A stretch of 63,140 nt of DNA, filler included, from Rhabdomonas costata (Eukaryota): the NCBI GenBank assembly GCA_019059605.1. It is 50 parts of 50 records of this genome, joined end to end, with 100 filler letters (N's around TTAATTAATTAA, not from the genome) between each part and the next. Parts side by side here need not be neighbours in the genome. Positions count along the whole stretch, not along the records: positions 48,066 to 49,230 come from JAHMHO010025476.1; positions 49,331 to 50,495 come from JAHMHO010025477.1; 48 more parts are not named here. One strand, given 5' to 3'. Below, piece after piece: positions 1-63,140 of the stretch. The notes under the pieces are model-generated. The model saw only the letters and a program-made list of their open reading frames with translations. It did no database searches and had not been told where the DNA came from. Position numbers and translations under genes: made by a program. The first letter of the stretch is position 1; every line of letters starts with the position of its first letter.

Positions 1-159
1 TCGTCGAGCATCCCACAGGTCCCGCAAACCTTCACGCTGCTCGGACCTCCATCACACCCGGTGCCCTGCTGGGGGTCGCTGTCCGTGCCGCACCGGCCCT
101 GCTCGTCGGTGGTGCGGCGGATGCGGATGTAGCCCTTCTCGCCCCACAGAGGGCCCCAG
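1..159 (-). CDS. Papain-family (C1A) cysteine protease, C-terminal exon fragment
   Basis: Translates (S)WGPLWGEKGYIRIRRTTDEQGRCGTDSDPQQGTGCDGGPSSVKVCGTCGMLD, matching the NSWGxxWGExGY motif; preceded by a cag acceptor. Confidence 0.88.
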
Positions 160-1165
160 CTGAGCGCAACAGTGCGGTGTGTGCATTTAAAGGGCACTGG
201 CAGATGCGGCGCTAGATGCATCGGTGCAATTGACGTTGTCAGGGGGGGGGGTAGCAGTGGGAATATTTTTCCCTCTGGAACATGCAATAAAAAGCCTCAT
301 TAAAGGCCCCCCCGGCCACGTTCCCGCCCCGGTTGTCCGCTCCGGCAGCCGCGTCGCTAGTCTTCGCCCCTTAACAGATACTGCCCCACATATCCGCGCA
401 GATCCCAAAAACAGGCTAGTCCTTGAGTTTTAACGTGACCCCCTCTCTGCTCAGTTCGGCTTCTGGCTAGAGAGGGAAAGCGTTGTTTTGTGTGAGAGCA
501 TGAGCAGCGGTGTGCCCCAACCCCCGTCCAGGGAGTAAAATAGTCAGTGTGGTGGGCTGAGCTCGTAATGCCGCCTGTGGGCGCCGAGCACTATTGCCCA
601 AATGCAAGGAAGTGTCCTCAGCCTCAGTGCCCGGCCCCAGGGTGTGGGTTAGATTGGGAGCCAAAACGCAGAGTTGACGGGAGATGCGTGCAGAACCTGT
701 TTCGGATCAGCCAGTAGTCTCCGTAGACAGAATCATTACCGTAGCCAACCAGCTGGACCTGACGGGAGCACACATGTAAGTAATCAAAGCAATCGAGAGA
801 CACTCCTGGTCATGAACACAAAGACGTGAGGACAAGGTAGGCCTTGTGTATAAACAGTTATATCAGTCCACATGCGTTCAAAAAAATCTGGAAGAAAAGC
901 AGGAATGGTTGAGAAGAGACACTTTTTTTAGCACGAACATATTCACATCCAACATCTGGCAAAGGAAGAGGGAGGGAACAGGAGAACTTGGACGTCAGGT
1001 GAGAGAAGGGAGAAGTGGGAAGTACTTCAGAAGTGGGCCGCGTGGTGGTACTGGCGGTATCAGAATGGAAAGGAAAGCACAAGAAGAAAAGAGAAGAACT
1101 AGGAAGACAAGAGCGGCGAAGAGACGAAACAGTTGTGGGAATTGCGATGAGCACGGAGTTCAAAC

Positions 1166-1265
1166 NNNNNNNNNNNNNNNNNNNNNNNNNNNNNNNNNNN
1201 NNNNNNNNNTTAATTAATTAANNNNNNNNNNNNNNNNNNNNNNNNNNNNNNNNNNNNNNNNNNNN
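1166..1265. other. Artificial contig-joining spacer (N44-TTAATTAATTAA-N44); first of 49 copies spaced about 1265 nt apart
   Basis: An identical palindromic linker with stops in all six frames, flanked by Ns, recurs through to 61877-61976. Flanking contigs are unrelated and of near-equal length. ORFs ending '...XXXLIN' are artefacts of this linker. Confidence 0.98.
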
Positions 1266-2047
1266 TTTTGGTTGGAACACCTATGTCTGTCCTTCGGTAA
1301 GCGAAAGCTTCAGAAAGGCTTTAAAAGCAGGATACGGTGAATGAGTCAAGGATGATACTGCTTTAACTTGGTGCTCTGAGTGATTGCAAGTAGGGCCACG
1401 TGGTCCGAAAGTCAACAGAAAACTGTTAAGAGCCTAGCATCGGCTTAAAATTTGACGTCGCCTGGTTCGCGAATGCAGTGGCTCGAGGGCAAATCAGCAA
1501 TCCAACATTTGTCAAATGGTATGGGTCGTCCTTCATTCAGCAAGCTGATCGAGCCCACGATGCCCACCTGGCATGAAGATGCTGCCACCGTTCGGCCAGG
1601 TCAGGGCGACACCTCTGTGCACCGCAGAGATTGGAGGGGTCAAGAAGAATTACAAAATCGAGAGAGTAATGTTTGTGGGGGAGGTACACTCATCATAGAC
1701 CAAGTCGTTTGTCGCATCCCCGTGCGAACCAGACGGAGACGGACATTTCAAAAACAAGCACAGCAGATGTGAAACATATCAACACACCATTCGCCTTTGA
1801 TTGCGCACTTCTCACAAGTGCATCCGCGCGGATATTTGAAAACATAACTTCATTTCATACTTACAAAGACAATTGCACAGGTTTGCAGTCCAGAGAGGAT
1901 GAAAGAAAGTCAGCGGAAGTCAGTAGGAAGCGAACAAGCTCGAAAAGATGCACGAAAAGAAAAGACATCGCTCACATCCAACGCCTTCTTCCAACACCGC
2001 AATCATGTTTTCCCGAGAGGGGGGAGAACGAGTCCAACACCCTCACA

Positions 2048-2161
2048 TACTGGGCTTGTGGATGGACACTTGCAGGGCTTTGTCCCCGACAACCACCCCG
2101 TCCATCTCCCGGAGTGCGGTCAGGGCGTCCACTTTCTTCATGAACCTCACAAAGCCGTACC
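2048..2161 (-). CDS. RRM-domain RNA-binding protein exon
   Basis: GYGFVRFMKKVDALTALREMDGVVVGDKALQVSIHKP covers RNP1, helix 2 and beta4; ttcgcag acceptor. The 3' boundary is approximate. Confidence 0.8.
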
Positions 2162-3964
2162 CTGCGAACAAAGTGAGAAGCCAATCCCGAAAATCAAGCG
2201 GAAATTCGCGGAAAGAACACCTTGTAGTGTTGGGGAAGCAGCAGGCCAGAGGAGAACGAGGAAAAAGAGACAAGCCTTTAACACCGCTTCAACACCAGGG
2301 CTGCCCCATTAACACCTTACTACCGCAGAGAACGACAGAAACAACGCTAGACCGAAATTTTACGCAATAATGAGCAACAATACCGACCCCAACATCTTCT
2401 CAAAACAAACAATGAACGTACCAAAAAACANNNNNNNNNNNNNNNNNNNNNNNNNNNNNNNNNNNNNNNNNNNNTTAATTAATTAANNNNNNNNNNNNNN
2501 NNNNNNNNNNNNNNNNNNNNNNNNNNNNNNTGTTCCTGCGTACGCGAGCTGTGTTGAGTTGTTGGGGGCTTCGGCTCTCAAAGCCTGGTGGCACATGCGG
2601 TGTGAGTCAGCTTCCGTTGCTTTTTATTCGCTGCTGTTTTCATGACACTTCATTTTTTCTCGCTGGTGGGTTACCTCTTTTGGTTCTTAGTACCAGCACC
2701 GCCCACACCTGCGTGCGCCGTCGCTTGTGCTTGTGAGGACTTTTGCTCTGGGTTTCCCACCCCCTTTCTTGTTCATTCGATGTTGCGTGCTTTTTGCGTG
2801 CTTTTTGCTTTAAAAAGATTTCCCCGATTCCCACCCATTGTTGAGATAGTGACGTAGTGCTGCTTGATCTGAGCGACCAATAAAGTGAATTTTTGTGGGT
2901 TCATATATTGGTATGATAGTGAGTGCGGTATTGGTATGGCAACATTATTGCGAACGTTTTGTTGACTTTGCGCTTTTGTGAAATTCCTCCAACACTGCCT
3001 GTCTGAAGATGGCTGTCATGAAAGAAAAACGCCTTCGATTTTCGGGGAGGGGAGTGATAGTATTGATTCAGTTTTGCGAGGGACCTGGAGTGCGGTCCCA
3101 GCGGGCACGTTTTTGTAGCATGCTGTGCTGTTAATTTGCGATCCAGGCAACCTGCGACAAGGGAAAGCTATTTTTCGCCATGGATGTGTGAGTTTCAAAC
3201 AATGCTACATGGTCGATGGCTCTGGTTTGTTTCGGTTCTGTTGTTCTGTTGGCTCCCTTTCAGAATATTGAGACTCCCTGCTGGTGCGGGAGGTTCCCAG
3301 TGCCGCCTCGACCTTTCTCTCTTCTGGCTCCTGGCTCAGTCCTGGTGACAAAAAATCCAAAGGCCCGGAGGGGAGTCACCACCTCAATGATGGACCCCTT
3401 AAATTTTTTAAATGGCTCTTAAAACTCTTAAACTACTTCCCAGGCAACGTCCTCGCCTCACCTGCCCCGCCGGCCCCGACCTTGTTAATCTCACTCGTCT
3501 GCCAACGCTCAAGACGAAACCATCGCCAATCGCCAACCAGTTGGCCAAATTAGTCCACCTGAATTACCCTGGAAAGGCAAGCGAAACCAGTTTCTTGTTT
3601 CGTGCATCACCGCTTCGCAACTTTGAGCCGTTAACATGTTGACCCCACCCCCACCCGAAAAAATGCATTGCACCAGTGGGATTCAGCGCTGCGATNNNNN
3701 NNNNNNNNNNNNNNNNNNNNNNNNNNNNNNNNNNNNNNNTTAATTAATTAANNNNNNNNNNNNNNNNNNNNNNNNNNNNNNNNNNNNNNNNNNNNTGTCG
3801 TGGGTGTGTTTGGGTGGTGTGTGTGGTCCTCTTTATGAGAGATACTCTTTGGGGTGGCTTCATTGGTCACATGGGTGTGGTTGGTGGTGGTGGTATGTGG
3901 TATTTCATCCCACCGCAAACTCCCGTTGACCTTTGCACTGCATCTGGATTAGGTTTGTTCTCAG

Positions 3965-4418
3965 CTTGCCCACTTTAAGGCGGACCTCAACGCGCAAAAT
4001 CCGAGGAGGACTGCATTGATGATCGGTGCATCCAAAGGCCACACTAAGGTTCGATCCCCCCTCCCTTCCTGTTCAAACACATACCCATGTTCTGGGCAGC
4101 GAGCAAATGGGTTATATTTTGGGTTTTGGGGCGAACCATGGAAGCTTGGGAGGGAGGGACTGGGCTCTGTTGTGGGCGGGTGGCGCGCTGTTTAAGGACT
4201 GTGGGTGAGCCGTGTCATGGGAGGAGGTTGTGTCACGTTTATATTTCGTTCTCGCTGCTCCTCACTTCAAAAAGGCACAAAGACGTGCACATTTTGGCCT
4301 TCCTTTTCCCCTTCCGCAGGTCTGTGTGACATTGGTCAAAGGTGGCGCAGAGATTGATGCTCAGAACGACCAGGGGTGGACCGCGGCGATGTTTGCGGCG
4401 GACAGTGGCCGAGTAGAG
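3965..4418 (+). CDS. Ankyrin-repeat protein, two exons (3965-4048, 4320-4418)
   Basis: LAHFKADLNAQNPRRTALMIGASKGHTK | VCVTLVKGGAEIDAQNDQGWTAAMFAADSGRVE; phase-0 GT-AG intron; the second exon is exactly 33 codons. Confidence 0.85.
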
Positions 4419-5059
4419 GTGAATGCGATAGCCTATCTTGCTCCTCAACCCTGCCTTCTCCTTTACGTCCCAAGTAAAATGACGCTGGACGGTCTGGGCT
4501 CATGAAAAGCAAAGGTTGCCGCTCTGCCCGCTAGACGAACTAAAATGCAATGTGTGGGATCAAAGCAGGGGTGCAGCCTAACGTCGCATCTATGTGCTGT
4601 GCGCATATGCGTGAGCACCGATGCGGGCCACGAAGGACGGAAAATCAGGCATCAGAACATCTGTCCCCGATGGCAGCTAGGGGGTAGGTTTGGTTTTCAT
4701 TTTCACAATCACACTCAATCAAAAACAAACCTGCACTATACTCCAGCTCTGCGAATCTACCTTTGCGCTGGTTAGGCTCCGACTGAGCTGAGAGCCTTGA
4801 GATGCTTTTTTTTTACTTTTTCTCCCGTTTTCTTTTTTGAAACCACTTTGGGGTCTTTGGGGTCGAGGTGGAGACCGCTTCTCATGGCAAGTGCCCGGCT
4901 GTTATCGCTCAAAATCCACTTCTCTTTGTATTTCTTGTTCTCACGCAGACCCTTACCGCNNNNNNNNNNNNNNNNNNNNNNNNNNNNNNNNNNNNNNNNN
5001 NNNTTAATTAATTAANNNNNNNNNNNNNNNNNNNNNNNNNNNNNNNNNNNNNNNNNNNN

Positions 5060-5785
5060 TTCGCTGGTGCTGATGGTCTCGTTGCGGTTGTTGATCTCGT
5101 CGCGCAGGGCTTTGATAGCCTTCTCGTGGTCCTCGATCTTCTTCTCCTTCCGCGAGACCTGCTTCTGGATATCTTCCCGCTCCTGTTCGAGGGAGGGGAA
5201 GATGGCAGACAAAAGCGCAGGAAGGGAATGAGAAATGGAAGGGAAACTGAAGGAAGAGCGGAGCAAGGCAGCGAGGCCAGTACTGCTGGTTCGGCAAAAA
5301 AAAGTGAGTCCTGTTCAACCTGTGTGCAGCCCGTACCGCGGATTGCGGCCCACCAACTCGTGCATTTTTGGAGAAAGACGTCTTGACTTCGTTAATAAAA
5401 ACAACACATCCCTGGGCACTCCGCTCTGCACACATATCCACCCCAAGCAGCCAAATAGGCCACCAAACTTTCCAACCGACAATGATAAAATCATCCCACT
5501 TGCAATCGAAGCACTGGGTCAATGTTGAACAGTTCAAAGGTCGGTTAAGTTTGCAGCTCGTGGTTTGAGATTAAGCTGAAAAATCTCCCCCTCCCTCCCT
5601 CTGTTCGAGGCCGCACGTCTTACCAGCTTCAAGTCCTTGATCTGGGCCTGCAGGCTGTCAAACTTCTTCTTAAACACCGCGCTCTGGCTCTTCGCGGCCT
5701 CGCGCTCGTCGGCCTCCTTCTTGAGCTTCTCCTTAGCCTCGGCCTTGATCCCCTCCAGTTCCATCTCATACTCCATGCACGTCTC
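5060..5785 (-). CDS. Coiled-coil protein, two exons (5785-5624, 5182-5060)
   Basis: ETCMEYEMELEGIKAEAKEKLKKEADERE...IKDLKL|gtaag and cag|EREDIQKQVSRKEKKIEDHEKAIKALRDEINNRNE; heptad-rich, GC3-rich codons. Confidence 0.7.
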
Positions 5786-6899
5786 CTGAGCGCCACGAGC
5801 AGCAGTGGCAATGCCCCTCCCAGCATACAGGTGGACAAGACCTGACTGAGCTTGAGTTTTCCCCACAAGTCACAATTGCCGCGCACTGCTCTGGATGGGG
5901 GCGCACTGCACACTGACCATGTTTTCATAACTTTCTTCAGCAAAACCCGAGACTGGAAAATTATAAAGCGGAGAGAAAGGAAACGAGAGTATATAGAGTA
6001 GCCGTTCACCACCCATCCATTCCCTTCAGACTTCAGACGGACAACGAGCTGGGTCCACATGCTTTCCTTTTCCAGCTTGGCTTCATCCCTACATCCCTAC
6101 AGCCGTCTCAAATGATGTTGAAACGCCCTGCTTTGCTTCAACAGGCCCTTGGTGTGTTCCGCCCACATGTCAAAGTGGCACGCACCCAAGGAAAGCACCG
6201 GCCCAACCCACAGTAAAACGGCAGNNNNNNNNNNNNNNNNNNNNNNNNNNNNNNNNNNNNNNNNNNNNTTAATTAATTAANNNNNNNNNNNNNNNNNNNN
6301 NNNNNNNNNNNNNNNNNNNNNNNNTGTTTTTGGTTCCGAGTGAAGAACAAAACTCGGAGGGGGTAAGGGCCAGCGCGGGTTCGGCTGAGGAGTTGAACTC
6401 CAGGATCTTTGTGTGGGCACAAAAGACAAGAAACTACAAATTCGGTGCAATGCATCTTTTTGACCTCTGGCCCACAAACTGTACAAACTAGGTCACTGGT
6501 CTAACTGTGTCCCTCGCTTTTGTGTGTCCTTGGCTTTTGCGATGGTTTTTCTTGAGTGGTTGGAGCCAATATTCTTTTGGACTTTGGTGCTCAGTGCTTT
6601 TTTTGGGGGGGGGGGCACAACTCCTATGTTAATGACAGCGAGCCACCGAGATGTGGGTGTTGGTTCTAGAGCAACAACCCCCAGTCTTCTTTCGTATCTC
6701 ATCGTTTTCCAACAGTTCACCCTCCCACCCCCCGCGAAAAACGGAAGTGCGAAGAATCCCTAAAGAATCTTTTTTCACTTGAAAAAAGTCGCTACCAATC
6801 TCCGCGATTCCACTGATAGAGGGTCAAATGAGAGGGGTGGGGGAAAAACGAAGGAGACATCAAAATGATGTGCAGCGTGGTGAAACGAAACGTCGCTGC

Positions 6900-7449
6900 C
6901 TAATGCCCCACGGTAGCATTCAGCGTCGCCTGCACAAAGAGGAGAGAGTGTGTGTGTGCGCGCGTGAGCTCGCGCGCCTTTTTCTTCGCCCCTTCTGCCT
7001 TGATGGGCTGCTCGAACGTCGTGAAGTTCGACACGGGGAAGAGGGCACCCGCTGATGCAAAGACACACAAGCACTTGTGCAGCAACAGAGAACACTCCAC
7101 TTGGAAAACACAACTCCTGAAACACAGTCATTCACCACATTCAATTGTTCATGCATACACGCATGAAGGCTACTTCTAATACATGGTGCTGATAATGATT
7201 TAGAGCGCCCTGGAAGGTCACTCGGGAAGTCAGAAGCAAGCAGAGTGCAAACAGGGAGACGTGGTACAGGAGGGGAGCAAGCTCTTGAAAGGGAAGATGA
7301 GAAGGTGCCAAACCTCCTGGCGTGGCACCCGACGACGCAGCAGCCGACGAGGAGCCCCCGCCAGCCTGCTCCTGCTGCAGCCTCATGGCCTCCTGCATAT
7401 AGGGGCTGAATGCCACAGCCTTGCCTTCCATCTGCCGCATCGCGTCCTG
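6900..7449 (-). CDS. Multi-exon hypothetical protein, 3' part
   Basis: GC3-rich segments DAMRQMEGKAVAFSPYMQEAMRLQQEQ..., GALNHYQHHVLEVAFM, GALFPVSNFTTFEQPIKAE and ATLNATVGH*, each preceded by cag. Exon ends are uncertain. Confidence 0.45.
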
Positions 7450-8366
7450 GGCCACAAGGGGCACAGAGGAAGCAGTCGACCAAAACAAANNNNNNNNNNN
7501 NNNNNNNNNNNNNNNNNNNNNNNNNNNNNNNNNTTAATTAATTAANNNNNNNNNNNNNNNNNNNNNNNNNNNNNNNNNNNNNNNNNNNNTGGTTTGGGTG
7601 CTAAACTCCAGAGCCCTCTGTCAGTGGTGGCCACGGGGTACCAGCTCCCCTTCGCAGCAACTTCATCGGCGCTCTGGAGCCTGCCTCGTGAGTCCCAGGT
7701 TTGCGCATGGTCTGCGATCCTGATGTACAGGGCTTTCTTGGCTTGACGAATGTTATACTGCCATTGCTATTGCCGTGGCTATTGCCACGGCTGCACCGCC
7801 TTTCTCAGCTTGTCCGACTCACCATACAATTGATCTCCGCTGTGCTGGCACCGCCGCCTTTGCCGCTGCTGCCTCTGCCGCCACCACTCTGGCCGCAATC
7901 CCCTGTTGCCTTGTCCGCGGGGTGCCGCGCTGCCTTCACTCCGATCGCTCCGGTTTGGAATCCTCGCTGGTGCTACGATGTAAGCGAATCTGCAGCCTGC
8001 TCTTTTGCAGGGCAGCCCAAACCTCCAGCGGATTTGTGGAACGCGGACGGTTTGCGTACCTATCCTTCTTATCTTTCTGACTGACTTGATTTCATCAAAC
8101 GCTTTGGTGTGGGTATAAATATGTTTGCCTGCGTGTGTGTAAGAGAATGCGGATGAGTAAGGAGCGCAGAGCGCTGGGCTCATGACGAGCTGCTGCCTCC
8201 GTCTTCTTGCAGTTTCCTTCCTTCTACCCCGTACACCCACAAAGAACCAAGCCCAAGACTACATATTAATGTACAGTTCACATGAATCCATTTCGATCAA
8301 CGGCGAGTGAACAGAAGGACTCTCTATGCGTCAGTCTGGCTGTGCCTGGGTGAAGGGGGGGGGCAC

Positions 8367-8483
8367 CAAGAAGCCAGGGCAGACGGACACAGGGTCCGCA
8401 TTGGTGTGGCCAATCGTCACCAGGCCTGTGCCCTGGGTGAAGTACAGGAACTGCTCGTTCCTCTCGTACATCTGCATCGGCAC
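8367..8483 (-). CDS. Cupin-like domain exon
   Basis: cag|VPMQMYERNEQFLYFTQGTGLVTIGHTNADPVSVCPGFL|gt (39 codons) resembles the cupin motif E/QxxYxxxGxGxxxxG...VxPG. Confidence 0.6.
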
Positions 8484-8853
8484 CTGGATAGGGGCAGAAA
8501 GAAAGTCGGACTTTTGTAGCGCAACAACCTTCTTGCGCTGGCGCAGACTCTGTAGGGCCGCTTTCCCGTGGTAAACTCACGTGTAATGACCGAGGCGACA
8601 CAGCGGAAAGGTCAACCAACAACCGAAAGCAGGCAAGCTCTCTGGCGCCTCGTGTGTATCAAGACCATGCCTTTTAGGGAACGAGGACGGGGGAGGGCAC
8701 AAAAAAAAGGGGTTCTCACCGAGTTCTCTGGGGGCAGCTCGACCACCCCACAACNNNNNNNNNNNNNNNNNNNNNNNNNNNNNNNNNNNNNNNNNNNNTT
8801 AATTAATTAANNNNNNNNNNNNNNNNNNNNNNNNNNNNNNNNNNNNNNNNNNN

Positions 8854-9802
8854 NGGGTGGGTTGCACCCGGTGCGAGTGGGGCTCTCGATGGGCTGCTGC
8901 ATGATGCGGGGGGTGTTGGCCTCGCCGTCCTCGTCGTCGGGAATCTGCCGCAGGGCCAGCTCAGGCGCGGGCTCAGGGGCAGGCTGCACGGGGACCTCCG
9001 AAGGGGGCCGCAGAGCGGGCATCAAGTTCTTCAAGTTCTTCAGCTCCTCGATGGTATCCTTGGGGAGCGCCAGGCTGTGCCCAAGGGGTAAGGCAGGGGG
9101 AAGGGATACGGCTGAAACTCGTATGCTGAACCCTTACAATAGGCTGGAAACCGCACTAGTGAATTACTACCACTTCAAAAAGGATAATCTGGAGATACAA
9201 GAGAGCCTCGGCTCTTAAAACGCGATAAAAAATCAACCCACGACTCCGATAACGATGAGGACACACAAAGCAGGCGGTGCATCAGGATCCACGAAAGGGA
9301 TCGGGGGCGCACATACGGGTTGGCCGAGGGATCCATGTTCAACAAGTGAGCGGCCATCTCTGGGGTGGTCTGAATCGCCTTCAGCCTCTGAGAGAAAAAA
9401 AGCAATGGGATCCCAAAAACTGAAAGGTGCTGAGTCAGTAACTTACTGGTTTCACGCCCAAGCAAAAAAAATGGGGAAGAGAGAAAGGAATGGAAGAAGA
9501 TGTGCAGTTACGCAATGTGCCAAACGAACGTGAATGCGCGGGAAAAAAAATGTACCAAAATGTCGTCTGGCGCCGAACAGGGAACATCAGTGGAGAGCTG
9601 CAGGGTAAAAGTGACATGGGAAGCGAAAAGATAAGGGCCAGAGATGAAGTCGCCATTCCTGAGAGAGCTGGGTCAGCTGCATGAAGGGGCACTTCGCAGG
9701 GTCTGCGAAGGGCTTCTGGTGGACCTGCTGGTGCAGCTGCTTGAACAGGACGGTCTGCATGAACCCGCTGTACGGGCACGCCGAGGTAGGGCTGGCCATG
9801 CC
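8854..9802 (-). CDS. Multi-exon hypothetical protein
   Basis: GC3-rich exon-like blocks MASPTSACPYSGFMQTVLFKQLHQQVHQKPFADPAKCPFMQLTQLSQEW, RLKAIQTTPEMAAHLLNMDPSANPY and LALPKDTIEELKNLKNLMPALRPP, with AG acceptors. Confidence 0.5.
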
Positions 9803-10415
9803 TGTGCTTGTCGCGAAAAAAGGAAGGAAGGCTGCCAAAAAAGAAGAGACCACACGAAAGAAACCGCACACAGACAGACAAGGGACAGGGGCATAATTCA
9901 TGCATTTCACCGAGTCCTTTGAGGGCTCTTCCTCCCAACAAAAGGCGAAAGTAGATCGTATCCCCAAGCACTGCAAAAGAAAACAAACGAGACGCTTTTC
10001 ACAAGCGCTCCCCAAAAAANNNNNNNNNNNNNNNNNNNNNNNNNNNNNNNNNNNNNNNNNNNNTTAATTAATTAANNNNNNNNNNNNNNNNNNNNNNNNN
10101 NNNNNNNNNNNNNNNNNNNGGTTTGGTTTTCTTTCGCTCAGCACTGCCTTTCTGGCTGAAGTGAATTCACCGGGCCACTGCAAGGTAAGCAGAGCACTGT
10201 TTATACCCCCCCTCCTCACGAAGAAATGTAGCACACGAATGTGGCAGTCCAAATTTCAACATGTTGCACCTTTTATCACAAAGCCCAAAATTGTAACGCC
10301 CAAGCACCACTCCCGTGCGCTATTGAGTGTCCGCATGGCAAGGGTTTCGCTCTGTGCTCACCACATGTACACACAAACACACAATCGAACGCAACACACG
10401 CATACACTAACAGAC

Positions 10416-10472
10416 TAACCCAATAACCCAAACCCTAACCCTAATACACAAACCTTAACCCTACCCTAACCC
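10416..10472 (+). repeat. Degenerate telomere-like (CCCTAA)n tract, intronic
   Basis: aaaccctaaccctaatacacaaaccttaaccctaccctaaccc, immediately before a cag acceptor. Confidence 0.6.
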
Positions 10473-10475
10473 ACA

Positions 10476-11070
10476 GCTGGGACAGGGCTCCGTGCTGTTC
10501 AGCACGGCCGCCGTGCTTTTGCCGGCCTCAGCGCAGCCCAACTTCGCCGTGCACTTCCGGGGCTGCCCTGAGGTCAAGGCCGTGCAGTGGAACCGGTTTT
10601 CGTGCACCCCGTACCCACCCTACCACCCCACCTTTTCACGCCTTCCGCTGCACAGGAGAATTCGATATGCTTGATTTGGGAACGGTACCTCCAACTTAAC
10701 TTCCAGGGCTACTGGAGGCAATGCGGCACTCAAGGCTTGCCACGTATTGCGGTTCCATCTGTGGTTTAAGGCATTGGCCCCGAGCTCGAACCTGCGCACG
10801 CATATACAGCACGTGCGAGGTCATGCATGTTCTCTCGCTCCTTCCTTCATAGGCTGATCAACGACATCCACACCAAGGTGGGGCCGCAGCCGTTCTTCTT
10901 CACTGGGATGGTGCATTTCACGGAGGTCAGCGGGCAGACCCTAGCCGTGGCCCCTGCACACCACGAGCCCCTCCTGCTGCACGTCCACAAGTACTACCCC
11001 GCCTCCGCCGCGGTGGGCGGCCGCGACCGCTACGCGTTCGTGTGCGGGCTAAGCGCGCAGTGCGTTCCCG
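10476..11070 (+). CDS. Hypothetical protein, two exons (about 10476-10594 and 10853-11070)
   Basis: LGQGSVLFSTAAVLLPASAQPNFAVHFRGCPEVKAVQWN and LINDIHTKVGPQPFFFTGMVHFTEVSGQTLAVAPAHHEPLLLHVHKYYP; GC3-rich, AG/GT boundaries; end approximate. Confidence 0.55.
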
Positions 11071-11383
11071 GGATCTGCCCAGAGATCTTGGACGGCCTGC
11101 AGAGGTTCTCTTTTTCTCCCCCCTCTCTCTGGAATCCAGGTACTTCCGCCATGTCCCCTTATGACTCGAAACAGGCCCATTGTGACTTGAAACATATTTT
11201 GGCGGATAAAGTGCCCTTAAACCTTTCTCTCTCTCTTTCTCAATCCGACGTTTCCGACGGAAACTGCTGTTTGCCCCCACACCNNNNNNNNNNNNNNNNN
11301 NNNNNNNNNNNNNNNNNNNNNNNNNNNTTAATTAATTAANNNNNNNNNNNNNNNNNNNNNNNNNNNNNNNNNNNNNNNNNNNN

Positions 11384-12114
11384 GTCCGTCTATTCCGGCA
11401 CCGGCTGTAGCTCCGGGTACTTGGCTGCTCAATACTGTAGTGGGCTGTCATGTGCTTCAGGCTACGGTGGCACCCTCACCGTGAGCTGTAACGCTACGTA
11501 CGGGACTTTTGTGCTGTCGGGCTGCTCCGGTGCGTTTTACGTGTGCCTGTGTGTGTGTGTGTGTGTCTGTTGATGGTGGGGGGGGGGCGAGGGAGCACCG
11601 GTATGTCTGAACGATGCAGTAGTTGTTAGTTGGTAGGCAATAGGTGGTCTGTAGTGGTGTTTCGAACGTTTACCTAGCGCCCCGACGTCGACGTTTGTTA
11701 CGTGCTAAGTGTGTGTATTCGTGTTTGCTCACGAATGGTGAAGTGGCGAAACAGTGGTATTCCAGTTCCTAGAACGCCACAACCTTCCATTTTCCCACTC
11801 TGCTGTGGCTCCGTTTACAAAACCCCATATTTCTTATTCTCATTGACCTGCTGGTGCCAGCGCCTCGACCATCCATGCCCTTGCTTTCTTGTTAATGTTC
11901 CGCCCCCTCACACCTCTCCTCGTCTTAGCGTTGGGCCCCATCTGCGGCTTGCCAAGCCCACTTCCTGCGGGATACTCCTACGGTGGCAGCGGCTGTGGGG
12001 GTTACATTCCTGCGGCGAGCTGCACGGGGCTGCGCTGCACCTCGGGCTACTCCGGCGCAACGAGTGTGAGCTGCAGCACGGACTACGGAACCTTCACCCT
12101 CTCGGGGTGCCTGA
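11384..12114 (+). CDS. Cys/Gly/Ser-rich extracellular repeat protein, two homologous exons (11384-11529, 11929-12114)
   Basis: GTGCSSGYLAAQYCSGLSCASGYGGTLTVSCNATYGTFVLSGCS and GSGCGGYIPAASCTGLRCTSGYSGATSVSCSTDYGTFTLSGCL align to each other; phase-1 GT-AG introns. Confidence 0.75.
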
Positions 12115-12763
12115 GTATGCCTTGTTTGCTGACTACACGCGGAAGTATGCAACTGGAGTCAGTTCAATATTGACACATTATAGCAGGCTACACCGTAAAT
12201 CGACAGTATACAACCTTGTGAATTCACGAAGAGATAGCATACGCCAAGTCCAGTGGCATAAAAACGGAAAATAAAAAACAAAACTTTACGGACTTCAACT
12301 ATTGAACTGTTCTTTTTCAAAAAAAAAAACGCTACCCAAAAGGTCTGCCTCCAGTCGGAGGTAGCTAAGGTACGCTACAGCAAGTGCCAGAGAAAGTCAT
12401 TGCCGGAATGTTCCATTTCGGACGCATTCCCACCCCAAGACTACTGCGAGCACGGGCCCTAGGGAACGAGAGAGAGACCTGAGGTTTGCAAGCACCCGCG
12501 CACCCTGTTGTATCCAAGAAATTGAATATCACGCAAGCCAACACCCCCNNNNNNNNNNNNNNNNNNNNNNNNNNNNNNNNNNNNNNNNNNNNTTAATTAA
12601 TTAANNNNNNNNNNNNNNNNNNNNNNNNNNNNNNNNNNNNNNNNNNNNGTGGGGTGGTGAGTGCAACCATCACCCTACGACAACAGACAGCCATGATGCA
12701 TCATCGAGTCCATCGACAACCACCACAACCACTCTAGAAGCAGGACGTTTACGTTGACCACAG

Positions 12764-12997
12764 ACGGACCTGGAGTGGGGCCTGTACCGCGACTGTGGGC
12801 TGGGCGCTGTGCCCCCGGAGCAGCGAGCCCGGCTGAGGTTCTTCGTGGCCACTGACACTGCGGAGGGCCGTGTGGCCGCTGCTCGAGCCCTCGGGGCGCA
12901 CCGCGTGGTGTTCTCTGGGGAGCGCTTCCTGCTCTCTAACACCCCGCGGGGGGTGCAAGCCGCCCTCATGGATGCTCTGCTGCTGGCCTCCTGTCAG
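12764..12997 (+). CDS. Fucosyltransferase-like (GT-B; GT23/GT37/NodZ-type) exon
   Basis: Motifs RFFVATD and AALMDALLLASC are typical of GDP-fucose-binding motifs II and III; cag|...|gt, 78 codons. Confidence 0.7.
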
Positions 12998-14240
12998 GTG
13001 TAGCCCCCCCCCCGTCGCCCACCACTCCCCGCTGCGGCGATTGCTCTTGTACACGATAGATTTTGTTTGTAAGGCCTTCTTTTTTAATCCGAGCAAAAGT
13101 GATTGCGTGGTTGGGCCCACACGCACACGCACACGTACAACGTCATAGGCATATACACACTGTTCTAGTCTTCCCGAGAACAAAACAAAGGGAACAGCAA
13201 AAGACGGACTCACCAAGTGCGTAACCTGCGTGAAGGCAGGACAGGTTTTGCTTTCTGTCCGTCCTTGACGAGTGCATGAACATTTTTATTTCATAAACTA
13301 ATATATTTTAATGTGACGCATAATGACAAAGGGGAGCAAGACAAAATCATGAAAAACTCAATTATTCGAACCTGCTGTCTGGATACCACGCCGTTATGTA
13401 TGATACTTTGTCCCAAATCAAAGGATCAGAGTCTGCACAAGTTCAGAAACAGCGCATTCTAGTAGGCAGTCGCATCGAGCGAGGGGAAAAGGTCATCTAT
13501 GAGTAACCCGACACGTGTACAGCGGCCGGCCACAATGCAACCCCACACACCCCCACCCTTCCTGAATGCTCATGCAGATACGTATCCCTTGCTTGCCAAC
13601 GAAGGTCATCTTGTGGTCCGGTTGTCCGGCTCATTTGTGGCCGCCTGAGGCGCCTTGTACAGATGATTTCATTGCTCTTTAAATATCAGCATCAAATATG
13701 AAGGTTGCAGGGTGCATGGCTGGATTATTTCAAACTTGTCTGGAAATTCTTCCAGCCAACCCCGCATCGTATATCCCATATCTATGGTGACCTTTTGTTC
13801 TTAAAACCCACAANNNNNNNNNNNNNNNNNNNNNNNNNNNNNNNNNNNNNNNNNNNNTTAATTAATTAANNNNNNNNNNNNNNNNNNNNNNNNNNNNNNN
13901 NNNNNNNNNNNNNTGTGGGTGTGTTTGGGGTTGGTTGTCTTTCACTCAGAAGAGTTTCTTGAAGTCTCATCCAAAATCTTTTGAGGGAGGGAGGGAAGGA
14001 ATAGCATGTCGAATTCCGCAATGCTTATGGTGCATTTCTTCCAAAACGAGACAGTAATGATTTCTTTCGGAGGTGGACCTGGTCTTGTCCAAGAGAGTTC
14101 ACCCCAAACCCTCCGCAATGCGGGTTGGATCACGTGCCGCCAGGTGTGCGTGGGGTGATGTCTGGGTCAGGGTTAGAGATCTTCCCCGCTCCCTCGCCTC
14201 TTCCTCTTTGTCTCCGCCTGCTGGTTGGTGCTTTGTCAAG

Positions 14241-14329
14241 GTGGAGCTCTCCACACTGTCCTCGCCCCACCACATTGAGATCAACCCCAGCGAAGTCGGG
14301 ACCGCAGACCGGGTGGTGGTGATGACACT
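14241..14329 (+). CDS. RFC3: Replication factor C small subunit (RFC3/38 kDa type) exon
   Basis: aag|VELSTLSSPHHIEINPSEVGTADRVVVMT matches the RFC3 segment 'IEISTIASNYHLEVNPSDAGNSDRVVIQ' as I recall it. Confidence 0.75.
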
Positions 14330-15510
14330 GTGTGTGCTCTCACACATGCGCGCGCACACGTCTCTAGCTCTCTCTCTCCACTCTGGCCCCTGCTTCCTCG
14401 GCGATGTTTGTCTGCTCAACGGTTGAAAGTACAAGTTGGATGCCGGTTGTGTTGTCATTTTTGTGCGTGGATTCATTGGGGTACTCAGTATGTAGGGTGG
14501 CGCTTGGGGAACCTGCGTGCACGTCCAAAACGCACACTCGGTGAATGCGGTCTCCTTGGAGGTGCTGCTGTTGTCGTCAAAGGGCTTGTCTTCAGCCGTT
14601 GCAGCACTGTGGAGTTCAGAAACTGTAGATAACGGGTTATAAATAACGAATGTACGATCGAAGGCTCCGCTTTGGAGCATTCTCAACTCCCTGAGGAGGG
14701 AAACTCTTGCGGGTGCTGGTTGTTAAATCGGTTGTCAGCTCCACCTGTAAGACACCGCGACGTTCCTTCTGCCCAATCGGCTAAGAGTGCCCATGTTCTT
14801 GTCCTCTCCATCTCCTCATTCTGTGCCTGACTTTCCTCTGCTGTCTCAAGCCTCATCCCGTCCTCCCCACTGTGTGCGTCAACTCGTAGCAACGGAGAAA
14901 AACGCGCCACATGGTTGCTCCCGTGACCTGTTGTTCTCTCAGCATCAAGGAGATCGCGGAGTCCGCCCCGATTGAGACCCAGGGAGGAAAAGGGCATGCC
15001 GCGCTATGCTCGCACTCATTTGCACCCATACCACCCAACCGCACCCACACACATCTGGAATCACAATCCCCATAGCACNNNNNNNNNNNNNNNNNNNNNN
15101 NNNNNNNNNNNNNNNNNNNNNNTTAATTAATTAANNNNNNNNNNNNNNNNNNNNNNNNNNNNNNNNNNNNNNNNNNNNGTGGTGGGTGTGGTTGGTGTTG
15201 TTTGGGCGAATCACGGTCGCTGCACACGTTCAACTGGGTTGCTGTTTCCGAGGTTGCTTTGTTGTGAGACCGCCGGGTTGCTTTACCGGCGGTCACCTTC
15301 CTTGGCAGAAATGCCTGTTTTACCTCGCTTACTCCGACTGCTTCCAGCGGCATCGCCGGCCAGCGCACCCATGTGTGGTCTTGACTGGAGTAAAGTTACC
15401 ACCGTGTTTGCGTCCTCCTGGGAATCCTGAATCCAATCATTAGAATATTACGCGGTGACCCCGCGATCCCTGGCTCCTGCTGAGAAAGATAGGGGGGATC
15501 GGGCTCAAAG

Positions 15511-16245
15511 GTTTCTTACTGCGCGGGTGACTCACGAGAAGGGCCTGGGGGTGGAAGTCGAGGAGTGGGTCAACCGCATTCCCGTTCGGGACATTGAGGT
15601 GGGCTTATGATAGCCTTTGGGACGGCATCGGAGAGAAGCTTTAGGTTTTGGGGATTCCGTGCTGAATGGATAAGACGATTCTGTTGCTCTGTGCTTCCGA
15701 CGCCCAAGTGAATGTATGGCTTTCCAATTGAATTTGCTTTTTTTTTTGCCAATTTTTCCTTGCGTTCCATTTTCCGTTTGCAAGCCCTATTGCGGATTTT
15801 CTCCAGCCGAGGTTTTCACCACAAGGATGATAAACAGTTCTTGTTCATATAGTATGTTTGGACCATGTTTCGGGCTCTTTGATTCTCCCGCGCGTTGCGC
15901 GGTAATACCTTAATTTGGTAATTTTCTTCCGGCCCAGTTAGACGTGCGCTTTCAGTTGATTAGTGTTTTTTCGCCAAAATTTCCGTTTTGTGTCTTTTCG
16001 ATGGAAAGGCACTCCGTCATCACATCTTAAAAACGATCCCTGCGGAGGCGTTGGTATTGTTGGTGGTGGGGTTCAGGTTCCTCGGCAGGAGAACTTCAGC
16101 GACTGCGGGGTCTTCATGCTGCATTACATTGAGTTGTACTGCCTGAAGTCCTTTCGGCAGTACTTCGACGAGGATTCATCTCACCGGGTCGAGCCCCAAC
16201 CCGCACATCCGCCCCCCTGCTCGTCTGCCCAACCTTTGACCCAAG
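15511..16245 (+). CDS. Ulp1/SENP SUMO protease (peptidase C48), exons about 15511-15597 and 16077-16245
   Basis: cag|VPRQENFSDCGVFMLHYIELYC is the catalytic-Cys motif PxQxNxxDCGVF; the upstream exon ends RIPVRDIE|gt in phase 0. Confidence 0.82.
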
Positions 16246-19200
16246 GTGGAAAGGTGGGGGTCACCTATATTCCAACTCAAGCGGTGGCCTGAGGCCTGGA
16301 ACCTCCAAGAAGTGCAAAACAAACCCCAACACACCCAACANNNNNNNNNNNNNNNNNNNNNNNNNNNNNNNNNNNNNNNNNNNNTTAATTAATTAANNNN
16401 NNNNNNNNNNNNNNNNNNNNNNNNNNNNNNNNNNNNNNNNTGTTTTTTGCGAAGTGGGCCTGATTCATATGCCCATGAAGTGGACAAATATCAGCCACTA
16501 TATGGTGTACAACGTGGTATGTGCTTTGGTTGTTGTTGGCTCTGTGAACTTTGGCTTTGGTTGTTAGTGCATGTAAGTAATTTGTTGATGCCTGGGCTTT
16601 GTCGGTGTTGTGGCGTTGGATGTAAGTGAGTTTGATCTTGTTGTTGTCTTTGGATCTTGGTGTTCTGTCGTGCGCTGCTAAATGGTTGCCTGGTGAGTTA
16701 CGTGGGAGTGGATGCTTGTATTGGTTTTTTTCACGTTGTGGTCGGTGTGTGCGTGGGGTTTGATTGTGAATTGGATTTATAGATCAAACCGGGTACGCAA
16801 TTGCTAGCTGTGTTGCAGTGAATTTGGACTTTAAAGTATGCTTGTTCTATGTGCGTGTGATTTTCCGGACGAATATCGCTTCAGTGTATAGGGTAATTAC
16901 AAATATGGCTACTGTCTACTTATATTATTCTATTTACTTTTGCAACCAACATTCGATGCACTTGTTGGCCTGTTTCGTTCATTTCTGGTTAATATACATC
17001 ACCACTACCATCAGGATTACCATTTAACACTGCATGACAGGTGTGGATGGTTCTTGATTTACCACTGGCAGATTTTTATCATGTAAGGCATATACCATCA
17101 CCTATAAGTGGCTAAGTTGAGCCTTTGTCTGACATTCGAGCTTCCTACGGATGGTTTTACCGGTCAGGTCACATTAGTTAACATAGTGTCATACTTACAT
17201 CTACCCTATGCATGTGCACGGGCATGGGTAGTAGTGAATATCTGCATGTTCTAGAAAATGGTGGTTAATCGCCTTCAATAACTGGATCTATTTTGAAATA
17301 ATGTCACCATATGGATCGTTGCGTACATAGGCGCATAAAATCAGAAAGAAATATGGTACATCACCATTGGCCTTCCAACTTAGGTTTGGTCAGAATCTGT
17401 TTTCCGCGGTATATCCGATACAAATGGGCGCGTCAATGTGTCGCGTCAATGTGTTTATTGATCCCTTCTACCGGGAAAACCGGCTAATGAATAAGCTGTT
17501 CCCGCCGGGGTGCCAGGACGATGGAGCTATTCCTTGTGGACCCCGGGTGCGGCACGGCATGGCATGATGCAGGTCCATGGCGGGAAAGCGGATCCCACCA
17601 CCCCCNNNNNNNNNNNNNNNNNNNNNNNNNNNNNNNNNNNNNNNNNNNNTTAATTAATTAANNNNNNNNNNNNNNNNNNNNNNNNNNNNNNNNNNNNNNN
17701 NNNNNGGGGGGGGGTTTGTGCCTCGGCAGCTGTGTTCGATGCCGATAGGGACTAGAGTCGACGTCCTTCATGAATCGTTCCTGCCTTTTCTTCGTATGAT
17801 GGTACCCATCCCTTTGCCTTGCCTGAGAGGAAATCGGGATGCGCCTGATATACTTCTGTGCCGCTCGGGTGGCTTTTTGTCTTGCCCGGTCTCCTCGAAG
17901 TGATTTAGGCAAGACTTCATATGTAACGTGTGACCTTGTGGCATGAAAAAATTCTCATCTTTTTCAGTCCCGAGGCTGAATGAAACGTCCATTCAATTCT
18001 TAATCCTTGCCGTGGACCCGTGGACCACTATAATGCATCACTGCGTTACCTGGGCTATCAATAATAGGTGTAGCATGCCCCAAAATGGCTCTCAGCTACT
18101 CAGAAAGCCTGGTATAACTATCGTACCTCAACCCACTGCTACTGCCGCCACCACCACTATCGAACGTGAACTCCATCTCCAGCATAGAGAGCGACGCAAT
18201 TGTCCCCCCCTCGATTTACGACAGAACTCCTCAGGGAGTGAGATGACCATGCTCTGCCGGGATTTCAGTTGCAAAGTTCCAGGAGGTTTTGGGCTGCTCC
18301 GCTCCGCTGCGCTCCGACCTCAGGTTTTTTGGGGGGGTCACATTCGATAGCAATGCAAAAAAATCGCCATATGAGATGTGGTATTGTTCTTGCGCTGTGC
18401 AGATTACAGTCACCAGACTCCACTCCTCGGGACCTCTGCAGGGATCTTGACCCAAGCGCCAAACTTCCCCGCAACCCAACTTGAGCTTCGGGCTTCGCCA
18501 TTTGTGCTCGCAAACGTCCAACGCGGGCTCTCTGAATGAAGGGCAGAGTTTGCTACAAAAAGTTGCTTTCGGCGGGAATCGGGCGTTTCATCCCACTGAA
18601 AACTGTGTGATGGTTCTTCTTTCGCGCAGCCTTTTCTCTTATTAACTTGAGTTTTTTTGTTTTTCCCACAGCTTTTGCCCTTTGTGTGGGAAGGCGTGTC
18701 TCAGAGCCGTTCGTGGGGAGCTGGGCGGGTTGCTCTTAGACTGTGCTGTTGACCTCAATATTCTTTTCCCGCATCCCGTGCCGACATGTCTATGTTTGTT
18801 CGGGTCAAGCGGGAGAAGTCCACGTATTTCCTTCACTGCAGTCCTGGGGTTGCACTCCCCCCCCCCCCTCNNNNNNNNNNNNNNNNNNNNNNNNNNNNNN
18901 NNNNNNNNNNNNNNTTAATTAATTAANNNNNNNNNNNNNNNNNNNNNNNNNNNNNNNNNNNNNNNNNNNNTGTGTTGGGTGGAACCTCCTCCCGCGCAGG
19001 CTGGGCAGCCTGGGGATGAGACCCTTCCTCTCTTTCAGAAGCGCTGCTGGGAGCCTCTGGGCGGGAGTCCACCAGAGGATGCGCGCCCGTGATATACAGA
19101 AGCAGCCGCATCACTTTCGCGGCAAGGGCTTCCAGGCGGTGTTCCATCTCGCCGCACTAAAACCCATTCCCCCGAAACCAGTGTGGAGGGTTTCTGGCTA

Positions 19201-20433
19201 TTTGGAGAGTTTCAGCATATACTGAAAACGGAAACAGAGCAGCCGTAAGGATTTCAGGCAGATCCATCCGCCTGAGATCCATCCGCCTTATACGGCTGAG
19301 GCTGATGGAGTTGGGCCCAGCATCTCTAATAATGAGGGTGCGTGTAATGGCAGAAAGAGACAGATCTAGGGGGACCTTTTCATTCACAACACGAGAAAAG
19401 CCAGCGAGCAGGCGCTCCAATGATGGCCCAACGCTGCGAAGGAAGGCGTCCAAGGTCCCCAGCCTATGGTGAAGTTGTTCTGAAAGAACCTGCCAAGAAA
19501 AAAAACGTGAGGGTTGTGTGGGCGTGCGTGTTGGGTCGGTGGATGGGTGAGTGCGGAGGGCAGGTGAGCGGTTGTACGAGCACCCGTCTGGAGTACACGC
19601 TTTGAACGCTCCCCAGACTTGGTAAACTGATGCTCATTTGTGCGGCTTTCAAATTTCCGTCCGAACGGGAACGACTCTGCAGAAGTCTTGACACCGAAGG
19701 AAAGTGCCAGGGCGCGTAAATACCCGGCCTTGAACACCAAAAATAGCGATTGTTCGATCCATGATTTCGGTGGAGAACAATTTTTTTTGTTCTGTTTGCC
19801 AATTTTCCACCCACTGGTTCGAGTCCCAATGAAATTCAGGTGCGTCGACGATGCCCAGGGTTTGTAAACACAAGTGTCTTGGACTTCGGCCGCGGAACGT
19901 AAAAGAAAAATTCAGGCGACACGTACGCGGCTACCCCGTCCTGCCAAGTCGATTTATCTCATTTGTTGAGGTTTGCCCCTTTTGGACTCTGTCTTGGACA
20001 CGGGAAGGTTCCTGAACTCCGTGTGGCCTCGAACTCGGTTCTGAACTCCGTGTGGCCTCAAACTTGGAAGCTGGGGGTCGAGCGTTGAGCAGAAAAATAA
20101 CTCGGCACCCAAAGGCAGTGAATCTACACCCAACCNNNNNNNNNNNNNNNNNNNNNNNNNNNNNNNNNNNNNNNNNNNNTTAATTAATTAANNNNNNNNN
20201 NNNNNNNNNNNNNNNNNNNNNNNNNNNNNNNNNNNGGGTTGGGGTGGGTCACTTCCAAATGATTAAATGGTTCCTGTGCGGGGAGATTCCCTGCACCTGT
20301 GATGCGCGTCACCAACCGTGCCCGTGTAAAGAAGAAATAGCACATCTATGATAAGATTACCATATTAATTATGAAGCGTCCAGAAGGAGATAAAATACCT
20401 ACTGAGGTGGCGGAGAGGGTGCGGGATTTGTAC

Positions 20434-21010
20434 CTGTGGCTTCAGGTCGCGATGGACGACCCCACGGCCGTGAATGTATCGAACTGCGCTGAGCAGCTGC
20501 GTGAGCAGCCGCGAAGCCTCGGCCTCGCAGTAGTACTGCTGGGAGCTCAGAATTTTCGGTAGAAGGTCCACACCCTACGCCCCATCCCACACACATGCAT
20601 ACACAGTAACAACCAAAAAGCGGGTGAAAATGGAAACCGCACTTGCAGGGATGGTATTATGGTATTCCCAAAGGAGTTTCGTGTAGTAAACATGGCGAAT
20701 CCATGAGGGCTGTTGGGGCGGGACGTGACGGAAGATGAAATGGCTTTTCTTTTTGAAAAATACTCATAACGAGAACCCAAGGTAACAGCTACCAGCAGTA
20801 ACTGCTACCAATGGGACCCCCCCCCAACCTCCACAGTACGGTACAGGCTGCCAACTCGCGAAAAAAAAAAGTAAGAGAGAATGAGGAGGACGAAGAATGT
20901 GGAGAGGTTGGGGCAACCTCCACCAGCTCTGTGATCAAATAGAACTTCTGGACGCTCTCCAGAAGCTCGACGGAGCGAATAATGTTGGGGTGGTGCAGGA
21001 TCTTTAGAAC
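20434..21010 (-). CDS. CAMK-group Ser/Thr protein kinase, two exons (21010-20918, 20574-20434)
   Basis: VLKILHHPNIIRSVELLESVQKFYLITELVE | GVDLLPKIL...YIHGRGVVHRDLKPQ; phase-0 GT-AG introns. Confidence 0.9.
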
Positions 21011-21500
21011 CTTTTCCGGGGAGAGGAAGGGCGGAATTCCAGTGGAGGGCAAAGGATACGGGATGGGACCCAACACACCGGTTTTGATACGGGGGTCTAT
21101 GCCACGGAAGAAGCGTCGCAATGAAAACGTTGCGCTCCGAAATGATTATTGAATGATCAGTGCCCTCGCCCATCGCCCTGCACCCGAGTTGCGTTACGGC
21201 AAGCATCGGGACAAGTAACGGCGCACTGGCACAAATCGACATTTCTTGTGAAGCAGGAAAGCCACATCAAATGTGAGACATGCCCACCGCGCCACACAAA
21301 GCAGAGCGAACCCACAACGCGCAATGGGTAGGGCCCCCCAACCCCAAAACCAACCTTCCAACCCACCAACCCACCCACCCAAATAGTCATCACCAAAAAC
21401 NNNNNNNNNNNNNNNNNNNNNNNNNNNNNNNNNNNNNNNNNNNNTTAATTAATTAANNNNNNNNNNNNNNNNNNNNNNNNNNNNNNNNNNNNNNNNNNNN

Positions 21501-22345
21501 GGGAAGCGGTGCTGGGTGCAGTAAAGCACTGGCTTTAAACCACTCAGCGCTGCGCACGCAGACAGCCTTCTTTTGCGATCTCCAAGGATGGAAAGGCGGG
21601 CGACCATCGCGGGCGCCCATCGTCAGTCCACTACTGGGAGATCACGGCTGTGCAGTTGCTCGCGGCCTGCGCCTGGGACCTAAAATACGATGATCTCTTT
21701 GAGGTGCAGGCGCATGCAGGAGCGAATGTGCTGCGACAGCGGAAGGGCCTGCCCATTGGGGGGCATCTCTCCGCTGCTTACGTGGAACTAGTTGCGCTAC
21801 AGCGGGAATACCTGTGCGCGTGGCCGGCGGCCCTTGGTGGGCTCCACACAGCCCGCTATAGGAATAACTTCTTCGTGGTAGTGCCGTGTAAAAGAACTGC
21901 TGCTGAGAAAGAGAGTACTGCGGCTAAACTAAAGCGAGCTGAACTGAACTGAGCTGCTGCTTATGCCCGTTGGCTTTGAACGGGCAGGCAGTGTTGCGCT
22001 GTGCCTGGAGCTGCGGCTAGACTGGAGGGGCAAAGCTGCGGTGAAGACCACCTTGGCGTATCTGACGGATTCCGACCGCCAGGGTGAGAGCGGAGACGTG
22101 AGAACCTGGACGGAGTGGCTAGATCCACGTGCGCCTGCTCTACTGCGTGGACTGCTTGCTGGGTTGGGGTCGAAGTTGCTGCGGTACTCGGACTCTGGTG
22201 TTTGAAGCATTCCGGCCTCCATCCTCCAGGCTCTGAAATTTCTTTGACACAGTGGCTACCAGAAGCACCGTTGGTACAGCGCCTTTGGGCGCGAGCTCAT
22301 TAGGCAGGGCGCGCCAATGGGCTGCTTGCCGAAGGAGATGAGAAC
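21501..22345 (+). mobile_element. Degenerate reverse transcriptase, Penelope-like (PLE) type
   Basis: LRQRKGLPIGGHLSAAYVEL...TARYRNNFFVV resembles PLE QxxGLPMGxxLS...YxRYxDD; followed by PVGFERAGSVALCLELRL (motif 6/7-like); stops and frameshifts present. Confidence 0.65.
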
Positions 22346-23254
22346 GGTGCTGCAGCCCAGCGATGGGAAGCGGCTAAGGCGGGACAGTGAATGTCTAGAG
22401 CCCCCTCCTTGATGCGGTGGATGTGAGCAAGAAACGATACGGGCGGGGAAAGTGGTGACACTATTTGTACAGTTCTTGTGTGTGTGGACATGGGACAGAA
22501 ACCAATTGTTCATGACACGCTTTGCTTCTGTCGTCATGTGCAGGTTTTGTTTCTAGTGAAGACGTCCTCTTTTGCCATTTGTTTCCGGTTGGACGAAAGA
22601 GCAACCACCACAGAAAAAAGACAGACCTCTCCTCTCGAACCTCGCTCTATGCAGTCCAAAACAACNNNNNNNNNNNNNNNNNNNNNNNNNNNNNNNNNNN
22701 NNNNNNNNNTTAATTAATTAANNNNNNNNNNNNNNNNNNNNNNNNNNNNNNNNNNNNNNNNNNNNGGGTTTTTGGCTAACGGACCCAGGGGATAAAAACG
22801 AAGAACCGGGTCCAAAACAGACCTCCCCGAAAAGGTCAAATCTGCAAAAACCCGCCCTCAACAAACAGATGCGCAGCCTCAATTCAACAATTTTCGGCAG
22901 TCGCTGCACTGGCAGGTGGTCGGGTGTGATTGCAGGCGCTGCATGTGCCTGGGAACCGCAGGGCAGGCGGAGATTCCTGTCCTGCTGTGTGGTGAACCGG
23001 TGCCCTGCGGCTCACAAAAGGAGTATGGGGATCCCCGTGCGAGAACCCAGGCAGTATGCTAGGGACATCTTTTCTTTTCATCCATCTTTCGGGTCCTCGC
23101 TTTCTTCCTTTCTCTTTCAGCCTCCTGTCCCTCAAATTCAAAATCAACGGCAACGTGTTGCCGGTGCACATCGCTCTGGAGCAGCAGACGAACAGCACCA
23201 AATATAAAGGCATGACAGCATGCGAGGCAAACAAAAACGGAACTGATCGGTCCA

Positions 23255-23810
23255 CCTGCGCAAGAAGTGCTTCGGGCTGATGAGCACGTTGGCTGAGATG
23301 TCCAGCGTAAAGAACCCAGCGCTGAACCAATTGTACGACAATATCGCGCGGCCCAAGATCTTCCGGTGGTACTGCACGTCGTACGTGGCCGCGATATAAG
23401 AGAGCACTCTGGCAAAAAGAAAAAAAGAAGATATGGCCTCCAAGACATCGTTTCCACGCCACCCATTCCCAGATTACATTTGGGGCTTGAGGGAACTTTG
23501 TCCGCCAAACATGTCTCGAGACATAATGGGCGGATAAAGTGCCAGGATTACGGGGGGTCGGAGAGACACGCATTCGTACGCGCATACGCAGAGATGGAGA
23601 AAGTTGCAAACAGAGCGCACCCTCCAAAAGATAAGACCATCAGCAGTACGTTCCACCACGTCCCCCAGTAGCTGTGATGCAGGATGTGGTAAAGCGCGCT
23701 GCGCACGAGCTCCACCGCTGGAGGTCCAGAGGGAAACTTTTCCATGTCCTCGTCGAGCAGCCCCAAGGCCCTCTCCGAATGCGACCTATCCCCCCCCATA
23801 AAAGAAACCT
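23255..23810 (-). CDS. Ion-channel-like membrane protein exons (S1-S2 region, possibly BK/Slo-type K+ channel)
   Basis: RSALYHILHHSYWGTWWNVLLMVLSFG and VLSYIAATYDV...YNWFSAGFFTLDISANVLISPK (the FFxxD pattern of S2); family assignment is tentative. Confidence 0.45.
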
Positions 23811-26800
23811 ATCGACAGTCGTCGATAGCAACTTTGGCTTTAAGGAATTATGTCAGCCTCTGCAGTTGCGGGTATGTGCAGTGGTTAGGCTGGCCTGGTA
23901 CATTGAAAGTGCCAAGTCCAACCCCCCCACNNNNNNNNNNNNNNNNNNNNNNNNNNNNNNNNNNNNNNNNNNNNTTAATTAATTAANNNNNNNNNNNNNN
24001 NNNNNNNNNNNNNNNNNNNNNNNNNNNNNNTGAGTTAGGTGTGTTTGGGTTTGGTGTGGACTCAATGGCATTCAGTTGTTGGTTTTGTACGTCTTTCCAA
24101 TAATAAAGCATTGTTGGACGTATGGAAACGGCATCTACATTGCCTCTGCAACAGGGAAACGATTTCGCTATTCCAATTTTGATATGTAATTTCCTATCAC
24201 CAAGTTAATCAAAGCTTTGAATTGATGCGTGAATTGAGATCCAGTCACAATGGAACGCGGGGTTTTAATCACACGCAAGAAAGTAATCACCTGCAACTCG
24301 ACTATTTTACCTTTCAAACAAACATAGACACTGCCACTGTATTCACATTTGCGACCTTCACGTAAATATTGAGCACAATATGGGATGAAGGAATATTTTA
24401 AATGACATAGGATCAGAATATGTGAGTGATTGGTTTTTTAAATACCGAGAATACACCGGATCAATCTGTGTTGACGAAGGAACTATTGGCTTTTACAAGC
24501 AATCGTACTGGTTGCCGTACTGCATCATACGCATTGCCCGCATTTATGCATGTGTGTAAACGGCTGTTTCCTACCCAAACTCCACAACTCCAGTCAAGTC
24601 AAACCAATTTTTAAACTTTTTACACTATCTTACTCCACGCAAATTTCAGCAATCATTTATATTTTGTTGCCACCATCCCTTCCTCCCAACAATTGCGAAC
24701 CTGAAATGTGTTCACACCTAGAGTGATGTTTGGCGCACTACTTTTTGGGATGTGAAAAAAGCGGACGTTTGCGGAGAAAAAGGTCAATCTATTTTTGGTT
24801 TTGTTAAATAAACATGAATTCCAGGCGGTTACATGACAAAAAAATGTCTCCAGCCTCGTATTATCTACGCAAGAAGTTGCAAAGCTGACTGAGACATATG
24901 CCAACAAAGCATGGCAGTGTCATAAGCATACCACGTCTCTTTAATATGTAGGCTGCTGCGTGTGAGCCTCAGCATGTATCCTGTGAGCGAACTTCCCATG
25001 CTTTGGGCACTCTTCAGACCTACTCAGACTACTCAGACTGAACTCACCACTAAATCCGCTCAAGCACTTTGCATGCGCCAAATAGCAATCTGGTTGTGGC
25101 TCTAAGAATAAATGGATTTCATGAATCACAACCGACAGAAGCACAAACAAAGGAAATCAAAGACCAAACCATTTGATCAGCCTCTACCAAACCCCNNNNN
25201 NNNNNNNNNNNNNNNNNNNNNNNNNNNNNNNNNNNNNNNTTAATTAATTAANNNNNNNNNNNNNNNNNNNNNNNNNNNNNNNNNNNNNNNNNNNNTGGAG
25301 CGGAGTCATCACCCTCAGCCCCCCTCCCTCCACCCCGGGGCTTCATGCCTCGGCACTCTCGCGCCAAGGAAGTGACGGGGACGAAGAGGCCCCCGCCACC
25401 CCCGCCGCTGAGCCGCGGCCACGAGCCCGTGGGCGCTTCGGTCCGATAATCACTCAGGCCAAGTTGGACTACGACCGTCAGGCCTGCGGCATCCCATCCA
25501 TAATATCAAAGAGACCGGAACAGCCCCGTTTTGAAATTTGGGAATCCACAAGAACTACGGTTGGGCTGAAAAGACTCCAAGAGTCGCTACGGTCCACTAC
25601 CAGAGGTTGGGTAGCAGGAGAAGTATTTCTGGTTTGGTTGCGTCGCTTCCTTGTTGAAGTGCCTTGGCTGAACCGCGGAAATGCAACTGGAAACGCCGCG
25701 GGGTTACCACGCTTGTAATATTGATGCGCCGAACCTCCCTGTATTGGGCGAAGGTTCTCCGCTTCCGTGACCTACTTGGGCATGATTAACAATTGGGCAC
25801 TGTCACTGCATCATTACCTTTAACAGCTGCTCGTTGAGGTGGTGATCTTGGGTCATAATCAGGCTAGGGTTCTTTCAAACGTCAAGCTCCCAAGGTTGCT
25901 GGCGGACAGGGTGAACTGGAGCAACCCTCTTTTCCTGTTCCCCGTGTTTCAGCAGTACGAGGACTTCCTTGCGGCGCCTGGAAACCGGCCCTTGGAAGCC
26001 TCCGCAGTCGCGGAGTGGATCTTCGAGACCACCGGAGTCAGGGTTTCTCCTCCCTCCCTCCTTGCCACCGCCGTTTACAAGTCGTTCAGTCTCTAAGCGT
26101 AGAATGGCGACCCTTGCCACACTGAGGCTGCGCAAGATTCAGTATAGGGAGAGCAATGAGCAAAACAAAGAGCAGTCAAAGGCCTAATTTGATACTCACG
26201 CACCATCATACTGACCGCTTGACCAACACACCCAAACTGTCTATCTGACTCGCAATAGCGCAACAAACAAATGCAAATGTTGTTTCCCCACCGATGCTCA
26301 TGCACAGATCCCGCGAACTGCTGTTTGTGCGGATTCCAGTGCATTGTTTCGATCACTTGACGAAAACCATCAAGTCTACCGTACTAGAAACCCGGTGGTG
26401 GCTTCAAAACTGACAAGTTTACCCCCCCCCCCCTAACCCTTCCATCGAAGGGTGGAAAACNNNNNNNNNNNNNNNNNNNNNNNNNNNNNNNNNNNNNNNN
26501 NNNNTTAATTAATTAANNNNNNNNNNNNNNNNNNNNNNNNNNNNNNNNNNNNNNNNNNNNGGGGTTGTGGGGGAATGGTAAAGTTTTTCAGTGGAAAGAA
26601 TTTTCCGAAAAGGACCATAATTTACAAAGCTCGTTGAAGGCCCCCCCCAGGCCGCGTTTCTACGCACCCCAGCCGCCAGCTTCTTAGGCATTAGCCAGCA
26701 AACTTTTGACAAACAAAAATGCTCATCCAAGGAATCCTGACACAGTTCACCTAACCCCCTTACACTTGAACATGGAACATACTTCATCATTTCGAGGGTG

Positions 26801-28289
26801 TTGGGGTAGCAACCAACCCCTTTTAAGTTAAAATAGCAATATTTTTTTGTTTCGGCTTCAATTCGGAGGAAGAGATGGAAGAAAGGTGACTTCACTGAGT
26901 ACTAATAGTGGTGACTTTCTTCGCACAAACAACAAAAACGCAATACCACCACGGTGGGGAAAACCACGACCAGGTTCACAAAGGACGGCTGCCAGCCAGT
27001 CTTCAAAGTAGCTCGCGTAGGAAAACAATCTGTTGACAAAAATCAGCAGCACTCAAAAGGAAACTTGTGAATGAAAAAATCAGAAAAAAATCAGCTGATT
27101 TTGGAAATTTGGGTTCCCTATGCGTCAACTTACCCCATCCCTGTCCTTGGAGCCACAACAGCCTGATACATGATAAATCAGTGCTGGCACATCGGCGTCC
27201 AGGTGGGCAGTTGGTGTGCCAGCCTACAGTTCTTTCTATCAAAACCAAATCCCGAGGTAAAAGAAGCGCAAAAAAAAAGGTCCATCCAAGCCTGGGTAAA
27301 AGCGAAAAAAAAAGGGGGGGGACACCCTAAAATGTCCTTAAATGGACTCTAGGGCAGCTCTATACAGAAGAATTCTCCACTCCGGTACCGTACTCCTGGT
27401 CTCTACCATAAGGTATATTAAGCAGGCCCGGCGGAAAGCTTTATTATATATTTTTTAAAAGTGCACCCTTGAAAATTTTCGAACTCAAAAATGCACAAAA
27501 TGGGACCTAAAAGGGGACATACCTCGGCGTAGAGAAGGACTCCGAGGCCGGGAAGCGGCCAACCGATTCATCTCAGGAGTACAACCATACCACCAAATAT
27601 GAGCCCCAACCCGTCTCCGGTCCGGTCCGGTCGGTCCGGGAGTGACAATGGCGGATGTCACCAGCGAATAGGGTGAGGTTTTGGGCCGAAATAAGTGGTC
27701 CTACCACCCCCCCNNNNNNNNNNNNNNNNNNNNNNNNNNNNNNNNNNNNNNNNNNNNTTAATTAATTAANNNNNNNNNNNNNNNNNNNNNNNNNNNNNNN
27801 NNNNNNNNNNNNNTGTGGGGGTGCTTGCTTGCTGGCTGTTGTGGGTGTTTCGTGGTTACCACGAACAGTTCTACGCAATGGTCTTCCACACGGAACCGCC
27901 GCACAAAACTTTGGGTAATTTGGTTGGCTTCAGGTTTTGGGTTACGTGTGGTTCTTGCGTGGTTTGAGAGGTGCGAGGTGTGAGAGGTCGTGGGTTTCCG
28001 TTTGTGTGGCTTCAGAGTTTGGTTGCGCCGGTTTCTGCTGCGGGTTCAAGTGTATTTTGGTCTGCTGCTGGTGGTGGTGGTGATTTGGCAGCGGGCATCC
28101 TACCGGCAATATCGCAACTAAGATTTTCGCAACCAATGGTCCCATTCCGGAGCACTGCCACCTATGGGCCCTCGGGAGCGGGCCCCTTTGCTGCTTCAGT
28201 CCACCTGGAGCATGCTCTCTTCGGCCCACCTTACGGAGCAGTAGTGGCCCCCAAGGAACGATTCCGCCGTCAGTGCCAGGCCCAGCCCC

Positions 28290-28930
28290 ATGCCGCCGCG
28301 TGGGTGATGGCGCCTCCATGTGAAGCGTTGGGTTTGTTCTTTGCCCCCTCTGATTTCCAGCTGTTGTGTCGCCGCTGGCTCGGGGTCAACTTGTTTCCCT
28401 CTTTGGAAGCTGCACTCTGCCCTGCTTGCGGCAGCCAAGGAGACGTGCAAGGGGAGCACGTTCTGTGCTGCGCTCAGCTGGGTCGGTACGCGAGGCACAC
28501 TGCCCTTCGGGAGACCAGCTTGCACATTGCCGAGGCGGCGGGCTACACCTGCCAGCGGGCGGTGAAGGTGGACCCCGTCTCCCTGCGCCGCCCCGCCGAT
28601 TTCCTTATCTCCGCGTTCGACCACGGGGTGGACATCGCTGTGGACGTCTCTGGTGTACCCCCTGCAGTTGCGGAGCGACTTCACCCAGGACTGTGGCTTG
28701 GTGCAGCAGAAGATGCGGCAATCTACTGCCTTCTGCCACGCCCAAGGGGTCCGGTTCACCCCGGTGGTCGGAGAGACCACCGGCAGCTGGAGACCCAGAC
28801 ATTCCTGCAGCGGCTTTTCGGGGCCTACCGGTCACGTCACCCCGTTTCCTTAGAGGAGGGGAACTCGGCGTTGTGGTGCAGCGTATCAGTTGGGTTTGCG
28901 AAGGCGGTGGGGCGGCAACTGGCCAACAGT
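28290..28930 (+). mobile_element. 3' end of a non-LTR retrotransposon with restriction-enzyme-like endonuclease (CRE-like), frameshifted
   Basis: AWVMAPP...LGL...RRWLG, zinc knuckle CPACG...GEHVLCC, RH, RPADFLI...AVDVS, then in another frame K...FCHAQGVRFTPVVGETTGSW. Confidence 0.8.
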
Positions 28931-29264
28931 GGCAGTTCTGGAGCTGTAAGAACACCCCACCTAAACACACCTAACACANNNNNNNNNNNNNNNNNNNNNN
29001 NNNNNNNNNNNNNNNNNNNNNNTTAATTAATTAANNNNNNNNNNNNNNNNNNNNNNNNNNNNNNNNNNNNNNNNNNNNGGGGGTTTGTTCTCACTCGCAA
29101 CCGGTACTTTCCAACCTAAGCAGTTGGGAAGATTGCGGTGGGCATAAATTTTCGGCGCTCATACACTAGCCCAGCACACTTTGGATGAAGGTATATACCT
29201 TGAAGAGGGTTAGGACACACGGGGGGAGTCTGGGGGGGGGCCCCCAGCAAGTTTCATAGGGTTA

Positions 29265-29497
29265 GCTCGGTCTGCGAGGAATTCGGAGTCTTCGCACGCA
29301 AGTTGACCACGGCAAGGGGAGTTCACAAGGCGCGAGACCATTAAGGGCAAGGTCCGGATGGTGTCTACACAAGTAATTGATGGAGCTTGGGGCAACCTGA
29401 AAACTTTTCTCCGGGCCCGCGGTGGGACCACAGATGGAAGCCTCAGTAAAGGTGTTCCAATGGCGTAGGAACCTTCCTCCTCATGCTGACCCTTTTT
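29265..29497 (+). pseudogene. Degenerate Merlin/IS1595-like transposase fragment
   Basis: VDHGKG/EFTRRETIKGKVRMVSTQVIDGAWGNLKTFLRARGG.../VFQWRRNLPPHADPF aligns to the transposase at 53123-53772; frameshifted and missed by the ORF track. Confidence 0.8.
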
Positions 29498-30746
29498 TTG
29501 GCGCTGTAACAGTGTAGTAGTGTAAGGAGTGTGGACTAGCGCGATCTTTCGTATTCCTCTATGTGCCAGGCTGGTGCAGGTATGCGAAATTTTCTTCCAC
29601 TGATCTGCAGGGGGTGATGCAGGGCAGAAGATGGGGAGAGCTCTGAGGTGAAGCATGCGAAGGGAAACTTCAGCTAGACCTGCGGAAGCTCCGATACATG
29701 TCTACAACAGCAGCAAGACCACCAAGCACCTGCGAAGAGAAACCCCAGACCCTAACACAGTGAATGAAAGCAGTTTTCACAATTTGTTGCAGTGGCTGGT
29801 GTGCCCGCTCAAACAGGTAACAAACGTTCAGGTCCACGTTTGAAGTGGGCACACAGTAATCACGTGTACCGCAAAAGCGAGCGAGGAGAGGAGATAGGGA
29901 GAAAGTGTGCGTGCATGGTAGTGTGTTTGTTTGTGTGTGTATGTGTTTGCGTTTGTTTCCGTTTGAATTCGGCATGACTGATATCGGTAAGACCAATTCA
30001 CCTGCACACCTACACAAAGCATATTCACAAGCAGGGAGGGGAAAAACCACCACCGCCCTCTGCTCTCGCGGTTCTGCGGTTTCTAATGACAGGCCGCGGG
30101 TTTTAGCCCAGCACTACCAGCGCTTGCGGGCAGTGAAAAAACGATCCAAAAAAATGAATGTGAGCACCTCCCCCCCTCCGGAAGAGTCAAATCTCCACCA
30201 TTAGAGGTTCCCTGCACATTGCAATTCTATCCCCCAGCGATTANNNNNNNNNNNNNNNNNNNNNNNNNNNNNNNNNNNNNNNNNNNNTTAATTAATTAAN
30301 NNNNNNNNNNNNNNNNNNNNNNNNNNNNNNNNNNNNNNNNNNNGTGGTGGGTGTGTTTGGTGTTGTGTGTGTGTGTGTGTGTGTGTGTGTTGGACGCATC
30401 GCGCTGGCTGTTGCCTGGTTGACTGGTTGGTTATTGGTGACCACTGTGGACTTTCGCACGCAAGCTCTGTTGGCTACGGGTGCTCGCGAGAGGTGCCGTG
30501 GGGAACCGGAACCGGCTCACCGCCAAACGTTCCACTTGTGGGAGGTTACTGCCCCACGGGTCCCGGGCCTTTGTCACGAAGCTGCTCTTTTCCAGCGGCT
30601 ACCAGTATTACTCCATTGCTGCGCAATTCTCTGAGACTCCACACTGCTTCCCTTCTCTTCTTGCAACACAGCTTCCGGCTTTTCCTTCGAATATCAGAAA
30701 TGACGGGACCTAACTCTGTGTGCGTGGGTGGGTGTATGCAGCAGAC

Positions 30747-31077
30747 CACAGCCTCGCCCAAAGCGGTGGCGTTGGTGTGGGAGGCCGCGCTGACGTGGAG
30801 GGGGTGCACGTCGACCCACTTGGCGTCCTTGCCGTGCCATTGCTGCTCCATGCGGTGGGCCCGGGGGCCCTCCGTGTTCAGGATCACGGGGCCACCGTAC
30901 TGGAAGGTGTGCTCGGGGTGAGGCCACTCAAACATCTCGAACAGACGCCCGCTCCTCCACGTCCTTTGGTCCACCACGGGGAAGTCCTTGATGGGGTACT
31001 TCGAGCTCAGGATGGTCTTCGCCGCCGTCTCGAAGCGGTAGCGGGAGTCGAAGAACCCGGGGTAGTGCTCCACAAAC
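30747..31077 (-). CDS. Hypothetical protein exon (aromatic-rich, about 110 aa)
   Basis: cag|FVEHYPGFFDSRYRFETAAKTILSSKYPIKDFPVVDQRTWRSGRLFEMFEWPHPEHTFQYGGP...; very strong GC3 bias. Confidence 0.65.
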
Positions 31078-31615
31078 CTGGGTAACGCGTGCAGATCTGA
31101 CACTGCGGTGGTGTCTGTTTTTTACTCCAGTAGGTTGTGTTTTGCTCCCACAGTTGAAACCAAACCAATAATTTAACATACCTCCGACCTGTTGCAGTTT
31201 ATTTTTTATGTGTGATTTTTCGCCATCCTTGCAACACGAAATGGACCGACCCGACCCATATCATTCTGCAGACGTCGACACCAACCAAACAGGGCCAGCT
31301 TCAAGTGTCCACTACGTAAGAGGCAAAATAAAAAATAAATGCATGCTGTTCATTGGAAATCCTGAAGCATGCAAATGTCCAAACCCCCCCTTTTCTGAAT
31401 TAAGGGAATGAAAAAAGAGGCACAATCAATGAAAAAACCCGTCCCGAATGCGCTCGCACAGTTTCAAAAGGGCAAAATCTTATATTGGAATCCCACGGAA
31501 CACGTGCATNNNNNNNNNNNNNNNNNNNNNNNNNNNNNNNNNNNNNNNNNNNNTTAATTAATTAANNNNNNNNNNNNNNNNNNNNNNNNNNNNNNNNNNN
31601 NNNNNNNNNTTTGTG

Positions 31616-31799
31616 GTGTGCGGCGACCTAAACAGAGCGCAATATTACCGAAAGGCGTCAGCGGAAAAACAGAATATGCAAAAGAGATGTCGCGCAACCT
31701 GTTGTACCCCGTCCATTTTCCGCGACATCTCTTTTGCATATTCTGTTTTCCGCTGACGCCTTTCGGTAATATTGCGCTCTGTTTAGGTCGCCGCCACAC
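31616..31799. repeat. Long inverted repeat (about 79-bp arms, 26-nt spacer)
   Basis: 31616-31694 is the reverse complement of 31721-31799 apart from single-nt indels. Confidence 0.95.
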
Positions 31800-33010
31800 T
31801 CCCCTTGTAAACGCGGTTGCGAGATCCGTGCGTGAACTTGTCTGAATCTTCTTTTTGATCCTCTCCACTTGCCTCCCTTTTGTGGGATTGGCATTCCCAT
31901 ATGGAAATTTGGAAATGAAAAATGGTCGTTGGGTGGGCAGTTTTGGTTTGCGTGTTTTGTGAGTTTTTGTTGCGTTGGTCGCTGGATGAAAAGCATGCCA
32001 AAAATGTCCTCGATAGTTTTGGAATGTATTTGTGGCGGTGACGTAAACGGGCAGGAATATTAATAGGGCAGGTTTGGAAGGAGGAAGGATAAGATCATGA
32101 TGAATAAATGGGAATTTCCACACAACAGCTCTTCGGGGAGGGCTGTGCGCCAGATCCACTTGGGTGTCACAATGCCTCCGACCTGGCGTGACATACAAGA
32201 CCTGGTCTTGTGTTCAGGCTTTGCTCGTCGCGGTCGGAACCACCGGGAAAGTTTTCACGAAATGGGGCGTGAGAACCGCGCCACGTATTGTTGTTGTTGG
32301 CATAATGTGGGCGGAATTTAGCGGCTTGGCATATGTGACAGGGTTTGGGGGTCGTTTCTCCCACATGAGATGCAGTGGTCCTTGTGGCGCGGTGACTGCT
32401 AGGAGAAGTTATTTGCTTCGGGATTGGCCGCAGTTGCTGTGCATATGCTGTAGGCTAAGACTTCCGGGCGATTGCCGCTGTGACGCTGCCAATAAATCGC
32501 ATTTTATGATGGATTAGAACCTATTTTGAGTTTTTGCAGTTTTTGTCCTTCTTTTCCTTTATTTGGCTGATTCTCCCTGTGTGGTTTACAGGCTAGATTG
32601 AAATATCCTAACTTTTATCATTAAATTTAATAACAATAAGTCTCGCAAGCTGATACACCAACAGCCACGGCTCCCATTCCCATCCGCTGCAGACGGGCTT
32701 CCACCACAACTCTACAAAATTGAAACTTCCAGTGAATTTTCCTCAAAGCTTTTCGTGTTTCAGATTGGCCAAAANNNNNNNNNNNNNNNNNNNNNNNNNN
32801 NNNNNNNNNNNNNNNNNNTTAATTAATTAANNNNNNNNNNNNNNNNNNNNNNNNNNNNNNNNNNNNNNNNNNNNTTTGTGTCATGTGTTGTTGCATCTAA
32901 AATATAGGTGTTTTTATAAATAAATAAAACTATTTTGGAATTTTTATAATTGTATTTCATTATTTATAAAGAACAAAATTTTTTATAAATAAATAATAAG
33001 TTTGGATAAT

Positions 33011-33292
33011 TTATTTGTAACAGCAGCCCTTAGTACAGTCACAATTACAACAGTTTGTACATCTATTTATCATCGTATCATTTATTAAATTCTGATGATA
33101 TGTAAGTTGTGTTTTAAGTTCGTTGATCTCGTAGATTAAGTTATTGATCTTAATGTTAGTATTCAGATCATTAACTGAATTTAACTGTAATTTCATAGCT
33201 TCTTGTTGTTTAAAGGCTATCATTATTTTAAGGTTCTCAACTAGATCATTCATAGTGTAGTAATCCATTATATAATAACTTGAGAAAATCAT
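33011..33292 (-). CDS. Small AT-rich intronless ORF, coiled coil with Cys-rich C-terminus (virus-like)
   Basis: 93 aa, ends RCTNCCNCDCTKGCCYK; ATGA overlap with the upstream ORF. Confidence 0.6.
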   Translation of the reverse strand: MIFSSYYIMDYYTMNDLVENLKIMIAFKQQEAMKLQLNSVNDLNTNIKINNLIYEINELKTQLTYHQNLINDTMINRCTNCCNCDCTKGCCYK

Positions 33293-33546
33293 TCACGTAA
33301 AAGAATACACTTATCAATGTCATTTAAAACTGTATATATATTTCCAATATGTGAACCAATTTCATTTAATTTTTTGTATACTTCATCTAATTTATGTTCA
33401 ACATCACAAAGTTTTTCAAACACTTCTTTATACTGTTGGTCTTGAAGTGTTGGTTGATTTGTGTTTTGTTCCATTTCCAGTAATTCATGTTCAGATATCA
33501 TTTCAAAATTCATTATAAAATAGTTATACATTATAATGGTGACCAT
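33289..33546 (-). CDS. Small AT-rich intronless coiled-coil ORF (virus-like)
   Basis: 85 aa with heptads VFEKLCDVEHKLDEVYKKLNEIGSHIGNIYTVL; AT3-rich, unlike host exons. Confidence 0.6.
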   Translation of the reverse strand: MVTIIMYNYFIMNFEMISEHELLEMEQNTNQPTLQDQQYKEVFEKLCDVEHKLDEVYKKLNEIGSHIGNIYTVLNDIDKCILLRE

Positions 33547-33598
33547 TAAAGCGCGCTTGTTACACTTGAAGAAATCATCGGAACATGTTTATCAAATA

Positions 33599-34035
33599 CT
33601 AATTTACTACTGAAGACCCAGTACAAATTAAATTTCCATTTGTTCCATCCCCAACATATATAAATTCACGGCACAACCACGACGTACTATATGTTTTTGT
33701 GTCAAGTCCTTCAATTTTATTATTACTCCCTTTACACAATACAATACTAGTATTACCCATTGCACCGTTTTTATCAACTATACGGAATGTCTGGCCATTT
33801 TTATATACTCCAGACACTGAAAATGGGAATGCTGTTAATAGGGCAAAAGATCCAACAAAAAAGACTGTATTTACATAATCAGGTATAGGAGTATTTGCAT
33901 TATTTGTATCTGTAATTCTAAAACCCTGTGTGCCATAATTTGGCAACGCACTATAATAAACAAATTTATAAGTAGTATCTCTGAGTTGTTCATCAGGTTG
34001 AACAAATGTTGTTAGATCATCCTTTAAAATAAATA
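33599..34035 (-). CDS. 5'-truncated ORF, beta-rich fibre/structural-protein-like C-terminal domain
   Basis: Frame is open to the contig edge; GQTFRIVDKNGAMGNTSIVLCKGSNNKIEG...FIYVGDG resembles the 'GxxxxIxDxxG...IxG' domain of viral fibre proteins. Confidence 0.5.
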
Positions 34036-35400
34036 NNNNNNNNNNNNNNNNNNNNNNNNNNNNNNNNNNNNNNNNNNNNTTAATTAATTAANNNNNNNNN
34101 NNNNNNNNNNNNNNNNNNNNNNNNNNNNNNNNNNNAGGGGATTCTGTTGGTCATCAGAAAAAGGCACAAAATAAATAAAACCCTGATCAAAAGAGGGACG
34201 CATATAAGTTATCGTTGCCGACCATCTCCCCCCGCGCAAGACTCGATTTAAACACAACAAACAGGCAAGGTTTGAATTCAGAGAACGCAAGGAATTGCGA
34301 CTTTTCACCAACTCCAATTTGGCAGGATTTGGCGCAGTGTGGAAGGCACCTCAAGAAAGAGCTCACAGCTCGCTGCACAGCAACGTGCAAAAGATGGAGT
34401 TCAGGGTCCAAATTGTACATATGTTACCACCACCACCTTCTAACCACCTTCGCAGCTGAAGCTTTTGCTCCTTGTTTTTCTTTCGGAATTGTTTCATAAA
34501 TAGCTGGGGGAGGGGGAGCGTGAGTATATGCGACTATGAGTTGATCGGGGGTGCTGCGTTCACACTTCGCCTGCAGGGTGGTGCACGAGCCCTCCTGCGA
34601 GGGTCGGGATGTGTGCGAGTACGAGCAGCGTGACTGCACGGGAGTTTTCAGTATTGGAAGGAAAGAACGAACTGCCCATTGAACTGCATGTTACGAATCT
34701 AGCTCACTGCGAGGGACGACCAATACAAATGAGTACACATAGCTACGCTGGGGCTGAGATGATGGTTTCGCAGATCAACCCTCAACTGAAAAGCACCGCC
34801 CTGTTGTTCTGCAGAAAGCCATCTGCTGGCTTTTCACGAAGGAACTCAGTTGCCTGTGAGAGGAATAGTATTTCCACGTGCTGTGAATCAGTGGGAGCTT
34901 ATCTGCAAGGGTTGACGGCTGGCGAAGGGTCCAAAAGCGAAAAGAGAAAGATCGCCTATTTTTGTGGCAGCGCGGCGGCGGCGGCGGCGGTGGTGACACA
35001 GCGATTGAATGTTAGGGATTGCGGCTGAACTGCCTCGAAGTACATAGGCGGAGCGTAACTGGTGGAAATATTTGATGTTTCCGTGCTTGCTCGCGCAAAA
35101 ACTTGCTTCCAGTCCACCAGCTTGCCAAAAATGTCATTGGGGTGCAGAAAACAACCCTAGAGACCAAGTAATAATTTGAGCTTAAAAAGAGCATTGCCAT
35201 GGTCACGTTTATTTCACCCACCCAGGAATGGTCAATGATCGTCATTTACCCAGGTTTCCAACAGCCGTGGCTTGGCGATTCTCCGGCTATCCCCCACCCC
35301 NNNNNNNNNNNNNNNNNNNNNNNNNNNNNNNNNNNNNNNNNNNNTTAATTAATTAANNNNNNNNNNNNNNNNNNNNNNNNNNNNNNNNNNNNNNNNNNNN

Positions 35401-36183
35401 GTGTGTGGTGGACAACGATGACTCCTTCTTGGTGGCCTGCTACCGCACCGACATCACCCTGGAGAAGTATGACCGGCAGCTTCGCGAGGTGCGGCTAGAG
35501 TGAGCCTTCATCCCTTATTTCGGCCGCGGGGGTGGAGTTTTTTTGGGGGGGGCGAAATACTGTGCTATGTGCTGGGTGGGCTGTCCCACATTTTTGCTTC
35601 ATTGTGCTAGCCTAATTTGCAAACGATGGCGCTGGTTAAGGATTCCTCTCGCTGCGTCGCACTCATGCAAAGCCAGCGAGGCATTCTCCTCCTACTGTAT
35701 ATGCAACAAGGGTGGCGAGTTGTCGCGAGATGCAGCGATGTGCGATGTGCCAGCTTTCCTTCTCTCCTTCTCAATGTTTCGTCAGCCGAGCTGCTGCGTG
35801 CGTCTCACGACCGCACACCTCGCCGCTTGCCACTGTTCTGTCAAGAATTCAATGAGCGTGCAGATGGCACACTCGGCCCCTCTCGTGCACTGCATACGCA
35901 GCGATGTCAACGCTCCCACTCACTTTTCGCAAAACTTCCTCCCCCCCCAACTTCATGTGGCATTGTTGTGGTTACTGACGGGTTTCTTCTCCCTCTTAGC
36001 TTCTGGAGATGTATGGGCCGATTCTATCGTGCCGTGCAGCCTCGGCACCGGACCGCGCGAAGTTCTGGAGGCCGGAGGCACGGTGCAAGGTTCTGCGGGT
36101 GTTCTTCGAGCGAAAGGAGTGCGCGAAGCTGGCCCTGGAGTGCATCGAGGTAAACTGCGTCGCCTTGAAGAATTACCCCTGCG
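35401..36183 (+). CDS. RRM-like protein, two exons (to 35488; 36000-36183)
   Basis: DRQLRE|LLEMYGPILSCR...LRVFFERKECAKLALECI; in-frame GT-AG splice. Confidence 0.55.
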
Positions 36184-36899
36184 GTATGTATAGCGGTGCC
36201 CCGGCCTTCCTTAAACAGCCTGGCTGGCAGACCTTCTTGCATATCCCGTGAACCCGCCATAGTCTAAGTTTGGCATTGCCTTTTTTTTTGGGATCGATTT
36301 CATTAGAGTTTAAAGATGATGAGCGTTTGGCGTCGTAACTTTACTTTTTTCATTATCAAGCAGCCACGGTTTGTTTTCATACCCTTTTAACAGGAACCCA
36401 TGGGAATTGCTGGAAAAAGGAAGGGTAGTTAACATTTATTATCGTTAACATTTCATAACGCTGGCGGTGACAATTTGAGAGCACAGAAGCTGGGAAAGCT
36501 GTGACCACCCCTCCACTCACATGCACACACAAACACACGAAACGTGTCATGGCGGTTCTTTTTCCNNNNNNNNNNNNNNNNNNNNNNNNNNNNNNNNNNN
36601 NNNNNNNNNTTAATTAATTAANNNNNNNNNNNNNNNNNNNNNNNNNNNNNNNNNNNNNNNNNNNNGTGTTGGGTGTGTGTGGTGGTTTTGGGACAGGGCA
36701 GGGCTGCAGGGCCTCAGGGGCGGGCGGCTGCTCAGTGGGAGATGTACGGCGCAGGGGAGGCGCGGTGGCGCGCGGCTTCTGATGGGCCTCTGCCCTCTTT
36801 TTGCGTGACCTCCCCAAGCAGGTTTGGTTGGGTTTTCCCTCACGAGCCGGCTCCAGCTGCCAGTGTGTCAGCGATTGGACGCAGGGGCCTCTCCCCTTT

Positions 36900-37068
36900 C
36901 GTCGGTGGATGCAGCGACCCCCGGCGGGTACACGCCTCTGCACTTCGCCGCGGTCAACGGCCATGTTGCGGAGCTCTGTTGGCCGCCAACGCCAGCCCCA
37001 CCGCGGTTGACCAGTATGGCCGCACACCCGCGGACGTCGCGGAGCAGAACGGGCACCCGGCATTGTCA
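36900..37068 (+). pseudogene. Ankyrin repeats with an internal frameshift
   Basis: VDAATPGGYTPLHFAAVNGHV continues in another frame as ALLAANASPTAVDQYGRTPADVAEQNGH. Confidence 0.6.
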
Positions 37069-37700
37069 GCCCCAACCCCATGCGGATGCGTGGCTGACTC
37101 TCCCCCCGTGCTCGGCCTTGGGTCTCGCCGGGTTAACCCCAATTCCTGGTGGCTAGGAATTCCCGCGCTGCTCTCGAGATTTTGCCACGCCTCTTCGTTT
37201 TTAGCAAAAACGGGCAAGGAGGAACCCGCCAAGGCAATCTCTATTTCCGCACCCAATTACACACAAGAAACGAAAGCACAACAAAGACGTGGGCTCCGGA
37301 AGGAAAGAGACCACTGCGGCGGATGGAGGCGGGCGCGTCAAGTGAAAGCGCATGAGTTTTTTTTTAGGCTTCCCCAGGGCTTCGATGACGAAAGGGTGGA
37401 AGGTCCTTATAGCAGGCCACCGTATGCGGAGGGGGTCCTGCTGTAAACTTAAGACATCCCACGGCTTCAAATATGCATAATTGCAGTATTAAAGAGCGTT
37501 AGTACGCACCACCTCAGTTCTAATCTTGTTTGATATGAAAAATACCATTCCAAAAATTCTGGGTAGCAATTTTATTTCCAAAATCAGTCTGTTTGCTTCT
37601 CTGAAGCGCTTTGCACTTTGCATAGGAAAAGGATACTGTATAGTACGTCGACGCTTTGTTTGAGCTTACATGTGATGTCAGGTTTTTGAGCTTTTGATGC

Positions 37701-37830
37701 TTTTTTGAAACCCTTGCTTGTGCCCGAATAGAGTCAATAAAATTTTACCACCACTAAGGCCACTGGGACTTGCATGGCATGGTAACAATTGTTTTGACTC
37801 TATTCGGGCACAAGCAAGGGTTTAAAAAAA
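37701..37830. repeat. Inverted repeat (about 50-bp arms) at contig end
   Basis: aaacccttgcttgtgcccgaatagagtcaa ... ttgactctattcgggcacaagcaagggttt. Confidence 0.92.
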
Positions 37831-37930
37831 NNNNNNNNNNNNNNNNNNNNNNNNNNNNNNNNNNNNNNNNNNNNTTAATTAATTAANNNNNNNNNNNNNN
37901 NNNNNNNNNNNNNNNNNNNNNNNNNNNNNN

Positions 37931-39050
37931 GGGTTGTGGGGAAGCGGGAGCGTGTGGTGCACTTGCTGACCCGCAAAAACCCGGACGTGAATCAGAAGGC
38001 CGGGGGCTACGACCGCCCCGCCCTCCACAACGCGGCGTGCTGTGGCTGGAACGACGTGGTGACACTGCTGCTGCAGGCCAAGGTGCCCTGGAATACTTCG
38101 TGCGAATCAACTGCGCGCTGGGAAACAGTGTTCCCTTGGTACTACTTTCGTCGCCGTATGCGATAACGGAGCAGGTATGAACGACTTCGACTTCCAGAGT
38201 CCGCCTCCAGAAAACATTGTGAGCCTTAGATCCGAATTCTCTATCCAGGTAAGGTCCATGTCTCTGCGGGATGGCTCTGCCCAGAGTACCAACCTTACCC
38301 ATAAAGCAACCCACGAGAAAAGCTCCAGAATAGTGCAGAAGGCTTTTTGTTTTCTGTGTTTCTCCTTGCTCCCCCAGGACCCCTGTGTTGCCATGAACAC
38401 TCCTTTGCTCTTTCGCCATGTGAGCGAGACACGTGCTTCGGATTTAGAGGACAGAGAGCTCCCAATTTGGGGCAAGGGCACAAGGAGCCTGGCATCATAG
38501 GCTTGACTTTCGTCAACCCGGAACCTTATCACTGTAGCAACAGACCTTCATCTGAAGCAATATGGTCATGCGCACCGTTTCAAGTTTTCAACTACTGCTG
38601 GCCCGCTCCACCCAACAGGTGGACCCCTAGTCGGTATTCTGCCTCGGGGGCGGTAGGTGCGTTGGTGCGTTGGTGCGTTGTGGTGGACTTTGGGAAACCT
38701 TGAAAAGGGAACGCTGCTTTGCTTTTAGGCTGACATGGAGGCCGTGTCCAGCGATGGAGAGACTGCTCTGCACCGCGCGGCGTGGCGTGGCCCGGAGATG
38801 ACCGCACAGCTGCTGCAGGCCAGGGCCAGCGTAGACGCCGTAGATCACAGCGGCAACACCCCGCTACACACTGCCGCGTTCTTTGGCGAGGAGGAGGTGG
38901 CCGAGTTGTTGCTACGGGCTCTTGCTAGTCCATTAGCGGTGAATAGGGTGGGATTGACTCCGGCGCAGCTTGCGGAGCAGAATGAGCACTCCATCTTGGC
39001 AGAGCACTTGCTGGAGGCGGAACAGCAGAAAGCCACGGCCACTGAAGTGC
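37931..39050 (+). CDS. Ankyrin-repeat protein, exons 37931-38082 and 38729-about 39050
   Basis: RPALHNAACCGWNDVVTLLLQAK|ADMEAVSSDGETALHRAAWRG...GNTPLHTAAFFG...GLTPAQLA. Confidence 0.88.
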
Positions 39051-40470
39051 TCATTCTGCTCCGCAAGCTGCGCCGGAGTCAATCCCACCCACACCNNNNN
39101 NNNNNNNNNNNNNNNNNNNNNNNNNNNNNNNNNNNNNNNTTAATTAATTAANNNNNNNNNNNNNNNNNNNNNNNNNNNNNNNNNNNNNNNNNNNNGTGGT
39201 TGGGTGATTTGATCTTTTTAAACATGTATCAGTATCGTGCTGCGGTTAAAGGTCCGTGACAGTTTAACGTCTCACTCTGTGACGTTTGATGCTAAGCACA
39301 TTGGTTCAATAAAGGAAATTTATTGCTGCTTCATCTGGACTCGGGAAGGTGATGCTCGAGCGGGTTCCAGCTGGCAAGCCACACATGTCTTGCAGCGTCG
39401 CACCGCTTCGGAAAGAGTTAAACGCTAAACACCAGAAACATCATGGGTCAGTCAACGTCCACCGCTGCTTGTTCAAAGTTTGTCTAACCGCATCTCCGCC
39501 CCTGGATTTGTTTTTGAGGCTAACCGCATCTCCGGTTGTCAAACAGGCACTCAGTCAATCCGGTTTTGAACGGCGAGTGGCGCCGCGTAAGGCAGCACTA
39601 GTTCGTAGCATCCTGGGTGCTCCCCAGGTGTCGAATATGAAAGGCCACCGTCCGGAACGCCTCTGGCGAGAAAACATTCGGTCATGGGTTGCAAAATGTA
39701 AAGATTTTCCTAATGTCAGAAACAAATTCATCTTCCACGGCCAAGTTCAACCCTTTCCTTGAAAAATATCCACAACAACACATGCTTTCACCCACATTTC
39801 CCACTAACGAAATGCCCCTTTGGCCAAATGACCTTTTTGCCCATTCTCCCCTGACCATTGCTACTGTCTTTTCCCTGTGCAAAAGCCCTTGGTTCCATTT
39901 GGTACCGCTTTTTCCGCTTATTTTTCACTTGACCCCACCGGCTTGGTTTGAAATCTACTTCCTCATTAGACCAAAACTAGATAAACCAAATTGGAGATCC
40001 CCTTTTAGTATACCAAAACCCCCATACCAGCAAAACCACCGGATTTGAAATTTCAGTCATTAAACCAAATTTTTCATGCACACTTGTCTTCCCGCACGCT
40101 TCATTCTCTCTCCGTTCCTGTGTTTCCTCAAATCCGAAGGGGAACCACCGTCACGCTGTTTGATTCTTTTTGGTTCCTTCTAAAGCTTTTGTTTTGGGAT
40201 TGGGGAAAAGGAATTTTAAACTAAATTTCTACCAAAATATTTAAGGGAAGTTAGTACCAGTAAAGTTGGCCTTGAGCCCGGGACCAGGTTCGGGAAACCG
40301 AGCATGGCAGATGGCCAGGGAAATGTTTCGTGGGGGAAAGCCGCTTCAAGTTCCACTGCANNNNNNNNNNNNNNNNNNNNNNNNNNNNNNNNNNNNNNNN
40401 NNNNTTAATTAATTAANNNNNNNNNNNNNNNNNNNNNNNNNNNNNNNNNNNNNNNNNNNNCCCGCACCAG

Positions 40471-41381
40471 GTGCGTGCCGGTTCCCGCCCCACCTGCCTC
40501 GGAGGTGACGTGCGTGTACAACTTCGTGGACTCCTACAACGCCACCGCGGATAATGCCACGGACCTGAGCCCCCTCAACGCCTCCGTGCTTTCTGGGTTC
40601 GACCTCACCCAGCCCCGCTACGCCCAAGTCCACCTCATCCCCGACACCGTGGGTGGGGTCATGGGCAGCCTTCTGATGGCCCCAGCCCAACCAACGTACG
40701 GAATGCTCTGTGTGAGGCTCACCCTGCCATACTCCCCGGACTACACGCACTGCATCCCGGTACTGTACAACAGCAGCAACGTGCTGGACCCCACGCAGAC
40801 TCTGCTCTCGTGCGCCCCAGCTTCCGTCCTTGCGGGAACCCCGACTACCTGCGTAGTGGTGTTCCGGGACCGCTACGCTGTTCCCCTGCCCTACACCTTG
40901 GACCCGTCCCAGTACAGCATCCAGACGAACGGCAGCGGCCCGCTCAGCGTGGCTTCTACCTCTGCCCCCGCACCTGCCCTGCCCTCGAAGGTGGCCTTCA
41001 CCGTCACCGGGTCTGTGGCGGGGCTGGTGAGGGTAGGGGTTGCCTTCGCCACGGGCTCTGTGGCGACCACCACCTTTACGATTGCCCCTTCGGAGGCTTC
41101 TGCGGGCAACTCGGTCATGACATGCAGCCCAGACCCTGTCCAGCCTTCAGCGCTCCTCAACTGCACCACACAGTTTCGGGACAGGTATGGCAACAATTTG
41201 ACCTCAACCCCTCCGAACACCACGGTGACCGTTCCCCAAGGGGGCAGCACCACGGTGCCGCCCAAGTGGACTCCTGGCAAGGCCCCTCTGGTAGCAGAGG
41301 TGAAAGTGATGGATTCGATGGGGCAGGCCACAGTGGTGACGGCATGGCCGACATCCACCTTCGGGCCGCAATCGCTCACCG
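40471..41381 (+). CDS. Large exon of a surface protein with filamin/Ig-like beta repeats
   Basis: About 300 aa, Thr/Ser/Val/Pro-rich, with two repeats of C-x-P...TTC..V/QFRDRY(G/A); GC3-rich; ends G|gt. Confidence 0.7.
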
Positions 41382-41546
41382 GTGTACTCCTTTTACCTCA
41401 TCACTATCTGGTTTCTTGCTTGAGCTCTTCATTGATCAAAGACCTGCATGTGCGATTATCTAGCCTTCTTGTCATTGTGATGTTGTCTTTTGTATTTTGT
41501 CGATCGAAGTGTGATTAACAGAGAGACGCTTCTTGGAATTAGTTGC

Positions 41547-41617
41547 TTCAATTCAGTTCAATTATGGGATTCAACGATTCGGCGATTCGATGCGTCCCAT
41601 AATTGAACTGAATTGAA
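41547..41617. repeat. Inverted repeat (23-bp perfect arms) at contig end
   Basis: ttcaattcagttcaattatggga / tcccataattgaactgaattgaa. Confidence 0.92.
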
Positions 41618-43335
41618 CCAACAAANNNNNNNNNNNNNNNNNNNNNNNNNNNNNNNNNNNNNNNNNNNNTTAATTAATTAANNNNNNNNNNNNNNNNNNN
41701 NNNNNNNNNNNNNNNNNNNNNNNNNTGTTGGGTTGGATCCATGGCTGCCTGGGTGGGCCTAGCTCAAGAACGTAGAGGACGTAAAAGATACCAGCTTGTC
41801 TTTTCACGAAGGGAAGGGCCCTTGGTACGCCGTCGGTCCCAATATGCATGTTCGTTCTTGTCATTCTGGATGTTGCCCCTTGGCAGCCTTCCCCTTCCCC
41901 CTATTGAGAGCCAACTGTGGTCGCCATTCTTTGAACTCGTAGGGCCCAACGGGAAGATAAATAATACTGGAAAACAAAGTTCGTTCAACCCGCAAACTAA
42001 TGAACACCCTCTTGTGGTGGTTCACTGTAGCAGGATTGGCAGCAGACACCCACCCGCCGAAAACGGCTAGTCATTCTTGGTCCGTGATGATAATGTTCTC
42101 CCGGATGCCGCTTTGAGATGTTCCACCGTCGCCGCATGTTGGCACCCTGTTTGTGCGGGCATGCTATGTTGTTGTGGTTGTGGGTGTGGGTGTGGGTGTG
42201 GGTATGGTTGTTGTTGCTACTGCTGCTGCTGTTGTTGTTGTCGTTGAAGAATCTTTGAGATCCTATCCTCCCGCCTTGGAGCCGGCGACTGTGAGCCCGC
42301 TTGCTGCTTTTCTGCTGCGTTGACTGAGCTGCTGGGAATGCCCGTGAAGCTCGAGGCGTCCTCGCAGCAGCGGCGGATGCTTGAAGTTGTCATATCTGCT
42401 GGGCCTCCGCTGAAATGCAGACTGGCCTTTCGCGATGATGGCGGGGACGTCACTTCTTGGCCGGGACGGGACGACCCCCGGCTGAAGCAGCTGCTTCACT
42501 CCCTGCTGTCGGGGCTTGCCGCCAAGATCCGGATGTACCATGGCACAGGAACGTCGGATTTATTGCATCCTGGCGGCGAGCTTACGCTTTTGTCAAGCGA
42601 CGCGGTTACCCCTCGAAATGGTGGCGTCGCCCACTGGCACTTGCTGCGCTGCGGCAAGGAGCCTCTTTTGGGAGCTTGCCGCGGGCGCTGCGCTCGGCGG
42701 CAGACGTGAAATGGTGCACTGCGTTTGCGGATGGGGGTGGCGGCCGTGGTGCTGACGGTGGCTGCGATTTTGGCGGTAGTGAAGAATACGAACATTCTTC
42801 CCGCGACTGATGCGCTGCGCAGTGAATACAGTGAGCCGTTTCCCCTTGTAATTTTTGATTCTTTTGTGCGGTTGCCTGCACAACAGAAACNNNNNNNNNN
42901 NNNNNNNNNNNNNNNNNNNNNNNNNNNNNNNNNNTTAATTAATTAANNNNNNNNNNNNNNNNNNNNNNNNNNNNNNNNNNNNNNNNNNNNGGGGGGTTGG
43001 AGAGGGCCTTCTCCGCTGCGCAGATGTGGAGCGGAATATAGACGAATTGGGATTGCACACAATGGCTAGGGAAGTCGGTGGGCATTAGAATGTAGGGTAT
43101 TGCGATCAAGCAATACAGATATCAAATTAAACATTAGAGCCTTGAAACTGGGAACGTCAGAGTGTAGGAGACGAGCAGCGAATGGGACAAGTGGTGCGGC
43201 TCTACTACGAAGGCGTGCAGCACACCTCGTCTTGCCCACAACACGAACGAAATGCTCGCCCCATTTTAAGGTAATGATCAAAAAGCTTGCTGATGGATAG
43301 TGTGATGGTTGTGGGAATTGGGGTCACCGGCAAAC

Positions 43336-43842
43336 CTTCAGCGTGGGGTAGCCCTCGATGTTAAACTTTTCCGCCAGCTTCTCCTCTTTCGTGGCGTCAA
43401 CTTTGGCCAGCCGCACCCCAGGGGCCTGCAAACCGAAAGGCGGGGTGACACCCTCCAAAAAAAAGCACTGGAAGATCGCACTCGATGGCGCAGGTGAAGC
43501 TGAGACAGCGGCCAAGAGCAAATGGTTCCATTCACTGCGAAAAATGGGAGGAAAGCCGCAGCAAATTCAAAAATCTGATCGTTGTGAAGTGATTGTCCAA
43601 TCACTCTTCCCACTAAAGGTGCAATAGTAGAGAGAGATGGCGCCGCCTTCCGCAAAACCGCGCAGCGTCACAGCTAACTCACAAGAATTTATTCCGGCCT
43701 TTGGCAGAGAGAGAGAGAGAGGTGTCACCTTGCGCGCTTTGGTGGGGCAAAGTGAGTGAGGGGGAAGGAGGGGATGACCTCATCCTTCAGAGCCTTCGCA
43801 GCGGCTTTAAACTCGGGCTCTAGCGCTTGGCAGTGCCCACAC
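43336..43842 (-). CDS. Protein disulfide isomerase family, exons 43842-43779 and 43425-43336
   Basis: CGHCQALEPEFKAAAKALKDE|APGVRLAKVDATKEEKLAEKFNIEGYPTLK. Confidence 0.93.
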
Positions 43843-44997
43843 CTGAGCGGAGTGTGCGCAGAAAAAGCACTCAGCAAAGCGATAGGCAAGGAAAGTTCAG
43901 AGATGGAAAGTTACATTTCGCTAACTTCGGCTCACCGCGCCGTCACCGGTATTACCTGCGCCACACATCACTCCGGCCCACTGGCAGCAGCAGTGGCAGC
44001 AGCAGTGACCACAAAATGCGGGAAAGCATACCAGTCGGCATCCCCTGCCTCTCTGCAGCAGAAGCAAAAAGGAACAGCCACACCTACTAACTCATGCATC
44101 ACTCACGCATGTGGAACGCACACGCACACCACGGGGCGTAGAACTCCACCACAACNNNNNNNNNNNNNNNNNNNNNNNNNNNNNNNNNNNNNNNNNNNNT
44201 TAATTAATTAANNNNNNNNNNNNNNNNNNNNNNNNNNNNNNNNNNNNNNNNNNNNTTTTTTGTTTTAGCAGCCGGTAAGAACGCTTCAAGGAGAAAGCTT
44301 TATACCGCTTGCGTCCGAGGCGCGCGCGCACATTGCGACCAATTTTGAAATTTACCGCTTGGCTTTTAAAAACTTTGTGATTATTCGAATGCGCCATACT
44401 CTGTAATGCAGGGGTGAGTGACGTGCACCCGGCAACATTCATTTTTGAAATCAAACACAAAGAATTGGAAAAATCAAGAATCCAAGGCCACCTGTTTCCG
44501 GCACAAGGCGATGATCATCAGGCACTGCCTGCGAAGAATCGTTGGGGACAACCACATGCTCCAGTGCCAAAAGCAAAGCATAAAAAAACTTCACCACTCC
44601 CAACGGCTCAACTGTTCATGGACAAATACGCGGACTTGAAAGCCAGGGGGGAATATCTCTGAAAAGCACTTACAAAGGTACAAAACCTTCAACATGTGCA
44701 CCGAAACCTGTGCGCGCCTTGTGCGTCCACTTGTAAAGGTAGTCTGGTCGCGTCATTGGGGTGCAAGCAAACAACACCACCAATGCCCTCCCCTGTGGAA
44801 GGATGTGCTATACTGGAAGCGGCTTGCCTTCTGGGAGAAGACAAGAGCTGAGTTTGTGTGTGTACGTTCGAGCGAGAGGAACGAGGAGTACAGGTTGTCA
44901 CATGAAGTGCAGTGCGTCATATGTGCGTGAATTGAGGGGAGGGCAGGGCAGCCCCAGAGCGCGCCGACTCGCTGTCCCAGGTCGCCGCTGCGCCTAC

Positions 44998-45228
44998 CAT
45001 GGCGTGCCACTGCGGCTGTCGGGGCCTCAAAAAGCTCAGCAGCATTGCCCCCGCGGCCAGGCCTAGCAGCCCCCACACCACTAAAGGGGGCACCCAGACG
45101 GCACTGGTGCCCGCCAGAAGACCACCGGCCAGGATCCCAGAGATGTGCCCCAGGAAGCAGGCGTTGGGCACCAGCAGATGAACAACCCCCAGGGAGATCA
45201 AGGGAGACGCCCACATAGGGATGCTCAC
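44998..45228 (-). CDS. Rhomboid-family protein exon (RHBDD1-like)
   Basis: WASPLISLGVVHLLVPNACFLGHISGILAGG carries the catalytic-His motif GHxxG; tag|...|gtagg, 77 codons. Confidence 0.78.
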
Positions 45229-45908
45229 CTAAGGTCACCAACGACCTTACCAACGAGCAAACGGAAGAACAAACGATGGAAGGTGGCTTCTCACACACAG
45301 AGAGAGGCCTTCGTTGTTGTTGGATTTTTGACGACTGGTGTGAAGCCACCACCGACAGGGGCCACCTCCAAAGCAAACAGAAGTCCGGACGCAACGATCC
45401 ACAGGTTTGTCAACCAACCCNNNNNNNNNNNNNNNNNNNNNNNNNNNNNNNNNNNNNNNNNNNNTTAATTAATTAANNNNNNNNNNNNNNNNNNNNNNNN
45501 NNNNNNNNNNNNNNNNNNNNGTGGGGTGTTTGAGCTCATGGTGTTGTCGTGTGTCGTTGTGTTGATTTGTGTGGGATTGTTGGAAATGTTTGCGTTGGTC
45601 TTGGCGATGTTGTGATGACATCATTTGTAATTTTCTTGTTGTGCTTGTGTTTGTAGTCATGGCGGATGTAGTGTTTGTGTCGGTCGTTGGTTTCACTGTA
45701 GCTCCCGTTGTGGGTGTTGAAGCTGTGTTTTGGCTTGTGGTTAATGGATGCTGTCGAAGTCAGTGCTGTTTGTTTGTTCTAGTGTTATGTGTCCAGGTTT
45801 TTGATCTTTGTCCTGGTGTGTGGTGTGGCAACATGTGTTGAATTTATCAGTTTTGCAATTGTGGGTCTTCCGTTGGTTTTGGTTGGTAGATGTGTTTGGA
45901 TGTGAGCT

Positions 45909-45909
<1 letters not shown>

Positions 45910-45962
<53 letters not shown>
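45910..45962 (+). repeat. (GT)n microsatellite
   Basis: About 26 uninterrupted GT units. Confidence 0.97.
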
Positions 45963-45965
<3 letters not shown>

Positions 45966-47187
45966 TTTATTGATGTGGTGTGCATTGTTTGTGTTTCACA
46001 ATTATTATACATACCAGATATCCAGTGAAGGTCGCACAAATATTAAAAACAACGCGTGGTGTGTGCGCCCGGCTACGCCGATAATAGCTCAATACCTTTC
46101 AGCTATCCTAAACACAAAACACGTGATGAAGCAGCGGACGGATCGGACATTGAAGAGGAAACTGATCATGTGACAACCGTGAAGTATGAAACACTTATTT
46201 AACCAGCACGTGTAAATAGAAGTGTGCCAAGCTACCCCGCTTTTACCCAACCATGATGAAAACCACATGGTTTTAAGAAGGAAGACATCATGTACTGTGC
46301 TGCTAACATCAAACATCGTCGACAAAGGGTGTGCCATAACAAAATAACAAAATAAGTGGCATGAGTTTATGGCCAATATTACGAGTTTTGTGTGAAGGTG
46401 AAGTTGTGTGAAGGTGAAGATTTCAGCCGAAGAACAAGCGAAAGACTAGGGGCAGCCAGGGCAGACGCAAGAAAAAGAACGCAAGAGGACACCAATGATT
46501 GCGCTCGATTTGATCCCCCCAAAATAAGTAGCACCTGCGACCAAGGTTGTGCGCGAAATATGTTTTTAAGCATGTGTTCGTCGAAAAACATTTCCGCCAC
46601 TACGACGGACTCAAACAGAGACAACGACACGCAAAATAAGATACTGCACAAATGGCGTCCTAACCGGCTTCTGCGTTGTGGGCCTTGTGCAATCCAAGCG
46701 GNNNNNNNNNNNNNNNNNNNNNNNNNNNNNNNNNNNNNNNNNNNNTTAATTAATTAANNNNNNNNNNNNNNNNNNNNNNNNNNNNNNNNNNNNNNNNNNN
46801 NGTGTTGGGTGTGGTTGGTTGTGGGGGGGTCCGTGTTGTCTGCGGGTCGCTGTTGAGTTTCTTTCGACGCCACGTTCGAGCCAGTTTTTGAGAGGATTTG
46901 GAACGTTGTCAGCTGTGGCAGCAACGATGCGCCACCGAATGTCTTCTTCTATATGCTCTCTGCAGTGTTTCAGGTGTTAAGCGAAGTTTCAGCGAACGGT
47001 TTGAGCCTGGTTTCATCGTCATGCTTGGGAGGGAAGCGAATGGACGGATGGGTATTTCTTGTCACGGAGCTTGTTTTTCAATGTTGTGGCCTTGCCTCTC
47101 ACCTGGAGTCCTGAACAATTATTGGGTTTCAACGTGCAAACGTATAACGTGTGTGTGTGTGTGCATGTGTTGCGTGTTTGACCACAG

Positions 47188-47878
47188 GAGCAGGACGGGC
47201 CTGCAGAAGATGAGCGGACCCAGCACCGTACCACGGGGGGCCTCGACTCACGGGACCCAGCGGCCTTTCTGCTGCAGGGTTACCTTAACGCCCTGGACTG
47301 CGTGCTGATGCGTAATGACCTTCTGGACGCGCTTTATGACTCCGGTCTGTGGAACGGGGGGAGGGGGGTGATTATGACGGACTGAACACCGCAGGCGATT
47401 CTGAATAGTTCGCGCAGGTATTGCATGGATGTTGGTATCTTCTATCAGGGGCCAATTAAGGTTTTTTTGGGGGGGTGAAGGGGTTGTGGTCACCACTGGA
47501 AACGTCCACCAGTGGAAACAGAAAACTGATTCGTTCGCAAAATAGATAGTAGAGGGTTTAAACATGCCAGCATTCTCGAAATGTCTTTATTTCAATCTGA
47601 GGAAATGCTGGTGTGCCAGCCCTACATTTTTTTTTGGTTTTGCATAACATCTCAAAACTAGTGCTGGCTCTCATACTCATGTTCTTGAGGTGCGCTAAAT
47701 TAAGAGCAGTTGTTGCAGCACGAACCCTACACTGTGCATGCATACACACACTTTTTGATCAGAGGTGCTGTACAACATCCATCGCAAGCAAGGCAAGCAG
47801 ATGGGTGTCACAGTGAAGCGCTTTCACTTTGAGCCCATTGACTTTGAGAAGCGCAAAGTCTACCCGGAGTACGACGAG
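47188..47878 (+). CDS. Hypothetical protein, two exons (about 47188-47344 and 47763-47878)
   Basis: EQDGPAEDER...GYLNALDCVLMRNDLLDALYDS|EVLYNIHRKQGKQMGVTVKRFHFEPIDFEKRKVYPEYDE|gt. Confidence 0.55.
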
Positions 47879-48523
47879 GTGTGCGCTTTGTTGTTCTGAA
47901 TTCATGTTATCGCCGGACTTGGCACTTGCACTTGCGCGCATCGGGTTGGATGAATTCACTCTTGANNNNNNNNNNNNNNNNNNNNNNNNNNNNNNNNNNN
48001 NNNNNNNNNTTAATTAATTAANNNNNNNNNNNNNNNNNNNNNNNNNNNNNNNNNNNNNNNNNNNNGTTGTTGGGGTGGTGACTCGGCTGGTGCCTGCCTC
48101 GGGCTCGTGCGAGGGAAGCCCGGCCGTCGCTACCCCCGCCCTCGTGGTGAGTGTCTGTGTTTGTGTTTGTTCTTCGATGCGCACCTCTGAAATCTCTCCC
48201 CCGTGCTTTTTTTTTGGCCTTAGGGGTGAAAAATATCGGTGCTAGTTCTTTACTGCCCCCCCCCCTCATTAGAGTGGTCCACCCTATTTGAGCTTTATCG
48301 TCGGGAATGTCTTCAAGGGCTCATCGTCCATGAGGGTAAACGTCCTACGCTGGTCTTCCTTTTCGTTTCGTTTGCTTTTTTGTTGGTTTCCTCTGCCTCT
48401 AGATATCCATGTCTTTCCTATTTGCATGTTCCTATGTCACTGGTTTGCAAGAGCAGTGCTGTTGAGTCTTGGCCCAAAGTTTTGATTTGGTTTTGTGTCT
48501 TTTCTGTTTTTGCTTTGCCTCAG

Positions 48524-48656
48524 GTGGACAGCCTCATCCACGGCACCCTCACCATATCCCCGCCCCTGGCCGCGCTGGCGGGGCTGCACCGACTGTGCGT
48601 GGGGCTGTACCCCACCGTGGCTACCTTCCTCGACTCGGGCTTAACCATCAACTTCA
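48524..48656 (+). CDS. Hypothetical protein exon
   Basis: cag|VDSLIHGTLTISPPLAALAGLHRLCVGLYPTVATFLDSGLTINF|gtatgg; GC3-rich. Confidence 0.5.
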
Positions 48657-49113
48657 GTATGGGCTGTGGTTGCATCGCCGCGGAGCGTGGGTCGTTTTTC
48701 GCTTGTGCCACCTTAAAAGGGAGAGCTGGAAAGTGGTACCAAAAAGCCACCGTGTCGACATGCACGGGGTTTAGTGATGGTAAAAAGTCTCTCGTTGTCA
48801 TGTCTGCACAACCGCTTCGTGTGGATTCTAAGCTCCTAAGTTCTGCTCACCTTTTCTGGGCTATACCGATGTTTTCCAAATGTGTGAGTGGCCCTTCCTT
48901 TAGTTTTTTTTTTGGCATTTTCAACATGATAAGCAATTACTCACTCACATCCCCCATCTCCTTGGCACGTGCGTGAATCCGTCAAAATCCGCCTGAAAGT
49001 TTTATGTCACCCCACCACAACCCAAATCGAACTAGCTACTCCTCGAAATAGCCCTCTTTGCATAACACAAACGGGGAGGCTGTGGTGGGGCTTCTGCGAC
49101 TCTATTGGGTGGC

Positions 49114-49226
49114 TGTGGTCACAGCGGTCCCGACTTGTGGTGCATGGGGTGCTGGCCACGGCGGAGCTGTAGCCTGCTGGGCAGGCCACCCCATCGCTGC
49201 CACAAGTCGGGACCGCTGTGACCACA
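49114..49226. repeat. Inverted repeat (27-bp perfect arms plus imperfect inner stem) at contig end
   Basis: tgtggtcacagcggtcccgacttgtgg / ccacaagtcgggaccgctgtgaccaca. Confidence 0.92.
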
Positions 49227-49334
49227 CCCCNNNNNNNNNNNNNNNNNNNNNNNNNNNNNNNNNNNNNNNNNNNNTTAATTAATTAANNNNNNNNNNNNNN
49301 NNNNNNNNNNNNNNNNNNNNNNNNNNNNNNGTGG

Positions 49335-49412
49335 TGTGGTTATATGATTGATGACAAAGTATATACAAGTGACGATCATAAAAGAAAATTTCTAAAACAT
49401 GTTCTTTATTAA
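49335..49412 (+). CDS. C-terminus of an AT-rich ORF converging on the ATPase
   Basis: CGYMIDDKVYTSDDHKRKFLKHVLY*; truncated at the contig edge. Confidence 0.4.
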   Translation, partial: CGYMIDDKVYTSDDHKRKFLKHVLY

Positions 49413-49441
49413 ATAAATATTTTTTGTATAAAAATATTTAT
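49413..49441. terminator. AT-rich hairpin between convergent stop codons (12-bp stem, 5-nt loop)
   Basis: ataaatattttt-tgtat-aaaaatatttat; the terminator function is inferred. Confidence 0.5.
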
Positions 49442-50109
49442 CTTTTTGCATAAGGTATTACCTCAAAAATATTTTTACGCAATCTCGCATATGGTCTTGA
49501 TTTGTCTATAATTAATGAATCATGAAATTCAGTACAAATATTATCAAAAATATATTTTAAATCCTTACTTGTTAATCCTATTTTTCTTGACAATTCAGCC
49601 ATACTGTCAGCATCTCCATTATTCCACAATATTATGATGTTTGCTAATCGTCGAACTCGAGCAGGACAACTGAAAGGATCCTGAAAAGTAGACCAGACAG
49701 ATATATTATGGTGGGTAGACCAACAGCCATATGTTCTATCAACACGGGCTAATTGATCGCGTTTCATATCTTTAAACGAAACATCTTCAAGTATAAGTAA
49801 ATTTTTTTGGGTCTTGTCCCAGAACTCTAAGGGTGGTACATTATCAATGTACTCAGCGTCTATATCTGAATATTCTTCACTTTCTGGGTCATTATGATAT
49901 ATTACAATTCGATCAAAGGGGGGGAATGCATGCATCGCTAAATTGACTAGCGTTAGACTTTTACCTGTGTTACACGGCCCGCAGGCAATGATTCGGCTTG
50001 GATGAGCCATATGTCCCAAGTCATCTTGTTTGGGGGTTTCATGAAATTCTTTGTCCTTGTTGGGAATGACAACAAGTTTATTAGGTAACTTAAATTTATT
50101 TTTCACCAT
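49438..50109 (-). CDS. A32/FtsK-HerA-type DNA-packaging ATPase of Polinton-like virus/virophage type
   Basis: Intronless, 223 aa, AT-rich. Walker A RIIACGPCNTGKS; Walker B LLILED; H-x-NISV-x4-Q (sensor) followed by P..VRRLAN; C-terminal SLIID...LRKN. Confidence 0.85.
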   Translation of the reverse strand: MVKNKFKLPNKLVVIPNKDKEFHETPKQDDLGHMAHPSRIIACGPCNTGKSLTLVNLAMHAFPPFDRIVIYHNDPESEEYSDIDAEYIDNVPPLEFWDKTQKNLLILEDVSFKDMKRDQLARVDRTYGCWSTHHNISVWSTFQDPFSCPARVRRLANIIILWNNGDADSMAELSRKIGLTSKDLKYIFDNICTEFHDSLIIDKSRPYARLRKNIFEVIPYAKR

Positions 50110-50164
50110 TTATATAATATTATTATATTATTATAATATTATTTTTTCTCACATTAAATTATAA
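50110..50164. promoter_or_regulatory. Putative bidirectional AT-rich promoter
   Basis: 55-nt, almost pure A/T spacer with repeated ataatattat; both divergent genes start at TATAAATG. Confidence 0.45.
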
Positions 50165-50495
50165 ATGACATCACGAAGTGGTGAAACAATGTATAAAACA
50201 AAAGGAAAAGAACGTGCTGAAGAATCAGAAGAACCAAAACAACCAAAACAACCAAAGAAAAGAGGAAGACCTAAAAAAAGAACAGAATCAGAAATAGTTC
50301 AATTTTCAGATCAAACATTAACTACAGCACCTACTGCTTCATCTTCAATGGAAGTTGAAATAACACCATCAGCTCTTCCACCAGCAAAAGTTCCATATGC
50401 GAAACCTGAATTGAAAGGAGAAGTTCGTAAGAAATGGGTTGCATTTTCTAAAACTGTTAAAAATTGGGCAACTATAAGTAAAACAACACCTCAAG
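50165..50495 (+). CDS. Basic protein with an AT-hook-like motif, 3'-truncated (virus-like)
   Basis: PKQPKQPKKRGRPKKR; intronless, AT3-rich, divergent from the ATPase. Confidence 0.6.
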
Positions 50496-50683
50496 NNNNN
50501 NNNNNNNNNNNNNNNNNNNNNNNNNNNNNNNNNNNNNNNTTAATTAATTAANNNNNNNNNNNNNNNNNNNNNNNNNNNNNNNNNNNNNNNNNNNNTGTTT
50601 GGGGGGGAGGGGCAAAGGAAGAAAAGGTCTAAGTTCCCTTCCTCTTCCGCTTTGCTCCTCGCCCCATCGTTTCGTCGCGTTAG

Positions 50684-51507
50684 GAGGAAGACTTGGCCCA
50701 GAAAGGGACTTATGAAACGGTGACGTTCAAGCTTCCAGACGGGCAGGTCCTCACCGTGGGGCCGGAGCGCTTTCGTGCACCGGAAATTCTGTTCAACCCG
50801 ATGGTTGTGGGATCAGAGTACGAGCCTGTGCAGGAGGTGGGACAGCTGTACTCCGTTCCCCCCTCCCCCTTCTCTCTCTCTCTCTTTCTCTCGCCGCCGC
50901 CGCTCCCGCACTCTCTTTTTTTTTGGCAGATAACAAAGGTTAATTTGAAGGTGAACTTTTATTTCCATATTTCCTCGACTTTCCCTCTGCTCTTGCTCCT
51001 TTGCGGAACAAGAACAATGCAGAGAACTTGGGGAAAGGTGAAGTGGAAGTTGTTTGTTCAGCAACCTCGGTTATGGCTTTGGGAGGGGGGCCAAAGTCGC
51101 AGTTAGGCTTAAAATAGCTTAAGCGTTCAGTTGACGGCTGAGGCCGTGTTTGCGGAAGGCAATTGCAAGCTGCAGCATCTTCAATCGTGCCTCATTATCT
51201 GACCAGACAAGCACTGGCGGATCCTCATCCCACATATACGCGTTAGCTGGTGGTTTTCGGTTGCAACCAGCCGTGTGGGCTTTTCCCATCTGTTTCTTGT
51301 CAAATATTCGACGCCGCCACTGAAATATAGGTCCTTCAATCATCCCACTGACTCATTTGATGAGGATATCATCTTTCACCTTCAAAGGTTTTGATGAACT
51401 GCATACGCAAGTGCGACACGGACACGCGTAAGCACTTGTACTCGTCGATTCACTTGGTTGGAGGAACGACGCTGTTGTCCGGCTTTGCAGACCGTTTGCT
51501 AGCAGAG
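50684..51507 (+). CDS. ACTR1: Actin-related protein, Arp1/centractin-like, exons 50684-50836 and 51388-51507
   Basis: [25 protein letters not shown]...[49 protein letters not shown] and DRLLxE favour Arp1 over conventional actin. Confidence 0.75.
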
Positions 51508-53122
51508 GTCTCCTTTCCTCTTTTGGGCATCTTCTCTTCTCTTCAAAAGCGGAACAACCAGAGGTGAACAACTGAGGTGAGCATCTTCGCAGAACTCATC
51601 AATGCCTTTCCGTTCCCATTGTATTCCAGCCTAGGGTTGCATTAATGCTGGCTAATATCCACACACACATACACACACACACACACACACACAGGCTCTT
51701 TTTAGACCCAGGTTGCATTTTTCCTTCCAAGACTGGTTTGTGGGTTCCCACACCCCCNNNNNNNNNNNNNNNNNNNNNNNNNNNNNNNNNNNNNNNNNNN
51801 NTTAATTAATTAANNNNNNNNNNNNNNNNNNNNNNNNNNNNNNNNNNNNNNNNNNNNGGGGTGGTGGAGGCAGCACTCAAGAAAAGCATAGGAGTTGTGA
51901 GGCCAAGCGAAACCATTTTCGGTTTTGTTACGGGGCATTTTTTGCGCCCTACGCCGGTGGGACTCGGAGTCCTTTCATTTGGCATTGTGATGTGGTTAGC
52001 TTTAGTTTTCGGGGACTTTAGGTTTTTTTTTGCTATTTTTTTGGCGTCGCCATCTGAGCCTTTCCATCGTTCGTTGGACCTCTTCGTGCGACTTCGTGCG
52101 ACGAACCGGTGCTTGGCTGCTCTTCTAATCTTTCTGTTTGCAAATCCGAATCCATTGAGGAAGGGGGTGATGTTGAACACTTCACTTCATCTACCCGCTC
52201 TAAAACGTTTGGTTTTCCATTTTGGTTATTATTTTGGTTTTGGTATAGGACGGTGATTGTGTGGGCAGGCACCACTTCCACTTCCACGGAGGACGGAGGA
52301 CACCATCGTTGACTCAAAAATTCAAAAAAAAACCGTTATATATACACGAGAAGATGGGATGTCTTTTGTTTGCTTTAAACCAGCCACTGACACGGGAGAA
52401 GTGGATTTATTTCTTGTAGACTGGGTGTGTACAAGAGTGAAAAGGTGAGCGAGTGGGAGGGTACTGTGTGACGAACGCCAGAGAGCAGGACAAAGTTTTT
52501 TGCGAAGGGCTGGTGGGAGGGTGCTGTGGCTGGTGTCGTTGTGACTCCCTTAGGTACGGTCTATGTAATCCTGGCTGGTTGCTGGTGGCTGGTTGTATTT
52601 TCGTCGGTAAGGCTGGTTGTATTTTCGACCCACGTCACAAATCCCTGGTTTCTTCGGCAATAAACCGGCGTCGTTCCTTCCAACGGCACAGCGCTTCACG
52701 GGGGCCCCGAACTGGAAATCCTGCCTTTGGGAAACCGTATCTGCAATGGCGCTGCCGCTGCCAAGCGCCCTTCCCTACCTTCACGGTCAGAAGGCCCCGG
52801 TTGCCCAAGGTCGCCCTCTGTGGCTGTTCTGGGGCTTATGGCGGTCGGCCATGGTCCGTTCTATAGCAGCGGCCGTGTCCCTGCACGATGAACCCTTTAG
52901 ACGACGTGGCCACTGCTTGATCGGAGCAATCTCGCGCGCCAAAAAAAAAACCCAGTTCGAGCACACCACGCCAAGACAACAACAGGCTGAACCTGACAAC
53001 CCAACCCAAACACACCCACCACNNNNNNNNNNNNNNNNNNNNNNNNNNNNNNNNNNNNNNNNNNNNTTAATTAATTAANNNNNNNNNNNNNNNNNNNNNN
53101 NNNNNNNNNNNNNNNNNNNNNN

Positions 53123-53772
53123 TGTTGGGGTTGGGAAAGGCTACTGTGGCTGATTGGTTTCAGAGATTTAGGGTGTGTGTGATGACCTGGGAAGCTACTC
53201 ACTCGGACTGTGAGCCTTTTGGGGGGAAAGACATTGAGGTTGAAGCAGATGAATGTGAAATTGGCAGGAAGAGAAAAGGCCTGCATGGGCATGATACTGA
53301 TGTAAAAGGGGATTTCAGGGGACTTTTTGAGAGGGGTACTGGGAGGATCTTCATTGAGCCTTATGACAAACTGAAAAAGGACTCGGATGACAGGAGGTTT
53401 GGGCCACCTACTATTGAAAATGTTCGCCCTTTGGTCGACATGCTGGACCCTTCGTCCATTCTTTACTCCGATGGTGCCCGGGCTTATGAGTCTTTGGCGA
53501 GGGAAAAGGGCATCCGATGGTCTTCCGTGGATCACTCTGGTGGTGAATATGTCCGCCGTGAGCGATTGTGGGGCAAACTAAGAGTGGTGTCTACCCAGGG
53601 CATAGACGGCACCTGGGGTCGGCTAAAGACCTTCCTCAGGGCAAGAGGTGGGGTGTCTCAGGACCATCTGGAGAGTAATGTCAAGGAGTTCCAGTGGCGC
53701 AGGAACCTCCTTGAGGATGCTGATCCACTCATTTCCCTCCTTTCCTGTGTCAGAGACGGTTGCCTGCACTGA
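53123..53772 (+). mobile_element. Merlin-superfamily (IS1595/ISXO2-like) DDE transposase, 5'-truncated, open frame
   Basis: VEADECEIGRKRK...G; FERGTG; ILYSDGARAY; VDHS; STQGIDGTWGRLK; EFQWRRN. Confidence 0.9.
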
Positions 53773-53987
53773 TCCTTGGTGCGTTTCGTTGCTACCCCTC
53801 TTGGCCTGTCAAGTGAACCTATGCCATGTATTGATACTTCTTTTTGAATACCATTAAGACAAGGTTTGGTGGTTGGGGTTTAGCTTGGGTTTGTGTTGTG
53901 TGTTTTTTCCCATTTGTTTAGGGTTGCTGGGCTACGTCTTCTGTTATTTGCTCATTTCGTTCCAAAAAAAACGAACGCATATCCGTT

Positions 53988-54284
53988 TCGCACCATGCAC
54001 CCGTCTGAGGTTTAATGTCTTTTGTGAATATCTAATGTAATTTTGTATAAAGTTTAAAATATTTTGCTGGGGTTGTGAGTGCGGTTCCTACAGATGGGTG
54101 CAGTGCTCCCTTTTTGTTTGTATTATTGCTGAGCCAGTTCAGCTTTCCCACAGCCCCCACCCTCATTACTCCTGCTGAGCTGCAGCAAGGGCAGACCTCC
54201 ACCGGATGGAACCCGATGGTCCATCGCACCATGCACCCGTCTGAGGTTTAATGTCTTTTGTGAATATCTAATGTAATTTTGTAT
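53988..54284 (+). repeat. 61-bp exact direct repeat (53988-54048, 54224-54284; period 236)
   Basis: tcgcaccatgcacccgtctgaggtttaatgtcttttgtgaatatctaatgtaattttgtat occurs twice; the second copy runs into the contig end. Confidence 0.93.
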
Positions 54285-55708
54285 NNNNNNNNNNNNNNNN
54301 NNNNNNNNNNNNNNNNNNNNNNNNNNNNTTAATTAATTAANNNNNNNNNNNNNNNNNNNNNNNNNNNNNNNNNNNNNNNNNNNNGGGGGGTTGGTACAGA
54401 GAACCAACTATCGGCAACCCACACAACTGGTTCTCTGTCCCAACACCCTAACAAACCGCGATAGGGGAATCAAAATCAGGATCACAGGTTTTATGACGCC
54501 TATTGACACCCTCCCCCCGTGCAGAATAAGCAACGAGAAATTCAAACTGCCCGGTTCGCAGAAGCTTTGCGTGCCTGCTGATGGTGTAGGGGTCTCTACC
54601 GTTGGAATTGCCCATGTCCTTTGACTTCCCTCAACCCCCCTGCTCGAATTTCAAACTGCCCGAAAATTGAAACTCAAAAGCTGTGAAAAGTCAGTCAGTG
54701 CCCACGTGCCCCCGGATCCGTCGGTCCCAAAAGTAAATCATCATCCGCTTGTGGTTGAGGAAACCCTCTGTGGTGCCGCCGTACCACAACAAAAGAACTG
54801 AGCTACGGGAAAACCGCAAAAAAAAAAGTCCATGCAGTCGAAGTAGAGCAAGGATTCACCCCCGCTGCCAAATAGGTCAACCGCAGTGATAAGGCGGGCT
54901 GTGGAAGAGAGTTGCAGCCCCCTCAGAGGGAGTTAGGCCTTCCCAGGGCCCCGGACAGTGTACGAGCCGTAGGTCTTGTTGGGGTCGTACACCTCCCACC
55001 GCGATGCAGGGAAAATGTGGTGGTTGTGCTCGTACCACTTCCGATCTACCACCTGCCCACCGCCCAAAGGCACAGTTGAGGTGTGTACGTGTTCTTCCTA
55101 TGCATACACCGCGCAAAAAAAAATCCAACCACACTAAGATTGCTACCTCGTCCCGCATCATGCCTTCTTTGTCAAATGTTGGACACTGGTCATGTGTGTA
55201 GGCACTAGCTGATACGGAGTTGATGTGTCTTATTTCTCTGATGCCTGCCCGCTAAATACTGGCACCATGGCTGCTAAGGCCACACCAAGTAGCAGCCACA
55301 CCTCTCTGTGGAGTGGTACAGTGTGAGTTATACAAGGTGACAATTATTTCGTTCTGTTGCCAATAGCAGTGCGGTTCTGACACCGGTGGTGAACTACCCT
55401 GGTCCCAATTACGGGGCAAAAAAAAAGCGCCGGTGTGGACAACGCTATTCCATTAGCGTCGAACGGTTTTCAAGACACTACAGACCACAGTCGCATAAAT
55501 TTAATCGTTTCCGTGCGTGCGTATGTGGGGAGTGACAAACACACCTTGCNNNNNNNNNNNNNNNNNNNNNNNNNNNNNNNNNNNNNNNNNNNNTTAATTA
55601 ATTAANNNNNNNNNNNNNNNNNNNNNNNNNNNNNNNNNNNNNNNNNNNNGTGGTTTTGGTGAGCCCTAGTTTTGTAACCACACCCACGCCCACGGACGGA
55701 GCACACCG

Positions 55709-55710
<2 letters not shown>

Positions 55711-55753
<43 letters not shown>
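55711..55753 (+). repeat. (AC)n microsatellite
   Basis: About 21 AC units. Confidence 0.97.
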
Positions 55754-55754
<1 letters not shown>

Positions 55755-56916
55755 CCAGCGCGCAATGCGCCCAACACCCACCCACACCCACACACGCACC
55801 GGCAGGCGGGCAGTCGACCGATTGCAGCCCCTGCGATTTCTGTTTTTTTGGGGGGGGGCCTCGCATGAGAAAATGCCTCACTGCTTCGCAGTTGCGTTGA
55901 TGTTGTACGCACTTGGGATGTTTGGGACTCTGCTAGAGTTTTGTGGTGTGTCCCTTTCAACGGCAATGCTTGTGCTCCGGAGCTCTGGAAGGAAGACTGA
56001 AATGGCCAGGTGTGATTTTTAGGGGTGTGATTTTTAGACGTACCCCTGGAATTGCTAAGGAATGCCAGCACGGGGTTATGAGGCGGTGCACGTACAGGGT
56101 GTGCGCAGCACTAGGCGTAATACGCTTCCACGCGATCACGGAACCTCGTTAGGTACCGTCAGGTCCGTTCCCAAGTTGTTGCTACTGACGCTACTCACGG
56201 CTAACAAGAAAACGGTTCGCGATTCATGAGGGTGACTAGGGGGAGGGGGGGGCAATAGAGTCCAGGACCCTAATTGGCGAGTATGTCATGGATGGCATGA
56301 TGGTTGCTGTGCTGTTTTATCTCAGATTCGTGTTCTTCGCGAAAGCCTTCAGCAGCGTTTTTCGGTGCCCAGCACTCCTTCGAGCAACTCCGGGCCCGGC
56401 GCAAACCTCAACTCGGGGGAAGTCACAGGTGAGAACCCCCCCTCCCCTCATTTTTCTGTTTTGCATATTGGGTGGGTGGGCTGACCTTCAGCTTCTGCAT
56501 CAAAGGATCAACGAAGCCGCGGCTTTAATTATAGCAACTCGCAACAGTCGATGCGGCTAGAAGTGCCTTGGTTTACTTCCCTCTCTTTGCCTCGCTTTAC
56601 TTCGCTCTCGAACGTCCTCTTTTTTATTTTCCCTGCCTGCATTTGCAGAGCCGTAAATGCAACCACTTGATGTCATCCTTTCTAAGCCGGGGGAACGAGA
56701 GCTCCTGAATGCCACCATGCCCGTTGCATTCTGTTTGAGACGGAATCTCTCCCACGCGGGGTCCTCTGAACCTCTTCAGAGCCTCTCTCCATTTCAATCA
56801 CAAGCATCAGCGCCGTNNNNNNNNNNNNNNNNNNNNNNNNNNNNNNNNNNNNNNNNNNNNTTAATTAATTAANNNNNNNNNNNNNNNNNNNNNNNNNNNN
56901 NNNNNNNNNNNNNNNN

Positions 56917-58081
56917 GGGGTTGGGGTATAGCCTGTGGGGGAGGTGGCCTTGGACTCCAGCTCCTCCCAGCTCAGCCCCAGGAAGAAGAGGTGAGCTTTT
57001 GGGCGAAGTATGCACAGAAAGGAAGAGAGAGAGAGAGGAGCAGGAGAAAGGGTGACGAAGGTGCGGAGACGGACGCACCCCTTGCTCTTTGCTTCTCTGC
57101 GTAGACTTTCCAATAAGAGAAGTGTGGTGAATGGTCAGGCCGACTGGTAACCACATCAACGAGCACCCGAACACTGCTTAAAGTTGACGAAAAGTCTTAC
57201 TCATTTCATACACCTTCCATCGTGAAGGGCAAGAGGCAACATGATATCTCAGTCGAAAAATCTGGGAGATCCCGGAGATGGACATGTGGAAGCGATCTGG
57301 ACAGGCAGGCACGGATCGAAAGCCCCCAAAGAGAACCACACAGTGAGAACACAGAGCACACTTCGCATCTCCACGGGTCCCAGCCGGTCCTCTGGGTCCT
57401 TATCCAGCAAGCCCGCCAGCAGATCCTTGGCCACCGCACTGACCCACGGGTAGGACACGAAGACCACCCTCTGGTGCAGGGTGCGCTGGAAGGTCTGTGT
57501 GTACCCCCGCATCGGAGTCCCAGCACACAAAAAGCCAGAAGGCTTTCTCACCGTGGTGATGATGGTGTGGGTGATCGTGGTGATGGGAATTGAGTGGTTC
57601 GACGTAAAAACCATCTCAGAAGCTGCCCTACGTTTCGGCAGTGCAAAGTTACAGTTGAGCCCAGAATGATGTATGTGGAAGGAAACAGAAAATGGGACCT
57701 CAAGCATCGCGTAACACAGAAGCCTTTAAGCGCGACGCGCATATCAATACTACTTGCCCACACCCCCACACACGCAAAAAAAAGTGCAAATTGAAGAAAA
57801 CGAAGAGGAAAAGTAGCTTTCAATAAAATTGAGTGGTGACTCAGTGAGGCCATTCCGGTGGCTCACCAGCTGAGCTCTGGGTACTGGGTACTGGATTGTG
57901 GGCACTGGGAGTTTGAAAAACACCGCTGTGGGGCACAAAGTGTTACAGGTGGAGTGGGGCGACATTTCGCGGAAACAAAAACACCCTCCCCCACCTCTCG
58001 GCTGTCCTCGCCCCAGAAAGGGAGTTCCCCGCACAGCATCTGGAACAGCACCACCCCGAGCCCCCAGAAGTCCACCAAAAC
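56917..58081 (-). CDS. AGC-group protein kinase, three C-lobe exons
   Basis: VDFWGLGVVLFQMLCGELPFWGEDSRE | TFQRTL...AKDLLAGLLDKDPEDRLG | HLFFLGLSWEELE; GT-AG introns. Confidence 0.9.
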
Positions 58082-60214
58082 NNNNNNNNNNNNNNNNNNN
58101 NNNNNNNNNNNNNNNNNNNNNNNNNTTAATTAATTAANNNNNNNNNNNNNNNNNNNNNNNNNNNNNNNNNNNNNNNNNNNNGTGGTGGGTGTGTTTGGTG
58201 GTTGTTGGCTTTGGGTGTTTCATCACTTTCCGCTGAAGATAGGGATCCAAACCATTGATCATGCTCAGCATCAATGAGAAACTGCGCTGTGATGAACATG
58301 TTGTATGTCTTCACTGTGGAATGGAACTTCGGCCAATCACCTCTCATGCTCCAGTGGGCGGTCTCCTCAATCATCAGGGAACTGAGGGTCTTTTTTCTTT
58401 CTTTTTCTACCTCAACTTCCTGAACTGGTCTGCCTGTGATGAGGTTGCCAACTGATCGATGAGATGCTGCTGGGCTTGGGCAGTGCGCTCCAAAAACATC
58501 TGCTGCGCCGCAAGCATATCACCTAGCATTTGATGCATTGCTTGCAACGGAGCGGCCGTTGTTTGCGCGATGATCTGAGCTAGCAGCTCATGGGTGAGGA
58601 AAACTGTCCCTCCTGGATGAGGTGGTCCACTCATTGATTGCAATTAGCCTTGGTAATCACCAGTTAAGTGGGAAAGGGAGCGACCCTAACCCAGTTAAGC
58701 TGAGGGCTTTCTTTTGCAACGAAATAAGGGAAGGGGAGTGGCCCAATCCCTAATTCGTGTGACGGGGAGGTTCGGTTGTTTAACCTGTCCCCTGTAAAAC
58801 AAGATACGAAGAACAGAAACTGCAGGGGGGACTATGGCTATGACCACTGTCCTGTTTCACAGAAAAAACACTGGGAGGGGAGATAGAATATTCACACAGC
58901 TGAAGCACGACCCCTTGTGAGCGACCTCGGTTTCGTTCTGGGATTGGCGAACAACACCTCGCCCTGGGCAAAACAGACCTCCGCTTTCCGCGGCTTGTCG
59001 AGAGACGCCTTGCCTAGGAAAAAGGGGGAAACAGGCGTCGGTCGTAACCGTTTAGTCTGCTACCAGTTGTGACAAATTAGGACCTTAGCGAGTTAACGGC
59101 ACGCTGCCTCAGAGGATTTGGTGGAGGGGTGGCCCGAAGAAAGATTAACAATCAAAATATAATTTGGTTTTAGGACAAATCAGCCCACACACACTCGTTT
59201 AGAACTCACAAGAAGTATAAAATAAAACCCAATTTTCTTGGGGCTTTGCCCGTGGTTCTCCTTCTCTCTAGCTCATTGTGGGCCCGGAAGGGCCTTGGAA
59301 AAGACCAAGTCGAAGACAGCAAACGGGGGGTGTCCACCAAAAACCCNNNNNNNNNNNNNNNNNNNNNNNNNNNNNNNNNNNNNNNNNNNNTTAATTAATT
59401 AANNNNNNNNNNNNNNNNNNNNNNNNNNNNNNNNNNNNNNNNNNNNATGGAAGAGCTCCTAGAAAACGGCAGGCAAGAAGAACCGAAGTATGCGTGCGAG
59501 CTCGATTGCTTGTGCAGTGATTCGCTTGATATTTATCTGCTATGGGGCTTAACTGCGTTTTAATGTGAGCACAACCCGTAAGACACCGTACGAGAGAAGA
59601 AAAAGAAGAAGGCAAAGTAAAGTTCAAACGATGAGATTGCACTTCAAACTCATCGTTTCTAGTACACCAACAGGTCGACGCAACGCGGCGGACAATAATA
59701 CGGCTTCTCCAAACTGAACAGGATTCGCACCAACCTTCCTGCAATTTTTGCCTCTTAATATGTTGCCCTGACAGCTCACAAGAGTGACAAAAACTTGCGA
59801 AGTGTCGTTGTGATAGGGTCACTCCGAAAAAGAACACCTCAACCGTATCCCGTCGGATCGTGCCCTGTGCTTGGGAAAACGAGGGGAAACGATGGGATTC
59901 TGGTGACATGGGCTCATGGTGGGGACCGACTGACTTGGTAGGGGGCGGGAGCAAGATGGAAAACTGGGAGTGGACCCGGGGTGGGTGTCTGCATCTGGTG
60001 TCCCCGTTAAAAAGAGAGGGCGCCCGAAACCTGTCAGGGTGGCAGAGCCATACCTAGCTAAATTTGTTCTTCTTCACCCTACGCTGGTGGCCCAGACTGC
60101 TAGAACTTGGAAAACTGGAAACAATTAACTTCACTAATTCAAAGACTCATTATTTTTGCATGACCCCGAATCACGGTTCCCCGGTAGGTTCAAGGGAAAG
60201 GGGGCAGAGCAGAC

Positions 60215-60388
60215 CTGCCACACAGCTGCCGCTCTGAGCCCATGCCCTGCTCGAGGTGCAGCTCAGCGTGCCCCCGCCCGTCCACCCGGGGGCGCACCCA
60301 AACGTGCAGCTCTGCCCGTATGTCGTGCCCGAGGCACAGCTCAGCGTGTTGGCGTTGGCGGGAAGGTCAGGGGGTCCGCAGTTGACCA
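60215..60388 (-). CDS. Sushi/CCP-like module exon (58 codons, phase 1-1)
   Basis: VNCGPPDLPANANTLSCASGTTYGQSCTFGCAPGWTGGGTLSCTSSRAWAQSGSCVA. Confidence 0.75.
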
Positions 60389-60482
60389 CTGAGCAAAGGG
60401 AGTGGTCCATGAAAATAAATCTCAGGTTGCCAAGAAATAGAGGGTCCTGCTACTTGTCTGCCCTTTTTGGTTCAATTGGGCC

Positions 60483-60608
60483 TTTTCGGGTCCTTTTTGG
60501 CCACACGTGTTTCCTGTTTGCGCGTTTTGAGTTTGGGTGTATTGCTGTCCAGGTCCAAACTTAAAACGCGCAAACAGGAAACACGTGTGGCCAAAAAGGA
60601 CCCGAAAA
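60483..60608. repeat. Inverted repeat (54-bp arms, one mismatch, 18-nt spacer) at contig end
   Basis: ttttcgggtcctttttggccacacgtgtttcctgtttgcgcgtttt... / ...aaaacgcgcaaacaggaaacacgtgtggccaaaaaggacccgaaaa. Confidence 0.95.
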
Positions 60609-61340
60609 CCCNNNNNNNNNNNNNNNNNNNNNNNNNNNNNNNNNNNNNNNNNNNNTTAATTAATTAANNNNNNNNNNNNNNNNNNNNNNNNNNNNNNNNN
60701 NNNNNNNNNNNGGTTTGTGGGGGCTGGAAAGTCGAGTTGCGCTGCAAGCAGAGATTGACCGAATGCAGTGTCTCTGCTCCAGAGCCGAAGCCGCCAAAAA
60801 GACCTTAAAGCCCAAGGTGACCCACCTCCCTACGCATTCTGTGTGTGCGATCCAAATTTAGATTTGCGTGGGGTGCTACTTCGTGAGCGTATCATCATGC
60901 GACCTGAAGCTTTCTCCCCTTTGGAGAGCTGTGATCAGGGTGTTGAAAAATGTTGAAAAATGTTTCCATGTGGCTGCTGTGGCGGTGGAACTCATTTCAA
61001 GCCAAGGTGGACCACACAGAACCTGACAGCGGCCAAGGCATTCGGTATAAAGTAGGGGGGGGGGGAATTGAAGCCCCACGGAACAAGGCCGATTATGGCC
61101 ACGAAACGACACGGAGGCTGCTATAAAATGTGCGGGCCACCACAACACAACAACGAAGCACAGCAGGTTCACACATGCAATAGAGTTGATTGAAATCATA
61201 TTGGAGCATCGAAAATGGAACACCCTGTGTTTGTCATTTCACTGAGTTTGTCTGCTTTTTTTCCTTGTGTTGACACACCACGCAGCACACACACACGTTG
61301 TCCTTGCGTTTACCTGGGAATTTTGTTTTTTTATGTTTAG

Positions 61341-61462
61341 CTGGAAAAGTTTGAGAAGCGGATCCCTCAGCTGCAGAAGCAGAACGAGAGACTGTCGAGC
61401 CTTTGCACTGTGCTGCAGAAAGAGGTGGATGAGCTGCTGGGAAAGCAGAGTAGCACTCCTGG
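61341..61462 (+). CDS. Coiled-coil exon (weakly taxilin C-terminus-like)
   Basis: tag|LEKFEKRIPQLQKQNERLSSLCTVLQKEVDELLGKQ...|gt. Confidence 0.45.
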
Positions 61463-63140
61463 GTAGGGTAGAGCGGTGGAGATCGGGCGCAGATGAGCTT
61501 TTCTGCCGGCTGTCGGAGTCTCCTACCCGAGACACTCCTCTGTGCTGGACATACTTCGCTGCTGTGTACGATACGCAGCTTTTGTTCACTACTTCTGTAC
61601 ACTCCCCTTCCCCGTAATCTGCCTGGTGGGAAGCCTTGGGCTTTGGTTGATGGGAGATCCCTCTTCCCCTTCCTCTTTGCACAGGGGACAGTTCCCTTGC
61701 CCTCCTCTGTAAAAGTGCAAATTCCAATGGTGATTGTCCTCCCGTGAAAACCCATGAACAACTCTCCCCTGGCTCTGATTCAGGCTGGAAAATCTCGTTG
61801 AAAAGAAAAACAAGCAACGTGTTGCTCCAGTCATTCCATTTGGACGGCTCCCACGCCTGTCGCTGGTTTAAGGACCNNNNNNNNNNNNNNNNNNNNNNNN
61901 NNNNNNNNNNNNNNNNNNNNTTAATTAATTAANNNNNNNNNNNNNNNNNNNNNNNNNNNNNNNNNNNNNNNNNNNNAATACAGACTTTCGCAAAGCAGGC
62001 TTGGAGCAGATCAAGCTAAGGGCTGAGCGGCAAATCAGGGCAGTCAGTGTCGGTTGATGGTTGACGTTGAAGGTGCACGCCGTGCACCCGAAACACGCCT
62101 GTTTCACCTTCAAAAAGACTGTTCTTTAGGCTTCGCCTTTGCACGGTGTACCTGAAAATCTGAGAGGATCACAGATTTACTCCAAAAAATCACTGCGCCT
62201 CCGGCGCGCAACGGTTCCCTACGGTATTTTTCCTCCCAGGCCAAGAACTCTCAAACTCAATGTGACGATTCAAAGGCGAATGTGAAAAAGAAATCGGAAC
62301 AGTGAAGGAGAAAAAACTCAACCTCAAACTCGTTGAATGAAAGACGTCTTTTCATATAACTAAGACTTGCGGGGTGCACCGTCCCGTACGTACTATTGGA
62401 ACCTCGTTTTTTTTGCGGGCATGCTGTTCCGATTATTCGTGTCTTTGAGAAACGAATTTGACAGAATGAAAAAAAATAGTAAAATTTTTTCCGTCCTTTT
62501 GCGCTTCCATTACCAATTTTCCTGCTATCCCCACCACCTAAAAAGGCGTTACTCTAATTTTTTTGATTGGAAAATCTAAATCCGCTGTACAATGCTTGCG
62601 GAAGACTTTGCAGAGAGATACCCACTGCCGCCGGTCGTTTCACCCCTGGCCGGTCTGCATTGAGTTTCTGTATTTTTTTTCAAATTTTTTCTCGACAGTG
62701 GGGGTCCACAGAGAAACCAAACTTAGAGCGAATGAGAAGGAAGAAGGAAAGAAGGATACACATAATAATAATAAAATTTAATGAAACACATTGTAGTATA
62801 TTATTGTGATATCATTTTGTATATACAAAAGACCTGCTGTATATACAAAAGACCCCAGGCCTGCTTCGGATTAGCCCTCTTCTTTCGTTCGATATTGAAA
62901 ACCAAAAAATCATTTTTATAATATAATATATATTTTTAATATAATATAACTATTTTTAATATAATACACATATATACATGTCTTCCCTTCTGCCAAAAAT
63001 GCGAATCACACTGGGACAGAAGAGCTGGAGGTCGAGCAGGCTCAGGGAAGGGACGGTGAGTACGTGCACAACGGGCCGGATGCAGAGGAATGGTTAGAAT
63101 GGACGGCGGAGCGTGAGATGGAGAGAACCGCAGATCCCCG

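Follow-up and report, generated by a model that had tools for sequence, protein, structure and literature searches.

We identified, in the genome assembly of the protist Rhabdomonas costata (GCA_019059605.1), a short contig that very probably derives from that part of a Polinton-like virus genome (PLV; phylum Preplasmiviricota, realm Varidnaviria) which encodes virion morphogenesis. The window that we analyzed is a stretch of 63,140 nucleotides in which 50 contigs of about 1165 bp each are separated by spacers (N44, TTAATTAATTAA, N44), and the putative PLV genome fragment occupies one whole contig (49331..50495, unstranded; 1165 bp). The 3' end of one gene, a complete ATPase gene and the 5' start of a third gene take up 1084 of its 1165 bases (93% coding), and all three can be read without any intron. 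Its GC content of 32.6% is the second lowest among the 50 window contigs, after 27.8% at 32875-34035; the third lowest is 41.0%, and most contigs lie between 47% and 60%. A preliminary description of this DNA had depicted the contig as AT-rich, intronless and tightly packed, and these values bear it out. Proteins of 36 related loci found no match (tblastn) on any window contig besides 49331-50495. A search of the window against Rfam returned no match, and the contig's own 1165 bases hold nothing bearing on integration. The other AT-rich contig of the window, at 32875-34035, has no protein in common with any of the 36 related loci.

The central gene (49438..50109, minus strand) runs from ATG to stop and encodes an intact 223-aa protein that profiles and a fold model place among the A32-like/FtsK-HerA genome-packaging ATPases. 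At the base composition of the contig, the chance of an open frame of 223 codons is approximately 1.9e-8. Read directly from the sequence are a Walker A motif, GPCNTGKS (residues 44-51; 49957..49980, minus strand), and a Walker B motif, LLILED (residues 104-109; 49783..49800, minus strand). Across 66 family members, K50 of Walker A is invariant and G49 is at least 90% conserved; in Walker B, the A1 set shows invariant L104 and D109 with at least 90% conservation of E108, and D109 is at least 90% conserved in A2. Conservation in the 66 members also defines a family signature, STHHNISVWSTFQ (residues 131-143; 49681..49719, minus strand), that begins with STHH (residues 131-134) and ends in a conserved polar Q (residue 143). 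The complete P-loop ATPase, its two Walker motifs and the downstream Q were therefore all found as the preliminary description had reported them. That description expected a G-R-H motif after Walker B and regarded the S-T-H found here as a divergent variant; S-T-H is instead the norm of this family, since H133 is invariant and S131, together with S137 and Q143, is at least 90% conserved in the 66 diverse members. Compared with three relatives at approximately 74% nucleotide identity, pN is 0.13-0.15 and pS, which is saturated, is 0.72-0.78. The ATPase gene is intact and under strong purifying selection.

The window ATPase belongs to no Pfam family (the best match, to CbiA, has an E-value of 0.074 and lies under its cut-off), and phmmer against PDB sequences gave nothing below E 0.17, so that its assignment to a family draws on transitive profile evidence and predicted structure. 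Searched with the window protein itself, the Pox_A32 profile (PF04665) gave no match even at E<=10, and PHROGs offered a terminase large subunit at E 0.022 only. Among the 66 family members, 38 match Pox_A32 at E<=0.01 (best 6.5e-11), and the ATPase of one relative, L035, scores 28.0 bits, over the curated cut-off of 22.8. The Pox_A32 comparison that the preliminary description proposed thus came out positive for the family, with the window protein joined to it transitively. The A2 profile, compared with PDB sequences, matched the B204 packaging NTPases of STIV2 (4.4e-6; profile positions 41-203 on chain positions 8-193) and STIV (1.8e-5), ranked behind two long cellular proteins that match around the P-loop only. 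On this transitive sequence and model evidence, the window ATPase is assigned to the A32-like/FtsK-HerA packaging ATPases.

Relatives of the ATPase are numerous in public data. A word-indexed search returned 30 relatives, with 74-83% identity in 13 of the 30 rows, and a search of 1.84 billion representatives with the A1 profile gave 2732 clusters (clustered at 50% identity) at E<=1e-3, of which 281 reach E<=1e-30. No informative name is attached to the protein clusters. The earlier hint of a novel system does not survive this count. No ATPase relative was found among 185,579 prokaryote species genomes searched with two peptide patterns or, by tblastn, among 50,697 phage records. Queries of IMG/VR with the A1 patterns, the A3 pattern, the PLA2X protein of L006 and the window ATPase did not find the window's clade.

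The AlphaFold model of the ATPase (pLDDT 78.2, pTM 0.80) points in the same direction. Its best PDB match by Foldseek is B204 (3.1e-5), and VIA-align gave Z scores of 13.3 for TcpA, 12.5 for EccC, 12.2 for B204 (rmsd 3.1 over 162 residues), 12.1 for HerA and 11.7 for FtsK. The cellular proteins matched by fold are much longer and belong to the same FtsK-HerA superfamily. Against BFVD, the model had 100 matches at E<=0.001, headed by A32-like and packaging ATPases. Giant-virus A32-like proteins matched at 4e-8 to 1e-6 (top: Klosneuvirus, 4.3e-8, and a Medusavirus A32-like protein, 1.3e-7), an adintovirus FtsK-like protein was second overall (6.3e-8), and the virophage matches were the packaging ATPase of Yellowstone Lake virophage 5 (YSLV5; 6.3e-7), Sputnik V3 (8.2e-7) and the mavirus ATPase (3.1e-5). 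Profile and fold both point to viral A32-like/FtsK-HerA proteins, and not to the cellular or bacterial best matches that the preliminary description had named as evidence against its proposal. Like the A32-like ATPases and B204, the protein is a single-domain P-loop ATPase of approximately 200-250 aa with both Walker motifs and, beyond the sensor strand, a conserved polar Q. Unlike B204, the window's family has an N-terminal extension of approximately 35 residues, with a conserved N-x-D-K-x-F-H-E, which is modelled at low confidence.

These likenesses suggest how the protein might act. By analogy with double jelly-roll capsid viruses, the A32-like ATPase would dock at a capsid vertex, and its presumed packaging activity would hydrolyse ATP to drive the linear dsDNA genome into a procapsid that is already formed and lined with membrane. 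The predicted hydrolysis residues are K50 of Walker A and E108/D109 of Walker B; the polar Q143 and probably R153/R154 would serve as sensor and arginine finger. Both R153 and Q143 are at least 90% conserved across the 66 members.

Converging on the ATPase gene are the last 26 codons and stop (WCGYMIDDKVYTSDDHKRKFLKHVLY, then stop; 49332..49412, plus strand) of a PLA2X-like virion protein whose PLA2 domain lies off the contig, as judged from translation and tblastn. The tblastn matches are to L002:1573-1881 (E 4.7e-6) and L007:531-1247 (4.5e-5), and the C-terminus, of the form KR.FLKRVLY directly before the stop, is shared with L002, L006 and L007. The full-length PLA2-like proteins of L006 and L007 match PF08398 at 3.2e-9 and 1.2e-8, and Adeno_PX at 0.015 and 0.19, the latter two scoring far under the Pfam cut-off of 25 bits. 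YLGPG and HD..Y, which we take to be parvovirus-like PLA2 motifs, are visible in the L006 protein, and its tail is basic and glycine-rich. The converging gene would encode a virion protein with a parvovirus-type PLA2 domain; by analogy, this protein would travel in the particle and breach the endosomal membrane when the virus enters a cell.

On the other side, the ATPase gene is separated from a divergent neighbour by an AT-rich intergenic region of 55 bp (50110..50164, unstranded), with TATAA/TAAATG-type sequence ahead of both start codons. The neighbour (50165..50495, plus strand), recognized as an ORF with a homologue in L002, encodes a basic, low-complexity protein, of which the contig includes 110 codons from the start before it ends; we read KKRGRPKKR, at residues 31-39 (50255-50281), as an AT-hook-like motif. 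No Pfam family matches it, and searches recovered a single homologue, at L002:1-510, which likewise diverges from the ATPase gene (tblastn E 1.9e-6; 29% identity across 147 columns).

The gene order of PLA2X end, ATPase and basic protein recurs in L002 and in metagenome contigs with ATPases 74-83% identical to that of the window. In L006 and L007, whose ATPases are 81-82% identical, the PLA2-like gene is followed by a penton-like gene. Together with the window contig, L001-L007 and L019 form the window's clade (ATPase identity 67-83%), which received an SH-aLRT value of 100 in an ATPase tree from a quick search that used neither bootstrap nor named references. No recorded contig of this clade is longer than 11.6 kb. 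Two close relatives carry broken ATPase genes, with one in-frame stop in L001 and a frameshift in L019.

A single jelly-roll penton gene, not present on the window contig, lies at L020:3335-4180 and has homologues in L006, L007, L022 and L031-L036. A model of the family (pLDDT 81.9) gave Z scores of 12.9 to the PBCV-1 penton, 11.7 to an adenovirus capsid chain, 10.5 to the mavirus penton (6g41) and 9.4 to a Sputnik chain (3j26_N), and in BFVD its best named match comes from a PLV, Tetraselmis viridis virus S1 (TVS1; 9.1e-14). Judged by its modelled fold, the penton-like family of the relatives is a true penton. The Atlas clusters nearest to it carry mostly Nucleocytoviricota labels. The preliminary description proposed to look for capsid genes among contigs of similar composition; in relatives of the ATPase, such genes, in the form of the penton, do adjoin it on small virus-sized contigs.

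Relatives also encode a candidate capsid protein (family A5) of 519-571 aa, with 45-49% identity to the first member, which is found in L025 as well (3e-40). Searches with this family gave no Pfam or PDB sequence match, save for one of five members against Capsid_N at E 0.1. Neither the window nor any contig of its clade showed a major capsid protein. A search for one among further ORFs of the metagenome loci yielded no recognizable capsid gene: the 655-aa ORF beside the penton gene of L006 is unlike A5 (hhalign probability 0.2%), the large ORF of L024 is unrelated to A5 by hhalign, and the gene of 370 aa that follows the ATPase in L020 is an orphan whose search returned itself alone. The 655-aa ORF of L006, a 732-aa ORF of L024 and a 410-aa ORF of L025 had no match among PDB sequences, and the Atlas gave the L006 ORF weak discoidin-like leads only (score 0.83, poor model).

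The wider gene content was drawn from five IMG/VR contigs of 7.4-33.5 kb that were reached via the penton and hold 75 ORFs. The ATPase family is present in four of the five (1e-86 to 1e-99), and the fifth ends before the expected place. These contigs also carry the PLA2-like gene and the candidate capsid protein, along with D5-type or Prim-Pol primase-helicases, GIY-YIG nucleases, DNA methylases and a fibre protein; one of them, L035, has a tyrosine recombinase. Pfam families detected in the 75 ORFs include D5_N, DUF5906/VapE-like, Prim-Pol and Phage_integrase; a literature search on DUF5901 found no paper. None of the 75 ORFs matched pPolB, an RVE integrase or a cysteine/Ulp1-type protease at E<=1e-3, and neither pPolB nor an RVE integrase was found among the scanned ORFs of L006, L017, L020, L024 and L025. 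The ATPases of these full-context contigs are just 33-47% identical to that of the window and lie across the midpoint root of the quick tree, which has no bootstrap; by analogy, the rest of the genome of the window's clade presumably resembles theirs.

PLV genomes are roughly 14-40 kb in size. Contigs carrying the ATPase or penton family top out at approximately 20-33 kb over hundreds of records, and lengths near 21 kb (21,232, 21,357 and 21,914) recur. The relatives resemble PLVs possibly in contig size, in their module of ATPase, penton and candidate capsid protein, which is like that of TVS1 and the PgVV group in the accessible text of PMC4642659, and in having a primase-helicase, a GIY-YIG nuclease, Dam/Dcm-type methylases, a lipase-type entry protein and a tyrosine recombinase. 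The PLV gene list in that part of PMC4642659 agrees with the gene set of the relatives. They differ from the PLVs described there in that the lipase is a parvovirus-type PLA2 encoded beside the penton; in the same text, PLA2-type lipases are noted in some polintons. In the available portion of a 2026 preprint on 2,355 marine PLVs, a single PLA2-like enzyme is counted among auxiliary metabolic genes (10.64898/2026.05.28.728513), and PLA2-type genes may already be present in published supplementary tables of PLV genes.

The lipase bears on a different origin, in which the contig would derive from a polinton/Maverick or adintovirus-like element that encodes pPolB and a retroviral-type integrase and is resident in the host genome. 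A PLA2 domain with a weak adenovirus pX-like tail corresponds to the PLA2X architecture, which is described in adintoviruses in the accessible part of PMC8502044 (see also the consulted part of PMC4642659). The points of likeness are the N-terminal parvovirus-like PLA2 of L006, the basic, glycine-rich tail with its faint, sub-threshold pX-like signal, and encoding in the virion module beside the packaging ATPase; of this gene, the window has 26 C-terminal codons only. The second rank of the adintovirus FtsK-like protein in BFVD and the broken ATPase genes of L001 and L019, which would be expected of decaying genomic copies, fit the same origin. However, the Adeno_PX matches of L006 and L007 fall far under the cut-off, and the breaks in L001 and L019 may be sequencing errors. 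Unlike adintoviruses and polintons, the related genomes have no pPolB or RVE integrase, and no Ulp1-like protease, in their 75 ORFs, which hold primase-helicases and one tyrosine recombinase instead. We consider a polinton or adintovirus origin improbable.

We judge it highly improbable that the contig comes from a strict virophage (Maveriviricetes/Lavidaviridae-type), that is, one that multiplies nowhere but in the factory of a giant virus infecting the same cell. The ATPase model does match those of YSLV5, Sputnik V3 and mavirus, and pentons of mavirus and Sputnik are among the matches of the penton model, but the highest-ranking named match of the penton comes from TVS1, a PLV, and not from a virophage, and the cysteine protease is absent from the 75 ORFs of the five related contigs. 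TTCTA occurs at -18 to -20 in 5 of 16 distinct upstream regions of the window's close clade, against a background of 5.3% of 40-nt windows, although the count is small, the background is AT-rich, and the window's own 55-bp intergenic region contains no TCTA. In the sections available to us, TCTA is reported to form the core of late promoters in CroV-like giant viruses (PMC13196603), and Sputnik and mavirus reportedly use the late promoter of their giant virus (10.1101/2022.07.28.501842). The mimivirus early motif AAAATTGA showed no consistent placement upstream of genes. The preliminary description left the choice between a PLV and a virophage open. The primase-helicase set, the TVS1 penton match and the lack of a cysteine protease in the 75 ORFs favour the PLV part of that proposal over the strict virophage part. 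Because some PLVs also act as virophages, the lifestyle of the element has to be kept apart from its taxonomy.

An origin from a giant virus (Nucleocytoviricota), whether as an integrated copy or as an infection of the culture, would be in line with the Klosneuvirus and Medusavirus proteins among the top BFVD matches of the ATPase model, the Nucleocytoviricota labels of most of the Atlas clusters nearest to the penton, the origin of one related contig (L032) from a giant-virus metagenome bin, and the presence in the window of a further AT-rich contig of unknown origin (32875-34035). Against this, the family's contigs stay within the sizes given above and hold a compact, complete-looking set of virion and replication genes, and the contig at 32875-34035 has no protein in common with the related loci. 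Binning can also wrongly group small contigs of PLVs with giant viruses. A giant virus is, in our estimation, a remote prospect. Hardly any credence attaches to a contaminant cellular, bacterial or plasmid P-loop ATPase with no part in virus packaging: the lack of a Pfam family, the weak CbiA/ParA-type best match and the fold matches to the conjugative coupling/secretion ATPases TcpA and EccC could be read in its favour, but those much longer proteins belong to the same superfamily, 38 of the 66 members match Pox_A32, no relative was found in the prokaryote genomes or phage records searched, and the relatives adjoin penton and PLA2-like genes on virus-sized contigs.

The contig is thus best read as part of a PLV. 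PLVs abound as parasites of protists, and some insert into the genome of the host and dampen infection by giant viruses. Finding a piece of a PLV in the assembly of a protist is accordingly a hint of either a virus paired with its host or an antiviral element that resides there. Taken alone, the contig is one more member of a family with thousands of known clusters, real yet fairly ordinary, since it is well established that the PLV group is very common. Only evidence from the full assembly that it is integrated into a host without a known PLV would make it more valuable. A more ambitious proposal, which we regard as unlikely, is that the window contig, L001-L007 and L019 represent an undescribed PLV lineage, absent from the IMG/VR scans and with a capsid unrecognisable from its sister lineage, that is resident in the protist genome beside intact and decaying copies elsewhere and is switched on by giant viruses via a TCTA-type late promoter, so defending the host in the manner of a virophage and using a packaged PLA2 to get into cells. 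Among the relatives, penton and ATPase genes of this PLV lineage are regularly accompanied by a gene for a parvovirus-type PLA2 protein, which supports the idea of a lipase carried for entry. As for the host, the contig adjoining 49331-50495 in the window carries an actin fragment (PF00022, E 1.9e-9), in keeping with a eukaryotic host.

We consider it very probable that the contig at 49331-50495 is a genuine piece of a polinton-like virus (PLV) genome, with an intact, constrained A32-like packaging ATPase. The window contains 50 contigs of about 1165 bp each, representing several loci rather than one, and artificial spacers (N44, TTAATTAATTAA and N44) lie at all contig joints (e.g. 49231-49330); contigs that adjoin in the window are therefore not genomic neighbours. 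The GC content of the PLV contig, 32.6%, is the second lowest of the 50 (minimum 27.8%, next above 41.0%, most 47-60%). By translation, three genes occupy 1084 of its 1165 bases and require no introns: the 3' end (26 codons and stop) of a plus-strand gene whose start lies off the contig (49332-49412), a complete 223-codon ATPase ORF on the minus strand (49438-50109) and, beyond a 55-bp AT-rich spacer (50110-50164), the first 110 codons of a plus-strand gene truncated by the contig end (50165-50495). Both contig ends fall within viral genes, and the chance probability of a 223-codon open frame at this base composition is approximately 1.9e-8. These figures bear out the preliminary description of an AT-rich, tightly packed, intronless contig with a complete 223-aa ORF, and the ATPase motifs that it listed are present (GPCNTGKS, residues 44-51; LLILED, 104-109; STHH, 131-134; Q143).

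Searches with the ATPase sequence itself returned nothing above noise in Pfam (top match CbiA, E 0.074), no match among PDB sequences using phmmer, and a weak terminase match alone in PHROGs (E 0.022). A word-indexed search yielded 30 relatives, with 74-83% identity in 13 of the 30 rows, none of which carries a name or a Pfam domain. A profile built from 18 relatives and searched against 1.84 billion representatives matched 2732 clusters at E<=1e-3, 740 at E<=1e-10 and 281 at E<=1e-30; the window ATPase adds one new member to a very large known family. The proposed profile check against Pox_A32 was positive at the level of the family, with 38 of 66 diverse members scanned singly matching at E<=0.01 (best 6.5e-11), and generic AAA was the next most frequent Pfam family (18/66). 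Against the PDB, the family profile matched the packaging NTPase B204 of STIV2 (4.4e-6; profile 41-203, chain 8-193) and of STIV (1.8e-5), while the two rows scoring above B204 are long cellular proteins aligned around the P-loop only.

The alignment-based AlphaFold model of the window ATPase (pLDDT 78.2, pTM 0.80) had 100 matches at E<=0.001 among predicted viral structures. Giant-virus A32-like ATPases were among the leaders, together with an adintovirus FtsK-like protein (6.3e-8) and the packaging ATPases of Yellowstone Lake virophage 5 (6.3e-7) and Sputnik V3 (8.2e-7); the mavirus ATPase also matched (3.1e-5). Foldseek placed B204 first among solved structures (3.1e-5), and an independent all-against-all structure alignment gave Z scores of 13.3 for TcpA, 12.5 for EccC, 12.2 for B204, 12.1 for HerA and 11.7 for FtsK, with the B204 alignment covering nearly the whole chain (rmsd 3.1 over 162 residues). 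As modelled, the protein belongs to the FtsK-HerA superfamily, and its best full-length match is to small viral packaging enzymes.

Across the 66-member alignment, K50 and H133 never vary, and conservation reaches at least 90% at G49, D109, S131, S137, Q143 and R153, which supports an active enzyme. STH is therefore the family norm, and its earlier reading as a divergent variant of this copy is refuted. Compared with three relatives that share about 74% of its nucleotides, the gene shows saturation at synonymous sites (pS 0.72-0.78) and a pN of 0.13-0.15; it has evolved under strong purifying selection. An N-terminal motif conserved in the family, P-N-x-D-K-x-F-H-E (residues 10-31; K20 invariant, D19 at least 90% conserved), precedes the P-loop domain; residues 18-31 are modelled with pLDDT under 50, and the motif is missing from the B204 alignment. 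Two close relatives have damaged ATPase genes, one with a single in-frame stop where others have Glu (L001:367-1038) and one with a frameshift that loses the frame after about residue 126 (L019:664-1340); these could be decaying genomic copies or sequencing errors.

We retrieved 30 metagenome contigs encoding ATPase relatives and clustered all of their ORFs. The 26-codon fragment at 49332-49412 matches the C-termini of L002:1573-1881 (tblastn E 4.7e-6) and L007:531-1247 (4.5e-5), and shares the ending KR.FLKRVLY* with L006:489-1223; in all three contigs this gene and the ATPase are convergent, as they are here. Full-length, the proteins of L006 and L007 contain Phospholip_A2_4, the Pfam parvovirus VP1-type phospholipase A2 (PLA2) domain (3.2e-9 and 1.2e-8), with faint Adeno_PX matches far under that family's cut-off (0.015 and 0.19). 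The L006 protein also has YLGPG and HDIAY, which we take to be the calcium-loop and catalytic motifs of parvoviral PLA2. This PLA2 and Adeno_PX architecture is named PLA2X in adintoviruses, according to excerpts of PMC8502044, and excerpts of PMC4642659 describe PLA2-type lipases in some polintons and propose that they are packaged for entry. Only one homologue of the right-hand gene (50165-50495) was detected, at the corresponding place in L002 (29% identity, E 1.9e-6). The product of the right-hand gene, a basic protein of low complexity, includes KKRGRPKKR, presumably an AT-hook.

Adjoining the PLA2-like gene in L006, L007, L020 and L022 is a gene for a protein of about 220-280 aa, whose family numbers 395 proteins at E<=1e-3 on contigs reaching about 22 kb. 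Its model (pLDDT 81.9) gave Z scores of 12.9 with the PBCV-1 penton, 11.7 with an adenovirus capsid chain, 10.5 with the crystal structure of the mavirus penton and 9.4 with a chain of Sputnik, ahead of the first unrelated folds (7.7 and below). The top named match among predicted viral structures was a protein of the PLV Tetraselmis viridis virus S1 (9.1e-14), followed by minor capsid/penton proteins of giant viruses, MELD viruses, adomaviruses and mavirus. On these structural predictions the protein is a penton protein. In the close relative L006, two overlapping frames (1247-1480 and 1374-2033) together make up the penton-like gene (1247-2033, minus strand), which suggests a frameshift or assembly error.

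The penton alignment recovered five IMG/VR contigs of 7.4-33.5 kb. All five have genes for the penton and for a conserved 519-571-aa protein, and four carry the ATPase family (hmmsearch 1e-86 to 1e-99; 33-47% identity to the window ATPase), the fifth ending before the expected site. The 519-571-aa protein is our candidate for, and likely to be, the major capsid protein, with a putative double jelly-roll fold; Pfam and PDB sequence searches of this family gave no match, with Capsid_N at E 0.1 in one of the five members. The PLA2-like proteins of L031, L032 and L034 match PF08398, and the L033 homologue matches the L020 PLA2-like protein (BLAST 1.3e-44) without a Pfam family. Scattered on these contigs are primase-helicases of the D5, DUF5906/VapE and Prim-Pol types, GIY-YIG nucleases, N6/N4 and C5 DNA methylases, a fibre with an endosialidase-chaperone domain, a collagen-repeat protein and a Bro-N protein. 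L035 also encodes a tyrosine recombinase, of which L020 has a homologue, and some relatives could thus integrate. Protein-primed polymerase, RVE integrase and cysteine protease were found in none of the 75 ORFs scanned on the five contigs. This is the gene set of PLVs as described in excerpts of the 2015 paper (PMC4642659), and it differs from those of polintons and virophages. Clusters around the penton- and ATPase-associated proteins recur on contigs of 21,232, 21,357 and 21,914 bp, suggesting genomes of about 21 kb. The 33.5-kb contig (L035/L036) is partly palindromic, with a four-gene block repeated in inverted orientation (13198-16347 and 17152-20301) that could reflect misassembly or a pair of long inverted repeats.

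A quick tree, with no bootstrap and no named references, joins the window ATPase to four close relatives (SH-aLRT 100); a second clade, of short contigs only, is sister to this group (SH-aLRT 88), and the full-context contigs lie across the midpoint root. Scans of the IMG/VR copy with alignment patterns, the L006 PLA2X and the window ATPase did not recover the window clade. Since no capsid candidate was seen in this clade and the full-context contigs lie across the root, its PLV assignment rests on the shared ATPase-PLA2-penton module and not on a complete genome. A 655-aa ORF beside the L006 penton gene, considered as a member of the candidate capsid family, proved unrelated, and its Atlas model was poor. 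The earlier claim of a viral element, which may be integrated or free, holds as a PLV fragment, with an ATPase that is A32-like in fold and profile, relatives beside PLA2-like and penton genes, and related contigs with the gene set of a PLV rather than of a virophage or polinton. The host link is the sole potentially valuable aspect of the contig.

Among 69 genes from the window and the metagenome loci, TATAWA occurs within 18 nt of the ATG in 37 and TAAATG at the start in 16, and both window start regions, in the spacer at 50110-50164, have such sequences. TATATA is 6- to 14-fold enriched upstream relative to background windows, and a promoter element so near the start codon resembles a viral-type promoter more than one for host Pol II. 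Of 16 distinct upstream regions in the close clade, five carry TTCTA at -18 to -20, a motif seen in 5.3% of background windows and absent from the window's own spacer. Excerpts of PMC13196603 give TCTA as the core of late promoters in CroV-like giant viruses, and Sputnik and mavirus rely on their giant virus's late promoter according to excerpts of 10.1101/2022.07.28.501842; the placement of TTCTA would point to a virophage-like lifestyle, as a lead and no more.

The other 49 window contigs had no match to the proteins of the 36 related loci. The AT-richest of the 50 (32875-34035, 27.8% GC) has tandem small minus-strand ORFs of 115, 85 and 93 aa, the last with a cysteine-rich tail; with no Pfam family and no similarity to proteins of those loci, it could be another virus, organelle or contaminant. 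The contig following the PLV contig contains an actin fragment (50693-50890; PF00022, E 1.9e-9) that stops at an apparent exon boundary, which fits a eukaryotic host assembly.
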